A DNA stretch of 38,350 nt from Fonticula alba ATCC 38817. Its lineage: Eukaryota; Protista; Nucleariida. The stretch lies in NCBI GenBank assembly GCA_000388065.2, contig KB932205.1, one strand, 5' to 3'. The notes beneath the pieces are model-generated. The model did not search any database, had not been told where the DNA came from, and saw nothing but the letters and a program-made list of their open reading frames with translations. The position numbers and the translations under genes were made by a program. Shown here one piece after another: positions 1 through 38,350 of the stretch (its first letter is position 1; the number at the start of each line of letters is the position of its first letter).

Positions 1-92
1 GAGCGAATGCAAAGGAGCCAAAACGAGGAAAGGGAGAAAAGCACAGAAAGAGGCAAGGAGAGAGGGAGGGGGAGGGGGGAGAGCGTGCGTAC

Positions 93-1574
93 CATCAGAA
101 GCAGCAACGAAGGCCTGGCCATTGGCCAGAAGAGTAGGAACGGTGACCGCACGCTCCAAATCGTCTGAACGAGGGGGTCGGGCGACAAAGCGAGAGGAAA
201 AGGGCAGGCAGACCGACCGACGGAGAGGGGGAAAGGGAAAAGGTCAGACAAACGCCGGTGCCAAAAAAGAAGAAGAGGAAGAAGAAGAGGAAGAAGAAGA
301 GGAAGAAGAAGAGGAGGAGGAGCAGAGAGACATCCGGGACACATACCCTGAGCATCGATCTCCAGGAAGTGCCGCCAGGCGACATTGCCCGAGGTGAGGT
401 CCACGCCGACGGCGCGATCGGCCCAGAGGAGAGCCACGGCCGAGGTCCCAGGGATCAGCCGCATCGACACAAAGCCGAAGGGGGTGGCCCCGGTGGCCAG
501 GGAGGAGTGCGTGCTGGAGGCGGTGCTGGTGAGGTCCTCGGCCGGGGTGCTGGGCCCGGTGGCCCCGGCGAAGACCGTGGCCAGCGACTGCTCCCACAGG
601 ACGGCACCGGTGGACGCATTGATGGCGATCAGCACGTGCCCTAGCCGGGCGACGACCGCCGCCGCATGGGCCTCCCCCTGGCCATCGGGCCCGGGGATCG
701 GGCACATCGGCACATCGACCAGCACCGAGGGCACGCGGACGATCCCCTCCAGCGAGGAGAGGGCGCCAGACCGGGCCAGCGGCTGGGACGACGTCACGGT
801 CCAGAGGATGTCGAAGACACAGGACCCGCGAGCCGGGCGGATGCCGATCTTCATGACGCGATTGTCGAAGGCTGTGTCGGCCCAGCAGGGGGCGCAAGAA
901 GGGGAGGGGGGGGGGGAAAGCCGAGGGGATGGTTTGTCGTTTGTTCGCGAGCACGTGGTAGGAAGGGCAGGGGAGGTGTTAGCTGGGCGGGAAAGGGGGG
1001 GGGGAGAGAGAGAGAGACAGAGGCCGAGGACGGGGACGAGGCCCAGCAGGAGGACACCGGAAGACCGGGGGATAGGAGCATGCACGAACCGACATAGATG
1101 CCATTGTCAGCGGCCTTGAGCAGAGCCAGGCGATCGAAGGGGAGCTCCACCGGCGGCGGAGGGGTCGGCTTGGCCGGAGTCGGGGGCTGGGACTGGGCGG
1201 CCTTTTCGGCGGCCTGGGCCTCAGCGGCCGAGGCAGCGGCAACGGCATCGGCCGCCGGGGCAGCGGCCGCCGCGGCCGCGGCCGCGGCCGCGGCCGCAGC
1301 CGCAGCCGCCTTCTTGGCCTTCTTGGCCTCGGAAACGAAGCTGCAGACCAGCTTGTGGCTTGACCAGGCAGCGCGCTGGCACACCGGCGAGCAATAGTGC
1401 ACCATGTGACAGGCACACAGGTACTTGGGGTTGCGCCCGTCACAGTGGCCGCACTTGCGCTCGGCCGGCGACGTGGGGGCCGTCTCGCCGGAGGGGGACA
1501 CGGTGTCGGTGCCGACCGGCGAGCTGGCCCCGGCGTCAGTGTTCACCACCACCGGCGTCGTGGCGGCGGTAGCA

Positions 1575-1606
<32 letters not shown>

Positions 1607-3162
1607 CGCAGCCTCAGCCTCGGCCTCGGCCTCAGCACGGGCCTTGGCCTCGGCCTCGGCTTGGGCGGCGGCGGCAGCGGCGGCGGCAGCAGCAGCCTCG
1701 GCCTTGGCCTTGGCCGCAGCCTCGGCCTTAGCCTGGGCAGCGGCAGCCGCCTCGGCTTCGGCCTTGGCCTGTGCGCGAGCGGCCGCCTCAGCCTCGGCCT
1801 TCTCCTTGGCGCGAGCAGCGGCAGCGGCATCGGCCTCGGCCTGGGCCTTAGCCTTGGCGGCGGCGGCGGCGGCGGCATCGGCCTCGGCCTGCGCGCGGAT
1901 GGCCGCCTCGGCCTCGGCCTTGGCCCGGGCAGCGGCCTCCTCCTTGGCACGAGCGGCCTCGGCTTCCTCCTGGGCACGGGCAGCGGCGGCCGCGGCCTGG
2001 GCCTTAGCCGCTGCGGCATCGGCCTCAGCCTGGGCCTTGGCCTTGGCGGCGGCCTCGGCCTCGGCCTTAGCTCGGGCAGCGGCGGCGGCGGTCTCGGCCT
2101 CCAGGATGCCGGCCTTGCTGGCAGCCTCGGCCTCGGCCTTGGCCTTGGCGGCGGCCACCTTCTCGGCGTTCTCCTTGCGGAAGACACAGGTCTTCTTGTG
2201 GGCGGGCCAGTCGCTCTTCTGGCACTCCGGGCTGCAGTACATGACAGAGGGCCCGCAAGCCTGGCAGTGGTAGATGGCCTCATTGCCGCAGACGCAGCAG
2301 ACCGACGGCGACTCGTCGTCATCCTCCTGGTCATCGTCCCCCTCGATGTCGATGTCCTCATTGACGCCGGAGGAGGAGGACTCGGCCACGGATGGGGCCT
2401 TGACTGCCTGAGTTGCGACCTCCTCGGCGGTCGGGCTGTCGGGGCGATTGGCGCCACCCTGTGGGAGTGAAAGCAAGAGGAGGGGGGCAAGCGGAGAAAG
2501 AGAGGAAGAGGGAAGGGGAGGGGGGAGAGAGAGAGAGAGGGAAGCAGAGGCAGAGGAAGAGATGCATCGGCAGAGGGAGAGAGAGAGAGAGAGACCAGAA
2601 AGAAGGGGGGATTGACTTAAGGTCAGTAACATGTGTACCCAGGCAGGGGCCCAGGCGGGGAGATCTAGGGAGAGGGAGGGAGGAGAGCCGATGCAGGGGC
2701 ATACCTTGATCACGAGCAGCTTGACGGATTGCTGGTCGGCCAGAATGGCCAACACGTCGTCGTGAACCGTGCCGACGATGGAGCTGTCATTAATCTCGAT
2801 GATTTCATCGCCCGGGGCCAAGCCCACCTTGGTGGCATTGCTGCCGGGGGACATACGGGTGATGGTGGTGCGGCCCTTGCGACAAGTGCGGATGCTGATG
2901 CCGAACCCGCCGCCCGGCGTGCGGGACAGGATGCACGAGTGCCGATCGAAGGGCTGCAGGATGTCCGACGGGACAGAGTCGGCATTCGGGTCGTACACCT
3001 CCAGCTTGCCGCGGTCGGCATGGACAATGTGCCTGTGTGCACATGTTCAAGATCAAAGGGCGACGAGGGCGACACCCGGCAGGGCGATGGGTCAGACCGG
3101 TCGAACACGGGCATGCACAAGGGGCACGTAGCATGAGGGCGAAGGGGGTAGGCGGGCGGGCG

Positions 3163-3194
<32 letters not shown>

Positions 3195-3644
3195 CTACAC
3201 ATGCGCATGCAAAATAAATGCCGCCCCGGGAGAGCGCACGCACCGGAAGTCGGTCGGCAGGCCGATGGTCTTGCGATCGATCTTCTTCTTCTTGGAGTCC
3301 TTTTCACGCAGGGTGTCCTTGCGCAGGAGCGACGAGAAGCCACCCTTGCGGGCCTTCTCCACGGGCGGGGGGAGATCATCCGAGGAGGAGGTCGACACAG
3401 CGGCCACCGGGTCGGCCACATCGTCATCTGGGATCACCGAGTCCGGGGGGATCATGTCCGGGCTGACAGGGGGAGACCCGGCTCCGGTGGCGGATGCCGG
3501 CGGCCGGGGGGGCGGGGCCGACGTCGGCCCGGCCGGCACGTCGCCCTTCTTCGAGCGCGACATACGCCGGCTCAGCGACCGGAAGAGGGTCGGGCCGCCG
3601 GGGCTGGCGCTGGGGTCCGAGGGGGGACCCGAGGCGGAGGACAT
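93..3644 (-). CDS. Multidomain protein: polybasic+CRIB, PDZ, MYND zinc finger, long Ala/Glu/Lys helix, second MYND, PQQ-like beta-propeller repeats (3' end beyond window start)
   Basis: Exons 3644-3244, 3032-2705, 2458-1090, 871-347 and 164-93 all have GT..AG introns with consistent phases (2,0,1,1). Spliced motifs: IGLPTDFR|HIVHAD (CRIB); GGGFGISI...GLAPGDEIIEIND (PDZ); CCVCGNEAIYHCQAC..YCSPECQKSDWPAHKKTC and CGHC..CAC..YCSPVCQRAAWSSHKLVC (MYND); LIAINASTGAVLWEQ and VGVDLTSGNVAWRH (PQQ-like). Confidence 0.85.
269..322 (+). repeat. (GAA/GAG)n purine triplet repeat in intron 165-346 of the CRIB-PDZ gene
   Basis: Direct reading: gaagaagag tandem units; forms a pyrimidine tract on the coding strand. 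Confidence 0.9.
1565..2165 (-). repeat. Ala/Glu/Lys-rich coding low-complexity repeat (AKAKAEAEAAA-like) between the two MYND fingers
   Basis: gcc/gag/aag codon repeats; about 200 aa with no Pro and almost no Gly. Confidence 0.85.
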
Positions 3645-4667
3645 GGCTGCGGGGCGCAAGCGGTTAGACCGGCAGGCGTGCCAGGAGGGCTGATGAGGAG
3701 CGAGCGGGGCGCGAGGCGCAAGGGAGGCACCAGGGAACGGTGCGAAGGCAATGGTGTGCGCACCTGGCGTGTGGGGTCAGCCGGCTGCGGGATGGACGCA
3801 GGGTCGAGCCGGATGAGGAGGGCTGGGACGGGCTGGGAGGGAGGAGGAGGGAAGGGAGTGTGTGTGGGGGGGGGGAGGGGGGGGCGAGGGAGGGGAGGAG
3901 GGTGGATAGGAGAAAATGCGCCTCAATCTCGCGTGCGACGGAGGGGTGCTTTCAGCTGCAAGTGCATGGAGATTGGCGCCAGCCAGTGGGTCAGTCCAGG
4001 GAGGGGAGAGAGAGAGAGGGGGGGGGGAGGGAGCGAGCGAGCGAGCAAATCGGCCAGACGAAGGCACAGGGCGGGGGACGGTGGGGAGGAAGGTACGTTT
4101 GAGGAAGCCGAGGACTGGCGAGTGGAGGGCGGGCTGCGGGGGGAAAGCGAGAAAAGGAGCGAGGAAACGGAGAGGAGGAGAGGGGGGGATGCTCGGATGC
4201 CCCGGTCGGAGCCTGGGCACAATGGCGCCCGATGGGTCATCACCGTGACGTGGCCAGACGAAGCAGAGACCTGCCCAGAGTGAAGGAAAGCGTAGACCCC
4301 GCTCAAGGGGGGCCGGCCCCGAACGGGGCGACGCGGGAGGCCCTCGCGCACCGGGGATCAGCCATCAGCCCTGGACTGAGGAGCCGGAACAAGCGGGGAG
4401 ACTGACCGCGGCCAATCCTCCATGTCTGTACTCGGCAAATATATCGAACACCCTCCCCCCCCCCCCTGCACCCCACAGGCGCGCGCGCGCGCGCGGGAAG
4501 CGGCAGGCAGCCCGCTTTTTTGGCCGCCAGGGGGCCGGGCCGACCACACATTTGGTCAAGCTGATCACCTTTCACTTTTCGGTGCGCACGCGCGCGCATC
4601 GGCGTGAAGACGGGCACACGGACCGCGTCCCCAAGCGCCCCCCCCCCCCCCGCACGCGCACGCGCAC

Positions 4668-4677
4668 NNNNNNNNNN
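4668..4677. other. Assembly gap (10 N)
   Basis: N run. Confidence 1.
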
Positions 4678-5932
4678 CGCACGCCACACCGTGCTGTGGC
4701 GTCCCCCTGGAAGGGTGTGTCCATCACCCCCCCCCCGGCTCTGGGCCCCCGACCGCCGGCCCCCCTGCCCCCGTCCCCCGCCTCCCTCCCCGCCCGTCCG
4801 TCCAGAGGACTCAGCTTGGAAACCATCGGTGGGCCTGCTAGGCTGCAGCGGCGGCCGCGGCCGCGGCCGTGGCGGCGAAGGTGGCCGGGGGAACTCGATC
4901 CGTAGGTCTGCGCGTGTATAGAGCTCTCCCTCTGCGAGCAGGGCGCCGGGTCTCCTCCCCGGGCGGGGAGGTTCGTAGAGGCGGAGAGACGCAGGCACCT
5001 GTCTGGCCGGCCCGCGCTCTCGGCTCCGTCCATTGCGGCGCCCGTGAGACCGGCCTGGCCCCCGTTCCCCCCCCCCCCCTGCCCCCGGCAAAGAATGGCC
5101 TGGCGTCCGCCGGTGCCAGTTCACGCCGGCTCCCTCGGGGGCGTCGTGGTCCGAACAGATCGCCTCCACGCCGGTTGCAGCTTGCCTGGGCGTCCCCCCG
5201 GGCTGGGGCATCCCGCTGATCAGTCGGTCGGCCAGGGGAGGTCGGGGGGGGGGGGGGGGGCGAGGGGGCGGGGTCGACCAGGGGAAGGCACCACCATGCA
5301 TAATAGACGCATGTGTGCGCGCCCCCACCCAGGAGAGAGGGAGAAAGGCAGACAGATAGAGAGACCAAGGGGGCGACAAAGGCAGGGACACAGAAAGGCA
5401 GCGAGGGCTTGAGAGACGGAGAGGGAGAAAGACAGAGCGAGAGAGCGAGCGAGGGGGCGCGCGAGGGCGGACAGACACCCGGGCGACCAAGCGCCCCGGC
5501 GGCCTCCGGGCGACAAACGCGCATGAGAGAGCGCGCCCGCGGCCCCCTGGGCCGAGTCCGACAAGCTGATTCGGGCCCCGAAAGGCGGCTGCCAGCCCGT
5601 TGTCCGCCCTCACCACCACGCTGCGGGGCTGATTGCCCTGCCCCTGTGAGGCTCATTTAGGCCTTCCTGCAAACCAGCCCCACCCGACTGCAAGGGCCGA
5701 TGTTGGCCCCCAACCCGGGGGGGGGGGGGGGGGGGCAGGTCCGGCACACGGGCTGATGCGAGCGGAACATGCGCCCCAGGACCATATTACCCACCTGCTC
5801 GCATATATTGAGAACTCACCATGGGGGATTTCGCGCGCGCGCCCGCGCGCGTCCGGGCCACGGGCCAGATAGCCCCCCTCCCCGGGGGAGAAGAGGGGGC
5901 GCGAGGAACACCATCGCGCAGGAAATGCTCAT

Positions 5933-5933
<1 letters not shown>

Positions 5934-5972
<39 letters not shown>
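5934..5972 (+). repeat. (CGCA)n tetranucleotide microsatellite
   Basis: Direct reading. Confidence 0.9.
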
Positions 5973-7480
5973 CGGCCCGTCCGAGAGCAAGAGAGAGAGA
6001 AAGAGGGTGAGGGAGAGACAGAAATAAGGGGGGGCCGGGGCAAGCACAGGCACAGGAACCGAAGGAAGCAAGCAGGCACCCCTCCATGGCTCCCAGGAAA
6101 GCCCCTCGCCGTCGACGAGATGGCAGCCATGTGCCGCAAATCCCGCCCCCTCCCCAGCGAGAGAGTGGGAGGGCGCCAGAGAGGACCGGGGGCGTGGGGG
6201 ACGCGCCAGCCGCGCGGGCCGAAACGCGACACCCCACGGAGGGCGAGGAGGTTGTCGGTGTGCCCAGGCGCCCACGGCGCCCGGGCCCACCATGCATCTG
6301 CCAGGGTCCCCCGGGCGGCGCGGCCCCCGGGGCGGCGGGTGCGGCGCGGACCTCCGTCGTTTCTGCTGGCCGCTGACGGCCGGACCCGAGCCGGCGGGGG
6401 GCAACAGGCGCCGAGCGCCGGGGGCGCCAGGCAAACAACAGTGGGCAATTCTCCCATCCCTCGTGCGAAGGAATGCGCAGCCCCGGCCACGGGCGAGCGC
6501 CCTCGCCCGCCACGCAAAAGACCCCCCCACCCCTTCTCTTCTCGTGCCGCGGAGGCACGAGAGCGCGCCCCCCGCCCCCCGCCCCCCGCCCCCCCAACCG
6601 TGTCCCGGGCGCCGCCGTGCCTCCGACCGGCCGAGTGAGAAAGACCAGCCCGCGACCGCCCCCCACAATAGCGGTGGGCCTACGCCGGGATATGACTGTT
6701 TGGCCGCGCCGCGCCCGGAGGGCCTCGCCTATGTTTGTGGGGCATTATTTCCGGCCAAGCTTCCGCCGGGCTGCACCGTGACACGGCCGCGACTTCCGTA
6801 TGGGAGGGCGGGGGGGCAGGGGGGCCGGTCGCGCGCGCGCGCGCGCGCCTAGAAGACCCTGGGGGCGCCGGTGGCCAGTCTGTCCGGGGTGCGGCCCCCC
6901 CGCCCCCCCCTTCCCCGTCCTGCGTCCTCCCCGGTGACGAGGCGAAGGCGGGCAAGCTGGCTCCCGCCTTCCTTGACAATCCGCCCGGGGTCTGGGTTCC
7001 GACAGACGGGCACCAGCCTCTCTCTCTTGGTCGGCACGTCGCTCCAATGCCCTCTGGCTCTCTTTCTCTCTCTCTCTCTCCCTCTCCATGATCCACGGCC
7101 AGCCCCCAGCATCCTCGGAGGAGGGAGTCGGGGGGGGGGGGGGGGGGGGGGGGCACAACTCGCAGACAGCCCGGCCACGCACCTGCAGAGGCGCTGCCCG
7201 GCAGGACCGCCAGCCCGCCGGAAAGACGAAGCCCGCCGGCGTGCCCTTTCAGAAGCCCAGGCGGCTCCAAGCCCCAGGGGGATGGCCCCCCGAACCCCGA
7301 GGGGCGACGCGGGGCTCTCAGCGTGCGGGAGCTACTCAGGAATTCGCGCGCCCCGGGCCGTGAAGTGCTCCGCCGCGGCCGACAGGCGCGCCGTGAACAC
7401 CCGAGCGGGTCCCCCCGCGACGCGCCGGTAGCGCAATCTCGACCAGCACCACGACCAACACCAGAGACAGCCAAGCACCC

Positions 7481-7840
7481 NNNNNNNNNNNNNNNNNNNN
7501 NNNNNNNNNNNNNNNNNNNNNNNNNNNNNNNNNNNNNNNNNNNNNNNNNNNNNNNNNNNNNNNNNNNNNNNNNNNNNNNNNNNNNNNNNNNNNNNNNNNN
7601 NNNNNNNNNNNNNNNNNNNNNNNNNNNNNNNNNNNNNNNNNNNNNNNNNNNNNNNNNNNNNNNNNNNNNNNNNNNNNNNNNNNNNNNNNNNNNNNNNNNN
7701 NNNNNNNNNNNNNNNNNNNNNNNNNNNNNNNNNNNNNNNNNNNNNNNNNNNNNNNNNNNNNNNNNNNNNNNNNNNNNNNNNNNNNNNNNNNNNNNNNNNN
7801 NNNNNNNNNNNNNNNNNNNNNNNNNNNNNNNNNNNNNNNN
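7481..7840. other. Assembly gap (360 N)
   Basis: N run. Confidence 1.
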
Positions 7841-8194
7841 CACACACCCGGGGCCCCGGCATCAGAGCGCCCGGGCGTGCTCCCGTCAATGTCTCTCGGC
7901 GTGTGTGAGGTCACGTGTATGATGCGTGCACCCACATCACATGCAAATGGTGTGCACGCCGCACTGTGGTGTATTGGCGGGCGAGGGTGCGATCGGGGTG
8001 CGCTTGGCCAGAGCGAACCGGCTATCGAGGCGGGAAACCCAGCGAGAGGGCGAGGGGAGAGGGGGGAAGCACAAATGCAGATGCAACGGCACACCCTGTC
8101 ACCGTTCCCTGTCTCCGTCGGTCCGGCCCCTGGTAAACACCCCATCCTCCAGTCTGCCCCCTTCTCTGTCGCCTCCCTGGTGAAGAGCAGAAGA

Positions 8195-8226
<32 letters not shown>

Positions 8227-8329
8227 ACGCCGCCCCCCGCCACCCCGCGCAAGGACGCCCCCCCCGGGGGGGGGGGGGGGGGAAGGGCGAGAGGACCGGC
8301 TTCGCTCTGCGTGTGATCGCACCCATCAT

Positions 8330-9975
8330 TTAAGCAGAGGTGGGCTCCTTGGCCAGCTCGGCCTTAATCTGCTCCTCCATGTCCATGGGATCCGAGCGGG
8401 GACCGACACTGGAAGTGGGATGCAACGGCAGGGGGAGAGGCGGGGGTGAGGGGGGGGGGGATTTTCCACATGGCAGCCAGAGGGGGAGAGAAGGTACGAA
8501 GGAAGAGAAGAGAAAGAGCGAAGCAAGGCGAAGGGCGACCCCATTCGCGGCACGCGCGGCATCACACCAGCAGGAGAGTGGCATTGTGTCAGGCAAACCG
8601 CAGACATGCACTGAAGAGGGGGCCGGCAAATGGACAAGGTGATTGAGGAGGGGGGGGGGGCGCATGTGCCCCCCCTCCTTTGCGCAGTCACATACCGGGA
8701 GACAACCTGGCCATCGCGATTGATGATGAACTTCTCGAAGTTCCAGGAGATGGGCCCCGAGTCCTCGGACTGGGCCTTAAGCCAGGTGTACAGGGGGAGG
8801 GCCTCCGGGCCATTGACGTTGATCTTGGAGAACACCGGGAAGGTGACGCCGTAGTTCAGCGAGCAGAAGGATTGGATCTCCTCGTCGGTGCCGGGCTCCT
8901 GGTAGAGGAACTGGTTGCAGGGGAAGCCAAGGATGACAAGACCTGTGCCGCCACATGGAGAGCGGGGGGGGGGGGGGGGGNNNNNNNNNNNNNNNNNNNN
9001 NNNNNNNNNNNNNNNNNNNNNNNNNNNNNNNNNNNNNNNNNNNNNNNNNNNNNNNNNNNNNNNNNNNNNNNNNNNNNNNNNNNNNNNNNNNNNNNNNNNN
9101 NNNNNNNNNNNNNNNNNNNNNNNNNNNNNNNNNNNNNNNNNNNNNNNNNNNNNNNNNNNNNNNNNNNNNNNNNNNNNNNNNNNNNNNNNNNNNNNNNNNN
9201 NNNNNNNNNNNNNNNNNNNNNNNNNNNNNNNNNNNNNNNNNNNNNNNNNNNNNNNNNNNNNNNNNNNNNNNNNNNNNNNNNNNNNNNNNNNNNNNNNNNN
9301 NNNNNNNNNNNNNNNNNNNNNNNNNNNNNNNNNNNNNNNNNNNNNNNNNNNNNNNNNNNNNNNNNNNNNNNNNNNNNNNNNNNNNNNNNNNNNNNNNNNN
9401 NNNNNNNNNNNNNNNNNNNNNNNNNNNNNNNNNNNNNNNNNNNNNNNNNNGGGCGGACAAGGACGAGTTAGCACATTGCCGGCGGCCGCCGGGCGGACGA
9501 AGGGCCAAGCAGCAAGGCAGGGCGCACCGTCATCCTTGTACTTGGTGTACAGGGCCTGCAGGGCCTCATACTGCGGGGTGAGGCCGCACTTGCTGGCCAC
9601 ATTGACGATGACCACAACCTTGCCCTTGTACTCGGACAGGGGCAGGCTCTCGCCCGAGGCCGTGGTGACGGTGAAGTCGTGCAGGGAGTTCGCCTCGACC
9701 GGGGTGTCGGGGCCCGAACCGTGGATCATGCCGATGATGGAGCTGAACATGACGGCTGGCGCATGGCGAGGGCGCAGCAGCGGGGCCACACGCGATGGCC
9801 CGAGCGCAAGATGGTGGCCGGTGAAGGAGGAAAAGGCGCGCACGGCGGAGGCAGGCAGGGGATTAGTGGCAACCGGGGGGGGTGGCGGGCACGCGGCGCG
9901 CGGCAGGGCGGCCACAGCCAGACCGGTTGACCGGCGGGACAGGGCCCGGAGTGGCAGCACGCGACCGGGGAGCAT
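8330..9975 (-). CDS. GPX: Cys-type glutathione peroxidase / thioredoxin-dependent phospholipid-hydroperoxide peroxidase with N-terminal transit-peptide-like extension
   Basis: Exons 9975-9528, 8942-8696 and 8408-8330. Motifs [14 protein letters not shown] (TGC, not TGA), [27 protein letters not shown] and [10 protein letters not shown]. The gap at 8981-9450 lies in intron 1. Confidence 0.95.
8981..9450. other. Assembly gap (470 N) inside GPx intron 1
   Basis: N run. Confidence 1.
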
Positions 9976-10857
9976 TGTGGAGAGGAGGGGGGAGGGGAGG
10001 GGGAGAGAGAGGGAGAGAGAGAGGGAGAGGGAGTACCGGAGGTGGTGGCAAGAGAGGAGAGGTGAAGCTGGGGTGGTGGAAATGCGGCAAGGATTCGTCG
10101 TGCCGGATTGCTCAGATGCGCGGGATAGATATCCCTCCCCCGTTCCGATGAGGAGCCGGCGAATGCCCTCCACATATACATGCGACTGGGGGGGGGGGGG
10201 GGGGGCGCCTCTCGGAGTCCCGGGTGTAGAGGCTAGATGGGCGATGATGACAAAGCGGGCCGTCCCCCTCCCCCCAGCCCCCCCCCCTGACCGCATCTCC
10301 GGGGGCGGATGTTTGATCGGGACGCGGAGACACAGCGCGAAGTCGCGCGGGGGCCTGCGATCACCCAGAGAGGGAGATCATTTTGCCTCGTTGTCCCCCC
10401 CCACCCCACCCCACGTCTTTGAGGCCACTGAGATCAGAGGAGTGTGGAGAATGCCAGGAGCACAGATGAGAGACCGCGCCCAGCAAGAGTGTGAAAAGAG
10501 GCAGAGCATGGCCCCCCCTCTTCTGGCTCCCGCTCTTGTCTGTGCCACGGGCGGGCATGTCCAACCCGCGCGAACCCATGGGGGTGATCACACAGTGACG
10601 AGGGAGGGAGGGGGGGGGGCCTGTGGGCGCCCAGTTCGCCCACGGGTGGCAGCGCCATTCTTGAGTTGCATTCTGCCTTCGTTAGATAGGGTGCTGGTTT
10701 ATGAGATGGTCTATTCTGGACAGGCAGCCAGTGGGAGTACAGGGCAAGGGGGGCATCAGAGACAGGAGGGGATAAATATGCGTGCACCGGTGGATGTGCG
10801 TGGGCGTGTGTGCTCCCGTTCGACGGGTCCTGTGTGCCCTCCCTGCTGGAAGTACCG

Positions 10858-10888
<31 letters not shown>

Positions 10889-10922
10889 GCAGGAGGGGGA
10901 TGGGAGGGTGGAGAGAGGACAA

Positions 10923-11139
10923 TCACATCGATGCATGGTAGCCATTGATGAGGCTCATCACCTTGGCAGTGAAGGCCTCCAAATGAAAGATGGCCTTCGT
11001 CCCAGACTGGATGCGGTGGTCAAACTCCGCCGCTTCGAAGATGATGTCTTGCTGCAGGGGCTCCGGCGCCTTGGCCATCAGGCGCATGGCAAGGAACTGT
11101 ATGCAACCAGGGGGCAGGTCGAGAATGACGACAACAGGC

Positions 11140-11170
<31 letters not shown>

Positions 11171-12869
11171 AATGATGGCGTTGGCAATGTCAATGACGGC
11201 GGCCAGGGGCAAAGGGAGAGAGGGAGGGGGGAAAAGGGAGGCTTCTCAGAGAAGGAAGGAAGGGAAAATACCGGCCATGCTCACAATAGAGGGGGGCTTG
11301 CGCCGACGTACCTGAAGGATGACAGACGCGGGGATGGCATGGGCAAGGAGCTCGTAGAAGCGCTTGCGTGCGGCCTCCAGACGCTGGGGCGACTGATCGG
11401 CCAGGATGAAGTCCGCCAGGTTGTGGATGTACTCTTGCCAGTCAGGCAGCGGGATCTCCGCCGCCGGATCGTTGGCTTGCCTGGGAAGGTGCCCGGAGGG
11501 AAGGGGGGGAGGGGCAAGGGAGAATGACCTAAAGTTAGAGACTGAAGCCGGGACGGAGAACCACCCATCGGCAAGACAGGACAGCGCACCCCTTTGTGCA
11601 GACAACCTCCAGCATGAGCAAAGCCCGGCGGAGGTTGGCATCGGACTTGTTGACAATGTTGGTGGCCACCGCCTCCGACAGCGTGTGGCGCTCCTTGGCT
11701 GCGGTGGCTGTGAGGATGGCAATCATCTGCAAGGGAGGCCAAGTCATCGGCAGGGGGTTAGAAGCCGGTGCGCGGGAAAGAGGGGGCCACATGCGGACGA
11801 AGGGGAGGGGAGAAAAGGGGGGAGAGAAACCTCCATAACCGGGCGCACGTTCTGCTTGGATGGCGAGGGGACGCGCACGAGCAAACACCGCGACCGGATG
11901 GGCGCGATGATGCGCGTGGTGGAATTGCACACCAGGATCAGGCGCAGATTGGCCGTGTACTTCTCCATCGTCCGGCGCAAGCCGGCCTGGGCATCGCGAG
12001 ACAGATTGTCCGCCTCATGAATGACAATGACTGGGGGGGGGGGGGAGCATGGATGCCAGGGCGACGCAGCTGGGTTAGGAGCCGAAGTCCCTTGACGGTC
12101 GAGTGCCAACATTGGAAGGAGATGGCAAGGCGCCAAAGAGTGCCAGGGAGCCATACCTTTGAAACGACGGGCAGCATTGGCATCGATCTGCTGCGACTGG
12201 GCAACCTCCTTGATGACCTCCTGCACGACGAAGCGGTCCTGGTTCCCCACATCGCTGGGTGCCAGGGGGTGAAAGGTTAGAGCAGGAGGAGGGGAGGGGG
12301 GGGGGGAGCAAGACGTGATAGTGACACCAAAGACCGTACGAAGGGCTCATTTCCAGATGGTAGTTGCTGGAGACAATCGGGAGGTCCACCTTCCGGGTAC
12401 CGGTCTGGCGTATGCGCCGTTGGGGAGTGGGAGAGTGAGAAAGGGAGGGAGGGAGGGAGGGAGGAGGGTCAGTGTGAAGGAAGGGCCGGGCCAAGGAGCC
12501 GCAAGGGCAAGGACAAGCGCACGTCGAATGATTTGACATCGATCTTGGCCTTGTCAACTGCAGGGCCGAAGATCTCCCGAAGCATGGCCATGACGCGGGT
12601 CTTTCGGCCGGACCCGCTCTCACCGGTGACCAGCAGGTGAGGAAGGTCCCCGGAGGCGGACTGCAGTGCAGTGTCAGTCACCGGGCGTGCAGTCGAGAAG
12701 GGGCGGAAGGAAGAGAGAAAGCCGGGCGGGCGGGCGGGCGGGCGGGCGGGCGGGCGGGCGGAGGCCCAGCGCCAACACGTACCAGATGGGTCAGGCGAGT
12801 GGTCAGATCATCATGGTAGTCGAGCTTCGCCAGGGAGGTCGGCCGGTACCGGTCAACCCAGAGACTCAT
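10923..12869 (-). CDS. RFC3: Replication factor C subunit 3 (RFC38; yeast Rfc5 orthologue)
   Basis: Exons 12869-12783, 12660-12523, 12404-12340, 12254-12157, 12030-11849, 11726-11590, 11480-11312 and 11096-10923, with consistent phases. Motifs MSLWVDRYRP, LPHLLVTGESGSGRKT, SSNYHLEMSPSDVGNQDRFVVQEVIKEVAQ, EADNLSRDAQAGLRRTMEKY, IRSRC, and C-terminal KAIFHLEAFTAK. Confidence 0.97.
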
Positions 12870-13507
12870 AACTGCGGTGGGAGGGCGGGCAGGCAGGCAG
12901 GAGGGCGGTGGTGAGGCGGGAAAAGAAAAGCGCGCGGGTGTGAATGGAGAGGAGGGGAATGGGGGAAGGGAGGAGGGTGTCCATTGCTGACTGACCGCGC
13001 TGCCCTCGTTCCCCCCTGGTGCTTCTTGTTTGGGCGTGCCTCGCCGCCCGAGGGCTGCTAGCGTGCAGTCTCTCGCCCGGCCGGCGCGTGTCCCCGGCCG
13101 CGCGCGCAGGGGAGGCCATTTTGAATTGGTAACCGTCAATCAAAGGGTGGCGCTACATAGCTGCCGACGGATGTCCGATCGCCGCCTTGGCCGTGCATGG
13201 CCCCCCGCCCCAAGAGCCCCCTGGGACAAACGATCGGCCAGAGTCTCTCTCGCCCCTTCGCGCCCCACCGCCCCGGGGAAGAGGCACATGCCAGGCCCGG
13301 AAGGCCGGGGGAGGAGGGCAGATCGCGCGGCGCGGAGGTGACCCGGTCGCGCCCCGGTGGACGGCCCTGCGACACAGTCCGCATTTTATGTCGACCCCTC
13401 CTGGTCCCCAAGTCGGCCGGGACTCGGGGACATTGCCCCCTCCGACCCATTCACCTTCTCGTTCACCCCTCACTCCGCCCGATTGCCCCTTTGCATTCCC
13501 GCCCCAT
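12870..13507. promoter_or_regulatory. Putative bidirectional promoter region between RFC3 (-) and FIGNL1-like (+)
   Basis: Head-to-head ATGs about 640 nt apart; CpG-rich with CGCGCG elements. Confidence 0.5.
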
Positions 13508-14012
13508 ATGGACATTTACCACCACGGGTTCGCCGACGAGGCCCTGTTCCTGAATGATCCGGCCAACTTCGGCGAGGTGCCTGCCGGCGGTGCGCTTGAC
13601 CGGCACTGCCCGCTTGCGATGGCCGTCGCTCTGATGCCCTCGACCCTGAGGCCGCCGTCGGCCCAGTCGGCTTGGCATCTGGATTGGTCGTCGTCCCCCA
13701 TGTCGGGGCTGACTCCGCCGACTGGCGGATGGGACATGGTGCGTGAACCGACCGGTCTCCGATCTCCGCCCTCTCCCTCTCTCTCTCTCTATACCCCACC
13801 CTATTTTAGTGCTGCGCCCTGTCCGGGTCTCTCGCGGCTCCTGGGAGGCGGCCACTGACCTTGGCCACTTTAGATCCCGGTACCCCCAGGGACAGACACA
13901 GGCCCGTATCCGATCCCGGATGTGGACCCACCTGTGGAGCCTCTCTGCCCTGACCACATCCGGGCCCTTGTCTCGCTGCATGAGGAGGTCACCACTCGGC
14001 TGGCCCAGCAGC

Positions 14013-14049
<37 letters not shown>

Positions 14050-14953
14050 GCGACCGCAGAACGGAGACCACGGGCCACGCGCTGGCGGGGATTTTGACCC
14101 CGGGTCCGGTCCGGGGCAGGACGACCCCCCGGCTGCGCCGTTTCACTCGGGCGACGCACTATTGGATGCCGATAGCCCAACTGGGTACGCCCCCCTGCGA
14201 CCGTGGCATCCCTGTCTCTCTCTCTCTCTCTCTCTTGCCCTTCGGCTGACCTCCGACAATCTGCTCATGCTCCTCCGCCCTTCCCCAGCGATGGTGGCCC
14301 CTCCTCTTTGGCTCCCGGCTTCATCACGGCAAAGCAGCAGCTTGTGCGCCCACATCCCTCTCACAGTTTGAGTTCCTCGCCCCTTCCCCCCTCCCCCCTG
14401 CTCTCATCCCCCCTCTCGAGAATCTGCAACACACTGACCTGCCCATATCTTCTCCTCTCCTGCTCGCGTTCACATCCGGATGGACATGCGTGCGTGGCTT
14501 GTGCAGGCGATCGACCGGCAAAATCAGCAGCAACGCTCGGACGCCACGCACTTCGCCTTCAATTCCAATCGCCACTACGGCCCGGGCCGCGCACCTGGGG
14601 CCAGCCCGCCACCGGATGCCGGGCCCAGCCAACGCCCTCTGGGCGTGCGCCGTCCCCCGGGCATTGGCCCTGGCGTGGGTGCTGCTCCAGCTCGCAAGTC
14701 CCTCGGCGGCCGGCGCTTCCTCTCGAGCCCCGGTGGAGCTGCGCCCCTTGGCAACTCCCGGGCCCAGGATGAGGAGGATGAAATGCGCAACGAGCTGGGC
14801 TGCTACAACCTCAACCAGACCCCGGCCGCGCGGCGGTCTGCCTCCGGAGCTGCACAGGGTGACAACGGCCAGCCGATCAGCGACGACCCCATCTTCCAGG
14901 ATCCCCGGCTGAAGAGCATCGAGCCGAAGATGATCGAGATGATTTTGAGCGAG
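13508..14953 (+). CDS. FIGNL1: Fidgetin-like 1 (FIGNL1)-like protein, N-terminal half only; AAA ATPase exons absent
   Basis: The last recognisable exon encodes RKSLGGRRF and DPRLKSIEPKMIEMILSE followed by a GTGCGCCC donor. This matches the FIGNL1 segment (KKSLG...; ERLKNLEPKMIELIMNE) immediately before the AAA domain. Upstream exons are less certain (ATG 13508; poly-Q exon about 13874-14183). Confidence 0.7.
14015..14047 (+). repeat. (CAG)11 encoding poly-Q in the FIGNL1-like exon
   Basis: Direct reading. Confidence 0.9.
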
Positions 14954-17381
14954 GTGCGCCCGTCGAGAGTATCTGCGCCCCGGACCGGCAGGGTGGAGGT
15001 GGAGGGGGGGGGGGGGCGGGGGGGGATATTGGCGCAAGATGGATGGAAGGCTGGGAGAGGAGCGGGAGCGGGCAAGGCCGGGCAAGGCCGGGCCAGCGAT
15101 ACACATGCGGAGCAGTGAGACGCCCACGTACCGCTTCAGCTGCGGAGCCAAAGTGGCCCCCAGATGGGCATCGACAGCCAGCTGCCGGGCGGTGAGGGAA
15201 TCGGAGCGAAGCCCGGGCGGGGCTGGCGCCAGCGCCGTTGCCCGGAGCGGGACCTCGTGCACCCTTCGCAGCCACCCACGCACCGTGGAGAAGACCACCA
15301 GCCGCCGGATGTCGATGTCAAAGCGAACCAGCAGATCCGCATGCTGGTTGGCCACGGCGGCTACCGACCGCCCCGGATGGAGGCCAGACAAAATGACCGC
15401 CATGGCCGTGAAGACTCCCAGGCGGGCCACGGGCCCGGTGGCCGGCGAAGGCGTCACCTCGACACATGGCGAGGACTGGGAATGTGGGGGTGATGGCTGT
15501 TGCGCATGCAGGGGCGCCTGGGACTGAGCCGTCAGGGGAGTCCAGTCGCCGTTGGCTGGCCCGGCACAGGTCGCCTCCAGCCACCCGGTCACCAGCGCAT
15601 GCGATCGAGGGTGCACGGCAAATAGCAAGCACTGCTCGGCGGCCGCCAGCGAGCCGAAGAATTGCCGGATAAAAGGCGTGGCCACATAGGTGTTGGAGTA
15701 CTGCCGACGTGGGACATGGGAGCAGTGAGGGGGGGGGGGGGGGGGGGGGGGGAGGGGGGGGGACAGCATGAGCAAAAAAAAACTGAGCTATGAAGGCGCA
15801 ATGCATGTGGGAAGAGGAGGGGCTCGCACTTGAAACAGGTCCGTCAGGACAACGAAATCATAGAACACCAAATGCTGGACACACTTGGCCACAAGCTCGG
15901 CATCACAATCCGAGAGATGGGAGATGGCCCGGATGGTCCGCTGACCGTTGATCAGAGGGATGACCTGACGCGGGCAGACGCGGAGAGGGGCCAGGGGGGG
16001 GGGGGAAGTGGTCAGTTCACCGTCCCGGTATGGAGAAGCGGCATGCTCCAAATGGGCGCACCTTCTGTGAGGTCAGGTCCCAGGCGGCCGAAGTGAAGGC
16101 AGGGAAGTTGGCCCCGGCCCCGGTTCCGGCCAGGCTGGCGTCCGGCTGCAGGTCATCCAGGCGGATATCCGGCATTTGAGCGCCGGGCAGAGCGCGGATG
16201 AACACCGGCACGTCATGGTCCTGAGGCAGGGGCGGCACCGGGAAGAGTTTGCGCAGCGGCAGCTTCAAGTGAAGCGTGTGCGAGGAGGCTGACAGGACAC
16301 GAAACAGGAGAGGACAAGGAGATTGGCCAGCCGGCGCCGAGAAGAGGGTCAGGGAGGGGAGGAAGGGGGGGGGGAGAGAGAGACATAGAGCAAGAGAGAT
16401 CTATGGGAAGGCGACGCACTCAGGTCGATTGTGGTTGAGCCGTGCTGATTGAGGTCATAGAAGATCTGAGACAGGACATCGCCCAAGCGGGACTTGAGTG
16501 CCGGGCGAATGAGCAGACCGTCTTCGATCTGCGCCGTGGAAGAGGCGTTAGTCGGGAAGGGACAGAGCAGGGCCAGAAGAGGAGGAAGCACGAGGAGATC
16601 CCACCGCAGCCGGGGCATGTACCTCTGCGAGTTTCAGGATACGCGTGGCCTTGCGCAGAAGCAGCTCATGGGCATAGGTGTCGGCACCCTCGGGCAGGAC
16701 AAACACCAAGTTGAAGATGAGGGCATTGCGCTCATACTTGTTGTCCTGGATCAGTGCCGGCAGGCCGAGCAACGTGACGCCATCCACGCGGCTGGCGGAT
16801 GGGCGCATGATGAGGATCAGCGGTGGGAGGGGGGGGGGAGGGGAGCGAGCTTGAGCGACAGGGGCCGAGAGAACGCACAGGGTGACCACGCGCCCACACA
16901 GCTGGGGCTTTGGGATGACATATTCGGAGATCTTGTCGAAGACACCTTGGGGGAGGGCGCCGGGGGGGGCTGCCGGGGCCGCCGGCCCGGCTTGGTCATC
17001 CCCCAGGTGCGGCGACCCGGCCGAGGCACGGAAGATGCCCGCGGACCCTGGAGCCGGAGCGCTCGGCGAGGGAGGCGGCTGGCTGCTGCCAGGGGCGGCA
17101 GAGGCCGGAGGCACGGCCGCCGTGGCCGCAAGGGCGGCCGCCACAGTCGGCAGTGGGGGTGTTGGTGGCCGGGGGGAGGGCGGCGAGGGGGGGACGCCAG
17201 TGGTGGCGGAGCTGGCGCCGCCGCTCGGGCCCCACTGGCTGGCGACCGCATCCACCGAGGGGCTCGGGGCTTGGAAGGCGATGCGTGGGCCCTGGGTCGG
17301 GTGAAACTCGGCAAAGAAGACCCCGAGCAACAGGGGATGGGCGTGAAGAGAGGACGAGGGGGAGAAGGAGGACATGCTCAT
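14954..17381 (-). CDS. NPRL2: GATOR1 subunit NPRL2/Npr2 (3' end uncertain)
   Basis: Exons 17381-16879, 16791-16623, 16528-16420, 16288-16062, 15964-15830 and 15700-15132, then an acceptor at 14973. Motifs LLGVFFAEFHPTQGPRIAFQ, FDKISEYVIPKPQLCG, KYERNALIFNLVFV, PQDHDVPVF, WDLTSQKVIPLING, KCVQHLVFY, FQYSNTY and DIRRLVVFSTVRGWLRRVH. Confidence 0.93.
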
Positions 17382-17820
17382 GGGGCGGATGTGCCGGGAA
17401 GGGAGGGGGAAGAAAAGAAAGAGAGCCGGAGGGTGAGGGGGGGACCCGGGCGTTGCAAATCGTCCCGGGCAGAATGAGAGCAATGACGGGGGGAGGGAGG
17501 GAGGGGGGCAGCGACGCCAGGTGTTGCCGCACGGGCCGGTGTCCCGGACGCCGGAGCGCCACAAAAACGACTGGCTGGGAAAGTGGCCTTCCCTGCCAGC
17601 AACCAATGCACCGGCCGGCACGCCGCACGCCCTCTCGGCTCTGAGCGGGGAAACATTGTCCGAGCCAGTGGCATCCAAGAGCGGGGGGGGGGGAATGCCC
17701 CTGTCTTGCCCCCGACGCACGGCAGCCCCGCCAATCTGAGGCGCACATCGGCAACACGCTATGCAGCCGCTCTCCGCGGCATGTGCGCGCCCCGTCTTCG
17801 CCCTGCAGGTGTGTGACCTT

Positions 17821-17853
<33 letters not shown>

Positions 17854-17855
<2 letters not shown>

Positions 17856-17937
17856 GTCGAGGGGACGGGGGACGGGCGCGATCCGAGCCCGCCCCCGGCC
17901 GCCCCGAAGCCCCGCCCCCCCCTCCGCTTGCTCCCCT
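17854..17937 (+). repeat. 84-nt segment after a poly-C run, identical to 22164-22247
   Basis: gggtcgaggggacggggg...ctccgcttgctcccct occurs at both positions; the second copy abuts an N gap. Confidence 0.9.
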
Positions 17938-18594
17938 GCCCCCCCTCCCGGAAACTCTTGCATTCCTCTTCGGGCCGGGCCCTCCCCCCCCCCCCCCCCC
18001 CCCCCCCCCGACTCCGCCCCCATGACAGCGCGAGAGCCATTCAAAATGATCGGCACCCCAGGTGGGGTCACCTTTCTTCCCGGATTGGTCGTGCTTCGCC
18101 CACAAGCCCTGGTGTGGAGACCCGGATTTGGCCTGCGGTGCCTTCCCCCTCGCGCGGACACAACATTCTCGGACACACGCCGGTGGCGGAGGGGGGAGAG
18201 ATGGCGAGGCAATACAGACACGTGCCTGTGCGCTGCAGGGAGGGGGAACAGGGTGTTGCCGCCCCCAGGAACACACACACACAAACAAGGCAGAGGGGGG
18301 GGGAGCATATGTGGACACGGATGATGGAGGGGGAGAGAGTAGGTAGAATTGTATTTGGGCGCTGCTGCTGGTGCGCATTGGGGAAGAGAGAGCGCCGGAG
18401 GGCGCGCGATGCGCCACATCACTCCACCATGAGAGAGGCGGGCGCGCAGAAGAGAGGGGAAGGGGGAAAGCACGCTTGTTGGGGCGCAAACACCCGAGAC
18501 CGGGGAGAAAAAGGCCGTCGAACTGCGGCTACGGAAAAGAGGAGGCGGTGTCAGAAAGGATGTCGAGCAAGGAAGGAGGAGGCGGAGGGCAGGA

Positions 18595-18668
18595 AGGTTC
18601 AGACAAAAAAGAACAATCAATCTACACTTGAATTTCGGATTGAGCTGGGTTGTTCAATCATCACGTTG
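18595..18668 (-). ncRNA. Box C/D snoRNA, predicted guide for 2'-O-methylation of the LSU rRNA A equivalent to yeast Am2946 (snR71 / SNORD29-like)
   Basis: Minus strand: box C GTGATGA (18664-18658); guide AACCCAGCTCA (18651-18641), complementary to conserved LSU UGAGCUGGGUU; D' CCGA (18638-18635); C' GTGTAGA (18627-18621); box D CTGA (18602-18599). The D'+5 rule lands on the A of UGAG. Box D is 76 nt upstream of the intron acceptor. Confidence 0.8.
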
Positions 18669-18956
18669 AGGGGGAGGAGGGAAGATGGATGGATGGAGAG
18701 AGAGAAACATACCAAGGGAGGGGAAGATCCACCTCGCGGCGGAGAGCAGGCGCCCCGGGGAAGATGAGGACACTGCAGGGGGATTCAGACCGGGAGGACC
18801 GGGACCGCTGCATGCACAGAGAAGGGCGGGGTCTGGATGGGGGCAATGTATGTGAGTGGGGTGCGCGAAAGGGAGGGGAGCATAAAGGCCAAGGAGGGAG
18901 AGAGGAGGATAGGGAGAGAGAGAGAGAGGGGGGGGAAATGTGGAGGGAGGAGGGGA

Positions 18957-19103
18957 GTATGTGCATGGGAAGAACAAGCTCGACGCTGGTGGAAATGCAG
19001 AATCGAGTGAAAAGCCCACGGCATTCATCTAGGCGACAGAGTGTGCTGAACGATGTCGCGGGAACATCAATGCACAAGATGAACACGCGTGCACAGCCGC
19101 CAT
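18957..19103 (-). ncRNA. Box H/ACA snoRNA candidate (about 147 nt, intronic)
   Basis: Hairpin 1 closed by GGCGGC/GUCGCC; H box AGATGA (19030-19025); hairpin 2 with lower stem CGUGGG/CCCAUG, pocket CUUUUCA / CUUGUUCUU and upper stem CUCGAU/GUCGAG; ACA (18962-18960) followed by 3 nt and then a pyrimidine tract. Confidence 0.7.
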
Positions 19104-19530
19104 GACTGGGATAGCGGGGAGGGGAGGGGAGAGGGAGGGGAGAGGGGGATACGTACGGGGATCTGCAGTGCTGCATAAGTCCGAGCGCGGAGGGGAGCGA
19201 GAAGCCGAAGAAACGCAGACGCGCGTTCTCCTCGGGCTCCTCCACCCCTGGGGATGTTTTTTTTTTTGGAGGTCCGCCTCTGGACTCAAGAGCGCCTCTG
19301 TCACGAAGAGAGAGAGAGAAAGGGGGAACACGGTGGTTTATGCACACGCGCACGAGGTGCTGCGCACACACGCATGCCCAATCCCCGAGACATGGCAGCA
19401 AAAGAGAGAGGGGAGGAGGTCACCGGCCGCACACGGGTGAGTGTGTGCGCGGACACGGGACGCATTTGTCGAGTGGCAGAGGAGGTGTAGGGAATGACCA
19501 CAGGAGGCTCGGCGCGTGTGGACCAGCTAC

Positions 19531-19537
19531 TTATATA
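19531..19537 (-). promoter_or_regulatory. TATA box of the putative snoRNA host gene
   Basis: GGTATATAAG on the minus strand in otherwise GC-rich DNA, about 25 nt upstream of a C-pyrimidine start. Confidence 0.6.
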
Positions 19538-21017
19538 CCCCTGTGGATGTGTGGCCACGGCCGCTCTCTCCCCCTGCCCCAGCGCGGGCGCAGCTAGCGG
19601 GACATGCTTACTGTCCTTGGAGCCCCTGCCGCCATCGTGAACACACACACACACACACATACACACACGCACATTGGCGCGCAAATGCACCACAGGAAGT
19701 GCGCGGCCTGGATGGATCCCAGCCACAACACACACGAATGCACCCCAACTGGACGGGCAGGGAGGATCAAGCGTCGTTCCAACAGGTGTTGCCCACCGCG
19801 AGCTTGGTCTAGGTGCCCTCTCTGACGCGCGCGCGCGCGGAGGAGTTGCCAGGGCGGGGCCCGCGTGCGCCGGAAATCGCGAGGGACCGCGGAACAGGGC
19901 TGGTGTCCGGCAGGACCATGCCATTATCCGACGTGCTGGAGAAAATTCCATTCCACGCTCGAAATAGTGGCATCGCCCGGTCCAAGCCACTGCCTGCCCA
20001 TCTGACACGCGCCTGGTCATGCGGCACGTTCTGAACCTGGCTCCAGGCCAGAGTCACAAAAAAAAACACACACGCACGGACACCGCGGAGGGGGGCGCCC
20101 AGCCCCAGCCGGCAGCCGAGGAACCAGAGCCGGCAGGGGCGGGGGGCGCTGCGCGGGAGCCGCACGAACGCAGGACGCGAGAGGGGCTGGAAGGAAGGTG
20201 GGGGACACGAAGGAGCCCATTAAATCGGCTTTTAAAAGAGGCTCGGAAAATGCCGCACTTATTCCGCCCCCGTGGCGCCCTGTTCCCGACGAGGTCGGCC
20301 TCGGGGAGTGTGCCCCAGGCGCGACGGGCGCACTCTCCCCCCGCCGCCCCGGCTCCATGCCGGGCGCGCAGGTGCGAGATCCCCATTGGAAATGGCACCG
20401 GCTTTTCGCCGTCACCCGGGGCGCGGTGGGGGCATGATTCCGCCGGGTCCTTCTCCTTCCATTTTTTTGGGGACGAACTCTTCTCCCCGAGCGGCCAGAT
20501 TCTGCCCCAGTACACTGGCGGTTCCAGGCTCACGCCCCAACCCCTCCTTGGGGGGGTCGATCTCCGCCCGCCACCGTCGCCCAGCAACTTCGTCCAGCCC
20601 GGCTGCGCAGGGGCCTCCTCGGGGAGGGGGGGGAGGGGGGAAGCAGAGCAGGACTGCTCGCCCAGCCGCCCTGGCCACCGTTACACTTCGCCGGCCGGCT
20701 TCGAGGCCAGGCCCTCGGGCCCCAGCAGGCGGGGGCAACCGGCCGGGGGCGGCCCACCGCAGGGACCACTCTCCCAGGCAGCCGCCTCCGTCCTGGGCCC
20801 GATCGGGGTCCGGCGCCCGAGTCGCAGTCTTTTCTCGTGCACCCCTGGTGTCCCACCGCACCCAAAAGATGAGACAGAGATTCCTCCCCTCCCAGTTCTT
20901 GCCCCCCCCCCCCTCCCCCGTCCCGAGAGAGAGAGATCCCCTCCCCCGGTCCGATGTGCGTGCCTTTGCCCTGCTCGATGATCATCGTTCCGCCCCCCGC
21001 CCCCCCCCCACCTCCCC

Positions 21018-21679
21018 NNNNNNNNNNNNNNNNNNNNNNNNNNNNNNNNNNNNNNNNNNNNNNNNNNNNNNNNNNNNNNNNNNNNNNNNNNNNNNNNNNN
21101 NNNNNNNNNNNNNNNNNNNNNNNNNNNNNNNNNNNNNNNNNNNNNNNNNNNNNNNNNNNNNNNNNNNNNNNNNNNNNNNNNNNNNNNNNNNNNNNNNNNN
21201 NNNNNNNNNNNNNNNNNNNNNNNNNNNNNNNNNNNNNNNNNNNNNNNNNNNNNNNNNNNNNNNNNNNNNNNNNNNNNNNNNNNNNNNNNNNNNNNNNNNN
21301 NNNNNNNNNNNNNNNNNNNNNNNNNNNNNNNNNNNNNNNNNNNNNNNNNNNNNNNNNNNNNNNNNNNNNNNNNNNNNNNNNNNNNNNNNNNNNNNNNNNN
21401 NNNNNNNNNNNNNNNNNNNNNNNNNNNNNNNNNNNNNNNNNNNNNNNNNNNNNNNNNNNNNNNNNNNNNNNNNNNNNNNNNNNNNNNNNNNNNNNNNNNN
21501 NNNNNNNNNNNNNNNNNNNNNNNNNNNNNNNNNNNNNNNNNNNNNNNNNNNNNNNNNNNNNNNNNNNNNNNNNNNNNNNNNNNNNNNNNNNNNNNNNNNN
21601 NNNNNNNNNNNNNNNNNNNNNNNNNNNNNNNNNNNNNNNNNNNNNNNNNNNNNNNNNNNNNNNNNNNNNNNNNNNNNNN
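21018..21679. other. Assembly gap (662 N); probably hides HACD exon 1
   Basis: N run; the HACD exon at 21760 begins in phase 1 with no upstream ATG exon visible. Confidence 0.9.
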
Positions 21680-21759
21680 CCCCCCCCCACAGCTGGCCGC
21701 CCCTCCTCTTCCGCCCTCGCGGCCCTCCCGCGCTGACCCCCCCCGTGCCTCGTTTACAG

Positions 21760-22128
21760 GCAAGCAGTCTGCCCTGACCAAGGGCTACCTGTTCGTGTAC
21801 AATGTCGTCCTGGCCTCCGGCTGGGCTTACGTCCTGTACCTCCTCGGCCAGCACTACTCCCAGTCCCTGGCCGCCTCGCCGGTTAGCCTGGACCTCTCGC
21901 CGGCCACCGTCGGCAAGCTGACTGCCATCGCCGCTGGCGCCTACAAGAAGGTCGAGCTCCCGCTGCAGATCTTCCAGACTGCCGCCATCATGGAGGTGCG
22001 TCCTGCCTCCCCCCCCCCCCCCTCCCCCCCCCTCTCTCTCTCTGCCTTCTTCCCCCTCCCCCCCCCCCCTCCCCCTCCCCCCACCCCCCCGCTCCCTCAC
22101 CTCGCCGCCCCCCCCTCCCCCTCCTGCC

Positions 22129-22165
<37 letters not shown>

Positions 22166-23372
22166 GTCGAGGGGACGGGGGACGGGCGCGATCCGAGCCC
22201 GCCCCCGGCCGCCCCGAAGCCCCGCCCCCCCCTCCGCTTGCTCCCCTNNNNNNNNNNNNNNNNNNNNNNNNNNNNNNNNNNNNNNNNNNNNNNNNNNNNN
22301 NNNNNNNNNNNNNNNNNNNNNNNNNNNNNNNNNNNNNNNNNNNNNNNNNNNNNNNNNNNNNNNNNNNNNNNNNCCCCCTCTCTCTCTCTGCCTTCTTCCC
22401 CCTCCGCTAACTTCTCGTGTGCCACCGGCGGTCATTGTTGCCGGCCCGGGCCTCTGTCCTCCCCCTCCCATCAGGTTCTTCATGTCCTCTTTGGCCTGGT
22501 CCCCTCCCCCTTCATGACCACCCTGATCCAGGTTTGCTCTCGCCTGTTCATCGTCTGGTCCATTGGCTACTCGATCGAGCAGTCCCAGTCCCACTGGTCC
22601 TTCACCACCATGGTGGTCTCCTGGTGCATCACCGAGGTCATCCGCTACGTGTACTACGCCTTCAACCTGATTGGTGGCGTCCCCTCCCTGATCACCTGGC
22701 TCCGGTGCGTCCTGGCGCCTGAGCCTCACGCGTCGCGTGTCCCCCCCCCCCTCCCCCTCCCCCACCAGCCTCCATTCCGCGCGCACGGCACTCTTCTTTG
22801 GCTTTCCCTCTGTGTCTCCCCGGCATCGGGTGCCATGTTTATGTCTCTGTCTGACCCGCGATCCCCCCTGCCCGTGTTTCCCCCTCTCCCCCCCCTCTCC
22901 ATCTCCCTCTCTCTATCAATCTCGTTTGCCACAGCTACACCACCTTCTTCATCCTCTACCCCACCGGTGCTGGCAGCGAGTTCGTCTTCGCCTACTGCGC
23001 TCTGCCCTTCATCCAGAACATCTACCTGTACTACTTCGTCTGCTTCACCCTGGTCCTGTACTTCCCTCGTGCGTCACATGTCGGCTCCCCTGCCTTCCCT
23101 TTCCCCACGCCTCAGGGGGGCGGGGGCGGGGGGGAGGCGGGGGCAGCCCTCCCCGGGGGATGGTCTTTTCGGTCTCATGTGCTGCAAGCCGTCTGCTCTG
23201 GATCCTAACCGTCACTCCTTGTCTGCCTTCCCGTTGTCCCGTCCACCATGTCGCGCCCCTTGTCAATGCTCTCCCCTTTGCAGTCTTCCCCGTCCAGTAC
23301 TTCCACATGATCAGCCAGCGCCGCAAGTACCTCGGCCGCGGCCGTTCCTCTGGCAAGGCCAAGACCCAGTAA
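21760..23372 (+). CDS. HACD: Very-long-chain 3-hydroxyacyl-CoA dehydratase (HACD/PTPLA/Phs1), 5' partial
   Basis: Exons 21760-21995, 22475-22704, 22935-23068 and 23284-23372. Motifs YLFVYNVVLASGW, FQTAAIMEVLH, QVCSRLFIVW, SWCITEVIRYVYY, WLRYTTFFILYPTGAGSE (catalytic Tyr/Glu region) and YFHMISQRRKYL; C-terminal KAKTQ is a KxKxx ER-retrieval motif. Confidence 0.95.
22248..22373. other. Assembly gap (126 N) in HACD intron, probably false
   Basis: The sequence after the gap repeats about 22028-22058. Confidence 0.8.
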
Positions 23373-23764
23373 GCCCCACATCAAGCGGGTCGGGCCACAG
23401 GTTGGCGGCCGTGTCCGGGGCGCGTGCGCACTGGTCGCACCCTCGCCACGCCCCTCGGTTCCCTCGATCCCCCTGGCCGGGAGGAGGCCCTGTGTGCGAG
23501 GGGTGTGTGTGCCTGGCGTTGCCGGAACGCTTGCTCTTGAAAATACACCCCCAGCCTATGGTGTGTGCCCGCCCGACAGGTGTCCAGGATCTCCATGCGC
23601 ACCCTTGTGTCTGCCCCTGCCCCGAGAGCGGCATCACATACGCGATCTCCTGTTTGCACAATGTGTCCGTATGCTTGTGCCCCGCCTGGGCCGGGGGGCG
23701 GGGGGTGGGCTTTTTGGTATTTGCGCACAGACGCCACATACATGTGTGTGAGTGTGTCGGTGTG

Positions 23765-23782
23765 TACGCATGTATGTATGTA

Positions 23783-23817
<35 letters not shown>

Positions 23818-23830
23818 ACATGTGTGTGTG
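23765..23830 (+). repeat. (TATG)n/(TG)n compound microsatellite
   Basis: Direct reading. Confidence 0.9.
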
Positions 23831-26077
23831 TTTACAGTAGAGGGAGGAGCATGGTTGGTTCTGTGGGCGGGTGCCGCTTCCCTCGGCGATTGGGAGGATG
23901 CGGCATTTGGGCGTCTGGCAGGCACATGGGGCGACAATCGGTTTGTCATGCCGCGAGATGCTGGCCCACGCAGGGGGGCATGGTAGAGGCAGGTAGGAAC
24001 AGCGCTGGGAGCGTGAGCCGAACACCGGGGCGTGGAAATCGCGCAAGGAACGATCACCCAGGAGCCAGAACGCCGGCCTGCATTCCAGAACAGGACCAGA
24101 TCTACCAACGAATCGCGCATGATCGAGCACATGATCACATCCCAGGGGCAAACGAGTGTCGAGCGGAGGAACGCGTTCCGCGGTCTTCCAGCTGCGGGTC
24201 GGGGGACAGCCATTCGGTCCTCTTCTCGCCGGCAAGTGTCCCCGCCCTCTTGACCCCGGCGGGGTGTGTGTGTGTGTGTGCGCGTGTGTGTGTGCGCGTG
24301 TGTGTAGGCCAGGTACACGCATGCGCGTGCGCGGGCGCAGCAACGCGGGGCTGTTGCCCTGGTGGCCCCCCCGCCCCGCCCCCCCCCCCCCCAGGCCCCC
24401 CCAGGGCTGGTGAACGCAGGGGGAGGGTGCGCGGGGTCGGGTTGGGGCCAGACCGTGAGCCGAGGCGTCGCTCCGGCGCGCCCGCTCCGAAGTCGGCACT
24501 CCGCGGGCCCTGGCGGTCTCCGGGGGGAGGGCGGTGCACATGTGTGTGGCGCTATGACTGCCTGATGCCTGTCTACCGGTTGCTGGCTGGTAGGCCTGCG
24601 GGCCGGGGCCAGGCTGGACCGCCCGTCGGTGGCATGCCCTCGCAGCACTGGCAGCCCGAGTTTCACATGGCATCAGGCGGCCACACATTGCACCCGTGCA
24701 CATATGGATCCTGGTATGGGTCCGGCGCCGCCGTCCCCCTCTGGACGCCGCCATCCGCAACCAGATGTGACCCCGTTGGTACCAGCACGCTTGTGCGTCC
24801 TTGGGGCCGGTGTATGGACGTGTGTGCGGATTTGCGCGATCTACCGCCTGGCTCCCCGCTCCCGGAGGGGAGTTCCCCAGGTTCTCCTGAGACCTGCCCT
24901 CCCGGGCGGAGTCAGTCCGCAATGGCGACCGCCTCCCTGCCCCCCCCCCCCCCCCTCGACGCGGGGAGGGGAGGGGGCACGCCCGGGCAGCCACGGCACA
25001 AAGCATTGACTCAGAACGAGGCCGGCGCCTGGGAGGCCGGTCAAAGGTCGCGGAGTCCCCGGGTGCCGGGGGGCAAATAGACGCCCTCGGGACAATGGTC
25101 AGATCCGGCGACCGGCAGCTGGGTGTGCAGCGGTGCGCAGGCGGGGGCACGCGGGCGGGCGGGCGGGCGGGGGAGAGCGGCGGGACCGTGTATTCCTTCG
25201 CCCGGGCGTTGCTGCGGAGTCCGCCATGCGTCCCCCCCCCTCCGCCCCTCGTCCGTCCTCCGTCGCGGTTCAGCCGACTCCCCATGTGGCGCACAGGCCC
25301 GAGCAGGTCCCAACCCGGGGCGGCCCTCGGGCCGGGGCTGGCCGCACAGTGTGCCTGCCACCCAGCTCGTCCCCAGGGGCGCGGGACGCAGTCCCGGGAT
25401 CGGCCAGAGCTTTTCGGGGGGCATTGTTGTTCATGCCCGGGTCCCCTGCTGGGGGGGGGGGGGGGTGGGTTGTTTTTGGTTTCGTGGGGGGGGTGGGGTG
25501 GGGAGGAGGGGGGGGGGGGGGGGGGGGGGGGGAGGGGGGGGGAGGGATGAGTACCTCCTTTATGAGCAATGAGCGATGCACCCCCCATTCCCCCAAAGGG
25601 GAACAACAGGGGCGTGCGGCCATCTGGCACAGGGGCGCTTCCCTCCCCCCGTTCGGAGGCGGAGTAGCCAGAGCGTGCCCATGGACAAGGGCGAGGCGGG
25701 GGCACACGAGACGACAGGCGGGAGAAGCCATGAGGGCGAGGTCGGGGCCCTCGCTCGTCTACTCTTTTTTTTTCTCTCTCTCTCTCTCTCTCCCTCTCTG
25801 GATGCCAGGGGCGAGCGCCCGATGTCTTGCGCCATCTCCGGCTGGAGCCTCCTGGAAGGGTCACCAAGACTCATCGGTCAGCATGTTGGCTCTTTGTCTG
25901 TCCTCGAAGCTGCCCCACTTGCGAGAGATAGAGACAACTCCCCCTTCTCTCCCCCCTCTCCACCTGCCTGCCCCCCTCTTCTCGCCTTAGCTCTTTTTCG
26001 CCCCCCCCCCCCCCGTCCCCGTCCCCGTCACCGTCACCGTTCCCCCTTCCCCCTCTCTTTTCTTCCAATCAACTATC

Positions 26078-29000
26078 ATGCCCCCCAAGCGTGGTCGCAA
26101 CAAGACCAACGCTGGTCGCCCGAGTACGCTATGTTTTCCACATCCTCTCCCTGTTATTCGTATGAATGGATGGCTGCTTGGGATGTGAGCTAACAGCTGT
26201 TTCCTGGAATCCTGGTTCTTTCTCTCCCCCTCCTGCCGGTCAATGTCACAGAGGCTGCCAAGACCCCCGCGCCCACCAAGGCCGCGGAGGTTGTGGACCC
26301 CACGCTCGACACCACTCCTGTGGATGCTCCCCCTCTTGTTTCCAGCGAGCCCGCCTCTCCCCAGACCGAGGGGGTCTCCGTTGATGCCGACACCACCGAG
26401 GAGGCTGCCGCCGAGGCTGTCGCTGAGGTGACCGTCGATACTGCTGAGGTCGCCGAGTCTGTTGCCGAGGAGGTTGTCGTCGCGGAGGCCGCTGAGGAGA
26501 CTGCCGTTGAGGAGGTCGTCGAGCCTACTGTTGAGGAGGCTGTCCCGACCACTGAGGAGGTCGCCCAGGAGGTCGCCATTGAGAGCGTCGAGGAAACCTC
26601 TTCCGAGGCCGCTATCGAGGAGACCACTGTCGAGGAGGTTGCCATCGAGGAGGTCGCCATCGAGGAGGCCACCATCGAGGAAGTCACTGCCGAGGAGGTC
26701 GCCGTTGAGGAGGTCGCTGTTGAGGAGGCCACCGTTGAGGAGGTCGTTGAGACCACTGTCGAGGAAGTCGCCGAGGAGGTCGCCGTTGAGGAGGCCACCA
26801 TCGAGGAGGCCACCGTCGAGGAGGCCACCGTCGAGGAGGTTGTTGAGACCATTGTCGAGGAGGTCACCGAGGAGGCCACCGTCGAGGTCGTCGAGGCCAC
26901 CGTCGAGGAGGTCACCGAGGAGGCTACCATCGAGGAGGCCACCGTCGAGGAGGTCGTCGAGGAGGTCACCGAGGAGGCCACCGTCGAGGAGGTCGCCGTC
27001 GAGGAGGTCGCCGTCGAGGAGGTNNNNNNNNNNNNNNNNNNNNNNNNNNNNNNNNNNNNNNNNNNNNNNNNNNNNNNNNNNNNNNNNNNNNNNNNNNNNN
27101 NNNNNNNNNNNNNNNNNNNNNNNNNNNNNNNNNNNNNNNNNNNNNNNNNNNNNNNNNNNNNNNNNNNNNNNNNNNNNNNNNNNNNNNNNNNNNNNNNNNN
27201 NNNNNNNNNNNNNNNNNNNNNNNNNNNNNNNNNNNNNNNNNNNNNNNNNNNNNNNNNNNNNNNNNNNNNNNNNNNNNNNNNNNNNNNNNNNNNNNNNNNN
27301 NNNNNNNNNNNNNNNNNNNNNNNNNNNNNNNNNNNNNNNNNNNNNNNNNNNNNNNNNNNNNNNNNNNNNNNNNNNNNNNNTCGAGGAGGTCGTCGAGGCC
27401 ACCGAGGAGGTCGTCGAGGAGGTCGTTGAGGCCACCGTCGAGGAGGCCACCGTCGAGGAGGCCACCGTCGAGGAGGCCACCGTCGAGGAGGCCACTGTTG
27501 AGGTCGTCGAGGAGGTCGTCGAGGAGGTCGTCGAGGAGGTCGTCGAGGAGGTCGTCGAGGAGGTCGTCGAGGAGGTCGTCGAGGCCACCGTCGAGGCCAC
27601 CGTCGAGGCCACCGTCGAGGCCACCGTCGAGGCCACCGTCGAGGCCACCGTCGAGGCCACCGTCGCGGCCACCGTCGAGGCCACCGTCGAGGCCACCGTC
27701 GAGGAAGCCACTGAGGTTGTCGAGGCTGAGGCTGCTGCTGAGGGCATCACCGCGGAGGAGGCCGCCATCGAGGCCGCCGTCGAGGCCGCCCTTGCGCAGG
27801 TCGCCGATGACATCATTGACACCATTGTCGGCACCATTGTCGAGACTACCGAGGAGGCCATCAATGAGACCGCCGTCGAGGATGCCTCCGAGGCTCCCGA
27901 GACCCCGATCGCGGATCTCTCTGACGAGCTGGCCGTCGCCAGGCTGGCTGCCCTCGTCGAGGAGGTTGCCGCTGCGCAGGAGGAGATCATCAAGGACGGG
28001 GAGCATTCCGCCCCGGTCTTTGCCATGCCCTCCGAGCTGACTGCAGCTTCCCCTGGCTCTTCCACGACCACGGCCGAGGAGGCTACCGCCTCCAACGAGG
28101 AGGCCGCCTCGGGCCAGCTTTTCTCCACTTCCCCGGCCGACGGTTTCATGTCTCCCGAGGAGGCGGTTGATCTGCTTGCCACTCTGACGAAGGAGCTTGT
28201 TGCCAAGGACGCCGCCCTCATCCAGTCGGATGATGTCCCCCCGGCCGCCGCTTCCGTCGATGCCGATGAGGTCCTTTGCTCCTCGCCCTCCGCCGGCCAG
28301 GTGGTGGCCGACAAGGGCCTGCCCATCGCTGACAGCACTCCTGATGCCCGGCCCGCCGGTGAGTTGAATCCGATTACCCTGTGTTCGGAGTCGCTGGCCA
28401 GCCGGGGCCTCATGCCCGGCTGGTCTACCCTCCGTGGGCAGGCGCCCTTCGAGGCGGCTGACGACCAGCTCCTGGGCGATCTGGTTCCCACCTACCCCCA
28501 TGAGGCCACTTACAGCTTCACCTTCACTCGTGAGCTGAACCTCATCCAGGTCCGCTCGACTTCGCTGCTCCCCTTCACCGAGGATGATGTCCAGGTTCTG
28601 GTGCATGGGCGCGAGTTGGTGGTCACCATCGCCGACACCCCGTCGCCGATCATCTTCGGCACGCTCTTCGGCGACATCAAGCCCGAGGCCTGCCGCTGGT
28701 CTGTGTCCTCGCGCGGCCAGCTGACCAGCCTGTACATCGAGCTGATCACCGACGGCCCGGCCGACTGGCCGGCCTTCCTGGTCCCGGGTGAGACTGGTGT
28801 GCGTGTCTCCACCTCCCTCTCGATGTTCATGTTGTCCCTCTTCTTCTTCTTCTTCTTCTTCTTCTTCTTCTCTTTCTCTCTGTTTCTTCTTTCACGGTCT
28901 TTTCTCATGTCCCTTCAACCCTTCGCTCACTTTCCCTCCCTCTCCCCTCCTCCACCTCCTTCTCTCGTTTCTTCCCCCTCTCTCCCTACCTCCAGGCCAT

Positions 29001-30345
29001 GGACCCCCACTCGCAGCTTCTCTTCGCCCGCCTGCAGGGCATGGACGAGGGCCACAACACCCTGGTCAACTCCGCCAAGCAGGTTCGCTCACATACATAC
29101 CCCCGTGCACAGTGCACGCCCGTTGATATCGTTGATATATATATCTCCCTCTTGCGTCCTCCTGCCTGTCTGATTTTCTGCGCGCTGACTCCCAGTCCCT
29201 TCTCCCCCCTCGCCCCTCGCCCCTCTCCCCTCGCCCCTCCCCCCTCGCCCTGTCTGCTTTCTCCTTCGCACATATCCACAGGGCCACAAGCAGGCCATCC
29301 TGCTGTACCTCCTCAAGTACTCCGACGTCAGGTGCGACCGCATGTCGGCTGTTGAGTTCCAGGGGTTCCTGGATGTGCTGAAGGTGGCATCCCGCAATGG
29401 CGATGGCGAGGCCTGCTTGACGCTGGGCCTGCTGCATCTCCAGGGCCATGCCTATCTGGAGGCCAACCCCGCCAAGGCCCTCCTCCTGCTTGAGGCCTAC
29501 ACCGAGAAGATGCCTGCTCGGGCCAACGCCACGGAGACGCCCACGCTCGACAGCGCCACCCGGGAGACCGTGCATCCGCTGGCCCTGGCGCACTTCTTCG
29601 CCGGCGCCATTCACGAGGCCGGTGTTGCTGGCAAGCGTGACATCGACCGTGCGCGTGCCCATTTCAAGGATGCCACCCTCTGGCCCGCTGGTTCGTGCCT
29701 CCCGTTTTCCCTCCCTCTCTTGCTCTCTTGCTCTCTTGCTCTTTTTCCTTTTCCTTCCGTTCTTTGCATTTTTCATTTCTCCCCCTTGCCATGCTTTCTG
29801 ACCACCGATCTTTCTCTTTCCCCTTCTCTCTCTCTCTCTCTCTCTCCCTCCCCCTGCGCACCCTACACACAGTGGCCGAGTTCCAGAACGCCTGCTTCCA
29901 CATGGCCACCCACGTCGAGGGGTCCACCTCCCGTGAGGAGGACTTCAAGATCTGGCGCGATTCGGCGGTCGTCGGTGCACATGCCAAGCAGGCAAAGGGC
30001 TCCATGCCGGTGGGCACGCCTCTGGAGCTGGCTTGCCTGCTGCTCCCGGCGGCGGACAAGCTGCGCGATCTCCCGGAGCTGTCGGCCATCGCCCAGGCGG
30101 TGGAGGCGGCCCCGGCCGGGGTTCTGCCCGAAATGTCGCCGGCTGAGATCTCCATCGTGCGTCAGGCGCTGGTGGATGTGGTGTACAGCAGCCCCAAGAG
30201 CCAGCAGCTGCCGGCGGATTCGGTCTTCTTCCCGTCGCCTGCCTCTTGGACCTCGTGGTTGACCCTGCCGGTCATCGGTGTGGCTGCCGCCGCCGCCACT
30301 GCCGTGGCTGCTGGTGTTGTGGTCGCCCTGGGCAACCGCCGCTGA
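26078..30345 (+). CDS. Paralogue A: basic N-terminus, long acidic E/V/A/T repeat region, CS/p23-like domain, Sel1-like repeats, C-terminal TM tail anchor (about 1200 aa)
   Basis: Exons 26078-26123, 26252-28798 (contains gap), 28996-29082, 29282-29690 and 29873-30345. CS-like: DDVQVLVHGRELVVTI..IIFGTLFGDIKPEACRWSV..LYIEL..WPAFL. Sel1-like: ASRNGDGEACLTLGLLHLQG..PAKALLLLE and AHFFAGAIHEAG..RDIDRARAHF. Ends with LPVIGVAAAAATAVAAGVVVALGNRR*. Confidence 0.85.
26390..27800 (+). repeat. Coding minisatellite: EEATV / EEVAV (15 nt), EEVV (12 nt) and EATV (12 nt) arrays
   Basis: Tandem gaggaggccaccgtc, gaggaggtcgtc and gaggccaccgtc units; the array spans the gap at 27024-27380. Confidence 0.95.
27024..27380. 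other. Assembly gap (357 N) inside the acidic repeat array
   Basis: N run; the reading frame differs by one across it, so the gap length is an estimate. Confidence 1.
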
Positions 30346-30590
30346 TGATGCGATGAAGGGGGGGGGGGGGATGTACGCGAGCCCGTGTCATCATGGGTCG
30401 GCGCGGCAACCGGAGAGGCACCACGGCCAAAATCCCCATGGACAAGGGCCAGCATGCCGGGCCCGCCCACATATCCCATCCTCTTGCTATCTCCCCGACT
30501 CGCACCATATAGACACCTTTTTAGTTTACCTTTCCACCTGAATGTGTATGTGAATATTGGCGCATGCATTTTCCCCGATCTCAAGTCACG

Positions 30591-30627
<37 letters not shown>

Positions 30628-30844
30628 CTTTTTCTTTCTCTTTCTCTGCTGGTGATTGCTGTGGGTGTGTTTGAATGGTGAGACTGCTCGTACGTGATAT
30701 GCGCGCTGGCGGCCTGTAAAGGCCCGAGTCCCCATCCTCTGTCGGCGCCCTCCCTTACGTGGTGGCGACGCGTAAATTCAAGGCCAGCTCCAAATACAGG
30801 AACGCCTGGGCATGCCCCTCTGGCTTGAAAAGGGCAGGGGAGTT

Positions 30845-30850
<6 letters not shown>

Positions 30851-30904
<54 letters not shown>
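30851..30904 (+). repeat. (TG)27 microsatellite
   Basis: Direct reading. Confidence 0.95.
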
Positions 30905-30910
<6 letters not shown>

Positions 30911-30925
30911 GCAATGGGAGGGCCA

Positions 30926-30990
30926 GGGCCAAATGCCTCCGGGCCAAAGGCCTCTGGGCCAAATGCCTCCGGGCCGGGTGCTTCCGGGCC
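30926..30990 (+). repeat. 15-nt minisatellite GGGCCAAATGCCTCC, about 4.3 copies
   Basis: Units start at 30926, 30941, 30956, 30971 and 30986 (partial), with progressive decay. Confidence 0.85.
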
Positions 30991-33118
30991 ACTTGGATGG
31001 CAGCAGCCACACGTCGTGCCCCAGGCCCCTCTCTGGCGGGGGTGTGGTCCGATTAAGAGTGGAGATCAGATGGGTTCTGAAATCGAAGCCGGTGCTACAG
31101 CACCGCCGGGAGCTATACCCCACAGGCCCCGTGTTAGTCCTTCTCTCCGAGGCAGGCGTCTATCTTATGTCCTTTGCCGGCTTCCAGTAGCGTGTCGGGT
31201 GGAAGCACTGGAACACCGGGCACGAAAAGATCCAGGTCATCACCGCCGCAGTTCCCCTATGAAGAACACCCCGAGCCATGTGGCCCTTGTATGGGGAGGG
31301 TGGCCTCCTGGCATGCGCATGATCCGTGTCCCCTCAGTCCGAAGAGCGCTTTGATAGGTTGTTGCTGCTTCTTGTTTGGGCAAAAATGATCGGGCCCTGA
31401 GGCGCGACAGAAAGGGTAGCCCTCCACCGGATGCTGCGAAGAATAACTGGGGAAATTGCGCGTAGACATAGGAGCAGCACCCTTGCCTTACTTCGCTAGG
31501 GAAGAGGAGAGGGAGGGGGGGGGGCGGGCAAATCCCAAGCCTGTTTTCTCCGCGAGGCTCGCGCTTCCGGCTCGCTGTCCCCGCCTGTCCTCCGGGCCCC
31601 GGGAGCCATTTGACCATTGTGACGTCAGACAGCCATGGGCAGAGGCCAGGGCCAAAGTAGAGGCCACTCACGAGCATACCCCCTGTCGAAGCTGGCCGAG
31701 GCGTTCACAAGGCCCACCTTTTGGGCTCTGTGTGCTTCTCCCAGGGAGGCCACCCGCCCGTGGCACACATACGCGCGCGCACAAACACATACGCGCGCAC
31801 AAACAAGTGGCGCCCTCGAGCGGTATCAGGCTCGGTCGCACTCCTTGGGCGGTCGCTTGCCGGCGATTATGGAGTTCAGGGTTTCACGAATTTGCCCGGG
31901 GTGATGGCTCCCTGGCTTGGTGAGCATGTGTGCATGGCGAGAGCCATCTTCAGGGACCTCTGCTTCTGAACAGCAGGCGAGGCTCCTGCCCGTGAGGGCA
32001 TAAGGGGGGGGGGTATGGGGATGCGTGCTGCCTGCCTCTTGGTGCGGCCAATCCAGCGGGAAATGCCGATCCCTGGGACCCCCCCCCCGCCTCGCAGTCA
32101 CCAATCTACCTCCCCTACAGTATTGACCCGCGCCAGACATTGTCCTTCTTCCCTCCATCCCCGACCGTACGCGCGCGCACCCAGACCCCATCCACTCTGC
32201 TTGAAGCCTGCGGCGATGATTTCCGACAGCCGTGGCGTCGTGCCGCCCTTTCGGTCGGATTTCCCACGTTCCGCCCGCGGTGGCCCACAATTCCCACGCA
32301 CAGGCGCGTCGGCTGGCCCGGGATGTCCGGGTGGGTGGGATCCAATCCATACGGAAAATTCCATTAAGAATGCACGAATGTTAAAGTGTGTTTGCACCCC
32401 GGGCGTCCTGCCCCTTTCCTCGGTTAAGATGACGAGAGAGGGAGAGCGAGCGAGAGAGACAGAGGCCGAAGAAAAGGCACAGAGGACCGAATCGGGATCT
32501 GGGCCTTTGGACGGACCTTCCGGGAGCCTGGGACGCGCTTCCGGACAATCGTCTTGTCCGATGCCGTCCCACTGCTCCCCCTCCGGCACGATCAGCCAAC
32601 CGGAGCCGGATGCCGAATGTATCCACCCGTCGGCGCGCTTTTCCCTGGCGGCCGGCTTTTCTTCCCGGGCCGAGGCTCCTCCGCCACCTCACGGGGACCT
32701 GGGTGCTTGGTTGGCCTCCCCTCGGGAGCAGGGGCATTGTTCCAAATACCCTGAGCCCTGCCTGGGCACGCTCGGCCCGGCGAATATTGGGGCAAAAAGC
32801 GCGCGTCGCGCCTCTTCCCCCCCCCCCCCCCCCCCCTCTTTCGCTAGTGTACCCTCGATTGTTCCCCCTTCTCTCCCAGCTCGCCTGTACCCTGTCTTCT
32901 ATACGCCCTCCCTGCCTCTCTCTCTCTCTCTCTCTCTCCCTCGCTCTCTTCTCCAGTGTCTGGCTCTCTTGCCGTGGCATGTTACTCGGGCAGCATGGCG
33001 GTGCCCTCGCCTCGCCATCGGGTACACCTCGCCCCTCCTGACGATCGCGTCCCACCTGACGGCCGAGATCCTGACCGCCACGCCACTTCGCCTGCCATGG
33101 GCCTGGCTTGTTGGGCAA

Positions 33119-35388
33119 ATGGCTGCCGCAGGCCAGGCGGCCATCGGTGCGAGCCCGGAGCCCCCGGTCTCCGGGAGCGCCGTCAAGGTCCCCTACACGC
33201 AGGACCCCGGCGCCGGTGCGGCCCCCGACATCCAGGAGTGTGACATCGAGTGCGATGAGATGCCCGCCAAGGTCCTGAGCAACATCCACTCGGCCGTCAT
33301 GGAGCGAGTCACCTCCCTGGAGCCGCCAGTCCGCGAGCCGCCGTTGGTGCACTTCCTGCCTGACTATCCGGAGGAGGAGGCTCCCACCGACAGTGCCAGT
33401 GTTCTAATGCGGCAGTGGCATTGCCACATGCCGCTCAGGGGCGCCCTGCCGGATTTGCACCCCCTCACCCGGTCCCCTGTGCCCTTGTCCAGCCTCGGCT
33501 TCTTCCCGGCGGAGGCCGATCTTGGGGGTGCGTCCACGGAGGGCCCGCCGGAGTTGCCCCGCGCCCGGCCCTCCGACAAGGGCGACTTGTATTCCTTCTC
33601 ACAGGCATGCCAGCTGGGTATTGTAACCATGCGCATGCCCCTGGAGGATGGCCTGACCGAGGAGGATGTGGCAGTCTTGCTGCATGACCGGCAGTTGGTT
33701 GTCATGGTGAGTGATTCGCCCGTTGTCTTCGGCACGCTCTTCGCCTCTATTCACCCGCGCAACTCCTGCTGGTCGGTATGCTGCTCCCTGGATGGCGCGG
33801 TGCTCCTGGTGGAGCTGTGCACCGTTCGGTCGATCTCCTGGCCGGTCCTCCTGACCCCGGGCCCCAACAATGTGCGCCACATCCGCCGGCTGCCCGCCCG
33901 TGTGTCCGATTGGCCTTCGCGCCCTGACGCCCCTTTGTCATCCCCCGCCCGCCTGCTCCTTCCTCATTGCCTCCCTCCGCCCCCCTCGACCATGGGTGTT
34001 GGTGTCTTCGTGTGCATGTGCTCCTCTCGTGCCTGCTCGTCCTGCTGCTTGCCCAGGCGATGGATGCCCACTCGCGATATCTCCTGGCCCTTACCCAAAC
34101 CGGCCCCGAGGCTCGACTGTCCATGCTCGCGGCAGCCAAGATGGTTCGCACATCGCCATCCACACCTGACACGCATTGCCCCGGGCCAGGGAACAAGCAA
34201 GGGCGAAGTTCCCCCCCCCCTCCCCCCTCCCCCCTCTCAGGGCTGCCGCTGACCTTTCCCACTTTCTTGACCGCCCCTCACCGGGGCTGGCCACCTCTTG
34301 TGAGACAGGCCCATGCCAAGGCCATCCGCGTCTTCCTCTTATCCTTCCCCACCGCGCACAATCGGGAAATGTCTGCCCGTGAGTTCTGGGACTATTGGGC
34401 GGTCCTGTCGGTCGCGGTCGAGGGGGGCTGCGATAAAGCCTGCCTGACAATGGCCCTGCTGTACCTGCAGGGCCACACACACATGTCGCCAAGTCCTCGC
34501 TACGCTCTGGCCCTGTTGGAGGCCTACACGGATCGGGTGCCGCGGGTCACCATGCCAGACGGTACCACACAGCCACTTTACCACCTGCCCACCACGGCCA
34601 CCAACCTCATGGCACTGGCACACTTCTTGGCCGGGGCCATCCATGAGGCTGGGGTGGACGGCCCGCGGAATGTCAGCGAGGCGGCCGGGCATTTCATCCG
34701 GGCCACAATGCATTTCCTCAGTTCGTGCTCTTTTCCGGAGGATTCCTTCTCATGTGTTTGTTTGCCGGCATCTTCCCTCCGGTTGGCTAACCCGTGCCAG
34801 CATCCTCCTCCCTGCCTCTACATATGTATATATATATATACATATATCTCCCCGTCCCTCCCCACCTGCGCCCTGGCGATGGATCCAGCTCCGGAATTCC
34901 ACAATATATGCTTTCACATCCTCACGCATATGAAGGGGACCGACAGGCGGCTGCTTTTCCTGCTCATGTGGTTCGTGAGTGCCTCGCCGGAAGACGACGT
35001 CTGGATGTATCTCAAGAAAATGCCCATCGGGGCGCCCCTGGCCGCGGCCTGCCTGCTGTTGCCATGCCCATCCCGTCTACGAGCTGCACTACAGGAGGGT
35101 GTTCTGGACCGGGTGGCCGCCGAGGCGGCCCATCTTCCCGACACCTTTGCTCGCCAGATGTCGCCGACGCTTCTTCAAGTGGCATCAAGCTTGCTCAGCA
35201 ATGCGGTCTTCCCGATTGTCGAGCATGAGCCCCGGCTAGTGGGGCTGTCTTTCTTCCTTACCCGCGTGGAGGATGACCAGTCCAGGAAGACATCCTGGTG
35301 GTCCATGCCAATGGTGCTGCCGGCGCTCGGGCTAAGCGCAGCGGCCCTGGCCACCGGGGTGCTGATTGCCCTAAATAATCGCCGATGA
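33119..35388 (+). CDS. Paralogue B: CS/p23-like domain, Sel1-like repeats, C-terminal tail anchor (start uncertain)
   Basis: Exons 33119?-33871, 34057-34143, 34309-34720 and 34889-35388. Motifs EEDVAVLLHDRQLVVMV..VVFGTLFASIHPRNSCWSV, AMDAHSRYLL, ACLTMALLYLQG, ALAHFLAGAIHEAG and PIGAPLAAACLLLP. Ends with LPALGLSAAALATGVLIALNNRR*. Confidence 0.85.
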
Positions 35389-35823
35389 GGCTTGAGCCCG
35401 TCCGGCGCCCGGTTGTGTCATACCCTGTGTGCTAGTATGCTGTCTTTCCGGGCCCGGGCCTGATGCGCGTGTTGCATCACAGCTGCAGAGTCCGTGCGAT
35501 CTAACTCGGGGGGGGGGTACTTGGTAGCGAGGCGCGGATCGCATGGACAGAAGGCGAAAGGGGGAGATGAACAGATGGCCGAAGAGACCAGGGGGCAGGG
35601 GGAGAGAACCCAAGCGACAAGGAGGCCAAGGGGGATGGAAAGAGATGGGGAGAGATGGCAAGGGCGAGAGAGATGGAGTGAGAAGGAGGCTGGTCCCGCC
35701 ACGAGCTTGCTATTTGTCGTCAAGGCGTGTGGTAGTTGGCGCGTGTTCCATCCATCTGGCGCCGTACAATGCTCACTTTTGTTCCCCAGCCCCGAGGCAA
35801 CAAAAAAAAAAAATAGCCTGCCC

Positions 35824-38350
35824 ATGGACAATCTAGATCCGGGTGCCAATCGTGGGACGACCGCCGCCCCCTGTCGCCCCTTGGCCACGATCAGCCACAC
35901 TGGCCAATTAGATGGGCGGGTTGTGACGGGCCCATGCCGGGATCGTGCTGCGTTGGAAGATCGCGCTCGCGCGCAACAATCGAGATACCCAAAGAAAGCC
36001 CGCCTGGTTGTGATGGAACAGTCTCGCACCGATCTGTCATCCTTGCCCTTTGATTGCCTCCTCCTCCTGTCTCGGCCCTCCGGCCCACCTTGGTCTCTCT
36101 CTCTCTCTCTCTCTCTCCCTCCCTCTCTCCCTCCCTGCCCCCGTCCGCCCCACGCCTACTTCTCCCAGGAGGCAGCCCGTACGATGGCCTTTCTCGATGC
36201 CGGCGCAAGGCCGCCTGGCGTCACGAGCGCCATGTTGCACCGGGTAACCGTGTCGTCGGAGCCACTGGCCAAGCTCGGACTCCTGCCCACCTGGGCGTCG
36301 CTGCGCATGCCCGACGAAGAGACGGCCAAGCCGCGGTCCCTGAGGCGCTTCGCCTTCGCCAGCCGCCCCACCTACGAGTTCACCTGCACCCCGGAGTTGG
36401 GTCTGATCCAGGTCCGGGCCAATTCGCTACTTCCTTTTACCGAGGCCGACATCCAGGTCTTGGTGTATGGCCGCCAGCTGGCGGTGACTGTCACCGGGAA
36501 ACCGATCATCTTCGGCACGCTTTTCAGTCGCATCAAGGCCGGCGCCTGCCGGTGGTCCGTGTCCTCGGGCGGTCTGTTGTCAAGCTTCTACTTGGAGCTG
36601 ATCACCGAGGGCTCGGCCGACTGGCCGGTCCTCCTGATCCCAGGCCGGGCTAATGTGCGTCGCTCTGCCCCGGAGGGGCATGCTCCCGCCCTACCACTCG
36701 CCCCCATCTCCGTCCCTCCCTCCCTCTCTCTCTCTCTCTCCCTCCCTCTCTCTCTCTCTCTCCCCCTCTCTCTCTCTCCCCCCCCTCTCTCTCCCCCCCC
36801 TCTCTCTCTTCCTCCCTCGCTCGCTCCCTCGCTCCCTCGCTCCCTCGCTCCCTCTCTCCCTCTCTCCCTCCCTCTCTCTCTCCCTCCCTCTCTCTCTCCC
36901 TCCCTCTCTCTCTCTCTCTCTCGAGCGCGCGCGCGCCCGTTCGCCCTCTTCTTTCATCGGCTGCTGGCGGTTCTAACGTCCCTTCACCAGGCCCTCGACC
37001 CACACTCGCGGTACCTCCATGCCAAACGTCGGGGCCCCAAGGCCGGGCGCAGGTCCATGCATCTGGCCGCCATGCAGGTCCATATCCACAATTTATTCTC
37101 CTGCCTTCTTTCCTGCCTCCACCTCTTTTTTATCTCTCTCCCTCTCTCCCTCTCCCTCTCCTCATTAGCCACCCACTACTTATTCCTGCCCATCGCTCCG
37201 CCACCCGCTGCCTCCCGTGCATTTGCTTGTGTCTTGGCCGCTGGCCACCCGACTGCGGTTTGCGTGCGCATCCACCCGCCCCGCCTGCCGACATACAGGG
37301 CCACATTTGGGCCCTGGACATTGTGCTCCGGAGAGACCTCACCAAAAGCAGCGACCACATGTCGGCGACCGAATTTCAGGACTTCCTGGCCCTACTGGAT
37401 GTGGCCGCCGACAGTGGTAGCCTGGTGGCGTGCCTGACCTTGGGACTGCTCCACCTCCAAGGGCACCCCCACCTGCCGGCGAGCCCGGCCCGGGCCCTGC
37501 CCTTCCTCGAGGCATGCACCCGACAGGGCGAAACCGGCGAGGCCGAAGCCGGGCCCCTGTCGCCAGTACTCCGCATGGCCAGTGAACACCGGCGCTTTCT
37601 GGCTCTCGCACATATCCTGACCGGCGCCATCTACGAGGCCGGGGTCGATGGGCTTGAGCGCGATGTTGGCCAAGCCCGTGCCCACTTCCTGGCGGCCACG
37701 GTCTCCAAGCCCATCGGTGCGTGTATTCGCCCCACCTTCCCTTTTCGTCGTCCCTGTGCATGGGCCCCGTCCCCCCCCCCCTCATATTGCTGATCGGACC
37801 CCCCCCCCCCCTCTTTCACCTCCCCTTCCACTCGCCGCCTTTTTTGCCTCTTTCCTCGCCATCTCCCCCGCCCCTCCCCCCTCCGGCTCCAGCGAGTCAA
37901 ATGCGCAACACATGCTTCCATATGGTCGCCCACCTGGCGGATTCTCCCACACGGGAGGAGGATCTTCAGGCTTGGCGCGAAGATCCTTTGGCGGGTGGTC
38001 AGGCGGTGGTCTTCGAATCGCCCATGCCAATCGGCGCCCCGCTGGCCCTGGCGTGCCTCCTCCTGCCGGCGCCCGAGCGACTGATGGTTGCTTTGAAGGA
38101 CACGGTCTTGGCCCGGGTGTCGGCTGCGGCTGCCGACCACCCGGCCGGCCTGCTTCCTCGGCTGTCGCCGGAAACCCTGGACCAAGCCAGCCAGCTACTG
38201 GCTCGGTCTGTGTATCGTAGCCCGGCGGGGGCCCCTCCGGCCGGGGATCTGCTCTCCTCGATGGGGCCGACAGCCCCTCCTGCTCGGTCCCCGTGGCTGG
38301 CTGGCGGAGCCATCTTGGGGGCGGTTGTGGCCGTGGCGGCGGCGGCCGCC
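35824..38350 (+). CDS. Paralogue C: CS/p23-like domain, Sel1-like repeats, C-terminal TM (runs off window end; start 35824 or 36184)
   Basis: Exons (35824-36006?), 36169-36654, 36991-37077, 37299-37716 and 37893->38350. Motifs EADIQVLVYGRQLAVTV..IIFGTLFSRIKAGACRWSV, ALDPHSRYL, ACLTLGLLHLQG, ALAHILTGAIYEAG and PIGAPLALACLLLP. The TM PWLAGGAILGAVVAVAAAAA is cut by the window edge. Confidence 0.85.

Follow-up and report, generated by a model that had tools for sequence, protein, structure and literature searches.

The window, which is the whole 38,350-nt stretch of contig KB932205.1 of Fonticula alba ATCC 38817 that was analyzed, contains on its minus strand, surrounded by a region of 67-70% G+C, a gene that is spliced and expressed and whose product is a large multidomain scaffold of at least 929 residues. 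From its N-terminus the protein comprises a disordered segment, a polybasic patch with a CRIB-type motif, a spacer, a PDZ domain, a MYND finger, an Ala/Glu/Lys tract, a second MYND finger and a propeller-like region. Judged from its sequence, it is probably a lineage-restricted Cdc42/Rac effector scaffold (CRIB-PDZ-MYND-tract-MYND-propeller) that was built by domain shuffling. To our knowledge, and in the literature that was searched, a CRIB motif adjoining a PDZ domain is otherwise described for Par6 only, and the arrangement in Fonticula most likely reflects independent domain shuffling in this lineage, not descent shared with animal Par6.

Gene structure and splicing

Transcript evidence was provided by Logan contigs of four runs from 2012 (two samples, one study), labelled 'RNA?', which were aligned to stretch 1-4400 of the window, and this single study supports all of the splice evidence. 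The contigs skip five intervals (3033-3243, 2459-2704, 3647-3763, 872-1089, and 165-346), each of which has GT..AG ends on the minus strand and is skipped in all four runs, with 73-255 letters matched on the shorter side. The skip that corresponds to intron 1 removes 211 nt between 3031/3032 and 3243/3244 (CT..AC on the plus strand) with 218-255 letters on the shorter side, and contig depth falls to zero in the bins that lie within introns 1 and 2. Since the contigs are composed of exons alone and have canonical junctions, they are transcript contigs and the junction 3244/3032 is confirmed; minor unspliced forms may exist beside the spliced form. The original prediction, which was made from the DNA letters, had placed a splice from 3244 to 3032 and had proposed that the junction be checked at the RNA level, and the contigs skip exactly the interval 3033-3243 and show the predicted join. 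A further joint, 3515/4006, has GG..GG ends with a side of 21 and was rejected as a repeat artefact. The resulting gene model, in the direction of transcription, is as follows.

3764..3864, minus strand: 5' untranslated exon, upstream end approximate (contigs cover 3764 to ~3843-3864 and join to 3646; no ATG)
3647..3763, minus strand: 5' UTR intron, 117 nt, GT..AG, ending 2 nt ahead of the start codon (joint 3646/3764, four of four runs)
3244..3646, minus strand: exon 1, with ATG at 3644, encoding 133 residues and two bases of the Arg134 codon (contigs, translation)
3033..3243, minus strand: intron 1, 211 nt, GTGCGT..CACAG, phase 2 (skipped in four of four runs)
3163-3194: (CCAG)n microsatellite within intron 1
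2459..2704, minus strand: intron 2, 246 nt, GTATGC..CCACAG (skipped in four of four runs)
1090..2458, minus strand: exon 3, encoding an acidic linker, MYND finger 1, the Ala/Glu/Lys-rich tract and MYND finger 2
872..1089, minus strand: intron 3, 218 nt, GT..AG (joint 871/1090, four of four runs)
347..871, minus strand: exon 4, encoding a weak beta-propeller-like region (same contigs as exon 3)
165..346, minus strand: intron 4, 182 nt (skipped in four of four runs)
92..164, minus strand: exon 5, lower end undefined (contig; the transcript continues for at least 829 nt)

Because the 5' exon (~3764-3864) has no ATG, the known transcript contains no start codon ahead of the one at 3644. Exon 1 ends, on the minus strand, with ...ATC GGC CTG CCG ACC GAC TTC CG at 3244, followed by GTGCGT, and the G at 3032 with which exon 2 begins completes CGG (Arg), after which come CAC ATT GTC CAT GCC GAC. 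The last codon of exon 2 is AAG, down to 2705, and intron 2 opens with GTATGC. Retention of intron 1 would truncate the protein, which would then read ...DFR-CVRSPGAAFILHAHV-stop. The five spliced exons give an open frame of 929 residues that reaches the first base of the window without a stop, and hence the protein has at least 929 residues and a C-terminus that lies outside the window. One contig carries 829 further letters past the last aligned exon piece (92-164).

The two halves of the CRIB-type motif are joined only by the removal of intron 1, and the motif is, as had been pointed out beforehand, invisible in the ORF track. Intron 2 contains no stop and keeps the frame, and the plain ORF list (851..2998) therefore reads through it. 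With the motif present only in spliced mRNA and an intron that can be read through in this way, ORF-based annotation misreads the gene.

The CRIB-type motif

In the spliced protein, ...LREKDS is followed by KKKK (residues 118-121), IDRKT, IGLPTDFRHIVH (127-138), ADRGKLEVYDPNADSVPSDILQPFD, and RHSCILSRTPGGGFGISIR, and downstream of IGLPTDFRHIVH come ADRGKLEVYDPNADSVPS, then DILQPFDRHSCIL, with the GFGI loop of the PDZ domain at 177-180. The elements of this region are located as follows.

3282..3293, minus strand: polybasic patch KKKK, residues 118-121, five residues ahead of the motif (aligned with the KKK of the WASP and N-WASP peptides)
3244..3266, minus strand: CRIB motif part 1, IGLPTDF and two bases of Arg134 (residues 127-134)
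3020..3032, minus strand: CRIB motif part 2, the last base of Arg134 and HIVH (residues 135-138)
2945..3019, minus strand: 25-residue spacer ADRGKLEVYDPNADSVPSDILQPFD, from the CRIB motif to the first PDZ strand

The motif residues, I-G-L-P-T-D-F-R-H-I-V-H-A-D, conform to the consensus I-S-x-P-x(2-4)-F-x-H-x-x-H-V-G, the five most diagnostic residues (I, P, F, H, and H) being exact in both identity and spacing. Position 2 has Gly for Ser, as in WASP, and the V-G that follows the second His in the consensus is replaced by A-D. A 50-residue peptide across the splice junction was used as the query for motif family searches of Pfam and of 177,635 PDB sequences. In Pfam it matched a single family, PBD/CRIB (PF00786; E = 0.048), with 14.4 bits, which is below the gathering threshold of 21.3 bits, and the match covers only profile positions 2-13 of 59, the part of the p21-binding domain downstream of the core not being recognizable in it. 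In the PDB there were three matches, all of them CRIB peptides, from WASP (1cee_B, E = 0.12), N-WASP (8s5t), and PAK (1ees_B), with E-values of 0.12-1.6 that are individually marginal. The residues in common with WASP are K-K-K-I...I-G-x-P-x-x-F-[KR]-H-[VI]-x-H.

The strict pattern I-x-x-P-x-x-F-x-H-x-x-H is expected by chance, given the protein's own composition, ~9e-7 times over the 60 positions that precede a PDZ and ~0.04 times per 3-million-residue proteome. With [ILV] allowed at the first position, the relaxed pattern matches once by chance when the window is translated in all six frames, near 18,890 and in a frame that is not coding, and a bare regular expression is therefore no proof. 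Since nothing else was matched in Pfam or the PDB and the five diagnostic residues are exactly spaced, it is concluded that this should be a genuine CRIB-type short motif, one that falls short of a full Pfam PBD domain.

The PDZ domain and the remainder of the protein

The domains that follow the spacer are located as follows.

2708..2944, minus strand: PDZ domain, residues 164-242 (Pfam, AlphaFold2, structure alignment)
2186-2299, minus strand: MYND finger 1 (Pfam zf-MYND)
1556-2167, minus strand: Ala/Glu/Lys-rich tract, 204 residues, between the MYND fingers
1343-1453, minus strand: MYND finger 2 (Pfam zf-MYND)

The exon 2 product is recognized as a PDZ domain by Pfam (PF00595, E = 4.9e-11, 43.3 bits versus a threshold of 23.2), and AlphaFold2 (AF2), for which the input alignment consisted of 67 PDZ segments from library hits, predicted exon residues 30-108 with pLDDT 96-98 and with strands and helices in the order typical of PDZ domains. 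By VIA-align the best match of the model is tamalin/GRASP (Z = 15.6, rmsd 1.0 Å over 82 residues), and ~800 other PDZ chains lie above Z = 8. The carboxylate-binding loop is GFGI (177-180), with Gly178 invariant in the alignment, and His224, the first residue of helix alphaB, aligns to the corresponding histidine of NHERF1. A histidine at the alphaB1 position of PDZ domains goes with class-I ligands, which have Ser/Thr at position -2. The domain can be assigned with confidence as a canonical PDZ with class-I-type features. The closest PDZ domains in the PDB sequence search were those of NHERF1/2, IL-16, harmonin, and syntenin (E about 4e-6), while NHERF1, PALS1, harmonin, CNK, tamalin, and syntenin headed the Foldseek and VIA-align results (50 rows each) and the ESM Atlas neighbours were syntenin-2, NHERF1-like, and PDZD11. 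In the same AF2 model, which was computed on the exon 2 piece, from the second half of the motif onward and with no GTPase, the 29 residues ahead of the PDZ (half motif and spacer) form a coil with pLDDT 56-70; since a coil is what is expected of a CRIB without its GTPase, this is uninformative on any coupling between CRIB and PDZ.

Exon 1 encodes a low-complexity, Pro/Ser-rich N-terminus without a Pfam domain. Downstream of the PDZ, two stretches belong to the zf-MYND family (PF01753, 9e-14, 51.7 bits versus a threshold of 22.7), and exon 4 has a weak beta-propeller-like match to PQQ_2 (E = 5.4e-4), which is below the Pfam threshold.

Searches for relatives

No orthologue was found by word searches, a HMMER scan, or a metagenome contig scan, the last of which gave no relative. 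Region 1-100 of the read-through ORF had no match in the word search and region 1-330 had tick NHERF1 alone (E = 5.6e-3). The HMMER scan of exon 2 against 1.84 billion representatives yielded 839 hits with identities of at most 37% and no match of the protein to itself. The best 150 of these 839, ranked by summed score, are mostly multi-PDZ proteins, and none of the 150 contains a CRIB or semi-CRIB pattern. Among the matches listed, the best single domain scores 40 bits and is in a four-PDZ protein, and one match to a bacterial repeat protein (P0014) was rejected as spurious because its score is additive. A single-PDZ orthologue scoring under ~55 bits would fall outside the best 150 of the 839 and, with these places filled by multi-PDZ proteins, a weakly conserved one could have been missed. 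The literature search found nothing that links Fonticula with CRIB or PDZ.

Relationship to Par6

Par6 is the textbook case of a GTPase that allosterically controls a PDZ domain. Its PB1 domain pairs with aPKC, its partners are aPKC, Par3, and Crumbs, and its semi-CRIB motif is not known to have the two histidines of the His-x-x-His type. PB1, semi-CRIB, and PDZ together define Par6, and the Par complex is considered to have originated in metazoans (PMC5968619). The binding of Cdc42 alters the affinity of the Par6 PDZ, and allostery between CRIB and PDZ is documented (PMC7094393, PMC11774777); the CRIB directly extends the beta-sheet of the PDZ (PMC11774777).

The original prediction described the Fonticula module as a complete CRIB with a polybasic patch ahead of it, directly upstream of a PDZ and in a protein without PB1, and offered as its origin either convergence or a pre-metazoan relative of the Par6 module. 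The description holds. The motif, with its patch, is present in the spliced protein and resembles those of WASP and PAK, the distance to strand 1 of a real PDZ (Pfam, 4.9e-11) is 25 residues, and a PB1 domain is absent, in that the 133 residues of exon 1 match no Pfam family at E <= 1 and the exon upstream is untranslated. As to origin, the two proposals fared differently. A specific relatedness of the PDZ to those of Par6 was found neither by sequence nor by structure nor with the junction pieces. The best 60 of 78 PDB sequence hits of the PDZ (E <= 0.01) do not include Par6, nor do the 50 Foldseek and 50 VIA-align rows, and Par6 is likewise missing among the ESM Atlas neighbours. The near ties among the Foldseek and VIA-align rows mean that the PDZ has no special affinity to Par6, rather than that it belongs firmly elsewhere. 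The piece made up of the spacer and strand 1, with DILQPFDRHSCIL, matched only ZO-1 PDZ1 at E <= 10 and not Par6, and the junction CRIB peptide retrieved WASP, N-WASP, and PAK from the PDB and not Par6. Hence convergence, in the sense of an independent adjacency of CRIB and PDZ, fits the data, while the other proposal, a relative of the Par6 module, found no positive evidence in searches that retrieve WASP/PAK, ZO-1, and NHERF-type PDZs, and kinship with Par6 in particular is unsupported by PDZ sequence, structure, linker, or CRIB.

Discussion

If the protein is the effector scaffold proposed here, a GTP-bound GTPase of the Cdc42/Rac type at a membrane would bind the CRIB motif with the help of the basic patch, and this binding would recruit the scaffold. 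The PDZ domain of the recruited protein might then bind C-terminal tails of the Ser/Thr-x-hydrophobic type and the MYND fingers might bind proline-rich partners. Rac1, Cdc42, and Rho are inferred for the opisthokont ancestor (PMC13393502), which makes partner GTPases plausible in Fonticula.

Three other explanations bear on this proposal. It is unlikely that the CRIB-like string arose by chance or has decayed and binds no GTPase, in which case the protein would be a PDZ-MYND scaffold whose N-terminus is basic and disordered. The Pfam PBD match is sub-threshold and confined to the core, the PDB E-values are only 0.12-1.6, the relaxed pattern occurs elsewhere in the window's six-frame translation, and no orthologues were found that would show conservation, all of which this explanation would account for. 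Against it, I, P, F, H, and H are all present with exact spacing in a place where the expected occurrence is ~1e-6, Gly is at position 2 as in WASP, the KKK patch lies at the WASP/N-WASP distance, and CRIB families are the only hits across Pfam and the PDB. Less probable again is that the protein functions as a convergent Par6-like switch, that is, an independently arisen module in which GTPase binding at the CRIB and spacer changes the ligand affinity of the PDZ. In the classic CRIB effectors (PAK, WASP, ACK) contacts with the GTPase extend over about 25 residues beyond the motif, and with the CRIB just 25 residues before PDZ strand 1 a bound GTPase would sit against the PDZ. Par6 itself provides the precedent for such allostery (PMC7094393, PMC11774777). 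However, the spacer is a coil (pLDDT 56-70) that is not packed on the PDZ, unlike the sheet extension in Par6 (PMC11774777), albeit in a model of the exon 2 piece alone, and searches with the junction pieces gave no sequence similarity to the CRIB-PDZ junction of Par6.

True homology with Par6, by which this would be a diverged, pre-metazoan relative of the CRIB-PDZ module with PB1 lost or never present, is highly improbable. The order of CRIB and PDZ is identical, and a resemblance before PDZ strand 1 (D-I-L...R-H/R...L) was noted by the earlier reader of the sequence. On the other hand, exon 1 has no PB1, Par6 is missing among the best PDZ matches in both sequence and structure, the junction pieces lead instead to WASP/PAK and ZO-1, the best 150 of 839 library hits have no CRIB or semi-CRIB, every other domain of the protein is foreign to Par6, and Par6 is treated as a metazoan innovation (PMC5968619).

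An effector scaffold assembled within the lineage would, if true, give the small toolkit known from this aggregative amoeba, which is close to fungi, a further component, a Rho-GTPase effector. Whether coupling arises easily from adjacency could naturally be tested on a second CRIB-PDZ of independent origin. Were the PDZ to be GTPase-switched, it would parallel the Par6 module by convergence, but be wired to MYND fingers and a propeller, not to aPKC. The origin of the Par polarity complex is not moved to before the animals.

Comparison with known systems

The PDZ domains of NHERF1/2, harmonin, syntenin, and tamalin resemble that of Fonticula (26-33% identity, E about 4e-6, Z 14-15.6) and share with it a GLGF-type loop and the alphaB1 histidine. 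These proteins, however, are without CRIB and without MYND fingers, and the similarity is at the general PDZ level, such that orthology would not be implied. WASP, N-WASP, and PAK have in the same way a polybasic patch and then I-G/S-x-P-x-x-F-x-H-x-x-H, but only the 12-residue core is matched, A-D stands for V-G, and in Fonticula it is a PDZ that follows instead of the downstream hairpin and helix. The Fonticula protein differs from Par6 in that it is without PB1, has a complete (His-x-x-His) motif in place of a semi-CRIB, separates motif and PDZ by a 25-residue spacer where the CRIB strand of Par6 extends the PDZ sheet directly, and carries partner domains (two MYND fingers, the Ala-rich tract, and the propeller-like region) that are unrelated to the Par6 architecture. 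What the two have in common is a motif of the Cdc42/Rac-binding type that is N-terminal to a single PDZ domain in the same polypeptide.

Repeats and Transcript Discrepancies in the CRIB-PDZ Gene

In this minus-strand gene, a CRIB-type motif assembled by splicing lies upstream of a PDZ domain and two MYND fingers.

Features within the gene (minus strand)
3163-3194, (CCAG)8 microsatellite inside intron 1, which splits the CRIB motif
2470-2640, CT-rich low-complexity sequence making up most of intron 2
1556-2167, Ala/Glu/Lys-rich tract of 204 residues separating the two MYND fingers
347-871, propeller-like exon (PQQ_2, E = 5.4e-4)
92-164, exon 5, following the propeller-like exon

Despite its CT-rich low complexity, intron 2 is stop-free and in frame, and ORF lists therefore read through it. 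In the Ala/Glu/Lys-rich tract the transcript contigs are interrupted, leaving 1618-1911 without coverage, and they carry small insertions and deletions together with a back-joint at 1987-2156. Possible causes are a repeat of unequal length in the RNA and the assembly, or collapse of the contigs. Past exon 5, one transcript contig continues for at least 829 nt that are unmatched to the window stretch tested (1-4400). The C-terminus, along with any PDZ-binding tail that the protein itself may carry, lies outside the window.

5′ Leader and Upstream Region

The leader in the untranslated 5′ exon is extremely C-rich and lacks an ATG, and the 5′ UTR intron (3647-3763) has its acceptor only 2 nt upstream of the start codon. 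Upstream of the 5′ exon, contig depth climbs again at 3823-4116, to a maximum of 53 in one run, with numerous loose contig ends at 4004-4016. This signal may represent a neighboring transcript or a low-complexity repeat common to other loci. The window also contains six N runs (4668-4677, 7481-7840, 8981-9450, 21018-21679, 22248-22373, and 27024-27380), which are assembly gaps or masked stretches, and the first two are found immediately upstream of the promoter side of the gene.

A Genome-RNA Mismatch in the PDZ Domain

At position 2852 (+ strand) the window has C while all four transcript contig sets have G, which converts the coding-strand ATG to ATC and replaces Met194 with Ile within the PDZ domain, such that the segment ITRMSPGS of the window is read as ITRISPGS from the transcript contigs. 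Strain variation or a mistake in the assembly might account for the mismatch. In PDZ domains the position matching residue 194 is usually Ile or Val.

What the first reader, a model, noticed from the sequence alone, without database searches (positions are those of the whole stretch)
18500..19540. Hidden non-coding snoRNA host gene with vertebrate-style one-snoRNA-per-intron layout
The apparently empty region upstream of NPRL2 has a TATA box, a C-pyrimidine start like a 5'TOP leader, three well-formed introns and exons with no meaningful ORF. Intron 2 holds an H/ACA RNA and intron 3 a C/D RNA. Non-coding, 5'TOP, intron-encoded snoRNA hosts (SNHG1/UHG, GAS5) are well known in animals, and human SNORD29 itself sits in SNHG1. 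An equivalent in a unicellular lineage bears on when this organisation arose. It may alternatively be a long spliced 5' leader of NPRL2, which would couple snoRNA output to a TORC1 inhibitor.
Basis: partly seen in the sequence, partly recalled or inferred. Interest (0 to 1): 0.8.

Follow-up and report, generated by a model that had tools for sequence, protein, structure and literature searches.

The report
Unannotated non-coding snoRNA host gene
An unannotated, spliced and apparently non-coding gene of the amoeba Fonticula alba carries one predicted small nucleolar RNA in each of its two introns; this gene layout is real here but is already known from fungi and animals.

Summary
The window is Fonticula alba scaffold KB932205.1 (100% identical). 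The stretch between NPRL2 (H696_03513) and a PTPLA gene has no public gene model. RNA contigs from four runs (two samples) show a minus-strand spliced transcript of at least 615 nt: 19456(-19470)..19157 | 18832..18713 | 18528..18335.

Two GT-AG introns are confirmed. The 18712-18529 intron holds a box C/D RNA. Its D' guide forms 11 Watson-Crick pairs with the large-subunit rRNA site targeted by yeast snR71 and human SNORD29. The 19156-18833 intron holds a plausible but unverified H/ACA RNA.

The exons show no codon periodicity, no Pfam hit and no homologue among 1.84 billion proteins. Contigs stop at 18335-18339, 11-15 nt after an AATACA hexamer. No RNA covers the ~950 nt down to the NPRL2 start codon, so the NPRL2-leader reading is not supported. 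The 5'TOP claim is untestable here, and such starts are no rarer than chance on this pyrimidine-rich strand.

Non-coding hosts with one snoRNA per intron are published for Neurospora. This scan noted several others in this genome, one of them followed up. Verdict: real, and a new member of a known kind.

The parts
19531..19537 (-). TATA box (TATATAA)
   Evidence: Read directly from the sequence. RNA contigs begin 60-110 nt downstream, with the furthest reach at 19470.
19157..19470 (-). Exon 1. The 5' end is not mapped and lies at or upstream of 19470.
   Evidence: Contiguous contig pieces: 19157-19456 (X1), 19257-19470 (X4), 19239-19446 (X2), 19239-19428 (X3).
18833..19156 (-). Intron 1 (324 nt, GT..AG), which hosts the H/ACA candidate
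   Evidence: In contigs of 4 of 4 runs the pieces ending at 19157 and 18832 adjoin. Depth is zero over 18952-19115.
18957..19101 (-). Box H/ACA snoRNA candidate: 5' hairpin 19101-19032, H box AGAUGA 19030-19025, 3' hairpin 19022-18963, ACA 18962-18960, 3-nt tail
   Evidence: Constrained fold of -41.3 kcal/mol. Unconstrained z-scores are -2.45 and -2.99. The 3' pocket forms 13 Watson-Crick pairs with large-subunit rRNA AAGAAC-UU-UGAAAAG, placing the target U 14 nt from ACA; 21 of 500 shuffles reach this. No Rfam family matches.
18713..18832 (-). Exon 2 (120 nt)
   Evidence: Contig pieces in all four runs.
18529..18712 (-). Intron 2 (184 nt, GTATGT..GTAG), which hosts the C/D snoRNA. A candidate branch site CTGAC lies at 18554-18550.
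   Evidence: Joint 18528/18713 skipping 184 nt with ends CT..AC in 4 of 4 runs. Splice-site sequences.
18595..18668 (-). Box C/D snoRNA, functional equivalent of snR71/SNORD29: C box 18663-18658, D' CCGA 18638-18635, C' UGUAGA 18626-18621, D CUGA 18602-18599
   Evidence: Rfam snR71 match of 19.2 bits, E=6, below the gathering score. The D' guide forms 11 Watson-Crick pairs on UGAGCUGGGUU, with the fifth nucleotide opposite the A of GUG-A-GCUGG; 37 of 1000 shuffles reach this. It is the only such candidate in the 38-kb window on either strand. The RNA lies about 44 nt from the 5' splice site and about 65 nt from the 3' splice site (box coordinates).
18335..18528 (-). Exon 3 (last exon seen), with an AATACA hexamer at 18355-18350
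   Evidence: Contigs end at 18335, 18339 and 18338 in three runs. Hexamer located.

Best explanation
This is an independent RNA polymerase II gene of Fonticula alba whose useful products are its introns.

**Proposed mechanism.** A TATA-containing promoter near 19.53 kb drives a minus-strand transcript. Two introns are removed from it. Each intron carries one snoRNA: an H/ACA candidate in the first and a box C/D RNA in the second. By analogy with animal and fungal intronic snoRNAs, snoRNP proteins assemble on the intron. After splicing and debranching, exonucleases trim the intron to the protected snoRNA.

**Predicted targets.** The C/D RNA is predicted to guide 2'-O-methylation of the conserved large-subunit rRNA A in GUG-A-GCUGGG. 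This is the site of yeast snR71 and human SNORD29. The 3' pocket of the H/ACA RNA fits a U in AAGAAC-U-U-UGAAAAG of large-subunit domain I.

**Fate of the exons.** The spliced exons (at least 615 nt) appear non-coding. They probably end at a poly(A) site near 18336, about 960 nt upstream of the NPRL2 start codon.

**Shown versus inferred.** Shown: transcription, the two splice junctions, the absence of coding signals and the absence of a public gene model. Inferred: snoRNA production, both modification targets, the transcription start site, polyadenylation and the processing pathway.
For: - **Splicing:** spliced contigs appear in four RNA runs from two samples. Depth is about 45 over the exons and zero over the sampled H/ACA part of intron 1 (18952-19115) and over the flanks 17312-18131 and 19608-20591. 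Genomic DNA contamination therefore does not explain the signal.
- **C/D RNA in runs:** no listed RNA run was shown to hold the stretch around the C/D RNA.
- **Genome and annotation:** the window is identical to GCA_000388065.2 KB932205.1. No gene is called between NPRL2 and PTPLA.
- **Non-coding exons:** GC content at codon positions 1/2/3 is flat (0.62-0.64) in all frames, against 0.68/0.53/0.79 for the NPRL2 CDS. The ORFs are one of 54 aa and an open frame with no stop before the contig end. There is no Pfam hit. The 64-aa exon-3 part of the open frame has 0 hits among 1.84 billion representative proteins.
- **C/D RNA:** canonical C and D boxes, 11 Watson-Crick pairs at the snR71 site in six eukaryotic rDNA loci fetched here, weak similarity to Rfam snR71, and uniqueness in the window.
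- **H/ACA RNA:** hairpin-hinge-hairpin-tail architecture with H and ACA boxes and a pocket of correct geometry.
- **Precedent:** UHG-like non-coding hosts in Neurospora crassa (PMC2780460).
Against: - No small-RNA data were available, so neither mature snoRNA is shown to exist.
- The H/ACA candidate matches no Rfam family. Its 5' hairpin has no convincing pocket or target. The site predicted for the 3' pocket is not a pseudouridine I know of in yeast or human.
- Both guide matches are only moderately rare against shuffles, at about 4% each.
- The 3' end rests on where assembler contigs stop. The poly-G/C runs at 17822-18009 could break assembly and hide a weak read-through into NPRL2.
- An open frame starting at 19176 happens to run in frame through the last exon and on into the NPRL2 coding exon. 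Long open frames occur in several frames of this GC-rich window.
- The library type of the runs is not on record.
Confidence: 0.8

Rival explanations
1. The transcript is a long spliced 5' leader, or an upstream-promoter isoform, of NPRL2. snoRNA output and the TORC1 inhibitor would then share one transcription unit.
For: The two are on the same strand and about 960 nt apart. The frame opened at 19176 stays open through the last exon into the NPRL2 CDS. The NPRL2 5' UTR is not covered by any contig. Homopolymer runs of 26-32 nt lie in between and could break assemblies.
Against: Contigs end at 18335-18339 in three runs, 11-15 nt after an AATACA hexamer. Depth is zero over 17312-18131. No joint or loose end leads from exon 3 to NPRL2. 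Host depth is about 45 against about 2-4 over NPRL2 exons. The public NPRL2 model starts at 17375.
Confidence: 0.07
2. The host is a protein- or micropeptide-coding gene that also carries intronic snoRNAs, as many ribosomal-protein and translation-factor hosts do. Candidates are the 54-aa ORF from 19465 or the open frame from 19176.
For: A 54-aa ORF starts at the first AUG of the contigs. A frame of at least 112 aa is open. The spliced RNA accumulates well above the neighbouring gene.
Against: There is no three-base periodicity, no Pfam domain and no homologue among 1.84 billion representatives for the exon-3 part. The longer frame has no stop before the apparent transcript end. Its sequence is Pro/Ser/Arg-rich, as expected from translating pyrimidine-rich non-coding DNA. 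The 54-aa ORF itself was not searched for homologues.
Confidence: 0.08
3. It is a spliced long non-coding RNA whose intronic elements, or at least the H/ACA-like one, are chance look-alikes and not functional snoRNAs.
For: No Rfam family reaches its gathering score. The guide and pocket matches are reached by about 4% of shuffles. The C/D fold alone is not unusual, with a z-score of +0.27. The introns are pyrimidine-rich, which favours matches to purine-rich rRNA.
Against: The C/D element has complete boxes. It has an 11-pair guide on exactly the conserved site used by snR71/SNORD29, in register for the fifth-nucleotide rule. It lies at typical distances from both splice sites. It is the only such candidate in 38 kb. 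The H/ACA element has all four architectural parts in order and a 14-nt pocket-to-ACA distance. The confidence given is for both elements being false. The H/ACA alone being false is perhaps 0.25.
Confidence: 0.05

Closest known systems
Non-coding snoRNA host genes of animals (UHG/SNHG1, GAS5)
   Same: A spliced Pol II transcript with one snoRNA per intron and exons without a credible ORF.
   Different: There are only two introns. A 5'TOP start is not shown. NMD sensitivity is unknown. There is no sequence similarity in the exons. The host is unrelated by descent as far as can be told.
UHG-like non-coding snoRNA cluster hosts of Neurospora crassa (Liu et al. 2009, PMC2780460)
   Same: They come from the same side of the opisthokonts (Holomycota). 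The hosts are non-coding with only short ORFs and have one snoRNA per intron. The snoRNA lies at similar distances from the splice sites (41-60 nt from the 5' splice site is reported there; about 44 nt here).
   Different: The Neurospora clusters described hold only C/D snoRNAs, usually more than two. This host mixes one H/ACA and one C/D RNA. Orthology of the hosts was not tested.
Yeast snR71 / human SNORD29 (Rfam clan CL00051)
   Same: A box C/D RNA with a guide next to D' complementary to large-subunit rRNA UGAGCUGGGUU. It places the methyl group on the A of GUG-A-GCUGG.
   Different: It scores 19.2 bits against the 60-bit gathering score of RF00479. The D' box is CCGA rather than CUGA. The second (D) guide has no significant target.

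Membership tests
Non-coding snoRNA host gene (UHG/GAS5/SNHG type) | Spliced Pol II transcript | tested here: met
   Two exon-exon junctions appear in contigs of 4 of 4 RNA runs. A TATA box lies upstream.
Non-coding snoRNA host gene (UHG/GAS5/SNHG type) | snoRNAs lie in introns, one per intron | tested here: met
   The C/D RNA at 18595-18668 lies inside intron 18529-18712. The H/ACA candidate at 18957-19101 lies inside intron 18833-19156. Both snoRNAs are predictions from sequence.
Non-coding snoRNA host gene (UHG/GAS5/SNHG type) | Exons lack a conserved or credible ORF | tested here: met
   GC content at codon positions 1/2/3 is flat. There is no Pfam hit. The exon-3 frame has 0 hits among 1.84 billion representatives. 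The 54-aa ORF was not searched separately.
Non-coding snoRNA host gene (UHG/GAS5/SNHG type) | 5'TOP transcription start (a feature of vertebrate members) | not testable with these tools
   No 5'-end data are available. C followed by at least 4 pyrimidines starts at 12.7% of positions on this strand, so the motif is uninformative.
Non-coding snoRNA host gene (UHG/GAS5/SNHG type) | Mature snoRNAs are released from the introns | not tested
   No small-RNA library was available. No listed run was shown to hold the stretch around the C/D RNA.
Box C/D snoRNA, snR71/SNORD29 group | C (RUGAUGA) and D (CUGA) boxes at the ends, with internal C'/D' boxes | tested here: met
   GUGAUGA at 18664-18658 and CUGA at 18602-18599. 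D' is CCGA and C' is UGUAGA, both degenerate.
Box C/D snoRNA, snR71/SNORD29 group | Guide of at least 10 nt complementary to the large-subunit rRNA site, with the target opposite the fifth nucleotide upstream of D' | tested here: met
   11 Watson-Crick pairs on UGAGCUGGGUU, with the fifth nucleotide opposite the A. 37 of 1000 shuffles reach this. The site sequence is confirmed in six rDNA loci and in a yeast 25S probe.
Box C/D snoRNA, snR71/SNORD29 group | Rfam RF00479 gathering score (60 bits) | tested here: not met
   19.2 bits, E=6.1. I therefore file it as a functional equivalent, not as a scored family member.
Box H/ACA snoRNA | Hairpin-hinge-hairpin-tail architecture with an H box (ANANNA) and ACA 3 nt from the 3' end | tested here: inconclusive
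   The architecture and boxes are present (AGAUGA; ACA followed by UAC) under a constrained fold. The real 3' end is unknown. The unconstrained fold pairs the H box.
Box H/ACA snoRNA | Pseudouridylation pocket with bipartite complementarity and the target 14-16 nt from the H or ACA box | tested here: inconclusive
   The 3' pocket forms 13 Watson-Crick pairs at a 14-nt distance, reached by 21 of 500 shuffles. The 5' pocket has no target above chance.
5' leader of NPRL2 | RNA continuity or splicing from these exons into the NPRL2 coding exons | tested here: not met
   No contig, joint or loose end links them. Depth is zero over 17312-18131. A weak isoform cannot be excluded.

The most novel reading that the evidence does not exclude
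A minor read-through or alternatively spliced isoform could join this snoRNA host to NPRL2. That would couple production of rRNA-modification guides to a TORC1 (GATOR1) inhibitor. Alternatively, the abundant spliced exon RNA could have a function of its own. Separately, the H/ACA RNA may guide a pseudouridine in large-subunit domain I (AAGAAC-psi-U-UGAAAAG) that is not known in yeast or human.
Probability: 0.08. Interest if true: 0.5.

Novelty: new member of a known kind. Interest (0 to 1): 0.3.

Why it matters
It adds an RNA-supported, unannotated gene to the Fonticula alba annotation, together with a predicted guide for a conserved methylation near the peptidyl-transferase centre. With the other hosts this scan noted in the same genome, it suggests that dedicated non-coding hosts with one snoRNA per intron are common in a lineage that, to my knowledge, is sister to Fungi. 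That is consistent with the layout predating the animal-fungal split rather than being a vertebrate invention. This agrees with what the Neurospora work already implied, so it refines the picture rather than changing it.

Tried and rejected
- **Rfam at gathering thresholds on the whole window:** nothing.
- **Rfam on the H/ACA stretch alone:** only chance-level miRNA and lncRNA hits.
- **First protein search with NPRL2 exon 1:** no hits. I suspect low-complexity words and the length window were the cause. A repeat using the 'region' option succeeded.
- **Second run search, on the stretch around the C/D RNA:** it returned only runs added by species label, under a different coded organism. None is shown to hold the stretch, so they were not used.
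- **D guide of the C/D RNA:** the best matches are reached by 340 of 1000 shuffles. An 8-pair match to AAAAGAAC places the target at the duplex edge. I claim no target.
- **5' pocket of the H/ACA RNA:** no target above chance under two pocket models.
- **Joint 16845/18906 and loose ends at 18911-18934 and 18287:** these are 20-24-nt matches of unrelated, often very deep contigs to (CT)n and (GT)n low-complexity tracts, so I dismissed them.
- **Loose end at 17191 in NPRL2:** I checked whether it marks a possible upstream exon. Its letters occur nowhere in the window.
rejected as a constitutive intron, because four contigs run through it.
- **Synteny in relatives:** not attempted. The only other NPRL2 hit was a distant chytrid-labelled protein at 40% identity.
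Full report
**Identity of the DNA**

A search with the conserved part of the NPR2-domain exon returned "hypothetical protein H696_03513 [Fonticula alba]". The locus fetched for that protein, GCA_000388065.2 scaffold KB932205.1, is identical to the window over all 14,240 bases.

In the public annotation the NPRL2 CDS runs from 17375 to 15136 on the minus strand. The next called gene upstream is a PTPLA-domain gene at 22514-23372 on the plus strand. Nothing is called between them.

**Transcript evidence**

Four RNA runs of 2012 (two samples, one study) hold 32-40% of the sampled words of 18300-19600. Laid on 16000-20900, their contigs give one consistent minus-strand structure.

X1 record 2 is 615 nt long at depth 44. 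It maps as:
- 19456-19157 (record positions 1-300)
- 18832-18713 (record positions 301-420)
- 18528-18335 (record positions 421-614)

X2 record 6, X3 record 12 and X4 record 19 show the same two junctions.

- **Joint 18528/18713** is tabulated in all four runs (skips 184 nt, ends CT..AC, which is GT..AG on the minus strand).
- **Joint 18832/19157** is evident from adjoining record coordinates. The tool notes that one joint row was dropped at a repeat.

Depth is zero in the bin 18952-19115, in 17312-18131 and in 19608-20591. Genomic DNA in the libraries therefore cannot explain the signal.

Contigs in all four runs cross it. Its sites look acceptable for this genome: NPRL2 donors are mostly GTGCGT, and this one is GTGTGC. 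Minor alternative use cannot be excluded.

**Transcript ends**

- **5' end:** the furthest 5' reach is 19470 (X4). That is 61 nt below the last base of the TATATAA at 19537-19531.
- **3' end:** three runs end at 18335, 18338 and 18339, which is 11-15 nt after an AATACA hexamer at 18355-18350. This fits a poly(A) site, but it rests on assembler contig ends.
- **Link to NPRL2:** no contig, joint or loose end connects exon 3 to NPRL2.
- **Relative depth:** the host depth is about 45, against about 2-4 over NPRL2 exons.
- **Caveat:** a 121-nt repeat and two homopolymer runs of 26 and 32 nt lie between the two genes. They might hamper assembly of a weak read-through RNA.

**Coding potential**

The spliced RNA holds a 54-aa ORF from the first AUG. 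It also holds a frame from 19176 that has no stop before the contig end. That frame happens to remain open down into the NPRL2 CDS. Long open frames occur in several frames of this GC-rich window.

| Sequence | GC at codon positions 1 / 2 / 3 |
|---|---|
| Host exons, every frame | 0.62-0.64 (flat) |
| NPRL2 CDS | 0.68 / 0.53 / 0.79 |

The exon-3 part of the frame has no Pfam match. It has no hit at E up to 0.001 among 1.84 billion representative proteins.

**The C/D RNA (18668-18595)**

- **Boxes:** C box GUGAUGA at 18664-18658, D' CCGA at 18638-18635, C' UGUAGA at 18626-18621 and D CUGA at 18602-18599.
- **Rfam:** the only family found is yeast snR71, at 19.2 bits. That is far below the gathering score. 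However, the guide and D' region align at high posterior probability.
- **Target material:** I fetched eukaryotic rDNA from metagenome contigs by an exact 23-nt large-subunit motif. Six loci hold both relevant sites, reading GGGAACGTGAGCTGGGTTTAGACC. A published yeast 25S probe carries the same core, GGGAACGTGAGCTGGGTTTAGACCGTCG (PMC8044721).
- **D' guide:** it forms 11 contiguous Watson-Crick pairs with UGAGCUGGGUU. The fifth nucleotide upstream of D' lies opposite the A of GUG-A-GCUGG. Of 1000 shuffled guides, 37 do as well anywhere on the rDNA unit.
- **Target assignment:** this is the snR71/SNORD29 site (yeast Am2946), by my own knowledge and by the Rfam family matched.
- **Specificity:** a scan of both strands of the whole window for C...D pairs with at least 10 Watson-Crick pairs to rDNA finds this element alone.
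- **Position in the intron:** the RNA lies about 44 nt from the 5' splice site, about 65 nt from the 3' splice site and about 44 nt from a CTGAC branch-like motif. These spacings are in the range reported for intronic snoRNAs (PMC2780460).
- **D guide:** it has no significant target.

**The H/ACA candidate (19101-18957)**

With the H box and tail kept single-stranded, the fold has four parts in order:
- a 70-nt 5' hairpin closed by GGCGGC/GUCGCC
- a hinge with AGAUGA (an ANANNA motif)
- a 60-nt 3' hairpin closed by CGUGGG/CCCAUG
- ACA followed by 3 nt

The unconstrained folds are more stable than shuffles, with z-scores of -2.45 and -2.99.

The 3' pocket (CUUUUCA and GUUCUU) pairs with 13 Watson-Crick pairs to large-subunit rRNA AAGAAC-UU-UGAAAAG. 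This is the LR2R primer site (PMC9311397). The target U falls 14 nt from ACA. Of 500 shuffles, 21 reach this.

The 5' hairpin has no convincing pocket or target. No Rfam family matches. I rate this element as probable, not established.

**The 5'TOP claim**

No 5' end was mapped. On this strand a C followed by four or more pyrimidines begins at 12.7% of positions. A TOP-like string near the TATA box therefore carries no information.

**Comparison with what is known**

Non-coding host genes with one snoRNA per intron are classical in vertebrates (UHG, GAS5). They are also described in Neurospora crassa. There, 45 of 55 C/D snoRNAs are intronic, and five conserved clusters sit in UHG-like hosts with only short ORFs (PMC2780460).

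No paper in the library treats Fonticula snoRNAs. The only two papers that hold both terms use the species as an outgroup.

This scan has noted several other such hosts in the same genome. One was followed up and reached the same conclusion. This locus is therefore a new, RNA-supported member of a known kind.

**Verdict**

The main interpretation is supported and the NPRL2-leader alternative is not. Novelty is modest.

Noticed in passing
window 17817-17937 and 22127-22247: A 121-nt direct repeat (98% identical) that begins with a poly-C run of 32-34 nt. One copy lies between the host gene and NPRL2. The other abuts an assembly gap (N run 22248-22373). It may be a dispersed repeat or a gap-edge assembly artefact.
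   Followed up: partly
window 19256 (minus-strand A run at about 19256-19266): RNA contigs of X2 and X3 carry one extra T (plus strand) behind 19256, so the run is A12 instead of A11 in the transcript. This is either a homopolymer length difference or sequencing slippage.
   Followed up: no
window 16878-16790 (NPRL2): The public NPRL2 model removes an 87-nt in-frame stretch as an intron (the model goes from ...GRVVTL straight to RVDGVTLL...). The genome reads through it without a stop. Contig coverage there is too thin to decide which is right.
   Followed up: no
whole window: Homopolymer G or C runs of 12-34 nt occur about once per kilobase (35 runs of 12 nt or more, almost all G or C). Six N gaps interrupt the scaffold.
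   Followed up: no
window 18595-18668 and 18963-19022: The D guide of the C/D RNA (GUUCUUUU) and the 3' pocket of the H/ACA RNA (GUUCUU) are both complementary to the same large-subunit domain I segment (GAAAAGAAC). The C/D match is not significant by itself. This could be coincidence from pyrimidine-rich introns, or two guides aimed at neighbouring nucleotides.
   Followed up: partly
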